64,000 bases of DNA. Source: Cyanobacteria bacterium P01_F01_bin.150. Its GTDB lineage: Bacteria > Cyanobacteriota > Cyanobacteriia > CAKZMO01. The stretch covers positions 1 to 64,000 of the forward strand of contig JBCCYL010000016.1 in the NCBI GenBank assembly GCA_039189765.1, written 5' to 3'. Under the pieces are notes generated by a model. The model saw only the letters and a program-made list of their open reading frames with translations, was not told the DNA's origin and searched no databases. Positions 1 through 64,000 of the stretch are shown in pieces. The stretch's first letter is position 1, and each line of letters begins with the position of its first letter. A program made the position numbers and the translations under genes.

Positions 1-58
1 GTGGGGGCGGTTGGCCCCCACACTACCGTTAATATTGTTTCGCGTTAAAACGAAACCC
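1..58 (+). repeat. Family-A ~80-bp MITE/REP-like hairpin element, left end cut by the window edge
   Basis: Hairpin GTGGGGGC..GCCCCCAC followed by CGTTAA..TTAAAACGAAACCC, matching the right half of the copy at 55723-55802. Confidence 0.75.
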
Positions 59-232
59 CTCATAGTTTTAATCCCACATTTAAAGAAGATTAATCTTGCC
101 CTAAGATACTCCATCTACGTTAGTAGAAACTTAATGAAGTATCTAAAGCTTTATTCTAGATACTTGGAGACATTTAGTGGCTTACGGTCGCTGGGTTCAT
201 GACATCTTATTCTGTAGGAAATTCAATAGACT

Positions 233-748
233 ATGGCACTTCTTTCTAAACTCACTTCCCAATGTCTTAAGGTTGCTGGTATCGGGGTCGCCAGTTTGCT
301 CATCGCATTACCTTTATCGGCTCAACGCGCTGGTGCCCAGAGCATTGCCGAGATTGCGGTATCAAATGAATCTTTTGATACTCTATCTGCTCTCTTGGTA
401 CGTGCAGGTTTCTTAGCAGCGTTTGATGGCACTAATGGGAAAGAATTTACTGTCTTTGCCCCCACTGATGAAGCCTTTGGCCGTCTGCCAGCGGGCACAA
501 TTGAAAGCCTCCTAGAACCTGAAAACAGAGATATCTTAAATGACGTTCTTGCTTACCATGTTATTGGTGGGACGGTTACCTCTAATCAGCTTTCTTCAGG
601 ACCTGTGGATAGTAAAAATGGATTACCTTTACAAGTCAGTGTCGGTTCACAGGTAACAGTTAATGGTGCTACTGTTAGTACTACAGATATCGCTGCAACC
701 AATGGTGTTATCCATGTAATCGATACGGTATTGATTCCACAGCGATAG
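233..748 (+). CDS. Secreted fasciclin (FAS1) domain protein
   Basis: Signal-peptide-like N-terminus; FAS1 motifs FTVFAPTDEAF, LAYHVI and NGVIHVIDTVLIP. Confidence 0.93.
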   Translation: MALLSKLTSQCLKVAGIGVASLLIALPLSAQRAGAQSIAEIAVSNESFDTLSALLVRAGFLAAFDGTNGKEFTVFAPTDEAFGRLPAGTIESLLEPENRDILNDVLAYHVIGGTVTSNQLSSGPVDSKNGLPLQVSVGSQVTVNGATVSTTDIAATNGVIHVIDTVLIPQR

Positions 749-855
749 AGTTAATTTTATAAGGGTTGCGTCTTATTCCAACCCTTACAGGATGCAAGTA
801 TATGGGTTAACTGAAAAGCGCTTACCCATAAGAAATAAAAAGGACTTGTACTTTA

Positions 856-880
856 AGGCGGCTTAAAATTTAAGCCGCCT
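856..880. terminator. Hairpin between convergent genes; overlaps a possible internally deleted family-B element (843-876)
   Basis: AGGCGGCTTAAA-A-TTTAAGCCGCCT; the preceding GACTTGTACTTTAAGGC resembles the family-B left end. Confidence 0.45.
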
Positions 881-2179
881 AAATTGTTGATAGCGGCGAG
901 AAAACGGTTAACCCATTAGGAATGCAGGTAAATTCAATTGGATTGGCTTCCAGAATTTCACCATCTACCACTAGTGTTTGAGATGGCTCTGTCGTAAGTT
1001 TAAGGCGATTGGTCCGTAGGCAGACTAAATTTCCATCGGTGACTTGAGATTTTACTAATGCAGACGCCAGCAGAGTTGCTGAGGTATTGATATCTTCCAA
1101 CAGAGTATTGGAAACAGGAATCGTAATGTCTAGCAAGCCGTCATCGGGAATAACTTCACCAAAGCCCTGGGCCATAACTGATGTTAAAGGAGCTGCATTT
1201 GCCACAGTTACGGCTCCAGTTCTAAACTCTAAAACTTGACCATCCAGCTCGATTTTGGCATTGAAATCCTCCTGGGTAAAAAATTGTTGGGCAGCGGAGA
1301 AAATATAGGCTAGGGTTCCAAATCGATTTTTTAATTCTCGATTAGCATTACTCACCATGCCAGCCTCAAATCCGGCTCCAGCCAATAGCACCATGGGAAT
1401 ATCGTTGCAGTATGCCGCATCCACCATATGAGTATTCCCAGCGGCAGTGGTTTCACATGCGCGTTTAAGATCGGTTGGTAAACCCAGCGCGACCGCAAAA
1501 GCATTGGCCGTCCCTCGGGGAATAATCCCAAATGGGATACCGGTCTCTAGGGTAACATCAGCGATCGCAGACACTGTGCCATCTCCCCCAGAAGCAATAA
1601 GACAGCCCAGTTCGTCATCATCCTGGAGCATACAAATTGCGGCAATGGCCTCTTTCGCCTGATCTATCAGATTGATATCGGGCTGGGTAAAAATGGTATA
1701 GAGATTGACCTGGGGTTCCAGGATTTGGCGAATCATGGCTAGATCCCGATCGGGATTGCCTTGGCCAGACACCGGATTAAAAATTAAGTAGGCTTCTCGT
1801 CGCTTAGCAACCCCTTGAATCGATAGCTCAGCGGTGGCAATATTGGTATAGCAAGGGGAACATCATAAAGATTACATACCCGCAGCAAAGCATGGTGATC
1901 CGACTCATGGGATTGGGGGTTAAGGGAATCCATTAAGAAGATTACGCCTGCAACCTCACCAGAGACAACGCGAGCGGCAATTTGCAATTCTCCCCCCCTG
2001 GGTACCAGAGGCGAGTCGTTCGACTGTTATGTTAATCCGGTGGCTGTTTCAATGCGTTGTCCAGTGTCATCGGTGGCAATAAGATGGTAACGAGAGAGAA
2101 TAGAACGATATTTTTGGGCAAGGGCGACAATATCGTCTTTTTTACTATCGTGGGCAATTAGAGCAACGCAGGTGGACAT
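879..2179 (-). pseudogene. Methylglyoxal-synthase-like domain fused to a YegS/BmrU-family lipid kinase; MGS part frameshifted, kinase part (879-1772) open
   Basis: ATG at 2179 gives [16 protein letters not shown] (MGS motif). Insertions at 2025-2034 (TAACA duplication, TAA at codon 51), 1992-1998 (extra G) and 1847-1850 (extra 2 nt); removing these 8 nt restores a 430-aa ORF. Kinase motifs GGDGT and GTANAFA present. Confidence 0.8.
1561..1568. repeat. HIP1 octamer GCGATCGC (example; many copies across the window)
   Basis: Highly iterated palindrome typical of cyanobacteria, seen repeatedly in coding regions. Confidence 0.9.
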
Positions 2180-2265
2180 CAGGGAGATCCTTGGTCAAGG
2201 TTTTGCAATTTAACAGTAGCTTTGGCAGGCTACACAACTCTTTTCCCCACTCTAGCGGATAAACA

Positions 2266-2345
2266 GGGGTTCGTTCTAAGGCGAACCAAAACTAACGGCA
2301 GTGGGGGCACGATGCGCCCCCACTGCCCGATTAACGTTGATACTC
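2266..2345 (-). mobile_element. Family-A MITE-like element
   Basis: Reverse complement reads GAGTATCAACGTTAATCG-hairpin-GTTAGTTTTGGTTCGCCTTAGAACGAACCCC; flanks GATAAACA / GGTAAACA. Confidence 0.7.
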
Positions 2346-2475
2346 GGTAAACAAGCAATAATGATTAGTCGAGGATTGAGCTATAGTATTGGGGCTATGT
2401 AAGCGCGTCTAACGCGACGATTGGCAGGAAAGTCTGTCACGTTAGAAATTGCGAGATACACAAAATGTTTCTTGC

Positions 2476-2568
2476 TATACTGCCAACAGCTGAGATTTGG
2501 AGGTGTGTCCTCCGCTATGCGGGGGACACACCTCATAAAAAGTCCACCACCTAGCCGTGCAGAGTATA
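2476..2568 (+). repeat. Family-C ~93-bp dispersed hairpin element (MITE-like)
   Basis: Similar to the reverse complement of 38173-38265; TATACT..AGTATA termini; central AGGTGTGTCC..GGACACACCT hairpin. Confidence 0.7.
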
Positions 2569-2592
2569 AGATGTCGGATTGAGGATGCAAGC

Positions 2593-3721
2593 ATGTTAGA
2601 TCTAACCGATCTGAAGCGTGAAATTGACGGGATAGATAAGCGCCTGGGTAAAACTCAGGAGTATCTTTGACTTACCTGCACTAAATGCAAAAATTCAAGA
2701 CTTGGAGCAAATTTCTTCACAGCCCGAGTTTTGGGATGATCAGATCACTGCCCAACGCACGCTTCAGGAACTCAACGACTTGAAAGCGCATATTGAGCAG
2801 TTGAACAATTGGGGGTCAAGTTTAGAAGATACTTCTGCCATTTTAGAACTGCTTGAAGTTGAAATGGATGAGGGCTTGTTTCAGGAAGCAGAAGAGACGA
2901 TTGCCCAACTTAATCGTGAGTTGGAGCAGTGGGAAATCCAGCAGCTCCTGTCCGGAACCTACGATAAACATGGAGCCGTATTATCGATTAATGCAGGGGC
3001 AGGAGGGACAGATGCCCAGGATTGGGCAGAAATGTTACTACGCATGTACACCCGTTGGTCAGAAAAACAAGGTTACAAGGCCCGATTGGCAGAGATCTCT
3101 GAGGGAGACGAGGCAGGGATTAAATCCGCCACATTAGAAATTGAAGGCCGCTATGCCTATGGTTACCTTAAAGTTGAGAAGGGTACTCACCGCTTGGTGC
3201 GAATCTCTCCATTTAATGCTAATGGCAAGCGACAAACTAGCTTTGCGGGGATTGAAGTTATGCCCATTTTGGACCAGTCGGTGGAAGTGGATATCCCAGA
3301 TAAGGATTTAGAAATTACTACCACTCGTTCTGGCGGAAAAGGGGGGCAAAATGTTAACAAAGTTGAGACAGCCGTTCGGATTGTTCATTTACCAACGGGT
3401 TTAGCCGTGCGCTGTACCCAGGAGCGATCGCAACTTCAAAATAAAGAGAAAGCCATGCTGCTACTCAAGGCTAAACTATTGGTCATTGCCCAAGAGCAGC
3501 GAGCGAAGGAAATTGCCGATATTCGGGGCGACATTGTAGAGGCTGCATGGGGAAACCAAATTCGCAACTATGTCTTCCACCCCTATCAGATGGTAAAAGA
3601 TCTACGAACTGGCCAGGAAACTACGGCTATTAATGATGTGATGAATGGTGAGCTGGACAATTTTATTGAAACCTGCCTAAAGCATGAAAACCAGATGTTA
3701 GAACCAACTGCGCCCGTTTAA
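2593..3721 (+). CDS. prfB: Peptide chain release factor 2, with programmed +1 frameshift
   Basis: ATG 2593 reads [14 protein letters not shown] to CTT-TGA-C (2665-2671) with internal SD AGGAG just upstream; the +1 frame continues into the ORF carrying SPF and GGQ motifs. Confidence 0.97.
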
Positions 3722-3760
3722 TACAGATGGTGCATGGATGGAAATCTAGCGGAAAAAGTC

Positions 3761-3949
3761 CTAAGGATATGGGGATTGCGATGTCCTGTTGCGCAGACAT
3801 TCATGCTGACCATAAATAATATGGGGTTGGCCATTGGCCTGAAAATCCATGCACCATGGGCGTGAGAGGAGACGGTGAGTTAAGGTTACCGTTGTGACTG
3901 ATGTGATAGCGGCGATCGCGGTCATCGAGAAAATATGGTTAATCGTCAT
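3761..3949 (-). CDS. Small hypothetical protein with a hydrophobic N-terminus and two Cys
   Basis: 62-aa ATG ORF filling an intergenic gap; AT-rich upstream region. Confidence 0.4.
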   Translation of the reverse strand: MTINHIFSMTAIAAITSVTTVTLTHRLLSRPWCMDFQANGQPHIIYGQHECLRNRTSQSPYP

Positions 3950-4025
3950 TGCCGTATTTATTGGTCTTTTAATATGAAAAAAAATTTATTGAATGAGTTA
4001 TCCCAATCATACGGAGACGGTTAGC

Positions 4026-4057
4026 TAGGGGTTCTCGCAAAAACCCCTAATTTTTTT
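4026..4057. terminator. Hairpin with T-tract
   Basis: TAGGGGTT..AACCCCTA followed by T7. Confidence 0.35.
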
Positions 4058-4122
4058 GGCGTCTATTCGGCCCCTTCACGGCTTTTATCTGTTGTTTTCA
4101 GCACAAATACTGAATCATTTTA

Positions 4123-4893
4123 TTATTCTGCTGCTGCCGTCCAAGCAGGATGTTTCATCAGAGAGGCCATAACTCTTACCCCTCTTAGCTGATTGGAGAG
4201 AGGTAGGTGACCTTTAGGAGCAGTCAAATCCCAGGTGAATTCATTGGGATACCGGGTCCAAATATTGGCACTTTTCCAGCCAATTTTAGGCCAGAGCCGA
4301 TCCCAATCTTTACGGTTGTTGAGCCATAATTCCCGCTGCACCGAAAATCCAAACCGACCTTCTGAATAAACGAGCCACAGGTGGTCAAGAAGCCGTAAAT
4401 CCCTAGCAGGGAATTGATCTACATCGGAAAAATAAAGCCATTTACGGCGAACGGCAACTGGTCCCGCCAACTCACACATTTTCTGTAAGGTAACTCGATC
4501 CGCGTCCTCATACTTCTTTTGAGCCAGTAAATGCTGAAGAGGTGAATAATCAACATCTCGAGCTGATTGCAATAGTACCAGCCCGTTTGGATAATGTGTG
4601 TTTAAAAAGTCACTAGATTGGACTGATTCAGAGCGGGTCAAGACTTGAACAATTGCCCCATCGACGGCAGTTGCAGATTTTCCTTTAGCTTGAAGCAGCT
4701 TATCCATTAACAGCCCCTCCCCAGTCTCGCCTAAAGTCGCCAGTTCCTGAATGACTTGAAACTGTTGCTTGATAGAGCCAGAGTCTAAGCGATGGCGTAA
4801 CGCTTGCATATTGTATTCAGAACCATTTTCTGCCAAGCCGCTCACCGATATGTCACTTATGGGCAAATCGCTCATCAGAATTAGACACTCCAT
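4123..4893 (-). CDS. gun4: GUN4 porphyrin-binding activator of Mg-chelatase (Ycf53)
   Basis: DYSPLQHLL..ADRVT, LWLVYSEGRFGFSVQ, APKGHLPLSNQLRG. Confidence 0.92.
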   Translation of the reverse strand: MECLILMSDLPISDISVSGLAENGSEYNMQALRHRLDSGSIKQQFQVIQELATLGETGEGLLMDKLLQAKGKSATAVDGAIVQVLTRSESVQSSDFLNTHYPNGLVLLQSARDVDYSPLQHLLAQKKYEDADRVTLQKMCELAGPVAVRRKWLYFSDVDQFPARDLRLLDHLWLVYSEGRFGFSVQRELWLNNRKDWDRLWPKIGWKSANIWTRYPNEFTWDLTAPKGHLPLSNQLRGVRVMASLMKHPAWTAAAE

Positions 4894-5018
4894 CTCAACT
4901 TATCTGAACTTAATATTAATATGCCACGCCACCTAACTAAATTAATGTCTTTTGAAGGACTTCGAGACAATCTTTGGCCAGCTTAACAATTCTAGAGTAC
5001 TGATAATGTAATCGAGTC

Positions 5019-5098
5019 GGGTATCAACTTTAGGCGGGTGTTGTGGGTGCTCTGCGTCCACAACACCATTAATCCAGTTTAGCTTCAACACGAAACCC
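5019..5098 (+). mobile_element. Family-A MITE-like element
   Basis: GGGTATCAACTTTAGGCG-GGTGTTGTGG..CCACAACACC-ATTAA..CGAAACCC. Confidence 0.7.
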
Positions 5099-5210
5099 AT
5101 TGCATGAGTAGCCAATAAGGAGCATAAGGAGCAATGATGCTAACCATTGGGTGGAATCTTTGATAACGTATACACACCGGTGATTTCCTAAGATTCCACC
5201 TGTTTTTGTA

Positions 5211-5294
5211 GGCTTATCACTTAAAGCCAGGAAGAATTTAACGGTTTTGTGGGGCGCTCCGCGTCCCACAAAACCGCCTTAAAACTGTAAAGCT
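5211..5294 (-). mobile_element. Family-B ~81-bp MITE-like element
   Basis: Similar to 11662-11742 and to the reverse complement of 14099-14179; CGGTTTTGTGGG..CCCACAAAACCG stem. Confidence 0.7.
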
Positions 5295-5295
5295 A

Positions 5296-7245
5296 TTGCG
5301 ATATTTTGCTTTAATGCACGGGCATCCTACTCCTCGCCGTCACTATCAACTCCTCGCCATCATCATGGGAGTCGCTATTATTCTCCGAGTTTGGCATTTG
5401 GGAACAAAGCCCCTATGGCTAGATGAAGTTATTGGCGCTATTTTCACTTTGGGGCGAGGGTTAGACGATGTGCCCCTTGGCATAATGTTTCCTCTCACTG
5501 AGCTTACCCAAATTTTTTCCCTACACCCCGGACTATCCTGCTCTCAGATTGCTCAGACTGTTGCGACCGAGTCGGTACATCCGCCGCTTTTCTTCTGTCT
5601 GCAATATGTTTGGATAAGTCACTGGTTGCCCATTTTGTCTGCATCAATGCCTTTTTTTCGGGATGCAGGCGGGTGGGTGTGGGTATTGCGATCGCTTCCG
5701 GCCCTTATTGGCATTGCAGAAGTTTGCTGCATATATCTGTTGGGTCGTATGGTTAAAGGCCCCCGTACAGGGCTGATAGCCGCTGCGTTGATGGCGATAT
5801 CACCATTTGCGGTGTACCTATCTCAAGAAGCTCGCCATTACACCTTGCCCATGCTGTGGACGATTTTGGGCTTGATGGCACTGGTTCGAATACAGCAGCT
5901 CATGATTAACCAGCGCGCTCTCCCCCTATGGTTGCTAGCGATTTGGATAAGCGTCAACAGTTTGGGACTATACACCCACTATTTTTTTCTGCTTGACTTT
6001 GTAGCCCAAGCAGTGGCCATAGGCGGCTGGATCATCTGGGATATTCTATGGGGAGACGGCATTCTCTCCAAATCAGGAAAACGCCTATATCAATACATTG
6101 TCCAGTTGGGCTTGAGTCTGGCGGTGGTCATCGTCAGTTATGCACCGTGGATCCCTACTCTTCTCCAGCACATTAACCGACCTGAAACAGACTGGCTAAA
6201 GCCCTATAAACCAGACTGGAGCGATCGCATCGCACCTCTGTATCAAACCATAATGGGCTGGATTCTAATGGTGATTAGTCTCCCTGTAGAATCGCAACCC
6301 TTGGCGATCGCTATCCCATCTGTTCTAATCATGGTTGTCTTTAGCATCTGGTTGGGATGGCAAATTATTCGAGGCCTTAGGCAAGCATGGAACGGACAGC
6401 GCGATCGCCCAGCAATACAGCTTTTTCTTCTTTTAATGGCAAGTCTCACGCTTCAAATGCTCGCCATTGTTTATATCCTCGATAAAGATATCACCGCTAT
6501 TCCGCGATACAACTTTATCTCCTACCCCATTGTCCTTATCCTTATTACCCTTGCCCTTACACCACAGCCAAAAGCAGAAAGCAAGGCAGAAGGCAGAAGG
6601 CAGAAGGCAGAAGAACCCACCCCTAGCCCCTCTCAGGAGGGGAACCGGAGTAGCGTAACGCTCCAACGCTCCAACTCTTCAACCCTTCAACGCCCAAACT
6701 CCCCAAAATCCAAAATCCAAAATCCAAAATCTAACATTTCCCTCCTTCTCTTCCTCAGTGGACTCAGCTCTCTGCTGGTCGTCCACGGAGTGGTCTTTCA
6801 AAAAGGCTATTTTCCGGCTCAAGTTGCCCATGATATGACGCGGGTTCCAGAAGAGTCTTTACTGGTCGCAGTCAGCTATCGTTCCCTTCAAGAGGTAGCC
6901 CTGGGTCTTAGCTTCGCCTTGGAAATTGAAAAGCGCTACCCTGTCTCTACAGACTCTACAAATAGCCATGTATCGAATATAGGCGAGGATCCTGCTTATT
7001 TTATGTTTATTGATCGCTCTAAAGGATTTGGTCCAGCGTGGCAACAGTTGGAGAATGCTCCCCATGATCAATCACTGCCGATTAATCTGTGGGCGATCGC
7101 CTCTCCTGGGATGAAAACTAAAGACTACCCTCCCACATTGGCCATTCGTCGGCCAAATAGAAAATCTAAACTACAGTGTGAAATCGATCCCGACGCTTTT
7201 TATCGCATCGGATTTCCCTATCAATTATTTCGCTGCGCTAGATAG
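5296..7245 (+). CDS. Glycosyltransferase family 39 / PMT-like membrane protein with an in-frame repeat insertion
   Basis: LWLDE, HPPLFF and SQEARHY motifs; multiple TM helices; alternative ATG at 5314. Confidence 0.85.
   Translation: MRYFALMHGHPTPRRHYQLLAIIMGVAIILRVWHLGTKPLWLDEVIGAIFTLGRGLDDVPLGIMFPLTELTQIFSLHPGLSCSQIAQTVATESVHPPLFFCLQYVWISHWLPILSASMPFFRDAGGWVWVLRSLPALIGIAEVCCIYLLGRMVKGPRTGLIAAALMAISPFAVYLSQEARHYTLPMLWTILGLMALVRIQQLMINQRALPLWLLAIWISVNSLGLYTHYFFLLDFVAQAVAIGGWIIWDILWGDGILSKSGKRLYQYIVQLGLSLAVVIVSYAPWIPTLLQHINRPETDWLKPYKPDWSDRIAPLYQTIMGWILMVISLPVESQPLAIAIPSVLIMVVFSIWLGWQIIRGLRQAWNGQRDRPAIQLFLLLMASLTLQMLAIVYILDKDITAIPRYNFISYPIVLILITLALTPQPKAESKAEGRRQKAEEPTPSPSQEGNRSSVTLQRSNSSTLQRPNSPKSKIQNPKSNISLLLFLSGLSSLLVVHGVVFQKGYFPAQVAHDMTRVPEESLLVAVSYRSLQEVALGLSFALEIEKRYPVSTDSTNSHVSNIGEDPAYFMFIDRSKGFGPAWQQLENAPHDQSLPINLWAIASPGMKTKDYPPTLAIRRPNRKSKLQCEIDPDAFYRIGFPYQLFRCAR
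6568..6732 (+). repeat. In-frame repeat insertion: (AGGCAGA)n, a 32-bp CCCCT..AGGGG hairpin repeat and (CCAAAAT)n
   Basis: Heptamer arrays are visible; the same module occurs in recJ at 9781-9842. Confidence 0.85.
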
Positions 7246-7263
7246 CTTGACAAAGCCAGGAAA

Positions 7264-8295
7264 TCATAAAGCCAGCGGATTATAAAGCCAGCCCCTTACG
7301 AAGTAATACAGAGTCCCCAAATACTCATCCAACACTCTTGTGGATAAAGTCAGCGCCTCTACGCTTGGAATCACATCGCTTAGTCTGGCCAATAAATCTC
7401 CATTCTCAGCCTGAAAGCCATAGTAATCCGTCGGTGCCGGAACAATCTTGTTATCTAAGCCCCCTAGCTCTTTGGCAAATGCTGACCGGGCTCGACGAAT
7501 TTTTAAGGCAGGCCCAACCAACATTAGGTTGTAAGGGGTTTCCGTATAGCCTAAACTATCGACTTTCTTTTTAACTTCCACTGCACTGCTATGGAGATCA
7601 GAGCCTTTGGGATCAAGAATAATATTTTCGGGTGGCACCCCAAATCTTGCCAATAGGTTAATCACATTTGAGGCAAGAATATCGTTATCTCGTTGAAGTT
7701 GGGGGCCTGGACTTACAATCACCATTGGACTGCGGCCTAACAATCGTTGGTTTTGAAAAAGTTGAGACGTATACTGGAGTCGCGATACAAAAGTATTACC
7801 CAGGCCATCATCAGATTCATTAAATTGGGTACCACCTCTGTAAGCCGGATCGGCAGGATTTAGTCCATCTCCCAACACCGCAATCATTTCCACAGGTTGG
7901 TCATTGTTAGACAATGCGGTCAACTGTTGAGCTGTTTGCTGGGTTTGGTCCGTCAACCAATAGGCCACTAAAGGAGTACTAAAAACCAATAAGATGGCGA
8001 AAGCCCACATGATTAAATTCCCATCCGGATTTTTAATTCTCTCCTCGCCCTTAAAAAGAGCGATCCCCATCAGTAAAATAGACAGCCCCAGCGGTTTAAA
8101 TGGCAGAGATAACACTCCCCATACAGTTCCTACAAATGGATCTGCTGGATTTTGGAAAATTAACGCAAGCAACACCACCACTGCGACCCCGCCAAAAACC
8201 GTGAGGTATTCCTTGGGAATCAGTTCCTTGACGATGTACCAGACCAGAGTGACCAGAAAGACGAGTAAGAGCAGACGGGTAATAAGTTCAGGCAT
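7264..8295 (-). CDS. YdcF/DUF218 family membrane protein
   Basis: N-terminal TM helices; IAVLG, GVPPENIILD, VPAPTDY and EYLG..YY motifs. Confidence 0.75.
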   Translation of the reverse strand: MPELITRLLLLVFLVTLVWYIVKELIPKEYLTVFGGVAVVVLLALIFQNPADPFVGTVWGVLSLPFKPLGLSILLMGIALFKGEERIKNPDGNLIMWAFAILLVFSTPLVAYWLTDQTQQTAQQLTALSNNDQPVEMIAVLGDGLNPADPAYRGGTQFNESDDGLGNTFVSRLQYTSQLFQNQRLLGRSPMVIVSPGPQLQRDNDILASNVINLLARFGVPPENIILDPKGSDLHSSAVEVKKKVDSLGYTETPYNLMLVGPALKIRRARSAFAKELGGLDNKIVPAPTDYYGFQAENGDLLARLSDVIPSVEALTLSTRVLDEYLGTLYYFVRGWLYNPLAL

Positions 8296-8413
8296 AGTAG
8301 CTGATATTTAAAAATCATCCAGAACAACCAAGGGATGCTCCAGTCTAAGAGATTATCATTGAATTTTGGCTCATAACTCAGGAATCAAAATTTAATAAAT
8401 TTTTAAAGGTACG

Positions 8414-11137
8414 ATGTCTACCTTCTTCTCTCCAGCCAACCATCCCTCTACCTCTGTGCATCCCAATGCTGTACCAAGTGAGACAGAATCTGTTGAATCA
8501 AAGCCCATCAAGGCTAAATCTGTCGATTTAGAATCAGTCATGGAAAAAAAATTGACAGAAAAATGGCTTAAAAACCTGCTAGCAGAGCTCTTTCCAACGC
8601 AATCTTATTCTGGCCACTACCTCAGTCAGCTTCTCAACAAACGCAACATTGCGTCATCTCCCATCTCCCACACAGATAGCGAATCTGCTCAATCTGTGAT
8701 TCCATTTGATCGCAGTTGTCTCGCGGCATTTCTTCACCCCGACTATTACCGGCCCACCGATCCCTTCGCTTTTGGAGATGAAATGGCCTGGGCGATCGCT
8801 CGTCTTCAGCAAGCCCGCGATCACCATGAACGTATCGCTATTTGGGGAGATTTTGACGCCGACGGTCTCACCGCCACTGCTGTCCTGTGGGATGGTCTTC
8901 GCCAATTCTTCCCGGCTTCTGCTCTCTCCTATACGATTCCCAATCGCTTTACCGAGTCCCACGGGTTAAATATACCCGGCCTCAATCGTCTTGCCGATGA
9001 GGGCTGTAATCTGCTTGTCACCTGTGATACGGGTAGCACTAGCCTAGAAGAAATTGCCCATGCCCATACTCTCGGCATCGATATCATCATCACTGACCAC
9101 CATACCCTTGCAGAAGAAAGGCCCAACGTCGTTGCGCTGATTAATCCCTGCACGTTGCCAGCCGATCATCCCTTCGCTCACCTTGCGGGTGTCGCAGTTG
9201 CGTATAAATTAATCGAAGCTCTTTACGAAACGTTACCCCATGTCCCCAAACAGCCTTTGACTCGCATCCTAGATCTGGTTGCCATTGGCTTAATCACTGA
9301 TTTAGTATCCCTTGAAGGAGATTGCCGTTATCTTGCTCAGCGAGGCATTCAGCAGCTCCAAACTTTACTTACCCAACAACCACCGTCTCGTCCCGGCATT
9401 GCTCAATTGTTGAAGTTATGCAGACGTACGGGCGATCGCCCCACCGATATTTCCTTTGGCATTGGCCCCCGCATTAACGCCATTAGTCGCATTCACGGTG
9501 ACGCCACTTTTGCCATTGAATTATTGACCAGCCAAGACCGCGATCGCTGCCGTCAACTTGCTGAGCAAACGGAACTCGCCAACAGTCGTCGTAAAGCCCT
9601 GCAGCGGGATGTAATGAATCAAGTCACTACTCGCATCGCTGAACTTGACCTATCCACTACCCAAGTCATCGTCCTCGCCGATCCCCAATGGTCTATCGGA
9701 GTGCTCGGTCTAGTTGCTGGACAAATCGCTCAAGAATACAACCGTCCCACCATCTTGCTCTCCACCCCAACGCCCCAGCTAAAGGCAGAAGGCAGAAGGC
9801 AGAAGGCAGAGAACCCCCCCCTAGCCCCTCCCAAGAGGGGAACCGAGCCTCCCCAACTCCCCAACTCCCCAACTCCCATTCGGCTGAGCGCTCAGGTCGA
9901 AGCCCAACTCCCCAACTCCCCCTTAGCCAGAGGCTCTGCCCGCTCTGCCCATAACATCAACCTCTACGATCTCGTCAAAAGCCAATCCCATCTTCTTGAT
10001 CAATTTGGCGGTCATCCCTTTGCCGCAGGATTAAGCATTGCAGTAGAGAATATCCCCGTATTTCGGGACAGCATCAATCAAGCCTGTCGTACCCAGTATG
10101 GTGATCTGGCCAAGACCTCTTCCTCTATGAATGAGGCCGACTTGACCGTCACTGTTGCCGAACTGGGACAAAATCTGTTCAGAGAACTAAAGCTTATAGA
10201 ACCCTGTGGCATGGGTAATCCAGTACCGCGACTGCTAATTCAGCACTGTGAATTCAAAGGGCGATCGCATCGTAATATTAAGGACTTTAAAGGAGACAAA
10301 CTACGCTATATCAAAGCGGACTTTCGAGTCTGCGATCGCACTTGCCCCAACGGTTTTCCTGGTACCTGGTGGGGACACTACCAAGACGAACTGCCCGACG
10401 GTCCCTGTGACGCCATTGTAGAACTCGATTTCAACAGCTACAAAAGCTGCTACGAAATTCGCCTCCTAGACCGTCCCCATCCCACCGTTCATTCAACTGA
10501 GACATCCAGTGAGTGCTCAGGCGAATCACATTCACATCAAAGCTCAACTCCATCCTCTCCATCTACTCTCACCATCCTCGACTATCGTCCAACCCAACGT
10601 CCCAACACTCCAACGCCCCAACACCAAACATCCAAAATCCAAAATTCCGCCAACTCCCCAACTCCCCAACTCCCCAACTCCCCAACTCCCCAACTCTCCC
10701 TCACCCAATGTCCCCACAACTGGGCTGAATGGGAAGCATGGATACAAAAGTCCGTTGAAACAGGCCATCCATTGGCGATCGCGTTTTCCTTACCCACGCC
10801 ATCCCCACCAGCGGAAATCTGGAAGCATCTAGTCGGCATTGCAAAATACCTGAGCCGCACTCAGACCTCCATCGACAAATTCAAACTTGCCAATATTCTA
10901 GGAATTGGCGATCGCCCCCTCTCTTTAGGGTTCATCGCTCTCACCACCGTCGGATTTCATATCCAGACTCAAAACACAACTCTCCTAATTACCTCCTCCC
11001 AACACCCCAACGTCTCAAAACACAACGCTCAAACCGCCTCTATCCAAACATTTCTCTACGCAGTTCAGGAGGAGCAATTTCAGCAGCGATACTTTACACA
11101 AGTCGCGGTGGACACATTGGAAGAGACGTTAAAATAA
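8414..11137 (+). CDS. recJ: ssDNA exonuclease RecJ with repeat insertions
   Basis: IWGDFDADG, TCDTG, ITDHH, GPRINA, RGSARS and FGGH motifs. Confidence 0.93.
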   Translation: MSTFFSPANHPSTSVHPNAVPSETESVESKPIKAKSVDLESVMEKKLTEKWLKNLLAELFPTQSYSGHYLSQLLNKRNIASSPISHTDSESAQSVIPFDRSCLAAFLHPDYYRPTDPFAFGDEMAWAIARLQQARDHHERIAIWGDFDADGLTATAVLWDGLRQFFPASALSYTIPNRFTESHGLNIPGLNRLADEGCNLLVTCDTGSTSLEEIAHAHTLGIDIIITDHHTLAEERPNVVALINPCTLPADHPFAHLAGVAVAYKLIEALYETLPHVPKQPLTRILDLVAIGLITDLVSLEGDCRYLAQRGIQQLQTLLTQQPPSRPGIAQLLKLCRRTGDRPTDISFGIGPRINAISRIHGDATFAIELLTSQDRDRCRQLAEQTELANSRRKALQRDVMNQVTTRIAELDLSTTQVIVLADPQWSIGVLGLVAGQIAQEYNRPTILLSTPTPQLKAEGRRQKAENPPLAPPKRGTEPPQLPNSPTPIRLSAQVEAQLPNSPLARGSARSAHNINLYDLVKSQSHLLDQFGGHPFAAGLSIAVENIPVFRDSINQACRTQYGDLAKTSSSMNEADLTVTVAELGQNLFRELKLIEPCGMGNPVPRLLIQHCEFKGRSHRNIKDFKGDKLRYIKADFRVCDRTCPNGFPGTWWGHYQDELPDGPCDAIVELDFNSYKSCYEIRLLDRPHPTVHSTETSSECSGESHSHQSSTPSSPSTLTILDYRPTQRPNTPTPQHQTSKIQNSANSPTPQLPNSPTPQLSLTQCPHNWAEWEAWIQKSVETGHPLAIAFSLPTPSPPAEIWKHLVGIAKYLSRTQTSIDKFKLANILGIGDRPLSLGFIALTTVGFHIQTQNTTLLITSSQHPNVSKHNAQTASIQTFLYAVQEEQFQQRYFTQVAVDTLEETLK
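9781..9921 (+). repeat. In-frame composite repeat in recJ: (AGGCAGA)n, 32-bp hairpin, and (CCCCAACT)n interrupted by the palindrome TTCGGCTGAGCGCTCAGGTCGAA
   Basis: Visible directly; lies between RPTILLS and ARGSARS. Confidence 0.85.
10590..10700 (+). repeat. Short tandem repeats (CCAACTCC)n and CCAAAAT in the recJ linker
   Basis: About six octamer copies at 10650-10698. Confidence 0.85.
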
Positions 11138-11149
11138 TGATTCTATTTT

Positions 11150-11208
11150 GGGTACCAGTTTTAGGAAGGTAGTGGGGGCGCGGAGCACCTCCACTATCGC
11201 GAAATCCC
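11150..11208 (+). mobile_element. Family-A element with an internal deletion
   Basis: GGGTACCAGTTTTAGGAAGGTAGTGG..CCACTATCG joined directly to CGAAATCCC. Confidence 0.55.
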
Positions 11209-11278
11209 TGTATTCATTAAAAAGGGTGTGCATTGCTGTAAAGCCACATACACACCCAATCAAAAATTCAATTGATTA

Positions 11279-11545
11279 TTAACGCTTGTTGCTTTCCACT
11301 AGCCACCGCCCTGTAACCGGATCACGGTAAGTGGTAAAGGGATTTTTCTTTAAGGGTTTGTAGGACCGTTGCAAAGTTGCTTTGTCTCGCTTTAAGTATT
11401 CAGATGAAGGAGGCTGCTTCAGCTCATCTGTCATCCTATTCAACTCACTTTTACCCTTTTTGCAGGTAGAAACTTTTGGGTCTGCGGTCGTAGAGGCTTT
11501 TGAGGTTGCAAATGCAGTAGTAGATGTCAAAGACGGTATGGCCAT
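11279..11545 (-). CDS. Small hypothetical protein; start uncertain
   Basis: The C-terminus NPFTTYRDPVTGRWLV resembles a short cyanobacterial family (from recall). Confidence 0.5.
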   Translation of the reverse strand: MAIPSLTSTTAFATSKASTTADPKVSTCKKGKSELNRMTDELKQPPSSEYLKRDKATLQRSYKPLKKNPFTTYRDPVTGRWLVESNKR

Positions 11546-11661
11546 CTTAAAAGTTCCTGATGCTAGTTACTCAGATATTTTCCCCCCAACACTCTTAAAA
11601 CACAGTGATAGAACACAAGCTAATATGTGATCTCAGTCTCATCACAACCCAGCGAATTTCT

Positions 11662-11742
11662 GGATTAAAACTTAAGCCGGAAAGAATTTAACGGGATACT
11701 AGGGCGCTTCGCGCCCCAGTATCCCGACTTAAAATACAAGCC
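11662..11742 (-). mobile_element. Family-B MITE-like element with a probable 8-bp target duplication
   Basis: GGATTAAAACTTAAGCC..hairpin..AAAATACAAGCC; flanks GAATTTCT / AAATTTCT. Confidence 0.72.
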
Positions 11743-11839
11743 AAATTTCTCTCATTAGCCCAAAAAAGTGAGAATTTGGGGCGTGCATTGTATGCCCCAA
11801 ATCCTTTTAGCGTATACATTTTGCTAGGTCGTATTGTTG

Positions 11840-12319
11840 CTAGCTGTTAATTCCCAACCCTGTTCTAGCTAACGCAGGATCGAAAATAATGGCGTATCGC
11901 AAGGATGGGGTATGCTGTTGCAGAATACGGAGATGTGCATCCGCATCATTGCGGCGACGAAACCGAGCGACTATGCGGTGTTGTAGCTGTGGAAGCAACT
12001 GGACAATACACCAGGGATGAAGTTTCTGTTGGTATGAAGTTTGCTGTGGTTCGAGGGGATTAAGGTTTGCCTGAATTGTCCCTGGGCGATGGAGGGCGCG
12101 ATCGATAATGCCTAAGAGTTGAGATGCATCACTATCCCGTGGACTGATGGTCCAACCTCTGATGGGCGTGAGTTGGTAGGTGAGACGATAGGATTTATGG
12201 TTGGCTCGATGGATGATCCAAATAGCCTTGCGGGGCAACTTTTGCAAGCGGTCTCCTGTTTCTGTTAAGGCTGCTCGAATTTTCTGGATCTCTGCCATGA
12301 CACGCTGACCTTGACTCAT
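11840..12319 (-). CDS. Hypothetical protein (cassette gene 4)
   Basis: ATG 12319 preceded by SD AGGAGG; C-terminal HPWCIVQLLP..VARFRRRNDADAHL..IIFD resembles a small cyanobacterial domain. Confidence 0.7.
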   Translation of the reverse strand: MSQGQRVMAEIQKIRAALTETGDRLQKLPRKAIWIIHRANHKSYRLTYQLTPIRGWTISPRDSDASQLLGIIDRALHRPGTIQANLNPLEPQQTSYQQKLHPWCIVQLLPQLQHRIVARFRRRNDADAHLRILQQHTPSLRYAIIFDPALARTGLGINS

Positions 12320-12419
12320 CTGTTTTCCTCCTGATGGATTGAAATGGTTGATAACTGGAGTCAACCTATGGGGAAGAGAAAAGAAAAGACATACCGTGGC
12401 GCTATTGACATTTTGAGAA

Positions 12420-12764
12420 TTATGTGGGTCGCCTGTCATTATTGCTGAGATTAATTGGGATATTAATCGGACGATTGATCGGACACAGAGCCTCACGCAA
12501 TTCTTCTGGCATTTGGTCAAAGTGATCGAGTAGAAAATCCATTAGGGCTAGGTGTCGGAGATCGATGGCGGAGGGTCGGCGATAGCTGCGGCCTTTGCGA
12601 AACCAGCAGCGCACGGTGGAGACGGAGCGGGAGCAAATTGCAGCCATATCTTCTTGGCTGACTTGCCATTTGGCGTAGAAAGCCTGGGGTGTCATGCCGA
12701 GCTGGCAATAGCTGTACCAGTCAATCAGACTATGATCGTGGGAGTTAAGAAAACGGGGATTCAT
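12420..12764 (-). CDS. Helix-turn-helix DNA-binding protein (cassette gene 3)
   Basis: VSQEDMAAICSRSVSTVRCWF HTH pattern; ATGA overlap with the upstream gene. Confidence 0.8.
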   Translation of the reverse strand: MNPRFLNSHDHSLIDWYSYCQLGMTPQAFYAKWQVSQEDMAAICSRSVSTVRCWFRKGRSYRRPSAIDLRHLALMDFLLDHFDQMPEELREALCPINRPINIPINLSNNDRRPT

Positions 12765-13381
12765 TGTCTGTACTCTGATTCAATGGGTTCGAGGTCGTCT
12801 TCCCAGGCAATATCAGCATTTATCCAGGCAGAACTAGGAGAGTCAGAATCAAGCCAGATCAGATAGGCCCAACGCCAGTGGCAGCGATGGGGTGCGAATG
12901 AATAGAAGCGACCGATAACAATGCCCCAATCGTTGATAGGCTGATGACTGGGTTGATGGCTGCTCCAGTGGAGGCGATCACCATACTCAAATCGAGCGGG
13001 TTCATTATTCGGGAAAGTGTTAGGTAATTCTGTTTTTGGGGAAGCGATATGTAGTTTAGCGAGAGGATTAATAGCATTGAAAGAATAATGACGAATGGTG
13101 TTGAGCTGTGCGCTGAGGCAATTGTCCGTCAGGCTAGTTGTCACCAATTGGATTAGCAGAGCAGCAATCGCCTCCGCCTCTGCAATCGTTGGGCGATCGC
13201 TGTGGGTTTGGATGCGATTAAGTAAAGGGACAAGTCCAAAATCATCCAAAGCCTGCTGATAGCCCATCTGATAGGATGCCGAACGCGAAGCATCGTTATC
13301 GTGATGTTTTTGCAGTGAATGGTGCGGTGAGTGTTGCTGTGAATGCTGCGGTAGACAAGAAGTAAAGAACGGATAAGCCAT
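12761..13381 (-). CDS. Hypothetical protein with a Trp-rich, SH3/KOW-like C-terminal domain (cassette gene 2)
   Basis: RFEYGDRLHW..WGIVIG..WAYLIWLD..WEDDLEP pattern; translationally coupled to the HTH gene. Confidence 0.7.
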   Translation of the reverse strand: MAYPFFTSCLPQHSQQHSPHHSLQKHHDNDASRSASYQMGYQQALDDFGLVPLLNRIQTHSDRPTIAEAEAIAALLIQLVTTSLTDNCLSAQLNTIRHYSFNAINPLAKLHIASPKTELPNTFPNNEPARFEYGDRLHWSSHQPSHQPINDWGIVIGRFYSFAPHRCHWRWAYLIWLDSDSPSSAWINADIAWEDDLEPIESEYRQ

Positions 13382-13477
13382 GAAAAAGCAGTCCCTGATA
13401 GTGCAGGGGTAGAGAATTGATATTTGGGTATGAAGTGAGGCAAGTAGTTGAATACGAAATGCTTAATTGCTATGCCT

Positions 13478-13506
13478 ATTTTGTTCGCTTACCGAACAAA
13501 AGTCAA
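13478..13506 (-). promoter_or_regulatory. Putative sigma70 promoter containing a palindromic operator
   Basis: Minus strand TTGACT-17 nt-CAAAAT; inverted repeat TTTTGTTCG-N5-CGAACAAAA (13479-13501) fills the spacer and overlaps both boxes. Confidence 0.55.
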
Positions 13507-13520
13507 TATGTTTTTATCCT

Positions 13521-13997
13521 TTAATTGGTAAAGTCTGCTTCCTTGGCAATAAATTTTAGGAGCTTACGTTTAGATCGGTCAGGTTCATATTTGCTGTTTT
13601 CCCATTCGCTTACCGTTTCTCTGCGGACCCCTAATTCCTTGGCGAAATCTTCCTGTTTCAACCCTTTATGACGCCTCAAGGCTTTAATGGTCTGTCCTGT
13701 CCAGGCGATCTCTCCATCTTGCTTGTGGACAGTGTAATTCGCCTGAAACTGCTGAAACGTTACCTGTTGCTCTTCCAGATTTGTCGTTTTGACATGGTAT
13801 TCAGCATGAATCCATGCCTTGGCCTGGAGCGCACTAGTACTATCTCGATTGCTCCACCAATTTCTACGCACACGCGCCGAGGCGGGCAAAGTATCTCCTA
13901 TTAATGCTTCAATTTCAGCAAAGGACAGGGTGATTTCCGCATCTTTACAGTGTTGAAGGTGTTTGAATAATGGATGATACTTACTGCCAGGTTTCAT
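13521..13997 (-). CDS. XRE-family HTH regulator with an extra N-terminal domain (cassette gene 1)
   Basis: C-terminal IKALRRHKGLKQEDFAKELGVRRETVSEWEN; N-terminal SKYHPL..LSFAEIE..LPASA..WWSN domain. Confidence 0.85.
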   Translation of the reverse strand: MKPGSKYHPLFKHLQHCKDAEITLSFAEIEALIGDTLPASARVRRNWWSNRDSTSALQAKAWIHAEYHVKTTNLEEQQVTFQQFQANYTVHKQDGEIAWTGQTIKALRRHKGLKQEDFAKELGVRRETVSEWENSKYEPDRSKRKLLKFIAKEADFTN

Positions 13998-14098
13998 GGA
14001 GCACCAGGGATAAAAGATTAAGTAGCTTGCTCAATCATTTTTACAAGAATGCCGACAATTTTTTCAATGTCACGGATGTAATATAAATCCTGCAATCA

Positions 14099-14179
14099 GG
14101 CTTGTATTTTAAGGCGAGTTTTTGGGGCGCTCCGCGCCCCAAAAACTCGTTCAGATCTTCCCAGCTTAAGTTATAAGCC
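14099..14179 (+). mobile_element. Family-B MITE-like element
   Basis: Terminal inverted repeat GGCTTGTA..TATAAGCC; stem CGAGTTTTTGGGGCG..CGCCCCAAAAACTCG. Confidence 0.72.
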
Positions 14180-14348
14180 ATCAAGCAAGGCAGTGTTTTG
14201 TAACATCAAGAATTTCCAATTATCCCCTGTTGTGACGTCTCCATAAATGTAGGGCAAGTGATGATTTTCTTGTTGATTAAATAGCTGAGCAGCATACATT
14301 TCAGCAATACACTGACCTAATCCTAAAATAATATTTTCATTTTTATGA
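14171..14348 (-). pseudogene. C-terminal remnant of a PD-(D/E)XK-like (HsdR N-terminal-like) cyanobacterial protein
   Basis: [36 protein letters not shown]-terminal part missing. Confidence 0.6.
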
Positions 14349-14662
14349 GCGATCGCATCCCCTAGAGATGCAATCGCCATTATGAGTCACGAATGCTTGT
14401 ATTGATAAATGATATTGGCTCTGATGGGCGCTCGTTGATCCTGAAAGTGTAGAGTAATGATAATGCCTGATGAGGATGGTCCTGATGCGGCTGCACCCGA
14501 TGATATTGACGATGGTGTTACGCCTGATGAGGGGACTGCACCTGATGATGAGGCTGCACCTGATGATATTACGCCTAATAATGAATCGGGATCGATGACA
14601 GAGCCCTATGGTTCTATCGTCCATAAAAGTGTTAGAAATGGTCGTCTCGCTAGTATTTAGTA

Positions 14663-16099
14663 TTAGGCATCCAGAGTTGTATTACGGAATTTCCATGCCG
14701 CATTGAGCAGACGAACCCAGCCGCGCTGGACCTGCTTGGGCGTGCACTTCAGTACTTTAGAAATGTCTTGATCAGACAGGGTATTGATATTTTTATCGAT
14801 ATCGCTTAGCTGCTTTTGCTTCAATTCCAATAGCTTACGCTGCTGGGGCTGAAGTGTGTGTATAAAAGCATCCCATTGATACTGGGGCATACCTAGATTT
14901 TGATCCAAATCGGCCCCTAACCACTGGTGGACCATCTGCCAGTTAGAAGAACAGGCAAACTTTTCCACATGGTACTTGAATCGCTGCTGGAGATAATCCC
15001 GCTGACGGGGCGTCAAGTTTAGGACCTCATCAATCTCTGGTGCAGATAAGTCTTGGAGCTTTAGCACCAAATAGTTGACGCAGTCAGCCTGCCCCTGGGC
15101 TTCTAAATACTTGACCAGTTCATCAGTGACGCGATCGCGCAGCACCGAATCAGACGGGTCCACCGCATCCTCTACCATTTGTTCCCGCACCTGCTGGACA
15201 ATGGGAGAGCGACTGTACTGCTCCGCGTCTTCGCCACGACCCGCTTCCACTGCCATTTCAATATCCATCGACGTTTCTTGGGGCTGACGCTGGGAGAAAG
15301 CCTGGGCGCGAAGGACAACTAATTGCTGGTTACGACGACCAGGAAGAGAAATACGGCGCTTTGCATACTGTTCAGAAAAGGCCATATACTCTGCCAGTTC
15401 GATTTTAGTGCGAGGCTGATAGTCGATGGGCAATTCATTTTCCTTACGGAAATTTTTGAGGACCTCAATGTAGAAGTTTTGTAAAAAGTCTTCGATTAAA
15501 TTGTATCGAGCCTGAAAGCCGAAATGTCCTCGTCCTGGATTGATGTGGCGGTACACCATTGCGCTCAATGTGCTGTGTAATTCTACCCGTCCCTGCTTGG
15601 AGCCTAACCGATAGTAGGTCAAGCACTTATTTAAGCGGTGCTGAGCTAGGGTCATTAACCAAGATTCAACATCGCCAGAACGCTGGATGCGATCGCTCTT
15701 TTCACAGATCCGCTGGACTTCTTTAGTAAGGCGTAGGATTACCGCTTTCACACTGTTATTGACAGAAGGGAGGTCCTTACCAAACTCACGGGTAAGAAAA
15801 TTGACAATTAGCAATCGTTGCTTGGCGAGTAGCTGCTGCTGACGAATATCTTCTGGAGATAAAACATCCTGATGGTCTAATGCTTGGTGGGTAGCCTCTG
15901 GAGATCCTGACTGATGGCCAGTTTCTCGCTTGGGCTCAGACGCACGATATTCAGATGGAGAAGGAGGGGTGTTAACGTTGGTAGACTTGACGGATTCAGT
16001 GCTCATGGTTTGACCTTGGATGATGCAGCTCATGATTCTTAATCGATTGGCTAGTGTGGTATCGCGTCGAAGCTCACCGTTGGATGGATTGCTCGACAC
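14663..16099 (-). CDS. HetZ-related protein (paralog type); likely start at 16006
   Basis: GRVELHSTLSA, IEDFLQNFY, ELAEYMAF and LTPRQRDYLQQRFKYHVEKF motifs. Confidence 0.85.
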   Translation of the reverse strand: MSSNPSNGELRRDTTLANRLRIMSCIIQGQTMSTESVKSTNVNTPPSPSEYRASEPKRETGHQSGSPEATHQALDHQDVLSPEDIRQQQLLAKQRLLIVNFLTREFGKDLPSVNNSVKAVILRLTKEVQRICEKSDRIQRSGDVESWLMTLAQHRLNKCLTYYRLGSKQGRVELHSTLSAMVYRHINPGRGHFGFQARYNLIEDFLQNFYIEVLKNFRKENELPIDYQPRTKIELAEYMAFSEQYAKRRISLPGRRNQQLVVLRAQAFSQRQPQETSMDIEMAVEAGRGEDAEQYSRSPIVQQVREQMVEDAVDPSDSVLRDRVTDELVKYLEAQGQADCVNYLVLKLQDLSAPEIDEVLNLTPRQRDYLQQRFKYHVEKFACSSNWQMVHQWLGADLDQNLGMPQYQWDAFIHTLQPQQRKLLELKQKQLSDIDKNINTLSDQDISKVLKCTPKQVQRGWVRLLNAAWKFRNTTLDA

Positions 16100-16471
16100 A
16101 TTGACTGTAGGAAATATCGTTTGGATTCAGGACAAAAGGTGTGTCACTCGTTAAAGCATCTCCCTGTGGAGAAATTTCTAGAGGACAACTAAGTCATCCT
16201 TGATTGACACTAAATTGTGATAAATAAATGTCCGTATCCTTTTATTTCCAAGCTGTTGCACGATTTGTCTATCCTGTAGTGCTGCGATCTGATGAGAGGT
16301 TACCTGACTCCTTGGAGGTGAGGACGATCACTTAACTGGTTCTTTGAAAAGAGTATTCCCTTTTTAACCATCGCCGTGTCATCCCTTCGTTCCATGTCAT
16401 CTCCTTTCCTTTATGAATGTGTGATAACGACGTCGCCCTCATTTCTCTACTTATTCAAAAAGACTATTCCA

Positions 16472-17107
16472 TTACCCAACCCATTGCTCCGCAAATTCCC
16501 ATCCCAATCCTTTACGGATAATTTGAGGATGGTAATCAGTCATATCCAAAATGGTAGATACTTGGTAGCCTACCGATTGCCCGTCATCGATCATGACATC
16601 CACTAACTTGTCGAACTGATCAAACAGTTCGGCCTGAGATACGCGAGTGTCATCTGGGGTGAAGGGCGTTGGTGCGGAGGTCGAAACAATTGGGTTGCCG
16701 ACCACTTCTAATAAACTGTGACAAATAGTATGGTGGGGTACTCGAATCCCAGTGGTTTTCCGTTTCGGATTCATAACCAATTTGGGCACGAGTTTGGTTG
16801 CAGGTAACAGAAACGTGTAGGGACCGGGAATGAGGCGTTTAATAATCTTGTAAGCGGGATCACTAACGGTGGCATAGCGAGCAATATCGGACAACGAATC
16901 ACATAGGAATGTGAGGGGTTTGCCACTAGACAATTGTTTAATCTGTCTGACTCGTTTCACTGCTGATTTCACTGTTAGATCACACCCGATCGCGTACACC
17001 GTATCTGTTGGATACAACATAACCGCACCCTTACGTAGCTCGTCTCTCACCTTTCTTATACGGTCAGTTTGAGGATTGTCCGGATGGATTGAGTAGATCG
17101 TTGCCAT
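16472..17107 (-). CDS. Sua5/YciO/YrdC family L-threonylcarbamoyladenylate synthase
   Basis: YPTDTVYAIGC, PGPYTF, GIRVP and STSA motifs. Confidence 0.92.
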   Translation of the reverse strand: MATIYSIHPDNPQTDRIRKVRDELRKGAVMLYPTDTVYAIGCDLTVKSAVKRVRQIKQLSSGKPLTFLCDSLSDIARYATVSDPAYKIIKRLIPGPYTFLLPATKLVPKLVMNPKRKTTGIRVPHHTICHSLLEVVGNPIVSTSAPTPFTPDDTRVSQAELFDQFDKLVDVMIDDGQSVGYQVSTILDMTDYHPQIIRKGLGWEFAEQWVG

Positions 17108-17279
17108 AATATGTCTCTGCTATCAGTGTAGAAGGCTCCCTTTAACGTCTTTTTCTAGCGTAGCGGGATTTGGATGGAAACTGTGGATCGTAGGGGATAT
17201 TATGGATTTGAAGTCTGTCTGCGTAACATTACTTTTGATGTTGATTTGAGACCATCTTCCATTTATCGGAGGGTAAGAG

Positions 17280-19745
17280 TTGTTGAGTTATACCCCACAG
17301 CCGATCAATATTGCGGATATTACCTTGACGGCCCAGCAGCAAGCATTAGCTGAACTTATCGTCCAAAATGTCCATGCTCACTGGAGTAAGAATCAACTTC
17401 AAAAAGGGTGGAACTATGGGGTGGCCTACGATCAGGCAACGCAAGTTCATCCTGAGCTAGTGCCCTATTCCCAACTGGCGGAGCGATCGCAACAGGAAAA
17501 GCGAGCAGCCGTTCATACCGTCCTAAAAATTCTCCTGGCCCTGGGTGGTCAAATTGAAATGACCCCCAACTCAGCAGCCCAAAAAGCCGCCCATGTTGAT
17601 ACTCCAGACATTACGTTTATTCTGGATGCATTGAAATCGTCATCAAATCTCAATGTGGCGACTCTCCTTACTCTGCAACGAGAGACGATTAAACTGAAGC
17701 CCCGAACCCCCTCGGTGTATCACGCATTGGGGGAATCTATCCTTCAGCTTGGCGAGCCGCTTATGGCCTATGACCTTCTGGCAGAAGGACTCAAACATTG
17801 GCCCGCCGATTTGCGGCTTCAGCAACTATTAGCCTTGGCTTTGGCCCGCAGTGGGGCTACCATCGCAGCTAATGCCTTACTAGAAAACCTTGTTAGGAAG
17901 GGTCATGCCGATGAAGAAACCATTGGTCTGTTAGCAAGAACCCACAAAGATCTGTGGAGTGAGGCGGCAGTCAGTGCGGCAAGATCCTCTAGCAATCCTT
18001 CAAAATCCAATTATTCGGGCCATCAGCGTTTAAATCAGTCCCGAACCACCCTTTATGAACAATCTCAAACCCATTTAAAGTTAGCGGCTCAACGCTATCA
18101 GCAAGCCTATGATTTGACGGGAAGCATTTGGACCGGAATTAATGCTGCGACTATGGCCTGCTTAATGAACCAAACGGATCGCGCTCATGCGTTGGCCAGG
18201 ACTATTAGAGAGGGATGTTTAGAGCAGTTGCAACAGCTAAATCAATCCTCTGGTGATCCCTATTGGCTATTGGCAACGTTAGGAGAAGCGGCATTAATTT
18301 TAGGAGAATGGTCAGAAGCAGAGGATTTCTACAGTCGAGCAGTAGAAAGTGGTCAAGGCCGCTTTGGCGATTTTAGTTCCAGCCGTCGAAATGCACTTCT
18401 GCTGGGGCATCACCTCAATATTGATGCTGAGCGGATTAAGAAATGGTTTCATATTCCCAAAGTGGTGGTATTTTGTGGCCATCGCATTGACTCTCCCGAT
18501 CGCCCCCATCCTCGATTTCCGCCCCATTTAGAAGCTAAAGTTTACGAGACAATCTGTGATCGCCTCCAAAAGCTAGATGCGAATCTTGGTTACGCATCCG
18601 CAGCCTGTGGGTCTGACATTTTGTTTCTAGAGGCGATTCAAGCCCTAAAAGGGGAACTACACATTGTTTTGCCCTATGAGCGAGAGGAGTTTATTAAGGA
18701 TTCTGTTCGTATTCCCAATGACGATAATCAGTGGGAAAAACGATTTAACCAAGTTATAAATGCGGCCACTGAGGTTATCGTTACCTCCAAGCGAAAGCTA
18801 CGTACCAGTGCAGTTATGTATGAATATTCCAATCGTCTACTCCACGGTCTGGCAAAGATTCGAGCAGAGCAATTGGGCACTGAGCTGGTTCCTTTAACGG
18901 TCTGGAATGGTCAACCAGGCGATGGTCTCGGTGGTACGGCTAGCACCGTTAACTATTGGCAAGCCTGGAGTGACACGGTTGAAATTATTGATTTGGAGCA
19001 GCTTCAGCAACCCAATCCGATTTCGCTTCAGATGGTGTCTAGTCTTACATCAACACCTACATCAACACCCATATCGGCTTCGGCACCCAAAACGGTTACA
19101 AAACGCTCTTCCGAACAAACACCTCCTGCGGCCTTATCCGCATCCGCCAGCGGTCCATCTCTACCGTCAATCAATATTAAGCCCGGTTCTTCCCAGAGCG
19201 CGGAGCCTCAATTGAGAGCGATTCTGTTTGCAGATGTAGTGCACTATACTCGGCTTATGGAGGATCAATTTCCTCCCTTTGCCCAACATTTTTTGGGTGC
19301 GGTTGCCGACTTGGTTAACACTTCTACCGTACAGCCGCTGATGAAAAATACTTGGGGTGATGCGATTTATCTTGTTTTCACAACGGTGCAGCAAGCGGGC
19401 CACATTGCCTTGGACCTATGTGATTTGGTTCATACTGCGGATTGGGGGAGTAAAGGATTGCCTGAAGATTTGAATTTGAGAATTGCCTTACATGCAGGAC
19501 CCGTATCCTGCCAAATTGACCCTATTACTCAACAGGTGAACTATGTGGGTACCCATGTCAATCATACGGCTCGCATTGAACCCATTACTCCGCCAGGTAA
19601 GGTCTATGCTAGCCAGGCATTTGCGGCGATCGCGTCCTCTGAAGGCCACACGACATTTAACTGTGATTATGTCGGCCAGATGCCTTGGGCTAAGCATTAT
19701 GGAACATTTCCGACCTACCATGTTCGCCGCGTCAGATATACTTGA
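17280..19745 (+). CDS. Multidomain protein: RyR domain, TPR-sensor (TRAF-binding-like), SLOG-like domain and class III nucleotide cyclase
   Basis: NVHAHW..GWNYG..HPELVPYSQL (RyR); DEETIGLLARTHKDLW, GINAAT, YWLLATLGEA (TPR-S); FCGHRID, AACGSDILF (SLOG-like); LFADV, WGDA, RIALHAG, NHTARIE (cyclase). Confidence 0.85.
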   Translation: MLSYTPQPINIADITLTAQQQALAELIVQNVHAHWSKNQLQKGWNYGVAYDQATQVHPELVPYSQLAERSQQEKRAAVHTVLKILLALGGQIEMTPNSAAQKAAHVDTPDITFILDALKSSSNLNVATLLTLQRETIKLKPRTPSVYHALGESILQLGEPLMAYDLLAEGLKHWPADLRLQQLLALALARSGATIAANALLENLVRKGHADEETIGLLARTHKDLWSEAAVSAARSSSNPSKSNYSGHQRLNQSRTTLYEQSQTHLKLAAQRYQQAYDLTGSIWTGINAATMACLMNQTDRAHALARTIREGCLEQLQQLNQSSGDPYWLLATLGEAALILGEWSEAEDFYSRAVESGQGRFGDFSSSRRNALLLGHHLNIDAERIKKWFHIPKVVVFCGHRIDSPDRPHPRFPPHLEAKVYETICDRLQKLDANLGYASAACGSDILFLEAIQALKGELHIVLPYEREEFIKDSVRIPNDDNQWEKRFNQVINAATEVIVTSKRKLRTSAVMYEYSNRLLHGLAKIRAEQLGTELVPLTVWNGQPGDGLGGTASTVNYWQAWSDTVEIIDLEQLQQPNPISLQMVSSLTSTPTSTPISASAPKTVTKRSSEQTPPAALSASASGPSLPSINIKPGSSQSAEPQLRAILFADVVHYTRLMEDQFPPFAQHFLGAVADLVNTSTVQPLMKNTWGDAIYLVFTTVQQAGHIALDLCDLVHTADWGSKGLPEDLNLRIALHAGPVSCQIDPITQQVNYVGTHVNHTARIEPITPPGKVYASQAFAAIASSEGHTTFNCDYVGQMPWAKHYGTFPTYHVRRVRYT

Positions 19746-19937
19746 ATGCTGACTACGCTGAAAAGGGTTTTATGCATACGCTTGCACCTCTCTTGGATTT
19801 CTTGAGTCAGCTAGGGATTTGCTTCTACATAACCTCAATCAACGCCCCACCCGCATTGCCCTGGCGACAGCATTAGAGACAATGCCACAATGGTGGCCAA
19901 AGCAAATGAGTCTTACCAGACTGTCAATTAATTTACT

Positions 19938-20453
19938 ATGACCCATACAAAATATTTGGCCACCCTACTTTTATGCAGTTTTGTAAGTATGTTAGGGAGC
20001 ATTATGCTGGGGAGTGAAGCTGTAGCTCAAACTCGTCTATCTCCGGAGCCAAGAGTCTGGGATACCCCCAACAATGAGCTTTCTGAGCTTCCCCTCAATC
20101 CGTCCATTCATTTTATGGTTGCAGGACCGATGGGCGGATACCGTCATGAGGAACTGGATCCGACTCGCTGGCGAATTGCCTTATCCTGTGAGGAGGTGTA
20201 CTGTAGCGTCACATTTGACTACATTGAGCACCAGCAAGAATATGAAGGCTTTCCTCGAATTGTTGCCACTTACTGGCTCAATGGGGCAGATATTGCTCCT
20301 GTTATTGACCCCAATAGCGATTTTCTCCATGATATCCACTTTGTCGCTTGGGAATCGTGGAATCGAGTCCTCCTGAGAGAGTACGATCGCTACTTTCATA
20401 TTGAAATCAATCCCGATCGGACCTTTACTATTATTCCCCTTAAGAGCCTCTAA
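19938..20453 (+). CDS. Hypothetical exported protein
   Basis: 171-aa ORF with a signal-peptide-like N-terminus (AVA-Q). Confidence 0.6.
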   Translation: MTHTKYLATLLLCSFVSMLGSIMLGSEAVAQTRLSPEPRVWDTPNNELSELPLNPSIHFMVAGPMGGYRHEELDPTRWRIALSCEEVYCSVTFDYIEHQQEYEGFPRIVATYWLNGADIAPVIDPNSDFLHDIHFVAWESWNRVLLREYDRYFHIEINPDRTFTIIPLKSL

Positions 20454-20471
20454 TGAATTGTGTCGGCGAGG

Positions 20472-20508
20472 CCGACGTGTTTCGTTCAAAATGAAAGAAA
20501 CACGTCGG
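20472..20508. terminator. Hairpin between convergent genes
   Basis: CCGACGTGTTTC..GAAACACGTCGG, 12-bp perfect stem. Confidence 0.55.
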
Positions 20509-20548
20509 GGTTATTAGAAGGAGCGATAAAACGTGTCTAGGAGAAGCG

Positions 20549-21640
20549 TTAATCTCGCTTAAGATAACCGGACACTAGGTAATCAGAGCCGATAGCATTT
20601 AATCTTAATCGTTCAACGGCGATCGCTTCATCCATACGCGTTAATCCTAAATCGCCGACCGGGCCGGGAGCCATATTGCCACCAATTAGCTTAGGGGCAA
20701 TAAATGCCAATATCTTTTGAATAGAACCATCGGCGATCGCTTGGGCTGCCAGTTTACCCCCACACTCCCACAATACCGACAAAAAACCTCGCTCATGCAG
20801 GTTGGCCATCACCACGGCAGGAGTTAAGGTTTCCACTTCTATGACCTCTACTCCCTGGGTTCGCAAAGACTTTTGCCGCCAGGGCTGTCGTCCCTTGGAC
20901 GTAAAGACAACCGTCGATGTTTCATCCGTTTGCCATAGCTGGGCATCGTCTGGTAAGTCTAGAGTGCGACTCATCACAACACGCAAAGGATTATGGGTTC
21001 CGACTCCATGACTCGTGAGGAGAGGGTTATCCTGACGAACCGTATTTCCGCCCACAACAATGGCATCACAAGCGGCTCTGAGATAATGAACTTGCTGTCG
21101 GGCTTCCGGGCTCGTTACCCACGCGCTGTGACCGCTAGTGGCCGCAATCTTGCCGTCTAAGGTCATAGCATACTTCAAAATCCCAAAGGGCCGCTGATGC
21201 ACCATGCTATGAACAAATGCCTCATTTAATTGCTGACAGGCTACTTCCTCCACACCAACTAAAACGTCAATACCCGCCTTACGTAATCGTTCAATGCCAG
21301 AGCCAGCCACCTTTGGGTTGGGGTCTACCATTCCAACAACGACCCTAGCGACCCCTGCTTTGATTAATGCCTCTGAACAGGGAGGGGTACGCCCTTGGTG
21401 ATTACAAGGCTCTAAATTGACATACACGGTGGAGTTTTGGGCGCGATCGCCTGCTTGCTGCAATGCAAACACCTCAGCATGGGGTTGTCCCGCACCGGGG
21501 TGGAATCCCTCACCTACAATTTTATTGTCTTTGACAACTACAGCGCCCACGAGAGGGTTAGGAGAGGTCTTTCCAAGCGCCTGCTTTGCCAACTGCAGAC
21601 ACCGTTGGATCATCGCCTGATCAATTTGCTGTGTATCCAT
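20549..21640 (-). CDS. ribD: Riboflavin biosynthesis deaminase/reductase
   Basis: PNPLVGAV, HAE, LEPCNH..PPC and KYAMTLDGKIA motifs. Confidence 0.96.
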   Translation of the reverse strand: MDTQQIDQAMIQRCLQLAKQALGKTSPNPLVGAVVVKDNKIVGEGFHPGAGQPHAEVFALQQAGDRAQNSTVYVNLEPCNHQGRTPPCSEALIKAGVARVVVGMVDPNPKVAGSGIERLRKAGIDVLVGVEEVACQQLNEAFVHSMVHQRPFGILKYAMTLDGKIAATSGHSAWVTSPEARQQVHYLRAACDAIVVGGNTVRQDNPLLTSHGVGTHNPLRVVMSRTLDLPDDAQLWQTDETSTVVFTSKGRQPWRQKSLRTQGVEVIEVETLTPAVVMANLHERGFLSVLWECGGKLAAQAIADGSIQKILAFIAPKLIGGNMAPGPVGDLGLTRMDEAIAVERLRLNAIGSDYLVSGYLKRD

Positions 21641-22019
21641 ACTTTCCTTCCCCTTACACCCTGACATCAAAGGTTTCCTTTTGCCCTTAAAGCCTTAACA
21701 GGATTTATCCTTTGTGTCTTTCTATTGCTATTTATGTCTTTTTAGATCATTCTCGCAATACAGTATAAGCAATTCTGGGGGTTCGCCATGTAGTGAAACA
21801 AAATAAACAATTAAGTATGGGCATTTTGTCTCCATACTGTCTACTGAGGAGGAAAGCTAAGCCGTCGACTACACTTATTAACAGAATAAGAGTTTAATGC
21901 TTTGAACTCTTTTGACTAAAGCCTTTGTTAATCTCAAGATTTCATGATGTCTCCTAACTACCCTTTCCTCTTGCCTAAATAAAGTTGATATCCAAATTTC
22001 GATAGTAATCTGTATAATA

Positions 22020-23090
22020 ATGTCTAACGTTGAAATACCGGATTCTAGCGCTGCTGGGGTTACAAAGAAAAACTCAGAGGCCATTTGTGAAGAATCCTTT
22101 GGTACTGATGTTATCAATTCTTTAGCAATCGACCGAGAAGAAAACCAGCAGTATTTTCGCCAATCATTGTGGTCACTTGCCCAACGCCAAACTGAACATG
22201 CCTTTCAATGTGGAGCGCTTCAGTCTATTCAAACAAGCTATGAGTTTGTGGAGCATCATGGAGTACGCTTTTTAGTACGGATTCTTGCTAACCTGGCGAG
22301 AAAAGAAAAAGCGCACAAAAAACAGCAGCAGCTCAAAGTGAAAGGCAAGGATTTTAACCCCTTCTTGCCCTACGAAAAGGATCTGTTTGTATGTAACTTA
22401 TCGTCGACTCATTTGTGTCTGCTCAACAAGTTTAATGTAGTGGATCATCATCTTCTTATTGTTACTCGCGAATTTGAAGAACAGGAAACATGGTTAAACC
22501 TCCATGATTTTTCGGCATTATGGAGTGGCTTACGTGAAATCGATGGCCTTGCATTCTACAACGGCGGTAAGGTGGCAGGGGCCAGTCAGCGGCATAAGCA
22601 TATTCAGCTAGTTCCCATGCCACTCTCGCCTGAGGGTTGGGCTATTCCGATGGAGGCAATTCTGAGTCAATCTAACGGCGTAGTGAATAATAGTTATAGA
22701 GTACTACCGTTCAGGCATGCATTTTCCGCATTAAACCTTACACCTCAAGCTCTACCTCTGGATGCAGCACAAATCTTGCTCGATTGTTATCATAGGCTTC
22801 TTGATCAGCTCAATGCTAAAAAGCAAGCAGAAAAACCGGCAAAAGATCAAGCAGGGCAAACGTTAGGGGGGCGCGATCGCAACTTTATTCCTTATAACTT
22901 GCTCATCACTCGTCGATGGATGCTGCTGGTTCCCCGTATTCAAGAAAATGCTTACTCCATACCAATTAATGCATTAGGCTTTGCCGGCTCTTTATTTGTT
23001 AAAAATGAGGCTCAGTTAGATTTATTGAAGAAAAAAGGCCCTATGACTTTGTTACAAACCGTTGGGGATTCGCCAAGACCCAGTGTCTAA
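22020..23090 (+). CDS. ATP adenylyltransferase / Ap4A phosphorylase (Apa-like)
   Basis: NPFLP, LNKFNVVDHHLLIVT, GASQRHKHIQ and NALGFAG motifs. Confidence 0.88.
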   Translation: MSNVEIPDSSAAGVTKKNSEAICEESFGTDVINSLAIDREENQQYFRQSLWSLAQRQTEHAFQCGALQSIQTSYEFVEHHGVRFLVRILANLARKEKAHKKQQQLKVKGKDFNPFLPYEKDLFVCNLSSTHLCLLNKFNVVDHHLLIVTREFEEQETWLNLHDFSALWSGLREIDGLAFYNGGKVAGASQRHKHIQLVPMPLSPEGWAIPMEAILSQSNGVVNNSYRVLPFRHAFSALNLTPQALPLDAAQILLDCYHRLLDQLNAKKQAEKPAKDQAGQTLGGRDRNFIPYNLLITRRWMLLVPRIQENAYSIPINALGFAGSLFVKNEAQLDLLKKKGPMTLLQTVGDSPRPSV

Positions 23091-23500
23091 ATGTTTCTAA
23101 TCCATCCATCTACGGTAGAGCTACAGTTTGGTAATAATAGGCTAAGATAGCGTTTATCGTCTTGTATTCAGTCATCTGCGGTAAGTCCTTGGCTTCCTGC
23201 AAATGCCTCGGCATAGTTGGAGAATGGATTGATATCATCAACTCAAGGCATTGTAGGTTGTGGAATCCTTTCCATAATTAGCAAGAGTACCAAATTTAAA
23301 GTACTGAATGACGATAGGATAAGCGTTGTAACTCCTCACCACTTATTGTTGGATTTTCGCAAGAACCCCCGCTTTAGCTGCGGAAAAGCTAGGGTCTAAT
23401 GCTTTGAGATATTGCTGAATCAGCAAGGTCATTAATAAATTTCTCCGCCCCACGACTATTCAATTTTTGAACATAAAACCTAGATTTTATTGGAAAGAAT

Positions 23501-23977
23501 ATGGCTTTAGTAAATCAGGCTTCAGACAGTGTATCTCTTGATGCAGTTGATCAGCAGATTATTACATTGCTCCATAGCGATGGCCGGATGGCCTTTACAG
23601 AAATTGCTAAGCGTGTTGGTATTCCTGAAGCAACTGCTCGCTATCGGGTCCAGCGGTTACTTCAATCCGATATGATTACGATTCAGGCATGGCCTAACCC
23701 TGATAAGTTAGGAATGCCTCATATGATTGTGGTTTGGATTGCTGCATCCAGCGACCATATTGATTCGGTGGCTGAGGCTTTAGCCCAAATGCCAGAGGTT
23801 CGATTTGTGGCAACAACTGCAGGCCGTTATAACGTGATTGCGGATGTAAACTATGGACTTCACAGTGAACTATTGGAGTTTTTCGGTAAGATTAACAAAC
23901 TGCAAGGCGTCCTGAATTACGAGTCTGAGATGGTTTTACGGCTGATTAAGTCTGAGTATACATACACCTTGAATTGA
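23501..23977 (+). CDS. Lrp/AsnC transcriptional regulator
   Basis: LDAVDQQII..DGRMAFTEIAKRVG HTH; RAM domain with the GRYN motif. Confidence 0.9.
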   Translation: MALVNQASDSVSLDAVDQQIITLLHSDGRMAFTEIAKRVGIPEATARYRVQRLLQSDMITIQAWPNPDKLGMPHMIVVWIAASSDHIDSVAEALAQMPEVRFVATTAGRYNVIADVNYGLHSELLEFFGKINKLQGVLNYESEMVLRLIKSEYTYTLN

Positions 23978-24033
23978 GCTTAGATAAAGGCACATGGTTA
24001 AATAGGGGCGCATAGTCCTCACGATGGAGATGT

Positions 24034-26949
24034 GTGATGGAGTCCTGGACTTTTTTAATACAGCAGCAGGAAGATGACGTTTGGTTGCCGCTAGAGTCCT
24101 CAGGCTCGGAAATCCTGGAGGACAGATATCGGATAATGGCGCGAACTACCCAAGCAAATTGTGCTTTAGCCGTTCAAATTAGTCATCTTGATCTAGATGC
24201 ATTGCCTCCTCGTCGTCGTGTTCACAATCGACAAGCCAGGACAAATGAGAAAGGATTAGTGGCTCTTCTCCCGTTTACATTACTCAAACCTGGTGTATGG
24301 GAGATTCGCTGCCATTATGAAGCTGAACTTGATACCCCTGCCTTCTCCGAGAATAAGGGTAAAAAGGACTTGCAAAAGCAAACGTTGCAAATACAGGTTC
24401 TTGCCCAAGAAGCTGGAGCTGATTTGGATGGGGCGGAGTTTTATCCTAATGAAGCTTCAGATTTGCTTACATCACGCCACTCTATGGTGATGGCAAATAG
24501 CGCTAATACGATCGCAACTTCGGCATCTGTAAAGCAGCAAGATGCTGCCGAAGAGACGACTGGCGATGCTGATATGAGCGCTGATATTGATTCACTCCTC
24601 AGGGCACTGAATGCGGATAACGATACTGAGCAGAGTGCTGAAGACCTTCTTATTCAAAACTTGGATGCTGTAGATTCTGGAGATGATGAAAAATTTGTAG
24701 ATAATACTGAAAACGTTAGCGACTTGCCTGGTGAGAGTTGCCATGAGGCAGATGTTGATACATTGCCTGCCGTTATGGATGATATCGAAGAATCCTTGAT
24801 GCAGAATGATGCTCAGAACACTTTAAAGACCGACACGGCGGATAATATTCTTCAAGATTTAATGGCGGAATTAAAGCAGGAACCTCTTGATGAGATGCCT
24901 GGCAATAAGGATTCTTCCTATTCCTTGAGGTCGTCAGAAACGGGGAATGAAGTTGCCCAGAACTTGGATAAGGATGCCTTGTCAGAGACCCGAGAGGGGG
25001 AGCCTGAGGCTGAGGAAATGCAGGTCTTGATGGATGCAGCCGATCAAATGGCGGCCCATATTATTGAAACAATGAATGCAAAATTGTATCAGATGCAAAA
25101 TCAATCATCTCCCAGCGAGCCGTCTGCGTTGATGACGGATGCCTCTGAAGCAACCTATCCTGCCCCCTCCCCATCAACGCATAAGCAACGTTGGGATGAA
25201 GAAACTCTAAAACGTCTGGGATTGAACATCAACTTGGCACGTGATTGCTACACCGTGCTTGATGATCAACTTATTCTAACTGGCATGATTGAAGGTCAAG
25301 ATAGCCACTCCGCTCTCAATGATTTAACGCTAGCGTTGCATGTACAGCTTGTGCAGCCTCAATCTGGAAACTGCTTATTGGAGCATGATGTGGCAGTCCC
25401 TGTGTCTAGCTTGCCTACTCCTTTTTCTGTCTTAATGGCTATTCCTAAAAATCTCAGTACCCATATTTTAGTGGGAGAAGTGTTGTTGATGATGGTTCCT
25501 GCTGCCACCGCTCCTGATCATTCTCTTGCCAACACTGATATTCCAGAAACGGTTACGGCCGATGAGACATTAGATTGTATTTTGGCCCAGCAGTCTTTTA
25601 CTGTCACTGTTGAACTTGGTGCCCTACTCAATACGATCCAACAGCAAAAGCAAGCGATGTCGGTTGATGCCTCTTCCGGGACTGTGTTGGAGGATGAGTC
25701 TTTTTCTGAATCACTATTGCCTTCACAGACACCAGACGCTACGGAATCTGAGCTACCGACATCAGAAGCGATCGCCACCCGTGAATTACAGCCCGCAGGC
25801 TACAGTCCTTTACCCCCAAAGCTTAATCCCCATTCCCCTAAAAATCGACGCTCACCTAAAAGCGGTAAAGTCAAGGCACGCAACGGTGGTGGCCCATCGG
25901 CTAAGCCGCCTGTTTTAGATTTACCGTCTTTTCTGCAAAACGATGGCGATCGCCCCCCTAGCCCGATGGCAATGGCGATCGCCCATGCAATGCAAGCCTC
26001 TGGTTCTTTAAATCCGCCAGCTCAAGGACAGGCACCAGCCTCCGAGCCATTTACTGAGGAAGACGCTATCCCTGACGTTGAAGCGGCCAACAATGAATAC
26101 ATGGAAAATGAACTTCCTGAAAATAGGCTTCCTGAAAGTGAGTCCTTTGAAATCAGACCCTCTGGAGCTGACTCCCCTGAGCTTGAATTTCTTGAAGCTG
26201 AGCTTTTGGCTGTTGAACTATCTGAACCCGAACCATCTGTAACCAAATCATCCAGGATTGAAACTCCTGCTCGTGTTCAAGATGGCCAAGAAGACGCAGG
26301 AGATGTGGACATTGCCTTTAAACCCGGCTCCTTACCTGACCATTCCTCCCTTGATGTCGAACAAATGAGTTTTGGCGAGAATCCGTTTGGGCAACTGCCA
26401 GAAGAAACACCACCTGTCAATAAAGTTGCACCAGCTCCTTTGCAAGCGCTTTCGTTACCTTCAACATCGCCTGTTCCCATAAATGACGAAAGACCTACAG
26501 TCTGCCCTCCGTTGCCTGAGTACACGCCGATTCCAACACCGACGCTGATTATGTCCCAGGAAGAGCTTGTTCCTGGTATGCCGGTACGAATATCTGTTAC
26601 GTTGCCCCAGTCAGTTTTAGCCAATGGTGTAGAGAATCAAAGCATTGGCTATGGTTCTGGCAATCCTCCTGTTTCCCTCATCTTTGTTAAGCTATGGGTC
26701 CAGGATCGGCAAACTCGTTCAATTTTAGATGGCCCGCGTTGGTTAGTAGACTTTATCCCTAATACGTCTGGGGAATTGGAGGCAATGACTCAGTTAGTTT
26801 TGCCCATCGGTTGTTTAGAAGTTAGCGTCGAGGCGATCGCGGTTGAAATAGCCACCCAGCGAGAAAGCGATAAAACGACCCTGCACCGCAGCATTATGCC
26901 TACCATGCCTCCTTCGTTAACCACCTTTGATTTTGATGATTTAAATTAA
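24034..26949 (+). CDS. Large acidic hypothetical protein
   Basis: 971-aa ORF; folded-looking N-terminus (WTFLIQ..WLPLE) and C-terminus (VKLWVQDRQTRSILDGPRW) joined by D/E/P-rich linkers. Confidence 0.8.
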   Translation: MMESWTFLIQQQEDDVWLPLESSGSEILEDRYRIMARTTQANCALAVQISHLDLDALPPRRRVHNRQARTNEKGLVALLPFTLLKPGVWEIRCHYEAELDTPAFSENKGKKDLQKQTLQIQVLAQEAGADLDGAEFYPNEASDLLTSRHSMVMANSANTIATSASVKQQDAAEETTGDADMSADIDSLLRALNADNDTEQSAEDLLIQNLDAVDSGDDEKFVDNTENVSDLPGESCHEADVDTLPAVMDDIEESLMQNDAQNTLKTDTADNILQDLMAELKQEPLDEMPGNKDSSYSLRSSETGNEVAQNLDKDALSETREGEPEAEEMQVLMDAADQMAAHIIETMNAKLYQMQNQSSPSEPSALMTDASEATYPAPSPSTHKQRWDEETLKRLGLNINLARDCYTVLDDQLILTGMIEGQDSHSALNDLTLALHVQLVQPQSGNCLLEHDVAVPVSSLPTPFSVLMAIPKNLSTHILVGEVLLMMVPAATAPDHSLANTDIPETVTADETLDCILAQQSFTVTVELGALLNTIQQQKQAMSVDASSGTVLEDESFSESLLPSQTPDATESELPTSEAIATRELQPAGYSPLPPKLNPHSPKNRRSPKSGKVKARNGGGPSAKPPVLDLPSFLQNDGDRPPSPMAMAIAHAMQASGSLNPPAQGQAPASEPFTEEDAIPDVEAANNEYMENELPENRLPESESFEIRPSGADSPELEFLEAELLAVELSEPEPSVTKSSRIETPARVQDGQEDAGDVDIAFKPGSLPDHSSLDVEQMSFGENPFGQLPEETPPVNKVAPAPLQALSLPSTSPVPINDERPTVCPPLPEYTPIPTPTLIMSQEELVPGMPVRISVTLPQSVLANGVENQSIGYGSGNPPVSLIFVKLWVQDRQTRSILDGPRWLVDFIPNTSGELEAMTQLVLPIGCLEVSVEAIAVEIATQRESDKTTLHRSIMPTMPPSLTTFDFDDLN

Positions 26950-26958
26950 TCGAATTTT

Positions 26959-27039
26959 GGCCTGTACTTTGATGCAAGAATCTAGAGCACAAAATGCTCT
27001 AGGTTCTCGTTAAACACCTTCCTGGCTTAAGCTTAAGCC
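26959..27039 (+). mobile_element. Diverged family-B element
   Basis: GGCCTGTACTTTGATGC-AAGAATCTAGAGCA..TGCTCTAGGTTCT-CGTTAAACACCTTCCTGGCTTAAGCTTAAGCC aligns with 14099-14179. Confidence 0.6.
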
Positions 27040-27057
27040 TAAAAGCCTCAAGGCACC

Positions 27058-30000
27058 CTAAAAATCAGTCAGCGCGGCAGCGTTGGTAATTTGAACATTA
27101 TTGGGAAGAGTCGCTGTACTCGATTTTCCGGTCATATCAATTACTCCCCCTTCAAATTGATAATATCGCTCTAGCCCATTGCTGTTGCTGCTGACGCCGC
27201 TTCTCATATTTGACGCAATTTCTGCTTGGGACCGAGCCACCGACCAGATGCGCAATTCGTCCATTGCCCCATTTAGCCCTCCTGATTGAACCGCAGTACC
27301 AATTTGGTCAACGGTAAAATCCCCCGTCCATTCATTGGGAGATGTGGCATCCAAAACCCCATCAACATAGACTCTAGTCACGCCATTCTCGCGGACAAAC
27401 GCATAGTGCTGCCACTGGGCCGTTTGTGATGGTTGATTGGCAATGACAGGATCATTACCAAAGCCATAGCTAGAGCTATAAACGCGGGCTTTTCCTGCGT
27501 AGAAATTTAAGTCATTGCCATTCCCAAAGGTTCCCGAGGTGAGAATCCCATCTTGATTATTAATCAGGTCATCGGCACTAAATTTCACCCAGGATTCAAT
27601 GGTGAAATCCCCAGACAGGGTAAGATTTTCCACATCAACACCACCATTACCATCAAGGGTAAGGACTTGATTATGATGATGGGGAGGAGGCGTGACTGGA
27701 GTATTGGGAATGGGTGCAGTTGAGGTGATTAGCTGTCCTGAACTGGGTAGAGCAGCGTCGCTAGAGTTGCCTGTGACATCAACAATTCCTTCATCAAAGG
27801 TGTAGTAACGCTCCAGTCCTGCCGTAGAGCCACTGATGCTAAGACCTTTATTCGCATCAATATCGGTTTGAGACCGAGCCACCGACCAAATTCGCAACTC
27901 ATCCATTTCCCCATTGAGGCCCCCTGCTTGGACAGCGGTGCCAATTTGGTCGACCGTAAAGTCTCCGGTCCAGGTGTTGGGGGAGGTCGCATCCAACACT
28001 CCATCAATATAGACTCGCGCAATGCCGTTTTCTCGAACAAAGGCATAGTGCTGCCACTGTCCAGTTTGGGATGCCTGCCTGGCAATTACCGGGTCATTAC
28101 CGAAACCATAGCTGGAGCTATAAATGCGGGCCTTGCCTGCATAAAAGTTTAGGTCATTCCCGTTACCGAAGGCTCCTGCACTAATCAGGCCATCAATATT
28201 GTTGATACTGTCATCCGGTGCAAATTTGACCCAAGACTCAATGGTAAAGTCTCCAGATAGCGTGAGATTTTCTACATCGATACCGCCAGTGCCGTCGAGG
28301 GAAAGAGATTGATTGGCTGTCGGCGTTGGCGTGGTTGGATTCACCCTGACGACCATGGTGGCAGGATTAGACCAAGCCCCTTCATTGTCTTGAACACGGT
28401 AAATAAAGGTGTCAACACCTGTAAAGCCTTCGTTGGGAGTATATTCTGCATGGCCGAAATGATGATGTCCCAATCCTCGCTCATCTAGTTCGGCATGGGT
28501 ATCCATCATCTCTAATGTGCCGTGCCGGGGGCTGCTTAAAATTTCAACGGCCTGGGGGTTAATGAAGCCGTCCGGATCATAATCATTGTCCAAAATATGG
28601 AGGTGAGTTGTGCTTCCCACGACAACGGTAGCCGTATCATTAACCGCGACCGGAGCCAAATTGACAACGGGTTCGGTCAAAGGTGCCGTGGAGGGAACCA
28701 ATTGGGCTGAACTTGGGAGGGAGACACTAGCAGACTGTCCCGTAACGTCCACGATACCACCATCAAATTGATAATAGCGCTCTAGGCCAGCCGTGGCCCC
28801 ATCAATACGCATATCTTTGTTAGCGTCAATATCGATTTGAGACCGAGCCACCGACCAGATTCGCAATTCGTCTAACTGACCATTAAGACCACCTGCCAAG
28901 ACACCAGTGCCAATTTGCTCAATGCTTAGCGGGTCGCTCCAAGTGGTGCTTTGGGAAATGTCGAGCTGACCATCGACGTACACCTTCATAACGCCATTTT
29001 CTCGGGCGATCGCATAGTGGATCCACACATCTGCCTGACTCTGATGGTTCGCAATGACCACATCCCCACTGATAGAGTTATAGAGTCGGAATCTGCCTGC
29101 ATAAAAATTTAGGTCATTCCCGTTCCCGAGGGTTCCTGAACTAATCAGGCCATCAACATTGTTAATGCTGTCGCCAGGTGCAAATTTAACCCAGGCTTCC
29201 ACGGTAAAGTTACCATTATCTTGCCCCACTACTAAGTTGGGTACGCTAACGCCCCCCGTACCGTTCAACGCAAGGGCATCATTGACGGAGTTGCCTTGCC
29301 CATAAACGGGCTGAAAGGTTATATCCTGCTCAGGAACAACAAATGTTCGGACGGGATTGGTGTTGGTGACATCATCTGCCCAATGGGAAAAAATATAGTC
29401 AAAACCCTGATCCACGTAGCTAGCCTGAGCCTCAATCGTATGACGGAAGTTGATGACCGTATCATGGATAAAGTCTCCTTTACGGGTAAGACCATCCAAG
29501 GCAAACAGATAGTTATCAACCGGAGCATCAAAAGTAACATCAACCTTATCGGGCCGGATAACGACCGACTGGGTGGTGCTAATCCCATCGCTATCGGTGG
29601 CGGTTAAGAAGACTTCGTAGCCAGTATTAGAACTATAGTCATGGCCGAAGTCTTCGATTTCAAAGGTAATTCCGCCAGCTTGGTTTGCCACCCCCGCAAT
29701 ACCGGGATGGGTATGCTCATTGTGTAGAAAAACGGCGGACCAAACGACACTGTTCCCTGAAAGAACGCCATCTTCTGGGTCGATGGCAGACCCTGTAAAG
29801 GTTAGGGTATCCCCAGCCCGGAATAGTCCTCCCTCCAAGGGAGTGGCAATGGTCACCTCCGGTCGCTGACCCACGATGATTTGTTTTGAGTCGAATACGG
29901 TGGCGGCTCCATTGGAGTCAGTGACCACCAGTTCAACGGTATATTCTCCTTTCTCGGTGTAGGTATGGGTGGGATTAGGATCCGTAGACGTGGCGGTATC

Positions 30001-31398
30001 TCCCACCCCATCTCCGTCTAAATCAGCTCCGTCTCCAAAGGACCACTGGTAGCTCAAGGCATCGCCGTCAGGATCCGTGACATCGGCGTCGAAGGTAACC
30101 GTGTGATTAGCCGTGGAACTTTCTAACTCGTCAGGGCTTAGCAGAATTCCGGTGCCCGTTGGGGCTGAGTTGCTCTGACTCCAATCTAGGCGATTGACGG
30201 CCCCTTGAAATGTAAAAACGTTCCCGGTTTGGAACGTAGTGAGATAATATAGCGACCCGTCCGGCCCCTCCTCAAACGCCAGTACCTGACCCGTTGCATT
30301 CTTAAAAAAGTGGTCTTCAACTACCACGGGGCGATCGCCAGAATAATCCAGCTCTAGATATCGAATCCAGTTACGAACCCAATCCCCATAAAAATATGCT
30401 CCTTGGTATTGGTCTGGGAAGTCATCACCCCGGTAAACAACCCCTCCAGTGACCGAGGCTCCGTTGGGGCCAAAAAGAGGAATCTCACCCTGGCCAGGAC
30501 CATTCAGGTGCGGATAGCTGTGAATAGGATTGCCCGGATCCGTTGTGGGGTTAAAGAATCCTTCGTAAGTGGGCCAGCCATGATTTGCCCCTGGAGCTGC
30601 AATATGGATATCTTCCTTAGCTCTATTGTTGCTGTTGCCCCCCACTTCCCCAATAAACAGGGTCTGAGATTCTTGGTCATAGGAGGCTCGGAACGGATTT
30701 CGCAGGCCGTAGGAATAGATGGTTTGTAGAACACCTTGGGAATTGGCAGAAGAGCGGGTGTCAACTTGAGGCGTATAGTTGCCAGCTGTTGCGGCTTCAT
30801 AGTAAGGATTATCGATGGGAATAGAGCCGTCTGTTAAGTTAATTCGATGAACTTTACCATCATCGTGGCTCAGATCCTGAGACTTGGGGCCGTCAAACTC
30901 TTCGCCAACCGTAATGTAGATTTTGTAAGGGCTGGGGTCGTTTGCACCGCTCGGTTCGTAGGCGATCGCCAACCCACCACCCTGGTGACAGCAGCTAGAG
31001 GAGACATCATGCTCCTGCCACAATACCGTTTCACTATTGACAATCCCCCGACTAGAGGTATTGCCAACATTCTCAACATGTTGAAATCGGGAAACAGTAG
31101 TTCTATCTTCGTTGTCGTTGGTATAAAACAGGTAAAAGTAGCCGTTGGTTTCAAAGTTTGGATCAACTTCAATGGCAAGCAAGCCCCGTTCTTCTTGATC
31201 AAGCACTTGGCTGCTCAAGTCCATGTAGGTTTCAATGGCACTACTTGGGACTGTCGGGTCCTCAACAATTTTGATTGTTCCGCCCTTTTCCAGCACCAGC
31301 ATACGACCATCAGGCAAAAAGGCCATATCCGTAGGGAGCAAAAAGCCATTTGCGACTTGAGTATCAATAAATTCTCCTGAGGAGGTGACATTATTCAT
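27058..31398 (-). CDS. PQQ-type sugar dehydrogenase propeller with PKD, Ig-like and three LamG domains
   Basis: PTDMAFLPDGR, ERGLL, GLRNPFR; YQWSFGDG (PKD); three DELRIWSVARS LamG repeats with similar DNA. Confidence 0.85.
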   Translation of the reverse strand: MNNVTSSGEFIDTQVANGFLLPTDMAFLPDGRMLVLEKGGTIKIVEDPTVPSSAIETYMDLSSQVLDQEERGLLAIEVDPNFETNGYFYLFYTNDNEDRTTVSRFQHVENVGNTSSRGIVNSETVLWQEHDVSSSCCHQGGGLAIAYEPSGANDPSPYKIYITVGEEFDGPKSQDLSHDDGKVHRINLTDGSIPIDNPYYEAATAGNYTPQVDTRSSANSQGVLQTIYSYGLRNPFRASYDQESQTLFIGEVGGNSNNRAKEDIHIAAPGANHGWPTYEGFFNPTTDPGNPIHSYPHLNGPGQGEIPLFGPNGASVTGGVVYRGDDFPDQYQGAYFYGDWVRNWIRYLELDYSGDRPVVVEDHFFKNATGQVLAFEEGPDGSLYYLTTFQTGNVFTFQGAVNRLDWSQSNSAPTGTGILLSPDELESSTANHTVTFDADVTDPDGDALSYQWSFGDGADLDGDGVGDTATSTDPNPTHTYTEKGEYTVELVVTDSNGAATVFDSKQIIVGQRPEVTIATPLEGGLFRAGDTLTFTGSAIDPEDGVLSGNSVVWSAVFLHNEHTHPGIAGVANQAGGITFEIEDFGHDYSSNTGYEVFLTATDSDGISTTQSVVIRPDKVDVTFDAPVDNYLFALDGLTRKGDFIHDTVINFRHTIEAQASYVDQGFDYIFSHWADDVTNTNPVRTFVVPEQDITFQPVYGQGNSVNDALALNGTGGVSVPNLVVGQDNGNFTVEAWVKFAPGDSINNVDGLISSGTLGNGNDLNFYAGRFRLYNSISGDVVIANHQSQADVWIHYAIARENGVMKVYVDGQLDISQSTTWSDPLSIEQIGTGVLAGGLNGQLDELRIWSVARSQIDIDANKDMRIDGATAGLERYYQFDGGIVDVTGQSASVSLPSSAQLVPSTAPLTEPVVNLAPVAVNDTATVVVGSTTHLHILDNDYDPDGFINPQAVEILSSPRHGTLEMMDTHAELDERGLGHHHFGHAEYTPNEGFTGVDTFIYRVQDNEGAWSNPATMVVRVNPTTPTPTANQSLSLDGTGGIDVENLTLSGDFTIESWVKFAPDDSINNIDGLISAGAFGNGNDLNFYAGKARIYSSSYGFGNDPVIARQASQTGQWQHYAFVRENGIARVYIDGVLDATSPNTWTGDFTVDQIGTAVQAGGLNGEMDELRIWSVARSQTDIDANKGLSISGSTAGLERYYTFDEGIVDVTGNSSDAALPSSGQLITSTAPIPNTPVTPPPHHHNQVLTLDGNGGVDVENLTLSGDFTIESWVKFSADDLINNQDGILTSGTFGNGNDLNFYAGKARVYSSSYGFGNDPVIANQPSQTAQWQHYAFVRENGVTRVYVDGVLDATSPNEWTGDFTVDQIGTAVQSGGLNGAMDELRIWSVARSQAEIASNMRSGVSSNSNGLERYYQFEGGVIDMTGKSSTATLPNNVQITNAAALTDF

Positions 31399-32044
31399 GA
31401 CTGGAGTTTTATATTCTAAGTATTTACACCTGAATTCTCCTATGAATAACAGTTTAAAATCATGATTAAATGCTGAAGAATAACCGCGTTCTATAAAGCT
31501 TACTTTATTGAAAATAAAATGCCTTTATAGAGTTGTGCATTTAGATTAAGTCATGATATTGTGGCCTGTTCCATGTACCAAGATGGCGTCATTTCTCTTG
31601 GCTTAGGCGCATATCCCCGTACCTCCTCTACTTTTTCGTTGAAGTGTTTACTAATGAGAAGAAGAGAAAAATAAGTATACTTTAGATTAAAAAATATTTT
31701 TATCCTTCCGTATAAAAATATTATCCATACAAAGATTAGGAAAAGTTGATACAGCTAATAAAAGTATATTACGTGTACATTTAGATACCTGTGCATATCA
31801 GTATGAATACATGCGCTGCATCTGGTATTTGATGAGGGGAGAGGGTTTGTTCAATTTTGACCGTACTTTGGTTTCGTCTTGAAACGAAATCAAAGTACGG
31901 TTGAGTAGGTGGGTCATGCCTATATGGTCTGCTGAAAATTGATGTATATGTACTTTTTCTTATGGCAAATTCGACCATCGTTTTGATGTTTAGCTCCCAA
32001 TAGGAGATGTTGTGGGTCTGTTATAGTCATAGCCATCTTGGGTA

Positions 32045-32072
32045 AGACGCTTTTATCCCAATAAAAGCGTCT
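32045..32072. terminator. Hairpin downstream of ubiD
   Basis: AGACGCTTTTAT-CCCA-ATAAAAGCGTCT. Confidence 0.5.
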
Positions 32073-32201
32073 ACACTTAAACTTCACTCCTTGGCGAAAA
32101 ATAGCCCATTAGCTTGTGTCAAAGAGTATGAAAGTAGGTTTTATATACTATTTTTTATTTGCTTTACAGCTTGATAAAAGACGCAATAAATGTCTCAACC
32201 T

Positions 32202-33707
32202 CTACATGTCATACCCAAATAAATTGGGGTCTACTGACGTTAGATTAATGTCTGCTAACCCATACTCGGCCCAACGGCGCTCAACCATTTCGGCAACATC
32301 TTGATCCGACTCTAAAGGTGCTCCCCACTCGTGGTCAGTTTCCGGCGGCACTTTTGTGGTGGCATCGATGCCCATGCGCCCCCCCAAGCCCAACTTTTCA
32401 CTGGCAAAATCAAGGGTATCAAACGGTGTATCCGGCAAAATAAATACATCACGGGACGGATCGACTTTGGATGTTAAAGCCCATACCACCTGACGCGGAT
32501 CGCGAATGTTGATGTCTTTGTCGACGACAATCACAAACTTAGTGTAAGTAAACTGAGGGAGAGCGCTCCAAAATGCTAGAGCGGCACGACGGGCTTGCCC
32601 CGGATAGGCTTTATCGATGGAAATGACTGCGGCTTTATAGCTTAAAGCTTCCATCGGCAGGAAGAAATCGACAATTTCCGATACCTGTTGCCGCAGAATT
32701 GGCGTGTAGATCCGGTTGAGTGCGATCGCCATCATCGCCTCCTCTTTTGGTGGTCGCCCGCTAAAGGTAGTGAGATAAATCGGATCCTTACGATGGGTCA
32801 TGCAGTGAAACCGCACCAGCGGTGAATCCTCGACTCCCCCGTAGTAGCCCATGTGATCGCCAAACGGACCATCCGGCAACATCTCTCCAGGGGTAATGGT
32901 TCCCTCTAAGACAAATTCAGAATCGGCTGGTACTTCTAAATCGACCGTCTTACATTTGGCAAGATTGACCCCAGAACCGCCATACAAGCCAGCAAAAAGC
33001 CACTCGGATAAATCTACGGGAATGGGAGTCGCGGCAGCCATGATAATTAAAGGGTCAACGCCAAGGGCGATCGCCACCTCTAGTTTCTTACCCTTTTCCG
33101 CAGCCTTACGAAGATGACGAGCACCCCCTCTCACCGACAACCAATGCACCGTCATTGTAGTCTTGGACTGGAGTTGGAGCCGATAGACACCCACATTGGG
33201 AATTCCCGTCTCACAGTCTTTGGTAATCACTAAACCTAAGGTGATGATCTTACCGGCGTCTCCAGGATAGGGCCGAATCATTGGAATAGTGCTTAAATCT
33301 AGCTCCGGTTCTTTTACCACCACTCGATGGCACGGAGGCAATAAATCCCTGGCAGGCTTCGCCTTAACCACATCAAACAGAACCTTACCAAAGTCAATGG
33401 CCTGGGAAATCTTTTTTGGGGGTTTGGGCTGTTGCAACATGCCTAGCTTTTTACCCAACAACTCCAACTCTTCAGGTCGCTCCATATTCATGGACCAGCA
33501 TACCCGCTCCACCGTTCCCATCACATTTACCGCCACTGGGAAGGGAGAACCTTTAACATTCTCAAACAGAAGTGCCGGTCCCCCTGCCTGCAGCATGCGA
33601 TTACTAATTTCAGCGATTTCTAGCTCTGGATCAACCAAAGCACTAATCCGACGCAGTTGTCCTCGCTGCTCAATCTGTTTTAGGAATCCCCGTAAGTCTC
33701 TTGCCAT
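32202..33707 (-). CDS. ubiD: UbiD-family decarboxylase
   Basis: MARDLRGF, NVGVYR, DGPFGDHMGYY and DTLDFAS motifs. Confidence 0.95.
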   Translation of the reverse strand: MARDLRGFLKQIEQRGQLRRISALVDPELEIAEISNRMLQAGGPALLFENVKGSPFPVAVNVMGTVERVCWSMNMERPEELELLGKKLGMLQQPKPPKKISQAIDFGKVLFDVVKAKPARDLLPPCHRVVVKEPELDLSTIPMIRPYPGDAGKIITLGLVITKDCETGIPNVGVYRLQLQSKTTMTVHWLSVRGGARHLRKAAEKGKKLEVAIALGVDPLIIMAAATPIPVDLSEWLFAGLYGGSGVNLAKCKTVDLEVPADSEFVLEGTITPGEMLPDGPFGDHMGYYGGVEDSPLVRFHCMTHRKDPIYLTTFSGRPPKEEAMMAIALNRIYTPILRQQVSEIVDFFLPMEALSYKAAVISIDKAYPGQARRAALAFWSALPQFTYTKFVIVVDKDINIRDPRQVVWALTSKVDPSRDVFILPDTPFDTLDFASEKLGLGGRMGIDATTKVPPETDHEWGAPLESDQDVAEMVERRWAEYGLADINLTSVDPNLFGYDM

Positions 33708-33909
33708 TGATTAATTGACTGAAGGCGATTACTCGCCGCCCCATTAACTACGCTTAAATTAACTCAGGTCCGTAACGTGTTATTGAGGGAGCAAAGCGTC
33801 TCGCAACACAGCCTCGAAAGACAGACCTTTTAATCATTATTAAGGATTAAGGGGCAGGTTGCAGCAAGCTTGTATTGGTTTTTGGGGAGAAGCATAAATC
33901 CGAAGTGCG

Positions 33910-35262
33910 TTAAAAACGCTTCTGGGGACGGTTTCGACCCATAAAAAATCGACCCAGGGCGATCGCCACCAGAATAGCTGCTCCCAATCCATGTCCTGCT
34001 TCTGGCACGGCTGTGGAGTTTGGTGGTCGAGTCGGTGGCTTGGGAGATGGCGGATTTGGGCGAGATGGTGGATTGGGCGGCTGGGCATTATCTGGCTCAC
34101 GTGGCCAAAAGGCTGGATTCAGATCCCAACCCGTTACATCCATAAGCCGTCGATCGTTTTCAGTTAAAAATAGCCGTTGCCCCACATCTGGAGTGGGTTC
34201 AAAAATTCCCAAGTAGGTTCCAGTAAACTCATCTGCTTTCCAACTGCTGGCCCGATTGCCATCTCCGAATATTTGCCCTGTGGAAAAGCTCGCAATTTTG
34301 GTTTGACCACCGTCAATGGAAAAATACTTATCAATTTCTTGTCCCTGCTCATCAGCACGGCCTGTTGTCCAATCAATTAAACTGGTTGAACTATTCAAAG
34401 GTGCTAACTCTAAACTATCCGCTGAGAACCGAAACAGATCACTAGGACTAACAAAAGACAACACATCATCGTTAAAGGCGACCGGAGGCATTGTGGTTAT
34501 GTCAGTGTTGAGTTCTATGACATCTACTCCACTCACCATGCCAAGAGTAACTCCAAGCCCTTGAGTCGCTAGGCCCACAAAATCAAAACTATCCGGATCT
34601 ATGCCATCCGTCGGGTCAAAATCCCAGGGTGTTGTGGTGTTAAACACCAACATGCCATCACTGAGAGTACTCGGAGCACTGCCACAATTAGAGGTGCCAC
34701 TCCGAGGTAAGCCAAGAGCTTTTGCATTGGCCGTTGTCAGACGCACTGAAGTATTGTTGCAGTCTCCATCCATATCGACATAAGGTGTTAGATCTCCTGC
34801 TTGACCGGATGGATGATTGCGAGTGCCATTGATCAATAGATCAAACTCGGGGTTTAGTAAGATGTCGAAATCATTGCTTTTGGGCAAAGATGAAATCGCT
34901 GTTACGTCATCGGGTGAGAGACCCGTATCATTACTGAGAGCGCTTACAAAATCTTGATAACTAACACTAGTACGGTTGGGATTGAATGAACCGAGGGAGT
35001 CTGATTGTAGATCTTGAGCAAAAACGCTGATGTCGATCGTAATATCGTCTGTAAAAACGGACTGCCATGCTTCTCCTGCTCGATTGAGGCCACTGACCAT
35101 CTCTGGAGACAAAGTAGATACGGCTCCAAAGTTAAATTCCAGAGCCTGAACTGACTGCGGGCAAAGAGATATTGTAGTGAGTCCAATAGCTAGAATCCCC
35201 AGCCGAGATGCCACCAACGAATGCCTAGTGGTGTTGATAATGGAGAGAGGGGAATACCTCAT
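33910..35262 (-). CDS. PEP-CTERM-sorted metalloprotease-like protein, probably inactive
   Basis: Signal peptide; TTANAKALG, WDFDPTDGI, DLFRFS, YFSIDGG; Pro-rich linker; VPE-TM-basic tail; HExxH absent. Confidence 0.8.
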   Translation of the reverse strand: MRYSPLSIINTTRHSLVASRLGILAIGLTTISLCPQSVQALEFNFGAVSTLSPEMVSGLNRAGEAWQSVFTDDITIDISVFAQDLQSDSLGSFNPNRTSVSYQDFVSALSNDTGLSPDDVTAISSLPKSNDFDILLNPEFDLLINGTRNHPSGQAGDLTPYVDMDGDCNNTSVRLTTANAKALGLPRSGTSNCGSAPSTLSDGMLVFNTTTPWDFDPTDGIDPDSFDFVGLATQGLGVTLGMVSGVDVIELNTDITTMPPVAFNDDVLSFVSPSDLFRFSADSLELAPLNSSTSLIDWTTGRADEQGQEIDKYFSIDGGQTKIASFSTGQIFGDGNRASSWKADEFTGTYLGIFEPTPDVGQRLFLTENDRRLMDVTGWDLNPAFWPREPDNAQPPNPPSRPNPPSPKPPTRPPNSTAVPEAGHGLGAAILVAIALGRFFMGRNRPQKRF

Positions 35263-35570
35263 GCCTATCTGACCTTTTAATGATGAATGCGTTACATCGC
35301 GTCGTTATTTTTGACGGCCATCTATGAACAATTGCAAATGAAACCTGTAAGTTTCAGCACATACACCCGCTATTCGTTTTCCATACTACTGAGCTGATAA
35401 TCAGGATGTCTGTTGAATTACAGAAGTTTTATCTTAAGTTCACAGACAAAACCGTTGGTGTAAGGGATTTCCTCATAGGACGATTTATCGTCTAGTACCG
35501 CGTCATCTTTATTTTGAGGGGAAAATCCTGAAGGAATTTTCCCCTCATGTATTTCCTGACAGAGTACTAG

Positions 35571-36986
35571 TCAGAATAAGGCAAAATTCATCACCAGACT
35601 AATACCTAGTAAGGTTGAATCAAAATCAATTAGGGAGTTGGTTGAATCTCCTAGACGCCCCCCGCCAAAAACTGTAAGAGTAGTTTCTTCAGAAAGATTA
35701 AATTGAAGCTGAGCTAGAAACTGGTGATACGAGTCGTATCGATCTTGTTGGGTAAAGTCAGTGAGAGCAAGTTGATAGAATAAACTGGCATCCACATCGG
35801 TTGTGATCGGATGGGATAACCCCAGGTTAAAACGATTGATGAGTCGGCTTCGTTCATTTGGATCGGACCAACTGGCTTGCAAATAATAGCTTGAACTAAG
35901 TTTAAGGTCAGATGTGAGCTGGTCGGTTCTGCCAACTGAAAGCCTGAGTTGATGGTCATTGAGGAAGCGATCGCCTCCATCTTCTGCGAAAAACTGTTGA
36001 TTGCGCCAACCCACATCCACATAAGTACGGCGATTGAGCCAATGGTATAGCCCTAAACTTAAATCGAGTTCCCGGTAGTCGAATTCACCATTATTCGCGT
36101 ATCTTAGTATGCTGCCTTCCACTGCCCCCAATAAAAACGTACGAGATCCAAGGCGAGGAACAGCCCTAAGAGTCAGGCCAGACTGTAGGGTTGTATCGGA
36201 CAATGGCTCCGTTCTAGCTAGTAAATTATCGCCACTGAAAAAGCTTAAATTACCCTGGGCAAAGACTATTTTTTCTCTTTTTTCAACCGTTGGCTCAGAG
36301 GTTTGAGGCATATATCTTAAGCGCAGAATACCCAACTCAGGATCAATTGCAGCTGCACTGGATGGGGTCCCTGATAAGTCACTAGATAATGGCCGTAACC
36401 TTAAAACGCCCAGCTCCGGGTCAATATTATCTATCGTCGAAACAGGATAGTTAAAACCCGATTGTTCTTCTATCCCAGCATCTACTCCACTCAAGGGCAA
36501 TTCATGCTCAATATCTGCATTGTCCTTTTCTACCCCCTGGGTATTATCAACTTGAGCTAAGTTAATCACCGCAGTGTCCACCACAAGCTGCTTATCATCA
36601 AGCCCGCCGTGCTCTAACGTCGTCTGCAAATCTGAATAGTAAGTAAATCTGTAGTTGTCTTCATTTCCATAATGCGAATCTATGCCGACTCTCTGTTCGC
36701 CTGAGGGAGGCCGCTCTAAATCGGAATGATTAAACGGTGGAGTGGATGCGAAGCGCCCACTCCACCCACTTAAAGCTGGTATCCCGTCTGAGGATAGATA
36801 AACATCTCTTCCAGCGTCATCATTTGCTGCTGTGCGTTGATCCTCAATTTGCTGCGTGTAGGGCAAAGACTGGACAGAAGATTCCTGGGCAACTGCTTGC
36901 GATGAGAATGGTAGTAACAATCCAGCACCCATAAAGGACCCTAACAAAGCACGAAGTGGCAGCGGGGGAAACCAAAGACGATTCAT
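35571..36986 (-). CDS. Putative outer-membrane beta-barrel protein
   Basis: Signal peptide; amphipathic strands in the C-terminal half; terminal Phe; IDPELGxLRLR occurs twice. Confidence 0.7.
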   Translation of the reverse strand: MNRLWFPPLPLRALLGSFMGAGLLLPFSSQAVAQESSVQSLPYTQQIEDQRTAANDDAGRDVYLSSDGIPALSGWSGRFASTPPFNHSDLERPPSGEQRVGIDSHYGNEDNYRFTYYSDLQTTLEHGGLDDKQLVVDTAVINLAQVDNTQGVEKDNADIEHELPLSGVDAGIEEQSGFNYPVSTIDNIDPELGVLRLRPLSSDLSGTPSSAAAIDPELGILRLRYMPQTSEPTVEKREKIVFAQGNLSFFSGDNLLARTEPLSDTTLQSGLTLRAVPRLGSRTFLLGAVEGSILRYANNGEFDYRELDLSLGLYHWLNRRTYVDVGWRNQQFFAEDGGDRFLNDHQLRLSVGRTDQLTSDLKLSSSYYLQASWSDPNERSRLINRFNLGLSHPITTDVDASLFYQLALTDFTQQDRYDSYHQFLAQLQFNLSEETTLTVFGGGRLGDSTNSLIDFDSTLLGISLVMNFALF

Positions 36987-37429
36987 ATAACAGCAGTGAA
37001 TCAGTATTTTTTCAAAATAACGATAAACATTAAGTCAGAACAGGTGATGCTAAAAATCATAGTACAAATAACTATCTTTGATGTTCATGTTTCTAATAAT
37101 ATCCATAGGCAATTGTACTGGAAAATACTGTTTTCATTTGATCTCTTTCGATTGTTAAACACTCTTGAGCGTTGTTCCTAACAGCTCTAAAGGAGAACGC
37201 CCGTATGAACAACCATAATTCCTGTTGGGCTGTAATTACATCTATTTCATATGTTTTGTCTAAAATTCTCTCTGGGCGGGTTTAGGTTTAAGGCAAAACA
37301 GAATTAACGGTGGTGTACCACCCACCTAAAGTTGATACCCATCTGGGCAAAGGTTTTGAAATACTGTTCAGGCCGCTTTTAAGTCTAATATTGTCAGTAG
37401 AATATATGAGATGCCATTGAATTCTTCTA

Positions 37430-38167
37430 ATGGCTAATGAGGAGAAGGGAGATATGACAGAGGCAGCATCCGATAAAATGGCAGGCCAATTGCTATTGGT
37501 CGATGACGAACCGGGTCTAAGGGAAGCCGTACAAGCATATTTAGAAGACAGTGGCTTTTCTGTTCGCGTTGCTAGCAATGCTACAGAGGGATGGGAAATG
37601 CTACAGCAGATGACCCCTGATCTTGTCATCTCCGATATTATGATGCCTCAGGTCGATGGTTATGAATTTCTGGCTCAAATGAGAGGTGATCAGCGATTTA
37701 AGACTTTACCAGTCATCTTCTTGACGGCAAGGGGAATGACTAGCGATCGCATCCAAGGCTACGATGCAGGCTGTGATGCTTACTTACCAAAGCCATTCGA
37801 TCCTGATGAACTTGTCTCTATTGTCACAGGAATCATCAAACGACGCTCTGCTCAAGCAGACGCTACAGGAGAAGGAACACCTGACATTGCTAAGATGGCG
37901 CGTGAGATTGCTGAAATTAAGGCAATGTTGTCCCAAAATGGTGGCTTCTTACAGGCTAAACCCACCATGAATATTGACTTTACGCCTCGAGAGAAAAGCG
38001 TTTTAGAATTAGTTGTTCAGGGCCTAATGAACAAGGAAATTGCTCGCCAGTTGGATACCAGCGTGCGTAACGTTGAAAAGTATGTCAGCCGTCTATTTAG
38101 CAAAACGGACACTAATAGCCGTACTGAGCTTGTACGCTATGCTCTGGAAAATGGTTTGACAAAATAA
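37430..38167 (+). CDS. ycf29: NarL/LuxR-family response regulator (Ycf29/Rre1-like)
   Basis: LLVDDE, SDIMMP, KPF; FTPRE..GLMNKEIA..RNVEKYVSRLF. Confidence 0.88.
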   Translation: MANEEKGDMTEAASDKMAGQLLLVDDEPGLREAVQAYLEDSGFSVRVASNATEGWEMLQQMTPDLVISDIMMPQVDGYEFLAQMRGDQRFKTLPVIFLTARGMTSDRIQGYDAGCDAYLPKPFDPDELVSIVTGIIKRRSAQADATGEGTPDIAKMAREIAEIKAMLSQNGGFLQAKPTMNIDFTPREKSVLELVVQGLMNKEIARQLDTSVRNVEKYVSRLFSKTDTNSRTELVRYALENGLTK

Positions 38168-38172
38168 TAGAT

Positions 38173-38265
38173 TATACTCTGCACGGCTGAGTGCTGGACC
38201 TTTTATAAGGTGTGTCCCCCACGTAGCGGGAGACACATCTCCAAATCTTAGCCGCTAGTAGTGCA
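38173..38265 (-). repeat. Family-C element
   Basis: Reverse complement is similar to 2476-2568. Confidence 0.7.
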
Positions 38266-38832
38266 CATTTTCCTGGAATATAAAGCCGTGCTTTTACCTA
38301 ATAATCTTCCAAAATATCGGGAATTTGAATCAATGCAAGTGTAGATTAATTTGACTCTCATTGCAGTTATTTCTTTATTCCTATGTTTTCCAAAGCAATA
38401 GTGCGTGCTTGAGCCGGAACGTGGGGGGGAACTCTGGAACTCTAAGTGCTAGTGTTGCCAGTAAGTTAGATAGCTGCATGGTTTGTCTCTCTGGAAAGTA
38501 AGGTAAGCGTTGCATGATGCTATGCAATAGACATACCTATCTATCTGGATGATGCACTGTTCTATGAATTGTAGACGAAGCTCGGAAGTAATAGTTTAAG
38601 GCTTCATATAGTCATTCCAATCTTTGAGTCTTCTTGATAAATAAGTTCTTGGAATCGCTCTACACTTCAGTGAAATCAATCAGGGGAAGTTTGCATCTGA
38701 GTTGTTTTTCTTCCGTGAAGATGCCGTTAAGTGTTAGCTGGAAGAAAATCACGGGAATACTAGCTTTAAGACAATGCATAACAATAGCAAAACTGCCCTT
38801 TTGTGTTATCTGGAGCAACTGAGACGATCACT

Positions 38833-40134
38833 ATGTCAGTAGGACCTATGCCAATGCCATCACCTCTAGTTGAAACCGAAAATCTTGAAACGTCCCAGGT
38901 GTCGATTGCTCAGCCAAATGACGCAACATTTTCTGACAGCCAGATAGATGAACCTTCATTTGACGCGAGTTCTGTTAGTGATGGCCCATCTGAGTCTGAA
39001 CTAGTCAATCTTGATATGGACGTGTCTGAGACAGGCGGAGCCGCAAAGGGACGGCGTACAACTGACTTGGTTCGCATGTATCTTCAAGAAATTGGTCGCG
39101 TTCGTCTTTTAGGGCGTGATGAAGAAGTCTCTGAAGCGCAAAAGGTACAAAAATATGTGGCCTTGCTCGATTTGCGTGAGCAAAAGGCAGAGGAAGATGA
39201 TGATTTAAAGTGCTACAACCACCTGATTGAGACCCATGATCGTCTCCAATGCAATCTGGGTCATCGGCCATCATGGGGGCGTTGGGCCTCTGTAGTAAGT
39301 ATGTCTGTCGCCGAACTGAAAGAGTCCTTGGTTATTGGGAAGGCGCGTTGGGCAGAAGTCTCTGATCTTCCCGTTGCTGAGCTGGAGCAAATTCAGGCAG
39401 AGGGGGTCGCAGCTAAAGATCACATGATTAAGGCTAATCTACGCTTGGTAGTTTCAGTTGCTAAAAAATATCAGAACCGCGGCTTAGAACTTCTTGATTT
39501 AATTCAGGAAGGGACTCTGGGTTTGGAACGGGCGGTAGATAAGTTCGACCCTACTAAAGGCTATCGTTTTAGCACCTACGCCTATTGGTGGATTCGTCAG
39601 GGCATTACCCGAGCGATCGCGACCCAAAGTCGCACGATTCGCCTTCCCGTCCATATCACTGAAAAGCTCAATAAAATCAAAAAAGCCCAACGTAAAATTT
39701 CTCAGCAAAAAGGGCGTACTCCCACCATTGAGGACATTGCCTCAGAATTAAAGATGACGGCACCCCAAGTGCGTGAGGTGCTGTTGCGGGTTCCTCGTTC
39801 CGTATCTTTAGAAACCAAAGTCGGTAAGGAGCGCGACACGGAACTAGGGGATTTACTTGAAACAGATGGCATGTCTCCTGAGGAGATGTTAATGCGTGAA
39901 TCCTTGCACCGTGATCTGCAGCAACTATTGACAGACCTTACTACTCGTGAGCGTGATGTGATTCAGATGCGCTTTGGCTTGAATGATGGTACTCCCTATT
40001 CTCTGGCTGAAATTGGTCGTGCCTTGGACCTTTCTCGTGAACGGGTTCGCCAAATTGAGGCAAAGGCACTTCAGAAGCTGCGTCAACCAAAGCGTCGCAA
40101 TCGCATTCGCGATTATCTAGAGGCGCTGGCCTAG
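38833..40134 (+). CDS. sigC: Group 2 RNA polymerase sigma factor SigC
   Basis: RRTTDLVRMYLQEIGRVRLLGRDEEVSEAQKVQ; sigma regions 2-4 intact. Confidence 0.9.
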   Translation: MSVGPMPMPSPLVETENLETSQVSIAQPNDATFSDSQIDEPSFDASSVSDGPSESELVNLDMDVSETGGAAKGRRTTDLVRMYLQEIGRVRLLGRDEEVSEAQKVQKYVALLDLREQKAEEDDDLKCYNHLIETHDRLQCNLGHRPSWGRWASVVSMSVAELKESLVIGKARWAEVSDLPVAELEQIQAEGVAAKDHMIKANLRLVVSVAKKYQNRGLELLDLIQEGTLGLERAVDKFDPTKGYRFSTYAYWWIRQGITRAIATQSRTIRLPVHITEKLNKIKKAQRKISQQKGRTPTIEDIASELKMTAPQVREVLLRVPRSVSLETKVGKERDTELGDLLETDGMSPEEMLMRESLHRDLQQLLTDLTTRERDVIQMRFGLNDGTPYSLAEIGRALDLSRERVRQIEAKALQKLRQPKRRNRIRDYLEALA

Positions 40135-40569
40135 GCCTTCTGGGGCGTTTGGCATGTTTCCTCAGGCTTGTTTGGGGTCGAGGTGTCTAACGCTTCAACA
40201 TAAGAATTGAATTTTCAAACAGCTCAACTCTCTCATGTATCTAAATGGTTGCCAAAATTTAGTTTGGTAACCATTTTTCGCTATTTAAGTAGAGCAAGGC
40301 TTACGCTTAAAGGCTACTGCTTCGGTTTTACCCCAAAATATCCTTATCTTAAGCAACGTTGGGACATAGAAGGGATCGTGATAGAGTACAAGACCGAACG
40401 TATGCCTGAATGTATTATTGGTCAAGGAGGGATAGCATGGCATGAATAATATAGGACTGATAGTTTCAGGGACATGGGCTGAATGGATGACGGTGTCAGC
40501 ATATATTAGCTTTGCTATTTTTATTACCTGGTGTGTTTTAACCCGAAGTTCATAGTCTCTAATTCCAGA

Positions 40570-40630
40570 CTCTTCAACCCCTAACCTCTTTAACCCCTAA
40601 CCTCTTCAATTCTTTAACCCACACCTTAAC
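40570..40630 (+). repeat. Degenerate short tandem repeats (CTCTTYAACCCCTAAC)
   Basis: Visible tandem units upstream of the DUF4346-like gene. Confidence 0.5.
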
Positions 40631-40632
40631 TA

Positions 40633-41046
40633 ATGAATTCTACCCAACCGTATTCCCCCTTGAACTCCGCGACAATTGAAAACATCACGGCATTAGACAA
40701 TAAACTATCAAATCGCTTTATTGAACTCGATCCAGAAGGCTACTTTTTAATTTACTTAGAAAGAGAAGAAGGCTTTATTTGTGCTGCTCACTACCGTAAC
40801 AGTATCAATACTCAAGGGATTGCCGTTGATCCTGAGACCGGCAAACCTATTCCTTGTAAGGGGCCAGTTAAGCGAACTCCCTCTAAAATTTACAAAGGCC
40901 GAACTGCTAAGGAACTCGGAATAAAACTAACGGAAGAAGCTGACCCTTGTCAAATTGGGCGCTTGGATCATGCTTTATATTTGGGACGTGAATTCGTTCG
41001 TGCTGAAATAGCTCTTATTTCGGGTCAAGAGTATATTCAGGATTAG
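40633..41046 (+). CDS. DUF4346-like protein
   Basis: LDPEGYFLI, GRTAKEL and DHALYLGREF..YIQD motifs. Confidence 0.85.
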   Translation: MNSTQPYSPLNSATIENITALDNKLSNRFIELDPEGYFLIYLEREEGFICAAHYRNSINTQGIAVDPETGKPIPCKGPVKRTPSKIYKGRTAKELGIKLTEEADPCQIGRLDHALYLGREFVRAEIALISGQEYIQD

Positions 41047-41171
41047 CAACTGTCACGTTTGCTTGAAGCTCTAACACGATACTGGCTCACTTTGCACTCC
41101 AGTATCGCGTATGGCAATAGAAGACGTCATGCTTTGTGGATATTCATGGCTGCAAAGCATAACTTGTTTTG

Positions 41172-41495
41172 CTACAGCTTGACGGCTGTACCAGTTGCGG
41201 TGATCAATAACAAAACACCAGATTCATCTAAATTGATGGTTCCGGTATCAATTTCAATGCCGATGACCGCATCTGCACCCAGTCGTTGGGCACGTTTAGA
41301 CAATTCATCCATCGCATCTTTCTGGCCTTTTTCAAAAACCCTTTCATAGGCTCCTGTACGGCCCCCAATAATGTCACGAATGCCTGCGAAAAAGTCTCTA
41401 AGAGCATTACTGCCGTAAACAACTTCAGCAGTAACAACACCTACGTATTCTTTGACTGTAATACCTTGCAAGGTATCTGTTGTAGATAAGATCAT
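41172..41495 (-). CDS. YbjQ/UPF0145 family protein
   Basis: MILSTTDTLQG..RDIIGGR..LGADAVIG..GTAVKL. Confidence 0.92.
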   Translation of the reverse strand: MILSTTDTLQGITVKEYVGVVTAEVVYGSNALRDFFAGIRDIIGGRTGAYERVFEKGQKDAMDELSKRAQRLGADAVIGIEIDTGTINLDESGVLLLITATGTAVKL

Positions 41496-41950
41496 TGAAC
41501 TAACGTGTAAAAAATCGATGGGGTCGTGAAGGAAGGAACGTTCCCCAATTTCTGGTTCACCTGAGTTCCTTTGGGATTTACTAGAAAATAAAACCAATTG
41601 AGGATGGGTGGGCTGCGCTCGGCCCACCTTTAACTCCGCTATCTTTTTATTAGTAGATCCCTTAGTAATCTATCTTATTTGCCTGAGCGGTCCACAATTG
41701 AAAGACTTTTTGCGCATCTTCTTGCAAAAGCTGAATCATTGGAATTTTACGTTGACTCATGGGGTGTTTTAGCTCGTCGTCAATAAAGCCGTGCTTATTG
41801 TTAATTGTTCGTTGTCGATCTGTTATTAGGCGGAGCCCTCATATGCAGATTATGAATGTGCCATACAAAAATAATAGGTGACGCGGGCCATCATTCTTGC
41901 GTAATATGGTTTTGCCTGAAATTTTTACAGAGAGACAACGAACCCAACCG

Positions 41951-42283
41951 ATGGCAATTCCCCTAGAGTCTAAAGATAAGCAATTTGCGGTGATTGAGGC
42001 CAATGCTGAACGCATTGGTGCGATCGCTCGTAGCGGCTACGATACAAACAACGAAAAAGGTACTGTCGTTATTTTTCGGCAGCAAGAAAACAATACGAAC
42101 GAGTTAGAAGATTGGCAAATTAAATATCGACCTATTAGTCAAATCGAAGCGTTAATTAGTGACTGGAGAAACGTTGGGCTTCAAGATATGCTTATTCGCT
42201 ACAACCCAGAGGTGTCAGTCGTTTGTACTTTCTTGTATCCGAATGGGGCCCACACTAGCTATCATTTTGCTATTGATGGCTAG
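41951..42283 (+). CDS. Hypothetical protein
   Basis: 110-aa ATG ORF with plausible composition, convergent on the M16 peptidase. Confidence 0.6.
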   Translation: MAIPLESKDKQFAVIEANAERIGAIARSGYDTNNEKGTVVIFRQQENNTNELEDWQIKYRPISQIEALISDWRNVGLQDMLIRYNPEVSVVCTFLYPNGAHTSYHFAIDG

Positions 42284-43610
42284 TATTTAATGTCTCTTCT
42301 GGTTTATCGTAGGGATGAATTACCATAGATCTGTATGCCCCTGTATCTAAATACGTTTGGGCTGCAGCTCTCAAATCATGGGGAGTCAACTTACGAATGT
42401 GATTAGGATAATTGATTGCTGGCCCTAAATGACCCACCAGCGTTTGATAGTAGCCGTATAATCCTGCCCGATTATCTGGTGTTTCATTGCCAAAGACATA
42501 ACGATTAGCTACCTGGGTTTTAATCCTCTGTAGCTCAGCATCCGTCACCATATGTTCCTGCAAATCAATGAGATGTTGAAGGATAATTCTTTCTACAACC
42601 GCTACGTTTTCATCCGGCAAGTGCACTGAGATATAAAATATTCCTTGGTGAACATAGGTCATATTGCTAACCGACGCCCCTGAAATTAGACCTTTTTCTT
42701 CCCTCAGCTCTTTAATGAGCCGTGCTGTACGACCACCGCTTAGTACTGACGCAAGGACATCTAGAGGGTAGGTTTGGCTTAATTGCTCCATGCCAGGCAC
42801 TCGCCACATCATCATTAGCCGAGCCTGAGATAAAGAGGCGTCGTAGTACTCATGCCGCGCTACCGTCTGAAAAGATGGCTCTGGGATATGTTGGATAGAC
42901 GGATATGGAGCATCAAGAAACTTTGTCCTAGCGCTGAATACATCGGCGCGATCGCACCCATCAATTACAATATTGATCAAATCATCAACGGGCAAATTAC
43001 CGACTGCGACCACCGTCATGGCTGATGGACGATACCAGTTCGCATGAAAGTCGCGCATCTGCTGAGGTGTTAAAGATTCAATTACATCTGTGGTCCCTAA
43101 AACAGGACGTCTATAAGGAAGCTGATTGAAGGCGACCTGCATTGAACGTAAAAATGCTCTCCGACTGGGACTATCATTGGAGCGGCGGATTTCTTCAAGA
43201 ATGATTGGCCGCTCTCGCTCAAAAGCCTCGTCAGGAATTGCCGGATTGAAAACAATGTCCAATTGCAAGGGCGCAAGGTCGGCAAAATCCCGTGGTGCAG
43301 CAGTAATGTAGTAATGCGTGTACTCTTGACTGGTTGCAGCGTTTGTAATGGCTCCCCGCTGTTCTACTAACTGTTCAAATTCTCCATTTTTTAATCGCTT
43401 AGTTCCTTTGAACATCATATGTTCAAGAAAATGTGCCATTCCATTAAACGGCTCTGATTCTACGGCTGATCCAACATTTAGCCAGACACTCAGATTCACT
43501 GCCTCTACAGGAACCTGTTCTGCAATTATGGTTAAACCATTGGGAAGATGGCGAACGGTGGGAACATTGATTTGAGGCAAGGAAGCAGATTCAACTACAC
43601 TAAGTGCCAT
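42270..43610 (-). CDS. M16 (pitrilysin-family) zinc peptidase
   Basis: GMAHFLEHMMFKGT (HxxEH) and NAATS motifs. Confidence 0.93.
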   Translation of the reverse strand: MALSVVESASLPQINVPTVRHLPNGLTIIAEQVPVEAVNLSVWLNVGSAVESEPFNGMAHFLEHMMFKGTKRLKNGEFEQLVEQRGAITNAATSQEYTHYYITAAPRDFADLAPLQLDIVFNPAIPDEAFERERPIILEEIRRSNDSPSRRAFLRSMQVAFNQLPYRRPVLGTTDVIESLTPQQMRDFHANWYRPSAMTVVAVGNLPVDDLINIVIDGCDRADVFSARTKFLDAPYPSIQHIPEPSFQTVARHEYYDASLSQARLMMMWRVPGMEQLSQTYPLDVLASVLSGGRTARLIKELREEKGLISGASVSNMTYVHQGIFYISVHLPDENVAVVERIILQHLIDLQEHMVTDAELQRIKTQVANRYVFGNETPDNRAGLYGYYQTLVGHLGPAINYPNHIRKLTPHDLRAAAQTYLDTGAYRSMVIHPYDKPEETLNTSHQ

Positions 43611-43727
43611 AAACTTTACTAAATATTTGGCTACGCTTATTTACCTATCTTAATGTTTTTAGGTGCGGAATCGTCCGAATTTTTGGGGAAATTCAACTTT
43701 CCTGATCTTTTACCAGGTTAAGTGCAT

Positions 43728-45470
43728 TTACTTGGCTATGTTTTCACTCAGGGCATCAATAGGACTACTTTGTACTTGGCTCCCTTGAATAGTAGTGTGA
43801 AAATGCCAATTAGGATCAGTTTGAGGATAATCGCTGCGGTAATGACCACCTCTGCTTTCCGTTCGCCATAGTGCACTCTTCACTATTAGCATAGCAACAT
43901 CCAACAAATTAGCCGTTTCTGTTGTTCTTTGAAGCATGATGCCTACTTCTTGTGTAGGGAGGCGATAGGGTAAATGGATATGATTATTCATCACCACTTG
44001 ATATAGATTGGTCAATGTCAGGCGCGATCGCCACTCGTTCAGGGTGTTGACTGCCGTATCCAAATCATCCTGACATCGACAGATTCCAGCGTTATTCCAC
44101 ATTAATTGAGGTAATTGCTCTCTAATCGTGCTGACAATTTTCATTTCATATGAGACCTGCTCCATAACAGGTGTTAAATCCAGAGTTTTCATGTCGTCTG
44201 TCGAATTCACAACTGCTGGCTCTCTAGTCTGTTCGGGGCCTTGATGCTGAGGAGCTGAAAGGTCAATTGATGCAAGCTGACTAGCAAAGACTAAACACTC
44301 TAGTAAAGAGTTGCTGGCTAGTCGATTTGCGCCGTGCACCCCTGTACTTGCCACCTCCCCAACCGCATACAAACCTGGAATGGATGTGTGGTTCATAATG
44401 TTTGTTGCCACCCCTCCCATCCAATAATGGGCAGCAGGCGCAATTGGAATAGGTTCCTGAAGGACATCTATGCCCCAGGCTGCACACTTGCTAATAATGT
44501 TTGGAAACCGTGACCGCACCGTTGTTCGCTCAATTGGGTCCAAGTTGAGGTAAGCATGGGTATGGGTTTGTAAGTGACTAAAGATCGCACGACTCACAAC
44601 GTCTCGTGGTGCCAGCTCCCCAGCCTCATGATACTGGAAGGCAAAGCGATCGCCCTTTTCATCTACCAAATGTGCGCCCTCTCCTCGAACGGCTTCACTA
44701 ATTAAGAATCGGGGTGCCCCATCCTGGGTTAGTGCCGTGGGATGAAATTGAAAAAATTCTAAATCTCGAACAATCGCCCCTGCTCGCCATGCCATGGCTA
44801 CGCCATCCCCTGTACTGACGGATGGGTTTGTCGTTTGAGAGAAAACCTGGCCGCCACCGCCCGTCGCTAAAATGACGACCGATGCTCGGAGCCAACGGAT
44901 TACTCCATCAGACAACAGCCGAATACCCTGACAGCATCCAGTCAATGGATTGATCCAAAGATTCAGGGCAAAGGAATGGGGAAAAATGTGGATATTGGGA
45001 TGTTCAAGGACCTTTGATGCCAGGGTACTGACAATCGCCTTACCCGTCGTATCTGCGGAGTGAAGTACCCGAGGTCTTGAATGGGCTGCTTCTAGCGTCA
45101 TGGCCAACTGCCCGTTTTTTCGATCAAATGAAACGCCAAGACTCAGCAAATCATCAATGGCTGTTTTGGCCTGTTCAACTAAAAACGATACGGCAATGGG
45201 ATCACACAAGCCTGCCCCTGCTTTTAATGTATCTTCAAAATGTAGATTGGTCGTATCAGTGGGGGCGATCGCTGCTGCCACTCCTCCTTGAGCCCAATTA
45301 CTTGATCCCTTATTCACGACATCCTTTGTCACCAATCCGATTTGCAAATGGGACGGTAAGCATAACGTTGCATATAGCCCAGCAGCTCCGCTACCCACGA
45401 CTAGAACGTCTAGAGCATCTCCATTTAAGACGTCTAAAGAGGTAGATGCGGTCGATTCAGCTTGTAACAT
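43728..45470 (-). CDS. nadB: L-aspartate oxidase
   Basis: GSGAAG, AQGG, QFHPT, HGANRLASNSLLE; adjacent to nadA. Confidence 0.95.
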   Translation of the reverse strand: MLQAESTASTSLDVLNGDALDVLVVGSGAAGLYATLCLPSHLQIGLVTKDVVNKGSSNWAQGGVAAAIAPTDTTNLHFEDTLKAGAGLCDPIAVSFLVEQAKTAIDDLLSLGVSFDRKNGQLAMTLEAAHSRPRVLHSADTTGKAIVSTLASKVLEHPNIHIFPHSFALNLWINPLTGCCQGIRLLSDGVIRWLRASVVILATGGGGQVFSQTTNPSVSTGDGVAMAWRAGAIVRDLEFFQFHPTALTQDGAPRFLISEAVRGEGAHLVDEKGDRFAFQYHEAGELAPRDVVSRAIFSHLQTHTHAYLNLDPIERTTVRSRFPNIISKCAAWGIDVLQEPIPIAPAAHYWMGGVATNIMNHTSIPGLYAVGEVASTGVHGANRLASNSLLECLVFASQLASIDLSAPQHQGPEQTREPAVVNSTDDMKTLDLTPVMEQVSYEMKIVSTIREQLPQLMWNNAGICRCQDDLDTAVNTLNEWRSRLTLTNLYQVVMNNHIHLPYRLPTQEVGIMLQRTTETANLLDVAMLIVKSALWRTESRGGHYRSDYPQTDPNWHFHTTIQGSQVQSSPIDALSENIAK

Positions 45471-45523
45471 TATGCTTATTTAAGGTATCAATACATTCAA
45501 TCCAATCTGAGCAGAACGAAAGT

Positions 45524-46498
45524 TTAGCTCATAGCCAGCATCCTTTGAATTGGGCGAAGCGCTGCTATACGGACGGATTCAGGCATCTCAATTTCTGGAG
45601 TTTTATTCTTCATCGATAGATACAACTTCTCTAGAGTATTCAAACGCATGTGAGGGCATTCATTGCAGGCGCAGTTGCTGGTAGAAGGAGCTGGAATAAA
45701 GGTCTTATCTGGGGTTGCTTTCTGCATTTGATGGATAATGCCAGGCTCGGTTGCCACGATAAATGTTTGGGTTGGACTTTGCTGGCAATAGCTGAGGATA
45801 GCTGTAGTGGAGCCGATGTAGTTAGCATGTCGCAACACCACGTCTTCACACTCAGGATGGGCAACGACTTCAGCATCAAAGTGTTCCATTTTTAAGCGTA
45901 CAATTTGCTTTTCCGAAAAGGTTTCGTGGACAAGGCAACTCCCTTGCCACAGAACCAGGTCTCGCCCTGTTTGCTCCATGACATAACGTCCCAAGTTCTT
46001 GTCTGGCGCAAAAATAATTGGCTGATTTTCAGGTAATTGCTGAACAATCTTAACGGCATTGGAGCTGGTGCAGATGATATCACTCAGAGCCTTGATCTCT
46101 GCCGTACAGTTTATGTAAGAAATAACCAAGTGGTCCGGATATTTTGCTTTGAATTGGGCAAACTGGTCTGGAGGACAGCTATCGGCCAAAGAGCAGCCCG
46201 CTTCCAGCGCAGGGAGTAAGACTAATTTGTCGGGATTGAGGATTTTAGCTGTCTCTGCCATAAAGTGAACTCCAGCAAAAACGATGACATCTGCATCGGT
46301 TTCAGCGGCCTTACGAGACAATCCCAACGAGTCGCCAATGTAATCTGCAATATCCTGAATATCAGGTTCCTGATAATAATGGGCCAGAATAATCGCATTC
46401 AATTCTTGCTTTAGGGATTCAATGGCCTCAAACAAGTTGTAAGGGATTGGATTCTGCGGAAGAAATGTTGAAGCTGGCTTTTGAATTGTGGAAAACAT
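45524..46498 (-). CDS. nadA: Quinolinate synthase
   Basis: [30 protein letters not shown] and CPHM motifs. Confidence 0.96.
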
Positions 46499-46691
46499 AT
46501 GGTGAATGTGATTCGAGCAGATTGTTCTGTTGATTCCAGTATGTTGAGATTCAGTGTGTAAGTATCTGACCTTACTATGGTCCGTGACGCTATTTCAAGA
46601 TTTTCATATCTTATATCCTGCCACTCAACACTATATTTGGCATGGAGTGCAGACAGGCCTGTTCTACCGTTGCATCCTACTAAAAAGTTCT

Positions 46692-47342
46692 TTGAATAAC
46701 TCATTAACTTTGAATAACTCATTAATAAGATTAGAAACAACTCCAGTTCCATATATATCCGTTTGGCTGATCCCAACTGAAACTGATCGAGCATTTCTAC
46801 AGTCTTTGATCAGCCAGATAGCCCAACAGTATCAAAGCGTAGCGTTTTGCCCGCACGTCACTCTCTTTAGTGTGCCAGTTACAAAGATTAACCAGAATCT
46901 TGTGTCGTCGCCTCTTTCTTCTCCCTGGGATCTCTCTGAAATTGACTGGGACGAGCATCTATCGATTGTTTTAAGCAAATTTTCACCCTTCTTCTTAAAG
47001 ACGATCCACATAGGATGGGGGCGGACGTTTGCTAAGACTGTGTTTGTGCAACTTGAGACAACTTCCACCTTATTAGCATTTATTCAAGCTATGCGAAACA
47101 GCATTACTCAAGGTCCGGCTACACAGGCGATAGAGCAGATTATTGATCCTCATATCAGCCTTATCTACAAGCACTTGGATAATAAGAGAAAAGTAGCGAT
47201 CGCTCAGTCAACAACGTTGCATCAACACACCTTTGGTTTTAGCGAGTTTCAAATTGTAAAAGCCCCCTCACAATTTGAAACGCAAGAGGATGTGCAGGCA
47301 CTCCGCTGTATTTATCGTCAAACTTTAAATAATGGCCCCTGA
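46692..47342 (+). CDS. 2H phosphoesterase (cyclic phosphodiesterase-like); start uncertain
   Basis: Two HxT/S motifs (PHVTL, PHISL) and SVWLIP; TTG starts at 46692 or 46710 inside an 18-bp tandem duplication. Confidence 0.72.
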   Translation: MNNSLTLNNSLIRLETTPVPYISVWLIPTETDRAFLQSLISQIAQQYQSVAFCPHVTLFSVPVTKINQNLVSSPLSSPWDLSEIDWDEHLSIVLSKFSPFFLKTIHIGWGRTFAKTVFVQLETTSTLLAFIQAMRNSITQGPATQAIEQIIDPHISLIYKHLDNKRKVAIAQSTTLHQHTFGFSEFQIVKAPSQFETQEDVQALRCIYRQTLNNGP

Positions 47343-47687
47343 CTTGAATGCTCTGTTTTTGGTATTGTGTTTTACATAAATCTCTTAAATTCATCCATTC
47401 TCAAATTCATTAGCCAGCGCTTCATAAATTGGGTGAGTTCACTAGGATTTGTCATAAAAATAAAGAGTAGAAATTAAAATTATTAAATCTACCAATAAAG
47501 CAATAAAAACAATCTAAATTCTAATTGAAAACTAAAAAGAATCTATATTTAATATTTTATTTGGGATCGTTAGAGATCTGCCATGCCAAGGGTTTTAGCG
47601 GCCTAGCCACATAAGCTTTGCGGTTTTTACTTAGCTCACAATGGAGACGCTGAAATTGGATGATGATGCGTTTCTATTGGAGAGGTC

Positions 47688-48041
47688 ATGAGAGATTTTG
47701 AGTCAGTTGTATCCGTATGCCGCCATTGTCAAAGCTACACTTTGGAGGGGCGACGGGGAGGACATTGTAGCCAACTAGGAAGCCTTATGAAAGGAGACTG
47801 GAAGGCCTGTCCTCTAGCGATCCCAGCTTTTTCTCCATCGTGGGAATCACAGTCGGGGATCAAATATGAACTGGCTCAACTGATCAGAGAGCAGAGGCAA
47901 CAATTAGAAATGCTAAATCCTCGACAAGATGATCGGGATCCGGTTGAAGTATTAGAAGCCTGTATCAATACGCCCGATCCCCCAGACCCCCAGACCCCCA
48001 GACCCCCAGACCCCCAGACCCGAGTGAAGAGTTTGGGCTGA
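47688..48041 (+). CDS. Small Cys-rich hypothetical protein
   Basis: CRHC..EGRRGGHC..WKAC motif; SD GGAG; repeat-derived C-terminus. Confidence 0.7.
   Translation: MRDFESVVSVCRHCQSYTLEGRRGGHCSQLGSLMKGDWKACPLAIPAFSPSWESQSGIKYELAQLIREQRQQLEMLNPRQDDRDPVEVLEACINTPDPPDPQTPRPPDPQTRVKSLG
47979..48021 (+). repeat. (CCCCAGAC)5 octamer tandem repeat
   Basis: Visible directly. Confidence 0.85.
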
Positions 48042-48160
48042 GATAGAAAAACACCCACTAACGTACCTAGAAATCTCCAGTAAGTTGTTAACAGAACCTT
48101 CGTAAATCCTCAACAAATCTCTAATTAAGTTAGGTTAACAAAGGGTATTTCTTGTTTAAA

Positions 48161-48240
48161 GGGTATTAACTTTAGGCAGATGGTGTGGGCGAGCTGCGCT
48201 CACACCATCGTTAATTTTGTTTTTCCTTAAAACGAAATTT
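48161..48240 (+). mobile_element. Family-A MITE-like element
   Basis: GGGTATTAACTTTAGGCA-GATGGTGTG..CACACCATC-GTTAATTTTG..TTAAAACGAAA. Confidence 0.7.
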
Positions 48241-48251
48241 CTCTCTTGCAT

Positions 48252-49271
48252 TTAGTAACGAATCCGGGGATCTACCCAAGCATTCAATATGTCGATAAGG
48301 ATGCTTGCGATCGCGACAATCACCGCAAAGAAGACAATAATTCCCTGAACAACTGCATAGTCTCTAGCAGCAATTGCCTCGTATAAGCGCCCGGCCAATC
48401 CTGGCCAGTCAAACGTAACCTCAGTGAGAATGGCTCCTCCTAGAAGCGAGGCAAAGGTTAGCCCTAGTACAGTGATGACAGGGATCAAAGCATTTTTTAG
48501 AGCATGAACAGTCACAATGCGACGTTCCGTAATTCCCCTCGCTCTGGCAGCCTCGACATAATCAGCTCGCAGCGTTTGCTTAAGATTGACTCGCACAATG
48601 CGCTCAAAAATCCCGCTGAGTAATAAGCCTAGGGTCAAACTAGGTAAGGTGAGGTGATAAAGAGCAATAAAAAATTGTTCGACTTGACCATGAAAAAGGG
48701 TATCTAGCAAATAAAGACCCGTTGGCCCGTCAGGTGGGCGAGTGGTCAACGGGAATCGAGTTCCCAATGGAAACCACTTTAGTTGCACGCCAAAAATCAA
48801 TTGTAAGATCATCCCAAACCAGTACATTGGAACTGCATAAGAGATGATCCCAAATAGTCGTCCCCCTGCATCAATGGCTGTGTTCGGCTTGGAGGCGGCG
48901 ATCGCGCCAATCGCCACTCCGACCAAAGCAGCGACTAACATACTGCATACGGCTAATTCGACCGTTGCTGGAAAGTGAGCTTGAATAATCTTCACTACTG
49001 GGCGGTCATCCAACGACACCCCCAGATCAAACCGTAGCAGATCGCCAATATAACGAATGTACTGTATCCAAATCGGTACATTGAGTCCCAGACGCTCTCG
49101 CATTGCTTCCCGTGCCGCTTCCGGAGCCTTTGGCCCCAGTGCAACATCTACAGGATCTCCTGGGGTAGCCCTCATCAGCAAAAATACAAAGGTGGCAATA
49201 GTCCACAACATAAGTGGAGCTAAAAGAATACGTGTAAAAACGTAATATGCAAGAGCTTTTAAGCGAGACAT
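48252..49271 (-). CDS. Peptide/nickel ABC transporter permease (DppB/OppB-like)
   Basis: PGDP, FPATVELA, YVEAARARG (EAA loop) and HALKNALIP motifs. Confidence 0.92.
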   Translation of the reverse strand: MSRLKALAYYVFTRILLAPLMLWTIATFVFLLMRATPGDPVDVALGPKAPEAAREAMRERLGLNVPIWIQYIRYIGDLLRFDLGVSLDDRPVVKIIQAHFPATVELAVCSMLVAALVGVAIGAIAASKPNTAIDAGGRLFGIISYAVPMYWFGMILQLIFGVQLKWFPLGTRFPLTTRPPDGPTGLYLLDTLFHGQVEQFFIALYHLTLPSLTLGLLLSGIFERIVRVNLKQTLRADYVEAARARGITERRIVTVHALKNALIPVITVLGLTFASLLGGAILTEVTFDWPGLAGRLYEAIAARDYAVVQGIIVFFAVIVAIASILIDILNAWVDPRIRY

Positions 49272-49647
49272 AGGCTGGGATGGCTGAATAGTTGCGGTTT
49301 CATGGCCTGAAACCAAATAAATGATCGTGAAAGGGCTGTATGCTTTCACAACTCGCCTAAAGATGATACTAGATGTAACGACATCAAGAGTTATTCCAAG
49401 GATGTTTGGGTTCGTTGAAAATATTCATGCATCTTTAAATAGTTCTAGAAGGCTTGTGTTGCAATTGATCCCACTTCCATGTTGGGTTTACCGCCCCTAA
49501 AATAGCTAGATTTGCCTACTGCCTGTATGGAAGTTAAGAGGTTAGATTGGGGCTATGAATCTTTTGTTAGGTGCATTTATCGCCACCACGAGTAAGACGT
49601 ATTTGCACCTTTTCTAAACGTGTCATTTGAACAAGGATGATAGCTTT

Positions 49648-49896
49648 ATGACCACTTCCATCGTTGAAGGGAAAACAGTTCATGCCATTGAAGATCGGCT
49701 AGAGATTGCCATTTCTCAAGCCCATGAGGCATGCAGTATCGATTCCCACTCTCCCGGTTGTGCTACAGCTTGGGATATTGTCGAAGAACTCCAGGCAGAG
49801 ATTGCGCATAGACGCCAAAATAAACCCATGAATGCATTTGAGCGTTATTGTCATGAAAATCCGGATGCTGATGAATGTCGCATATATGATGTTTAG
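49648..49896 (+). CDS. cp12: Calvin cycle regulator CP12
   Basis: Two Cys pairs, AWDIVEEL core, YCHENPDADECRIYD. Confidence 0.92.
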   Translation: MTTSIVEGKTVHAIEDRLEIAISQAHEACSIDSHSPGCATAWDIVEELQAEIAHRRQNKPMNAFERYCHENPDADECRIYDV

Positions 49897-50609
49897 ACGC
49901 TAAAGCATTCTCCGATGATGAGGACGCATTCGTTTTACTCATCTTCCGAGAAGTTGTTATGTGGGTATTCATATAAGGGGAGTGAGAGTACACAATAGCT
50001 CTCACTCCCCTATTCTTTAAATTGTTTTATCGTAGAAACTTTCCTCAACAGAAGACAGGGGAAAGTTTTTCTATTTAAGCGTTGTACAGTTCTGTGCCTT
50101 TGTGTTGAGGTATCGGATAGGCAAGTTTCTCTCAATCAACGGGGGAAACTTGCTTAAATCTGGATCCGCAGAATTATATGACGTTTGCCACTTTGGCTAG
50201 AACATTACTGACCGATTAATCAGCGAAGTCTAACAAGGCTTTTGTCTTAATCAGAGTGTCTACCACCATACATAATCAGTACATGAAGCGCAAAACACTA
50301 TGCTAATGAAAATGGCTGTAATTACTTAATTAATTTATTTATTTTATACTTACAATTCGCAATCCTACTGTGTCAGGCCAGGCAAGTTTCTTTTACCTTG
50401 AAGAAGTCAAATCGGGCATCTTTATCTTAAAAATACATTTATTCGTATATAAAAGTGTATTTCTAAGCGAAAAAAATAATATTCAAGGCCATCCCAAGAA
50501 CAATTACCTATGGGGGACTTTAACCTCATTTAGCACGCGAAGAATTTTATGGGTAATTAATAATACTTGAAAATCAAGGATTGACACTCCCTCTTTAGGA
50601 GAAGGAACT

Positions 50610-51647
50610 ATGACAAAAGTTGGTAACCCCCGTCGGGGCACATTTATTCCGTTCTTAATGCGGGTTCCAGATGGAATGGTAATGTCAGGGGAGGATGCTA
50701 TTCGTCCTTCTGTTAATTCTGCCGAATACCAGCATGCGGAAGAACGGTTTGATAAGGGAATTTTATACTATCAGAAAGGGGCCTATCAACCTGCAATCAT
50801 GGCCTTTCAAGATGCTCTAGAGTGTTACCAAATAGGACAAGATTTGCCAGGGCAAGCAAAAGCATGGGTTGGGTTAGGGTTGACATCTTACGCGATGCAA
50901 GAGTACCACGAAGCGATCGCCTTCTCTAACCATGGCTTGACCATTGCTCGAACAATTGATGATAGCTGGACCGAACGGCAAGCGCTAAGCAACCTGGGCA
51001 ATGCCTATCGTCACTTGTCCAATTACGACCGGGCATTGGACTATAAAAAACAAACCTTATGCTTAGCCCAAAGCCTTAAGGATTTACCCAACCAAGCTGC
51101 CGCTTGGAGTAATTTAGGCATGTTGTACAAGGCGATGGGCGAAGATCGACAGGCTATTGACTGCTATGAAGAAAGCCTGGCGATTGCTCATCAACTGGGC
51201 GATCGCCAGATTGAACGGCAAGTGTTGCAAAATTTGGGCAATGTGCATCATAAGTTAGGAGAACATGAGCACACTATCACCTGCTATGAAAAGCTGCTAT
51301 GTCTGGTGCGGGCTAGCGGTGACCAATGGGCTGAAATGCGGATTTTAAAGAGCCTGGGGAGTGCTTACTACATCGTCAAAAACTATGCAAAGTCTATTGC
51401 CTTTCACCAGAAGCGCTTAATACTGGCTCGCATGCTCCAAGAGCCCAATCAAGAAATTCAGGCCCTTGGTATGCTGGGGACCATTCATCAATCCATCGGC
51501 AAATATACAGAAGCCATTACTTACCATGAACAACAGTTAGGACTAGCTCAAAAGCTCAACCAGCTTCAGGTTGTCCATAAGACTCGGGTAAATCTAAGAA
51601 ATATTTGCTGCTTAGTCGGTGATTTTGAACGGGCGGGGCAATATTAG
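50610..51647 (+). CDS. Tetratricopeptide repeat protein
   Basis: About seven TPR-like repeats (NLGNAY..A..Y). Confidence 0.88.
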   Translation: MTKVGNPRRGTFIPFLMRVPDGMVMSGEDAIRPSVNSAEYQHAEERFDKGILYYQKGAYQPAIMAFQDALECYQIGQDLPGQAKAWVGLGLTSYAMQEYHEAIAFSNHGLTIARTIDDSWTERQALSNLGNAYRHLSNYDRALDYKKQTLCLAQSLKDLPNQAAAWSNLGMLYKAMGEDRQAIDCYEESLAIAHQLGDRQIERQVLQNLGNVHHKLGEHEHTITCYEKLLCLVRASGDQWAEMRILKSLGSAYYIVKNYAKSIAFHQKRLILARMLQEPNQEIQALGMLGTIHQSIGKYTEAITYHEQQLGLAQKLNQLQVVHKTRVNLRNICCLVGDFERAGQY

Positions 51648-51709
51648 CGAAGGAGTTAAGAAATTGTTCACTACTTATTGCTAAAGCCCATTTCTTCCGG
51701 GATTCAACT

Positions 51710-54700
51710 ATGTACTATCAAGTTGGCGGTAGCCTTGCAAGCAATGCCCCGTGCTATATTCCCCGTTCGTCTGATATGGAGCTGTATCAAGCGCTTCGAC
51801 GGGGAGATTTTTGCTATGTGCTCAACTCTCGTCAAATGGGCAAATCTTCCTTGATGGTCAGAACTCGAGCACGGCTTCAGCAAGAGGGCGATCGCTGCAC
51901 GATTGTCGATATGAGCAACGTTGGTAGCGAAAATATCACTTCTCTTCAGTGGTACAAGGGTGTAATAAAAGATATATTTCGGGGCTTTAAACTTCGTCGC
52001 AGGGTGGATTTTAATGCTTGGTGGGATAAGAAAACTGAGCTTTCTTTGCCTCAACGCTTTAGCCAGTTTATTCAGGATATTTTGTTGCCCCAGTTCCCTG
52101 AAGATAATCTTGTTATTTTTCTTGATGAGATTGACAGTATTTTAAGTTTACCTTTTGCTGTAGATGATTTTTTTGCTGTGATTCGGTATTGCTATAATCA
52201 GCGAGCCATTAATCCTGCTTATCATCGCATTCAGTTTGCCATTGTAGGTGTAGCTACTCCAGCAGATTTAATTCGCGATCGCCAGCGCACCCCTTTCAAT
52301 ATTGGTACCCCTATTCCTTTGGAGGGATTTACCCTCGACCAATGTAATCCTCTAATTGATGGGTTAACCATTCCTCATTGTAATATCTCCAATATTCTTC
52401 AGGAAATTCTAAATTGGACAAACGGTCAACCTTTTCTAACTCAGAAACTCTGCCAGTTGGTCCTATCAGCTAGTCAAGATACAGTCGCTGACAATCTAAT
52501 CATCCCGCCAGGCCAAGAAGCCCATTGGGTCAAAAATATTGTCAAAGAGAAACTAATGGCAGATTGGGAATATCAAGACGAACCCGAACACCTGCGCACC
52601 ATCCGTAATCGACTTTTAAACCGCCCTGACCGGGCTGGACGACTGCTTGGCATCTATCAGCAGATTCTGACCGTGACCTCCCCTGCTTCTCCCCTCCCCT
52701 GCTCCTCAACATCCCTGCTTCCCGGTTCCCCTGTCCGTGCCGATAACAGTCCTGAACAAACTGAATTGCTGTTGTCTGGTCTGGTGATAAAACAAAATGG
52801 CATCCTAAAGGTCAAAAATCGCCTGTACGCCCTAGTGTTTGATGCTGCATGGGTGGAAGAACAGTTGAACAATTTGCGGCCCTATTCCCACGTTTTGTCT
52901 GCGTGGGTTGAGTCCGGACAAACGGATGAATCACGGCTCCTGCGAGGAAATGCCCTAAAGGATGCACAACAGTGGGCGCAAGGGAAACAGCTCAGCGATT
53001 TGGATCATCAGTTTCTGGCAGCGTCAATGGAAAGCGATCGCCGTCAAGAACAACAGGCATTGGAAGCAGCAAGGGTGGAAGCCCTAGAAGCGCAGTTAAT
53101 GCAAGAACAGAAGACAGCGCAAATTCAACGTCGCTCTTTAAAGATGGTGAGTGGGGCATTATGTCTTGTATTGGGGTTGGGGCTGGTTACCTTTTGGCAA
53201 TATCGTATGGCCCGCACCAGTGAGCTGAATGCTCGTCTCAGTGCCATTAGGGCACTGGCCTCTTCTGCTGAAGGCAATTTTGATTCCCATCGTCACCTTG
53301 ATGCCTTACTGCAAGTTATTCAAGCAAAGGAGAGGCTAGAACTCCTACGTCAGGAATCTCCCGATCTCGCCGATACGGAGCTGCCCAAACACGTTGAATC
53401 AGTCCTACGACGTGTGGTTTACGGTGCAGAAGAAGGCAACCGCATCACCACAGAAACTGGCATACGCGCCGTAGCGATCGCTCCCAATAATCGCTTTATT
53501 GCTGCAGCGGGAGCGGATGGCACGATTTATCGTTGGTCCATCAATGGCCAACCCCAACCTTCAATCCCAGACGCCCACATCACAGAAATTAATACCATCG
53601 CCATCAGTCCAGATAGTAAATGGATTGCTTCAGGGTCTGCCGACAAAACGGTCAAGCTTTGGCATCAAGATAATCGTTTGTATAAACAATTGGGGACTCA
53701 TCCTGAAGGCATTCGTAGAGTTTTATTTACGGGGGATGGGCGTTTGGTCTCCGTTGGTGGGGGGCTGATTCGTCTTTGGACGTTTGACGGCGAAATGATT
53801 AATGAATGGCATGGACCTGAAGCGATCGCTATAAATACTCAAAATCAAACCCTTGCGGTATTTATTCCAGGAGATAGACGAGGGAGCAGAGTAAGGAATA
53901 GACCAGACAATAGACAAGGCAATACTTCAAACAGTCGCCCAGACACTGGTCCAGACAATAATCCAGAGGATGTTCAGCATCGATTGATTACATACAGCCT
54001 AGACAATCTAGAGCACAGTCCTTTGAGCGAAGTGACTATCGAATCACCTCCTGCCCGTATGGCGTTTAGTCCTGATGGTAAGCACTTGGTCTTTACCGAT
54101 CAGAATCACCAGCTAAACATTATGTCAGTAAATAGCGACGGACAGTTACGCCTTGGCCCAACAGCAGCAGCCCATACGGTCTTAATTCGTAACATTGATA
54201 TCAGTGCAGATAGCCAATTTATTACTACGGCATCAGCCGATAATACGCTTAAACTATGGGATATGAATGGAACCCTACTTCGTATATTTGAGGGGCACCA
54301 GGCCGTTGTTTGGCATTCCGTCTTTTTTCCAAAGAATGATGCAGATTCCGCAGAGGCAGACCAACGTATCCTTTCTGCTGCCGATGATGGCACTTTGAGA
54401 ATCTGGCAATGGCAGGTTCCCTGGCTGACTCGTCTCTCAACCGAAAGTCGCCGCATTCGGCGGGTAGCTTTTAGCCCCGATGGGCAGCATATTGCAGCCG
54501 CAAGCCAAGAGTTAGCCTTACTCCATGGACTTACTAATAGTGGGGCCTTAAACTCCATTCCGACAAAAGACGCACTGTTTAGTTTGGCATTTAGTCCTGA
54601 TGGCCAAGAAATTGCGACAGGGGCTAGAAATGGAACAATGTCCATTTGGCCTATCGCCTCAGAGGCCGAAGACTTTGACAAACAGTCTCTAGAAGAATTT

Positions 54701-55579
54701 CATGGGCCAGGAACAGTCTGGGGGGTTGCTTTTAGCGCCGATGGCCGGTGGATAGCTTCAGCGTCAGAAGATACGACTATCAAGCTATGGTCCCGTGACG
54801 GCACTTTAGTGCAAACCTTGAGTGGCCATCGTGAAGCGATGCGAGATGTCGTCTTTAGCCCTGACAGTCGTTTCTTAGCCTCCAGTTCTACCGATGGCAC
54901 CATTAACTTATGGCCTATTTCATCGTCCACGCCAAACCGTAATCAAGGGCAACAGCCCAGCCGCCTTGCACAATCGTCACCAATTGCGACAAAGGTTAAA
55001 ACCTTTACTAATCAGCAAGGGAGTATCAGAGGACTGACATTTAGCCCCAATGGTCGTTTTCTGGCAGCAGGAACAGTCAATAACAGCATTAACATTTGGA
55101 ATATTGATGACCCAAGAGAGCCAACATACATCATTCCCCGATTTTGGCGCAATGGCGATCGCGGAGATGGTCATCGTGGCGCAATTTGGGATGTGGCCTT
55201 TAGCTCGGATGGTCAGCTTCTCGCCTCTGCTTCGCTGGATGGCACAGTCAAAATATGGGCGATGCCTGAGGCAATTGCTCAATCTTCAACCCCAGCATCT
55301 CCTTCAACCTCTCACCCTGATACACCACATTTAGTCAGAACCCTAACAGGACATGATGGCCCGGTGCGAGGAGTTGCCTTTAGTCCAGATGGACAAACGC
55401 TTGCCTCCGCTAGTGATGACAGAAATTTAATTCTATGGCAGCTAGACACGATCCTAGGCGAGGATGAACTCAATTATGCCTGCCGGTGGATCGATGATTA
55501 TTGGCACTATCAACTCCAGCCACAAGCTTTAGCTGATACGAGCCTCTCTCCACCAGAGATTTGTGGCTACTTCGACTAA
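51710..55579 (+). CDS. AAA_35-type NTPase with a TM helix and WD40 repeats
   Basis: NSRQMGKSS (Walker A), FLDEID (Walker B), GQPFLTQKLC; many GH..VAFSPDG..W repeats. Confidence 0.9.
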   Translation: MYYQVGGSLASNAPCYIPRSSDMELYQALRRGDFCYVLNSRQMGKSSLMVRTRARLQQEGDRCTIVDMSNVGSENITSLQWYKGVIKDIFRGFKLRRRVDFNAWWDKKTELSLPQRFSQFIQDILLPQFPEDNLVIFLDEIDSILSLPFAVDDFFAVIRYCYNQRAINPAYHRIQFAIVGVATPADLIRDRQRTPFNIGTPIPLEGFTLDQCNPLIDGLTIPHCNISNILQEILNWTNGQPFLTQKLCQLVLSASQDTVADNLIIPPGQEAHWVKNIVKEKLMADWEYQDEPEHLRTIRNRLLNRPDRAGRLLGIYQQILTVTSPASPLPCSSTSLLPGSPVRADNSPEQTELLLSGLVIKQNGILKVKNRLYALVFDAAWVEEQLNNLRPYSHVLSAWVESGQTDESRLLRGNALKDAQQWAQGKQLSDLDHQFLAASMESDRRQEQQALEAARVEALEAQLMQEQKTAQIQRRSLKMVSGALCLVLGLGLVTFWQYRMARTSELNARLSAIRALASSAEGNFDSHRHLDALLQVIQAKERLELLRQESPDLADTELPKHVESVLRRVVYGAEEGNRITTETGIRAVAIAPNNRFIAAAGADGTIYRWSINGQPQPSIPDAHITEINTIAISPDSKWIASGSADKTVKLWHQDNRLYKQLGTHPEGIRRVLFTGDGRLVSVGGGLIRLWTFDGEMINEWHGPEAIAINTQNQTLAVFIPGDRRGSRVRNRPDNRQGNTSNSRPDTGPDNNPEDVQHRLITYSLDNLEHSPLSEVTIESPPARMAFSPDGKHLVFTDQNHQLNIMSVNSDGQLRLGPTAAAHTVLIRNIDISADSQFITTASADNTLKLWDMNGTLLRIFEGHQAVVWHSVFFPKNDADSAEADQRILSAADDGTLRIWQWQVPWLTRLSTESRRIRRVAFSPDGQHIAAASQELALLHGLTNSGALNSIPTKDALFSLAFSPDGQEIATGARNGTMSIWPIASEAEDFDKQSLEEFHGPGTVWGVAFSADGRWIASASEDTTIKLWSRDGTLVQTLSGHREAMRDVVFSPDSRFLASSSTDGTINLWPISSSTPNRNQGQQPSRLAQSSPIATKVKTFTNQQGSIRGLTFSPNGRFLAAGTVNNSINIWNIDDPREPTYIIPRFWRNGDRGDGHRGAIWDVAFSSDGQLLASASLDGTVKIWAMPEAIAQSSTPASPSTSHPDTPHLVRTLTGHDGPVRGVAFSPDGQTLASASDDRNLILWQLDTILGEDELNYACRWIDDYWHYQLQPQALADTSLSPPEICGYFD

Positions 55580-55671
55580 GGCTATTTCTTGAAATAAATA
55601 TACCAACAACGATGGGTTACACTGTCGCTAACCCATCCTACAAGCGGTAAATTCTTTTCCAGAAATAGCCT
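55579..55671. mobile_element. MITE-like element with 15-bp TIRs enclosing a GTAG-type REP hairpin
   Basis: AGGCTATTTCTTGAA..TTCCAGAAATAGCCT; the minus strand of 55611-55641 reads GTAGGATGGGTTAGCGACAGTGTAACCCATC. Confidence 0.65.
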
Positions 55672-55722
55672 AATGTCAGGTTGAGGTTGACATCAGTTAG
55701 CAGACATTATGCATCAATGTAT

Positions 55723-55802
55723 GGGGATCAACTTTAGACAGGTAGTGTGGGCGCGTTGCGCCCACACTACCGTTAATTTTGGTTCGTCTTAAAACGAAAC
55801 CC
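55723..55802 (+). mobile_element. Family-A MITE-like element with a target-site duplication
   Basis: 80 bp; stem GGTAGTGTGGGCGC..GCGCCCACACTACC; AATGTAT on both flanks. Confidence 0.8.
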
Positions 55803-56100
55803 AATGTATTAATGAGACCATTTCTTAATCTATGCGTCTTGTCGCAAATGAATGACCGTCGGTGATCGCCAATAGTTGCTTTCTAAAGGGCAGGACTTAA
55901 CGAAACAGGAATCCACAAATCCCAGCCGTCTTGCCATTTCACTGCCATTTTCAAAGTCATGATGAATGGAATGATGGAGTACTGCTCGAAGAGTTGTAGG
56001 CTGTCTATTTTTCATGGCTGATTTCATCCGATTAATAAATGTGTTTTAAATTATTAAACTGAATTAGGGCATCAACTTTAGGCCATCCTATTGAACCATT

Positions 56101-56955
56101 CTATCCTTTGACACCGCTGCCAGCTTCAGTAGGGACGATATAGCGCTGCATAAATGAAAAGAAAGTCAAAATCGGCGTAATCGAAATCACTGACCCAGCC
56201 GCAATCAACCTCCAATCCAGGGAAAAGGCCCCAGCTAATTTAGCGACACCCAATGGCAACGTATAGTATTCGGGCTGATCTAGCAGGATTAATGGCCATA
56301 GAAAATCACTCCAAGCTCCGATAAACACAAAAATTGCCAGGGTAACAAGGGCCGGACGAATAGATGGCAGCATAACAAACCACCAAATGCCTAGCTCAGA
56401 ACATCCATCCATGCGTGCCGCTTCTTCTAATTCTTTGGGCACCCCTTGGAACGCCTGACGTAGTAGAAAAATACCAAACGCAGAGGCAATCGCTGGAAAG
56501 ATTAAGCCTAAATAGCTATTTCTCAATCCCAAATTGACCGCCAAAATATATAGTGGAATCATTACAATTTGAAACGGAATTAGGATGGTGGTTACAGTTA
56601 GAGTAAATAAAGCATCACGTCCCCGAAACTCCAATCTTGCTAGTGGATAAGCCGCTAGTGAGCATACTAGTAAATTCAGCATCACTGTCAATACAGCCAC
56701 CAACGTGCTGTTAAACAGATATCGGCCAAATGGGTTGGTCTGCCAAACTCTGACAAAGTTAGAAAAGGTCGGCGATTCGGGCCAAAGTTGGGGAGGAAAC
56801 TGAAAAATATCCTCCGTAGGTGCTTTGAATGCCGTGCTAATCAACCATAGCAAAGGGAGGAGCATAAAAAATGCGATCGCTCCCAATACAATATAGTTGG
56901 TTATGCTTTTGAAGATTCCTTTATAATAGGTATCATACTGATTGTTGACAATCAC
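56101..56955 (-). CDS. Carbohydrate ABC transporter permease (MalG-like)
   Basis: LAAYPLAR, ELEEAARMDG and WSDFLWP motifs. Confidence 0.92.
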   Translation of the reverse strand: MIVNNQYDTYYKGIFKSITNYIVLGAIAFFMLLPLLWLISTAFKAPTEDIFQFPPQLWPESPTFSNFVRVWQTNPFGRYLFNSTLVAVLTVMLNLLVCSLAAYPLARLEFRGRDALFTLTVTTILIPFQIVMIPLYILAVNLGLRNSYLGLIFPAIASAFGIFLLRQAFQGVPKELEEAARMDGCSELGIWWFVMLPSIRPALVTLAIFVFIGAWSDFLWPLILLDQPEYYTLPLGVAKLAGAFSLDWRLIAAGSVISITPILTFFSFMQRYIVPTEAGSGVKG

Positions 56956-57417
56956 TTGCTTTGCCTCTTTTCGCTCACTTGCCGATATAAACGAAATCTA
57001 CCGATTGCTGGACAGTAAACTGCTTCACTAAGTTTGAGCCTACTCAAAAACAGGGTCTTTGGGGCCATTAAACCGTCCATACAGCATAGTTCCTCTATCC
57101 CTCATTCTCAAGCATGTCGCGATTAGGCTAAGTGTAGAAGCACAGAATAAAAGACTCCAGACTCTTCATAATTTAGCCTCTCCACATCAAGGCCCCTCAG
57201 GATAGAAAAGAGATAATTGTGGAGAATAAGTGTTTAGCCTTTAGATCGTTAACATTCGAGTTATTTAGGGTACATTGAGGCTATCTGGGTGCATTGGATG
57301 ACAAAAGTAAGATAATTGACCCCTAACCACTCAGTCTTGAGTGACAATGTAGGGTGAAATCTTCCATGCTTGAGGTATTTCTAATTCATTTTGAGTCAAG
57401 CTCATAGACATCTGACT

Positions 57418-58032
57418 ATGGACCCATACAGTACAGCAGTTCTTCTGATTGGTTTTCAAAACGACTATTTTGCGCCAGACGGTATTTTACACAGCGTTAT
57501 CGAAGCCTCGGCGACAACGGTCAAAACAGTTGAGCATACAACAAAGCTACTCCGTTCTCTTATGGGTTCGGGCGTGCTAGTTATTTCTACGCCCATTTTC
57601 TTCACATCGAGTTACGAAGAACTGGTTGAGCCTGTTGGTATTCTCAAAACCATCAAAGAAGTGGGGGCCTTCCAAAAAGATGGGAGGGGGTCAGAAACTA
57701 TTGCGGAGTTTGGGCCGTTTAGGGAGCAGATTCTTGAGATCCCCGGAAAACGAGGTCTAAATGCCTTTATCAACACAAACTTAAACGATATTCTACGGCA
57801 GAGAGATATCACCCAATTAGTTATTGCGGGAGCAGTAACGTCTGTGTGCATTGACTCTACAGGGCGCTCTGCTTATGAGCAAGGGTATCAAGTATCAGTT
57901 TTGAGTGACTGTACCTCGGCTCGAACCACCTTCGAGCAAGAATTTTATTTTGAAAATGTGTTCCCCCTGTATGCGAAGCCAATGTCCTCGTTAGAGCTAT
58001 TAGAACAGCTACGTATTCCAGCCCTATGCTAG
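57418..58032 (+). CDS. Isochorismatase-family cysteine hydrolase with an atypical active site
   Basis: LLIGFQNDY, KRGLNAF, GAVTSVCIDSTGRSA, VLSDCT. Confidence 0.85.
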   Translation: MDPYSTAVLLIGFQNDYFAPDGILHSVIEASATTVKTVEHTTKLLRSLMGSGVLVISTPIFFTSSYEELVEPVGILKTIKEVGAFQKDGRGSETIAEFGPFREQILEIPGKRGLNAFINTNLNDILRQRDITQLVIAGAVTSVCIDSTGRSAYEQGYQVSVLSDCTSARTTFEQEFYFENVFPLYAKPMSSLELLEQLRIPALC

Positions 58033-59447
58033 AGCTTGATGCCAATAATGAATTAAATACGCAGATTCAATATCGCTTAATAGAGAAACTTACCCAGTCA
58101 GAACGACGGTATCGTGAGCTGGTAGAAAATCTTCGGGAGATCGTCTTTGAGTGCGATTGCCATGGAACTCTCTCATTTCTCAATCAAGCCTGGGCCGAAA
58201 CCCTTGGCTATCCAACATCAGAGTCGCTTGGCAAAGACTTGGGAGATTTTGTGCATCCTACTAATATTGGCCAATGGCAAGCGGCCCTCTGCTGTCAGGC
58301 CGATACAAATATGGTGCTGCAATTTGTCCATCAAGATGGGCAATATCTGTGGTTAGAACTCTCTATGCGTCCCTCTGCCAAAGAAGATTGGTCTGGGTCC
58401 CTTATTGACATCACTGAACGCAGACAAGCTGCGCAGATTCTCCAAAAAGCGAATGAGGCATTAGAAGACAGGGTCAGGCGACGCACTGCCGAACTCATTC
58501 AGGCTAATCATGACTTAACTCAAGCCCTCCAGGAGTTGAGGTGTACCCAAGGACAACTAATTCAAACAGAGAAGATGTCTAGCCTGGGGCAGTTGGTTGC
58601 AGGTATTGCCCATGAGATCAATAATCCTATTAGCTTTGTGTATGGAAATTTGGATCCGGCTCAGAGCTATACTCATGATTTATTGTATATTTTAGAGCTT
58701 TATCAAATTTGCTACCCGGAACCAGATCCTATTATTCAAGCAACATTAAAAAAACTGGATATTGATTTTCTTAAAACGGATTTTCCAAAGCTGATTGAAT
58801 CTATGCGAATGGGTAGCCAGCGGATTCAAGACATTGTTTTATCCCTGCGTAATTTCTCCCGCTTAGATGAATCCGAAGTTAAAATCGTTAATATTCATGA
58901 GGGTATTGACAATACATTACTTATTCTCAATGGTCGTCTGAAGGCGAATTGTCATACTGAAGCTATTCAACTAATAAAGGTTTACGGGCCTTTGCCGCTA
59001 GTTGAATGTTTTCCAGGGGAATTGAATCAAGTATTTATGAATATATTGTCGAATGCTATTGATGCATTAGAAGAGGGCCAAGAATTACTGGTCTCTACCA
59101 TCGATGATTCATTACAGCCTTCTCAAAACAATGCAATAGGCGAAGCTGTAAGCCAGAGCTTACTGGAAAAGCGACCGACCATTACTATCAAGACTGAAGT
59201 CTGTGGCGATCGCGTCATTGTTACTATTGCCGACAATGGTCCTGGCATCTCCGCTAATAATAGATCAAAGCTATTCGATCCTTTCTTTACCACTAAACCT
59301 GCTGGCAAAGGGACTGGCCTTGGTCTTTCGATTAGCCATAAGATTATTACTGAACGGCATAAAGGAACAATCGAATGTGACTCAGTTCTTGATCAAGGCA
59401 CTACATTTACAATTCAGATTCCGGCTCGTATTTGCCCATCCTTATAG
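58026..59447 (+). CDS. PAS-domain sensor histidine kinase
   Basis: PAS domain; GIAHEINNP H-box; N, G1, F and G2 boxes. Confidence 0.92.
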   Translation: MLELDANNELNTQIQYRLIEKLTQSERRYRELVENLREIVFECDCHGTLSFLNQAWAETLGYPTSESLGKDLGDFVHPTNIGQWQAALCCQADTNMVLQFVHQDGQYLWLELSMRPSAKEDWSGSLIDITERRQAAQILQKANEALEDRVRRRTAELIQANHDLTQALQELRCTQGQLIQTEKMSSLGQLVAGIAHEINNPISFVYGNLDPAQSYTHDLLYILELYQICYPEPDPIIQATLKKLDIDFLKTDFPKLIESMRMGSQRIQDIVLSLRNFSRLDESEVKIVNIHEGIDNTLLILNGRLKANCHTEAIQLIKVYGPLPLVECFPGELNQVFMNILSNAIDALEEGQELLVSTIDDSLQPSQNNAIGEAVSQSLLEKRPTITIKTEVCGDRVIVTIADNGPGISANNRSKLFDPFFTTKPAGKGTGLGLSISHKIITERHKGTIECDSVLDQGTTFTIQIPARICPSL

Positions 59448-59452
59448 CCTCA

Positions 59453-59550
59453 TAAGCAGGTGGACATAATTAATTTAATGAAAATCGGGGTGGGTGGGGC
59501 GCCCCGCGGGCCCCCACACCCCGATAAAAATAATTTTGTCTGGGTGCTTA
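59453..59550. mobile_element. MITE-like element (family D)
   Basis: Imperfect TIR TAAGCAGGTGGACA..TGTCTGGGTGCTTA with TA ends; central ATCGGGGTG..CACCCCGAT hairpin. Confidence 0.6.
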
Positions 59551-59561
59551 TACCTATAGGC

Positions 59562-59642
59562 TGGTTCCGTTTTGGAGCAAAATAGATTAACGATGGTGTA
59601 AGCACGAAGTGCCCACACCATCCGCCTAAAGAGGGTCCCCCC
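59562..59642 (-). mobile_element. Diverged family-A element
   Basis: Reverse complement reads CTTTAGGCG-GATGGTGTGGGCAC..GTGCTTACACCATC-GTTAAT..AAAACGGAACC. Confidence 0.6.
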
Positions 59643-59655
59643 ATCGGCAATTCCT

Positions 59656-60138
59656 CTAATAGTTCTTCATTGCTCGTTCAATGTCACGCTTGGCATCTTT
59701 CTTCTTCAAATCCTCCCGTTTGTCATGGAGCTTCTTACCCTTTGCTAATGCAATAGAAACTTTAACCCATCCTTTTTTGAGATAGAGCTTTAGAGGAACT
59801 AGGGTCAATCCTTTTTGTTCTACCTGTCCGATTAACTTATTAATTTCTTGCTTATGGAGCAACAGTTTACGCTCTCGACGGGGTTCATGGTTAAACACTT
59901 GGGTTGTTGTTGTGCAGGGGGAAATATGAATATTCTGAAGCCAAGCCTCTCCACGACGAATTACAGTAAATCCATCTTTCAGATTGACCCGTCCCTGACG
60001 AATCGATTTCACTTCAGTGCCTAAAAGTTCGATACCCGCTTCATAAGTTTCCAAAATATGATACAAGTGGCGAGCCTGCCGATTATCCGCCAGCACTTTT
60101 TGACCAGGAGGCGATTTAGTTTTCTTTGCTTTTGCCAT
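59656..60138 (-). CDS. smpB: SsrA-binding protein
   Basis: [31 protein letters not shown] and GKKLHDKRE motifs. Confidence 0.97.
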
Positions 60139-60167
60139 GAAAGTTGCCTACTGAAGTTTGTTTACAC

Positions 60168-60440
60168 TCACCCTACGACCACGCACCACTCATGCAGTTC
60201 ATAGATAACGCAACCTGCTTTAATCAGTGGATCGCGGTTGACGATATCAGTCGCTTCCTTTAAATCGTTGGCTTTAAACAATAACATTCCCCCTCCTTTT
60301 TCGGCCCAGTAGCCTGTTTTGGCTTCATGCCCCTGTTCAATTAACTCTTGAACGTAGACCTTATGGGCTGAAACATGCTGATCAAAGAGGACTTTCTCAA
60401 CAATTCCTTTCTCTATTTTGACAAACCAAGGCATAGGCAA
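60168..60440 (-). CDS. YciI family protein
   Basis: H..Y, GGGMLLF and DPL motifs. Confidence 0.85.
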   Translation of the reverse strand: MPMPWFVKIEKGIVEKVLFDQHVSAHKVYVQELIEQGHEAKTGYWAEKGGGMLLFKANDLKEATDIVNRDPLIKAGCVIYELHEWCVVVG

Positions 60441-60449
60441 ACTGCAATA

Positions 60450-61937
60450 TCAACTTTTAGGCGATGAGCCTGCTGGACTCTGCCTTAAACGCTCTTCCAA
60501 TTCTGACTTAACCCGATGCAAAATAGAGGCTTCGTCTAGGGAATTTAAGATAGTCTTAATCGATGCTTTGGGTCCATCTTTGCCCCAAGAAGCTCCATTT
60601 GCCAAGTATTGTTTGCAGATTTGGCCAATGGCGTAGGTGGCCACACCTGCCACACCTGCTTGGGCGATCGCCACCGACACATAGGGGGCTAACGATAATC
60701 CACCAGTGGCAGGAGCGGCCAATCCCAACGCCCCTTTTAGAGAACTTAAACCCAGAGTCGTAAACAATTCTGTGATAGAAATGCCCCCCATGCCGACGGC
60801 AATATGACGCAGCAGCTTGACGGCACCGTGGTGAGTCATGGGCAGTCCGTAGAGGCGTGAGAGTGCTACTAGCATTACTACATCCACCACGGCTCCGCTC
60901 AGAATGTCTACCACGGTAATTGGGTTGAGCGCGGTGGCGATCGCCTTGGCCATCACAATTTGCCAGATTAGATCGTTGGCGGCGCGATCGCGAATCTCCG
61001 TCTTGCGCTGTACCAACTGGTCGTGGACCTCATCGGCATAGAGCATCGTATTCAATGCCACCAATGCTTTACCTTCTTGCTGTAGTATCTCCAGAATTTT
61101 AAGTTTCAGGCCTATCACATCTGGCGTTCCCCGTTTCCGCTTAATCGTTGTACTACCATCGGCTTGTTGCACGACTTCTGAGACTAGCGGCGCAGCAGAT
61201 GCCATAACAATCTCCTCAGGGGACAGTAAATCTTTTACCCGCTGGTCCTTTAAGGTCTGATAGAGCTGATGGCGATCGGCATTGGGATATTGATCCACCT
61301 TATTAAATACCAGCAAAATAGGCTTGCTAAATTGACGCAGTTCCCTCAGCGCTTCATGTTCTACTGTCGTCATGTCACCAGCAACCACAAACAGGATTAA
61401 ATCGGCTTGTTTAGCCACTTGATGAGCAAGGTGCGATCGCGATTCTCCATCCACCTCGTCAATCCCTGGAGTATCCACTAGTTCTACCCCGTTAATAGTC
61501 CACTGAGATTTAGCGATGGTTTTGGTGACCCCGTGCAGTGGCCCCGTTTCAAATATCTCTTGACCAATCAAAGCATTGAGCAGGGAAGATTTGCCGCGTC
61601 CCACTAACCCAAATACTGCAATCTGGACCACTGATTGTTCCAAACGGCCCAACATAATACGAAGCTGACCAAGGGTTGGGTCCAGCCCTTGACGCTCACG
61701 GGGGGTTAAATCCAGGCGCTCGAATAAGCGGGTAAACGCCTGCTGGGTATTTTGAATATCAAGTTCTGTTTGATAATTTGTTAACGATTGCAGCGCCTGA
61801 TCCCAGTCCTGATCGCTTGAGGCTGTCTCATGCGATATTTCTCCACCATCGTCAATGGACGAATGTCTTAACGACTGGATAACGTTATCCCACTCATCAT
61901 TGGTCCCGTGGGCAGGGGTGGACATATGATTTTCCAT
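60450..61937 (-). CDS. GTP-binding protein with a DUF697-like C-terminal domain
   Basis: GLVGRGKS, DTPG and NKVD motifs; hydrophobic C-terminus. Confidence 0.88.
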   Translation of the reverse strand: MENHMSTPAHGTNDEWDNVIQSLRHSSIDDGGEISHETASSDQDWDQALQSLTNYQTELDIQNTQQAFTRLFERLDLTPRERQGLDPTLGQLRIMLGRLEQSVVQIAVFGLVGRGKSSLLNALIGQEIFETGPLHGVTKTIAKSQWTINGVELVDTPGIDEVDGESRSHLAHQVAKQADLILFVVAGDMTTVEHEALRELRQFSKPILLVFNKVDQYPNADRHQLYQTLKDQRVKDLLSPEEIVMASAAPLVSEVVQQADGSTTIKRKRGTPDVIGLKLKILEILQQEGKALVALNTMLYADEVHDQLVQRKTEIRDRAANDLIWQIVMAKAIATALNPITVVDILSGAVVDVVMLVALSRLYGLPMTHHGAVKLLRHIAVGMGGISITELFTTLGLSSLKGALGLAAPATGGLSLAPYVSVAIAQAGVAGVATYAIGQICKQYLANGASWGKDGPKASIKTILNSLDEASILHRVKSELEERLRQSPAGSSPKS

Positions 61938-62058
61938 AGCCCCATTTTAGAACAGGGAGAATCGTTTACATATCTACAGGTAAATGTGAATTTTATTAAA
62001 GCAATCTTAAGGAATTTACTTTTTGTCGTAGATTTGAAAGTATAAGTTTGAGCTTTAA

Positions 62059-63969
62059 TTGGCCGCAAATTCTCTAAATTTCTTCCCTTTTGCCAGAGGC
62101 TTATATCCTGTGTCTGAGGATCGAGTTGATATCAAACCAGAGCGGAGTCCTTCTGCTATAAGTCCATCAGAGGATAATCCCCAAGCTCTATTAGAAGGAT
62201 TTAAATGGCAGTATCAGCGGGCAAAGCTGTTTTCTGAAGTTACCCTCAAAATACGCCAGTCTTTGAATCTAAGCGAGATTCTCAATACGACTGTGGCTGA
62301 AATCCAACACTTTCTGGCCGCCGATCGCGTTTTGATTTATCAAGTGCTAGCAGACAGCACTGGCAAAGCGATTAGTGAATCTGTGCTGCCCCCCCATGTA
62401 GCACTTTTAGGGATGGAGTTTCCGGAAGAGGTGTTTCCGGCAGATTATCAGAATCTGTACGCCGAAGGTCGGGTGCAGGCGATCGCGGATGTCCATAGCC
62501 CAGAATCCAACTTAGCGGAGTGCTTGGTGGAGTTTGTAGAACAATTTGGCATTCAGGCCAAGCTAATTGTGCCGATTCTAGTCGGTTTGCGTAGCGTTTC
62601 TGTAGAACCGGATAGTCCCCCCCTCAAAAGCCGCCTGTGGGGGTTGCTGATTGCTCATCAGTGTGGGGGACCCAGAAAGTGGGCTGAATTCGAGCTGGAG
62701 TTGATGCAGCAATTGGCTGACCAAATTGGGATTGCGATCGCTCAGGCTGAATTGCTGGAAAATTTAGAGACAATTGTTGCCATCCGTACAAGAGAACTAC
62801 GGCAGGCTAATCAAAAACTACAGCAGGAAATCGCCGATCGGATCCAAGCGGAAAATGCTTTGCGACGCAATGAGGAACAGCTGCGTCTGATTACCGACGC
62901 TCTACCCGTGCTTATTGCCTATGTGGATACTAAACAGCGCTATCGTTTCAACAATGCTGCCTATACTGACTGGCTGGGTAAATCATTCCAAGCCTTACAA
63001 GGTAAACATCTTAAAACGATTTGGGGCGATCGCATTTACGAACGGATGCGGCCATGGGTAAAGAAAGCCCTCGCAGGAGAAACCGTCAGCTATGAAAATG
63101 ATATTCACTTTGCAGGCCAGATGCCTCGGTCTGTAGATATCACCTACGTGCCTCACCAAGATGACAAAACGGGTGCAATTAAAGGCTTTTTTGCCCTAAC
63201 GAGCGATATTAGCGATCGCAAAGCGGTTGAACGAATGAAGGATGAGTTTATTTCAGTGGTGAGTCACGAACTACGCACGCCGCTGACGTCCATCCATAGT
63301 GCTCTTAAGCTCCTCGCGACGGGACAGTTGGGAAAACTTTCAACAGATGGCCAGCAAATGCTGGGTATCGCAGATGAAAACACCGATCGCTTAGTCCGTC
63401 TGGTAAACAATGTCCTAGACCTCCAGCGGATTGAATCGGGCGCAGTCACCATGGATCGTCAAATGTGCGATGCAGCGGAGCTAATGGTGAAAGCGACTGA
63501 AGCAATGCAAGCGATGGCGAGACAATACCAAATTGAGCTACTGACGACCCCCATGTCCATTGATTTGTGGGTGGACGCAGACTACATCGTCCAGGCCCTT
63601 ACTAATCTGCTCAGCAATGCCATCAAGTTTTCCACCCCTCAAACCACAGTGTCCTTGAGTGTTAAGTGTCCTAGGCCTAGAAAACGACGTAGGAGTAAAA
63701 AGAGTCGAACCCCAACCACTGTGGAGTTTAGGGTACAGGATCAAGGGCCAGGAATCCCCAAGGATAAATTGGAAAGCATTTTTGAGCGTTTTCACCAGGT
63801 GGACTCATCCGATGCTCGTAAGAAAGGAGGCACAGGATTGGGGTTAACGATTTGTCGAAAAATTATTGAGCAACATGATGGTGAGATTTGGGCTGAAAGC
63901 GTTGAAGGTGAAGGAAGTACGTTTATTTTTACATTGCCCATTCCATCGCTAACTATTCAGTCCCGTTAA
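62059..63969 (+). CDS. rcaE: Green/red cyanobacteriochrome sensor kinase, GAF-PAS-HK, RcaE-like; start may be GTG 62110
   Basis: GAF segment EEVFP..YAEGRVQAIADVH..LAECLVEFVEQF..AKLIVPI closely resembles RcaE (from recall); SHELRTPL H-box. Confidence 0.8.
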   Translation: MAANSLNFFPFARGLYPVSEDRVDIKPERSPSAISPSEDNPQALLEGFKWQYQRAKLFSEVTLKIRQSLNLSEILNTTVAEIQHFLAADRVLIYQVLADSTGKAISESVLPPHVALLGMEFPEEVFPADYQNLYAEGRVQAIADVHSPESNLAECLVEFVEQFGIQAKLIVPILVGLRSVSVEPDSPPLKSRLWGLLIAHQCGGPRKWAEFELELMQQLADQIGIAIAQAELLENLETIVAIRTRELRQANQKLQQEIADRIQAENALRRNEEQLRLITDALPVLIAYVDTKQRYRFNNAAYTDWLGKSFQALQGKHLKTIWGDRIYERMRPWVKKALAGETVSYENDIHFAGQMPRSVDITYVPHQDDKTGAIKGFFALTSDISDRKAVERMKDEFISVVSHELRTPLTSIHSALKLLATGQLGKLSTDGQQMLGIADENTDRLVRLVNNVLDLQRIESGAVTMDRQMCDAAELMVKATEAMQAMARQYQIELLTTPMSIDLWVDADYIVQALTNLLSNAIKFSTPQTTVSLSVKCPRPRKRRRSKKSRTPTTVEFRVQDQGPGIPKDKLESIFERFHQVDSSDARKKGGTGLGLTICRKIIEQHDGEIWAESVEGEGSTFIFTLPIPSLTIQSR

Positions 63970-64000
63970 TCAGAGTCCTGGGCATTGGTGCCCTATTTAG

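Follow-up and report, generated by a model that had tools for sequence, protein, structure and literature searches.

The 64,000-nt window analyzed here, from Cyanobacteria bacterium P01_F01_bin.150, encodes a protein that joins a RyR repeat, a TPR-S scaffold, a SLOG domain and a class III nucleotide cyclase in one chain (Table 1). The ORF opens with TTG, and the database protein begins one codon downstream, at 17283. The initial annotation had read four domain signatures in this 821-aa ORF, and all four were recovered: RyR, TPR-S and Guanylate_cyc by Pfam, and SLOG by structure. The AlphaFold model of the 821-aa protein has a pLDDT of 87.8, and with the whole model as query, cyclases make up the bulk of the Foldseek matches. 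The linker before the cyclase is longer than in most relatives. The gene is single-copy, no foreign-DNA signature was found (GC 0.483 vs 0.467 for the genome), and a promoter and terminator scan of the locus gave results at chance level.

Table 1. Features of the RyR/TPR-S/SLOG cyclase gene and its product.
Feature	Protein	Position	Strand	Basis
GGAGG, ribosome-binding-like		17268..17272	+	Sequence; 7 nt upstream of the first TTG
Whole ORF (RyR, TPR-S scaffold, SLOG, Ser/Thr/Pro linker, class III cyclase)	821 aa	17280..19745	+	
RyR repeat domain	aa 4-93	17289..17558	+	Pfam RyR, E 1e-23
TPR-S / ASK1-central-region-like helical scaffold	aa 107-391	17598..18452	+	Pfam and structure search
YpsA-fold SLOG domain	aa 392-580	18453..19019	+	Structure search
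Ser/Thr/Pro low-complexity linker		19023..19178	+	pLDDT <50
Class III nucleotide cyclase	aa 639-821	19194..19742	+	Pfam, structure search, alignment

Pfam TPR-S (PF20308) matches residues 165-292 (E 2.3e-19; 70.3 bits vs a cut-off of 27.6), and the match to MAP3K_TRAF_bd is weak (0.0016). We found that the model aligns with the central regulatory region of ASK1 (5ulm) with a Z of 19.8 (rmsd 3.5, 243 residues aligned) and with the bacterial RyR structure 3nrt with a Z of 13.0, which bears out the proposed kinship to ASK1 and ryanodine-receptor modules. The TPR fold is common to both proteins, but ASK1 (MAP3K5) has a kinase where the 821-aa protein has a cyclase. The TPR-S scaffold is a candidate sensor of an ADP-ribose derivative.

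Alignment of the RyR repeat pairs W35 with RyR1 W882/W996 and H57 with H904, and among 77 sequences W35 is conserved in 75, H57 in 72 and W44 in 74. In RyR1, ADP is bound by RY12 via the Trp equivalent to W35 (PMC13642953). Like RY12, this copy has a RyR repeat with a Trp aligned to the adenine-stacking one, whereas RY12 is a two-repeat clamp with phosphate-binding Arg, and the one repeat here has Q39, Y50 and E59 at those sites. Arg stands at position 39 in 42/77 and at position 50 in 35/77 of these sequences. Since each chain carries one repeat, an RY12-like clamp would require a dimer.

For the middle domain, B. subtilis YpsA (2nx2) matched the AlphaFold model with a Z of 19.2 and an rmsd of 2.5 Å over 160 of 178 residues, and the Atlas feature matches were to DUF1273/YspA (0.91 and 0.84). 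Sequence methods were silent: 0/60 family members match the Pfam SLOG models, including YpsA PF06908, and the domain matches no solved chain in the PDB by profile or sequence. Likewise, PF06908 has no match in the source genome, a search for the YpsA family in 121 genomes gave one sub-threshold match, and profile comparison with an LSDAT protein showed no similarity (probability 0.1). The SLOG fold that had been proposed for this domain is thus upheld on the predicted model, and its identity is revealed only by structure search. Conserved residues are G400, H401, D404, R408, R412, G444, D446, E451 and G551-G552-T553, and those of the pocket are kept in 138-148 of 150 representatives. The legend to Fig. 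1B of PMC6459960 gives an aromatic residue in loop 1 and an acidic residue in helix 2; H401 (142/150) and D446 (148/150) are found at comparable places and may correspond to them. The SLOG domain folded alone without an alignment had a pLDDT of 35.5, and this model was set aside.

In the cyclase, Guanylate_cyc (PF00211) matches residues 647-801 (E 2.1e-9; 37.7 bits vs a cut-off of 21.9), and CyaB (3r5g) aligns with a Z of 19.6 (rmsd 2.5, 176 residues). Purine cyclases score Z 17-20 and PycC structures lower, at 13.7-14.6. Class III cyclases use two Asp for metal binding, an Asn and an Arg for the transition state, and an Arg and a Lys for phosphate binding. The metal Asp and N..R pair noted earlier are indeed present (D652, D694, N761 and R765), together with R734 and K805. 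Of 150 representatives, 148-149 retain the two metal Asp and the Arg, and 141 retain the Lys; the transition-state Asn is not conserved, with N in 30/150 distant representatives and S in 91/150.

This Ser replacement would fit a reading in which the SLOG domain is a working N-glycosidase that destroys or converts a TIR signal, with a cyclase that is weak or limited to nucleotide binding; YpsA-like SLOGs have been proposed to cleave cADPR-type molecules (PMC9503650). However, the conservation of the metal Asp, Arg and Lys argues otherwise, as do the Cafeteria relatives, which keep the cyclase though their SLOG pocket has decayed, and we regard this reading as very improbable.

The base pocket consists of N690, W692, N754 and H759. 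In the alignment with the guanylyl cyclase 3et6, N690 falls on the E of K-V-E-T-I-G-D; hence, the initial annotation read the selector (N-T-W-G-D) in the correct register. Asn also fills the second base-selecting position, so the pair N690 and N754 is neither the adenylyl (K+D/T) nor the guanylyl (E+C) canonical pair. Asn occupies the first position in 117/120 close and 120/150 distant relatives, and the guanylyl-type Glu is found in 18/150. Since W692 in the pocket is invariant in the family, the choice of base is unreadable from sequence. The mycobacterial cyclases Rv0386 (Gln/Asn selector pair) and Rv1900c (Asn), also of class III, lack the canonical K/D pair and still use purines, but they have other domain partners and no TIR, SLOG or TPR-S link. 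Rv0386 has 20% guanylyl side activity (PMC4452763). The pyrimidine pocket of BcPycC comprises Tyr50, Asp94 and Arg97. A pyrimidine product is unsupported here, although the base pocket is rebuilt. Our estimate is that the product is likely a purine cNMP (cAMP, cGMP or both), with a pyrimidine or other base unlikely and little or no activity less likely still.

The family is large and uncharacterized (4487 clusters at 50% identity), and its presence is patchy: 5/60 of the relatives' genomes, 0/3 same-genus genomes and 14/300 genomes of the class sample. We compared 80 loci, the best 80 of 555 matches, so Pyrinomonadaceae are over-represented. In Atlas clusters, SLOG and TPR-S are fused to TIR (56 members) or to BTAD and cNMP-binding domains (60 members), and other relatives have nSTAND1, GAF or CHAT fusions. 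A 1117-aa N-terminal extension at locus L060 was rejected as an ORF-calling artifact antisense to a TIR gene.

We found a TIR gene within about 8 kb at 43/80 related loci, and in 34 of those 43 it lies within 600 nt. The flanks of the 80 loci hold 48 TIR ORFs from 7 sequence clusters and several tree clades, compared to 0.7-2.1 TIR genes expected by chance in 936 kb. A hydrophobic segment follows the TIR domain in 31/51 neighbors, and most have the Glu-bearing motif. Since relatives stand so often beside TIR enzyme genes, the protein probably turns an NAD-derived messenger into a cyclic-nucleotide messenger, and the nucleotide-signaling role initially suggested is supported, here tied to TIR-type conflict domains.

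The TIR partners could instead activate the enzyme by physically binding its TPR-S or RyR domain, with no small molecule involved. TRAFs acting on ASK1 are a receptor-adaptor precedent, the scaffold is folded like the central regulatory region of ASK1, and many partners resemble receptors and contain several TIR domains. However, the partners form seven divergent clusters, for which a shared surface is a poorer explanation than a shared small molecule, most partners retain the catalytic Glu motif, and the SLOG pocket is highly conserved. Hence, we consider direct contact improbable.

The contig of this copy yielded neither a TIR nor a cNMP-binding domain, so the earlier statement that no partner lies nearby holds at this locus. 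In trans, other contigs of the source genome encode six multi-TIR-TM proteins, of which five carry WD40 and the sixth CHASE2. The triple-TIR receptor type is found in 12/14 carrier genomes vs 32/286 others; within four carrier families it is found in 11/12 carriers vs 15/59 others, and among genomes with a control STAND family in 12/14 carriers vs 29/182 others, with kin in these counts not being independent. Since TIR genes are linked in cis and, in cyanobacteria, co-occur in trans, the input probably comes from another protein, and the description of a self-contained module is not borne out.

We propose, with a probability of roughly 0.55, that the protein turns an ADP-ribose messenger produced by a TIR enzyme into a cNMP, probably a purine one, that is read in trans. 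It would be the cytosolic receiver in a two-messenger pathway. As the gene context suggests, NAD+ would be turned into an ADP-ribose derivative by a TIR enzyme under the control of either a STAND NTPase or an extracytoplasmic sensor (TIR-TM-WD40, -CHASE2 or -helical domain); in the source genome the six multi-TIR-TM proteins would be the partners. By its fold and by Thoeris precedents, the TPR-S scaffold and/or the SLOG pocket would then bind this messenger, and the optional RyR domain may contribute an adenine-nucleotide input. The ThsA SLOG binds 3'cADPR, and TPR-bearing ThsI responds to cADPR (10.64898/2025.12.03.692087). The class III domains, whose catalytic residues are seen, would come together as a homodimer to synthesize a 3',5'-cNMP. 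In the weakest step, CRP-type or other cNMP-binding proteins may read the cNMP in trans, with a regulatory rather than suicidal output.

Several results weigh against this relay. In the 18-row clade of this copy, L010 alone has a TIR neighbor, and TIR lies within about 9 kb in 3/14 class-sample carriers. Genes for cNMP-binding proteins are near 4/94 loci, with none within the window. The RyR domain is missing at 22/80 loci, and this copy lacks the phosphate-binding Arg of RY12. Multi-TIR receptors occur without the cyclase gene in 32 genomes, among them the one of the same genus in the class sample; in the relatives set, each of the three same-genus genomes likewise has the receptor and lacks the cyclase gene. 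Hence, the receptors have other outputs. Carriers are also rich in STAND and WD40 genes in general (control STAND family in 14/14 carriers vs 182/286 others).

Alternatively, the protein may act in this lineage as a stand-alone metabolite sensor cyclase, reading NAD+, ADP-ribose or ADP status via SLOG and RyR and making cAMP or cGMP like many other housekeeping-type cyclases of the genome. The neighboring genes are housekeeping (yciO, HetZ-related, ribD and Ap4A phosphorylase), the genome has 22 cyclase matches, RY12 binds ADP by the equivalent Trp, and at L007 and L008 the upstream gene is an LSDAT SLOG rather than TIR. We think this quite unlikely, as it leaves the TIR linkage in cis and trans and the TIR fusion unexplained.

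More broadly, there is a small chance that a widespread bacterial cascade exists, in which multi-TIR-TM-WD40/CHASE2 Toll-like receptors make cADPR or a related molecule and the soluble cyclase converts it to a second messenger, a cNMP not yet assigned to the Asn/Trp/Asn/His pocket, and in which the RyR domains of a dimer build an RY12-like site for the ADP-ribose messenger itself. A link between cADPR and the ryanodine receptor has long been debated. If the cascade is true, it would provide a bacterial model for this link and for how small molecules control the ASK1 scaffold. In the Thoeris types considered here (I, II, IV, VII and VIII), the receivers of the TIR signal cause cell death or arrest, or are presumed to. 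Immune cyclases known so far lie upstream of TIR, and a protein with a TIR signal in and a cNMP out would reverse this order, join two messenger classes and carry TIR signaling into transmembrane sensing, both in soil bacteria and in cyanobacteria with larger genomes. Since ASK1-type TPR, YpsA-like SLOG and RyR share one soluble enzyme whose read-out is simple, the ligand questions are directly testable. A literature search, through sources partly available, did not find this four-domain architecture described; Aravind-group papers may already predict it.

As to the role first proposed, nucleotide signaling or defense, the signaling half stands and the defense half gains little, with no PADLOC excess and no viral copy. 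An anti-phage module like Thoeris or Pycsar, in which infection triggers the TIR or the protein itself and a non-canonical cNMP or NTP drain aborts infection, is an unlikely reading. It would fit the patchy distribution, the links of the family to nSTAND1 and NACHT as well as TIR genes, and the rebuilt base pocket with its invariant Trp; moreover, STAND-fused cyclases are described as a predicted immune clade (10.64898/2026.08.12.744502). However, PADLOC matches 16/146 and 10/150 neighbors, mostly through generic domains, vs 5/31 of the window's own genes (a crude background from one window), so the neighbors are not enriched for known defense genes as in a defense island. PADLOC profiles run on the protein at E 0.1 matched 0 families, including PycC and Thoeris; none of 79 viral pattern matches was confirmed, and 72,556 plasmid records yielded one 105-aa fragment. 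The gene is also single-copy, its conservation is strong (the best 120 relatives show 49-75% identity), and its partners often have outward-facing sensors such as CHASE2.

The protein is not a Pycsar member. It shares with PycC and Pucsar PucC the class III fold and a rebuilt base pocket, but it matches no PycC profile, purine cyclases score higher, and no CNBD-TIR or 3TM effector adjoins it. The direction differs also: in Pycsar the cNMP activates CNBD-TIR, whereas the order proposed for the present protein runs from TIR to the cyclase. In type I Thoeris, ThsA (SIR2-SLOG) is likewise an enzyme-fused, TIR-linked SLOG in which a sensor gates an enzyme; its output is NAD+ depletion, whereas here it would be a second messenger, and the SLOG here is YpsA-like without a Pfam SLOG match. 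Type VIII Thoeris (10.64898/2025.12.03.692087) pairs a ThsB TIR with ThsI (CMP-hydrolase and TPR), signals by cADPR, and has a TPR scaffold that the authors link to Aravind's predicted sensor. Both systems have a TIR partner and a TPR-scaffold effector beside a nucleotide-handling Rossmannoid domain. Here, however, SLOG, a class III cyclase and RyR are added, partners are often membrane receptors rather than a stand-alone ThsB, and a defense-island context is missing. Whereas in Thoeris a TIR gene adjoins the effector gene, this copy has no such neighbor, and 34/80 relatives have one within 600 nt.

The 821-aa ORF, real and apparently intact, belongs to a large, uncharacterised family. Pfam recognised three domains in it (see table), PADLOC profiles gave no match, and the sole NCBIfam match was a TPR below threshold. 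We compared an AlphaFold model of the protein (87 relatives in the alignment; pLDDT 87.8, pTM 0.80; residues numbered from the first TTG) with 48,161 solved chains and found the ASK1 central regulatory region as the best match (Z 19.8, rmsd 3.5, 243 residues), followed by CyaB (Z 19.6, rmsd 2.5, 176 residues) and YpsA (rmsd 2.5, 160 residues; model residues 391-579); 3nrt, a bacterial RyR protein, matched at Z 13.0. The SLOG-like middle domain of the initial annotation had no support in profile searches and is confirmed by the fold, because the model aligns to YpsA at Z 19.2.

Coordinates of the features discussed (window positions, residues of the 821-aa ORF, or contig and locus positions)
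Feature	Location	Strand	Basis or remark
Cyclase ORF, 821 aa	17280-19745	+	
RyR domain	aa 4-93	+	Pfam
TPR-S domain	aa 165-292	+	Pfam
Class III cyclase	aa 647-801	+	Pfam
171-aa ORF	19938-20453	+	hydrophobic N-terminal stretch
DUF7662 + HTH_3 antitoxin-like gene beside three ORFs without clear family	13521-13997; 11840-13381	-	
HetZ-related protein	14663-16099	-	NF037964 above cut-off
RecJ-like gene	8414-11137	+	
AAA_35-WD40 protein gene	51710-55579	+	
TPR protein gene	50610-51647	+	
CPDase gene	46554-47342	+	cyclic-phosphodiesterase-like
Multi-TIR gene	C39:36928-42600		source genome
Multi-TIR gene	C69:31205-36703		source genome
Multi-TIR gene	C131:4925-9817		source genome
Multi-TIR gene	C135:22773-27152		source genome
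Multi-TIR gene	C91:20223-24317		source genome
Multi-TIR gene	C24:4650-8744		source genome
Interrupted family copy	G004:C10:526923-529241		relative genome
TIR-TM gene	L027:3425-5347		
LSDAT SLOG gene	L007:7103-7873		TRPM-type
LSDAT SLOG gene	L008:7111-7869		TRPM-type
Two-part membrane protein gene	L054:9957-11210		SLATT-like by eye

The family search matched 3292 of 8000 scored candidates, and the family comprises 4487 clusters at 50% identity. The best 150 representatives are TPR-SLOG-cyclase proteins (106), the same with RyR (34) and proteins without the TPR part (10). Fused variants carry nSTAND1, a second cyclase with an ATPase, GAF or CHAT, and Atlas clusters join SLOG and TPR-S to TIR or to BTAD plus a cNMP-binding domain. 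The distribution is patchy (5/60 relative genomes, 0/3 same-genus genomes, 14/300 genomes of the class), and a TAA stop interrupts the TPR region of the G004 copy. In one relative (P0273, 1523 aa), RyR and the cyclase domain each occur twice in tandem; the RyR repeats make an RY12-like pair and the cyclase domains possibly a one-chain pseudo-dimer. In five long relatives (P0274-P0278, three named Cafeteria roenbergensis), TPR-S is combined with a SLOG that has decayed and a cyclase that looks intact (Q-T-W-G-D); eukaryotes may have acquired the TPR-S/SLOG/cyclase module.

The cyclase has D652, D694, R734, N761, R765 and K805, with N690 at the first selector position (aligned with the Glu of E-T-I-G-D in guanylyl cyclase) and N754 at the second. 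The first selector is Asn in 117 of 120 close relatives; among 150 representatives (50% identity) Asn again prevails (120), followed by Glu (18), Ser (4), Asp (2) and Lys (1). W692 (120/120 close relatives, 133/150 representatives) and H759 (119/120 and 138/150) are conserved, and the N761 position is Ser in 91/150 representatives. Arg replaces W692 in 9 of the 18 Glu-type members (E-x-R-G-D); hence, the W692 and first selector positions change together. Read from these residues, the base pocket is rebuilt, and the sequence does not reveal the base used. The cyclases Rv0386 and Rv1900c have non-standard selector residues. The product is probably a purine cNMP: the family contains Glu-type members, purine cyclases score higher structurally (Z 17-20) than PycC structures (Z 13.7-14.6), and the protein has no PycC profile match. 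The product could also be other than a purine, since Trp at the canonical Ile/Leu position could make the pocket narrower. For a purine product there is further the precedent of Rv0386, an adenylyl cyclase that, in the accessible part of PMC4452763, also shows guanylyl activity (20%). The Glu-selector members, among P0122-P0271, are candidate guanylyl cyclases inside the family.

Using a TIR profile built from 24 TIR domains of the source genome, we found TIR matches in the flanks of 43 of the best 80 of 555 confirmed loci (9/31 labelled cyanobacterial and 34/49 others, three unlabelled records among the latter grouping within the cyanobacterial clade of the tree). Among those of the 80 whose flank spans 8 kb or more, 39/63 had TIR, and in 34 of the 43 positive loci the TIR ORF lies no more than 600 nt away. 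In comparison, 0.7-2.1 TIR genes are expected in the 936 kb of flank, from a background of 0.7-2.2 per Mb taken from the source genome (23 TIR genes) and from ten genomes picked for having a TIR neighbour (57 Mb; 41 genes by eye or 111 candidates). The 48 flanking TIR ORFs of these 80 loci form seven clusters: cyanobacterial triple-TIR (10 ORFs), a pair of TIR-TM-helical domain clusters (17 and 1), TIR beside nSTAND1 (15), TIR-kinase-TPR (2), TIR-WD40 (1) and TIR-TM (2). They occur on either side of the cyclase gene and in several tree clades. Across 94 loci, a simple hydropathy scan found a hydrophobic segment after TIR in 31/51 TIR neighbours, and cNMP-binding domains lie near the cyclase gene in 4/94.

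The L027 TIR-TM protein and its relatives (one cluster, 17 ORFs) end in a ~400-aa domain matching no Pfam family, and their genes adjoin the cyclase gene, co-oriented, up- or downstream. At L007 and L008, the cyclase gene is preceded, at a distance of 45-59 nt, by an LSDAT SLOG gene and followed by genes of TPS-domain proteins. The L054 gene immediately downstream of the cyclase gene encodes a protein that looks, by eye, similar to a two-part SLATT-type membrane protein (no Pfam match at 1e-4).

In the source genome itself, no TIR or cNMP-binding domain matched on the contig of the window, in agreement with the earlier remark that there is no obvious partner effector gene nearby, and in its clade 1 of 17 other rows (tree of the best 80 of 555 loci) has a TIR neighbour. 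The same genome encodes six multi-TIR proteins, in which three or five TIR domains in tandem precede a hydrophobic segment that is followed by WD40 in five proteins and by CHASE2 in one; most of these TIR domains carry the Glu motif. This Toll-like receptor layout occurs in 44/300 genomes of the class. Searching the 300 genomes of the cyclase search with the triple-TIR region, we found it in 12/14 carriers of the cyclase gene vs 32/286 non-carriers (Fisher p 2e-9) and, among relatives with genomes of 4.5 Mb or more, in 5/5 vs 13/35 (p 0.013), p-values that overstate the association because related genomes are not independent and the sample overlaps the 80 loci. Inside four carrier families the counts were 11/12 vs 15/59. 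The two carriers without triple-TIR have other TIR genes, one adjoining the cyclase gene. A control STAND family was present in 14/14 carriers vs 182/286 other genomes; hence, carrier genomes are rich in signalling genes. With the comparison limited to control-positive genomes, triple-TIR occurred in 12/14 carriers vs 29/182 others (tallied by eye). TIR lies within ~9 kb of the cyclase gene in only 3/14 carriers, and the relation is one-way, the majority of receptor-bearing genomes being without the cyclase.

Beyond what was observed directly (domains, folds, conserved residues, linkage and co-occurrence), a mechanism is plausible in which a sensor-gated TIR would form an ADP-ribose derivative, TPR-S and/or SLOG would bind it, the cyclase dimer would close and make a cNMP, and cNMP-binding proteins encoded elsewhere (14 domain matches in the source genome) would read it. 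In the available text of the Thoeris preprint (10.64898/2025.12.03.692087), the ThsA SLOG binds 3'cADPR, and ThsI responds to cADPR, its TPR domain being tied by the authors to Burroughs & Aravind 2020; the part of PMC9503650 available gives YpsA-like SLOGs a role in sensing or cleaving cADPR. The protein would act like a Thoeris effector, with cyclase output. Its gene has neither an adjacent TIR nor a defence island, and it is not a Thoeris member, nor one of Pycsar/Pucsar.

We found no paper describing the RyR/TPR-S/SLOG/cyclase architecture; figures may contain such a description. No cyclase effector is named in the text of the Thoeris preprint, taken apart from Fig. 1C and Table S1. An A/G cyclase is one of the YpsA contexts given in the legend to Fig. 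1A of PMC6459960 (its supplement gave no matches), and the accessible part of the Pucsar preprint (10.64898/2026.08.12.744502) describes a clade of predicted immune cyclases that includes STAND fusions and has a figure legend including TPR. The portions available of PMC8195603, PMC7159879 and PMC7016017 do not mention the architecture, and those of PMC10745434, PMC9552081, PMC2447327 and 10.64898/2026.06.02.729633 held nothing further.

The suggested defence role is weakly supported. PADLOC matched 16/146 neighbours at 16 cyanobacterial loci and 10/150 at 13 other loci (ORFs of 110-900 aa; six selected loci left out) vs 5/31 genes of the window, mainly through ABC, methyltransferase, WD40, kinase and E1-like domains among the neighbours. 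These counts argue against a classical defence role.

The RyR domain retains W35, aligned with RyR1 W882/W996, which flank the ADP/ATP and drug site of RY12 in the accessible text of PMC13642953 and PMC12627627. This position is Trp in 75/77 relatives; the RY12-type basic ligands are partly kept among the 77 and absent in the source-genome copy, so that a nucleotide clamp formed by the dimer is offered as a hypothesis only.

Same-genus genomes contain the hetZ-like/yciO and ribD/Ap4A-phosphorylase blocks, with other genes flanking each. Hence, the junction at which the cyclase gene lies is lineage-specific; the gene has an ordinary GC content. The co-oriented 171-aa ORF behind it had no Pfam, NCBIfam or PADLOC match and is absent from four syntenic stretches of same-genus genomes. 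Elsewhere in the window, the DUF7662/HTH_3 genes possibly form a small mobile or toxin-antitoxin-like block, the AAA_35-WD40, TPR and CPDase genes lie 27-36 kb from the cyclase gene, and the RecJ-like gene has Pro-rich low-complexity insertions of repeated 'PQLPNSPT'-type units.
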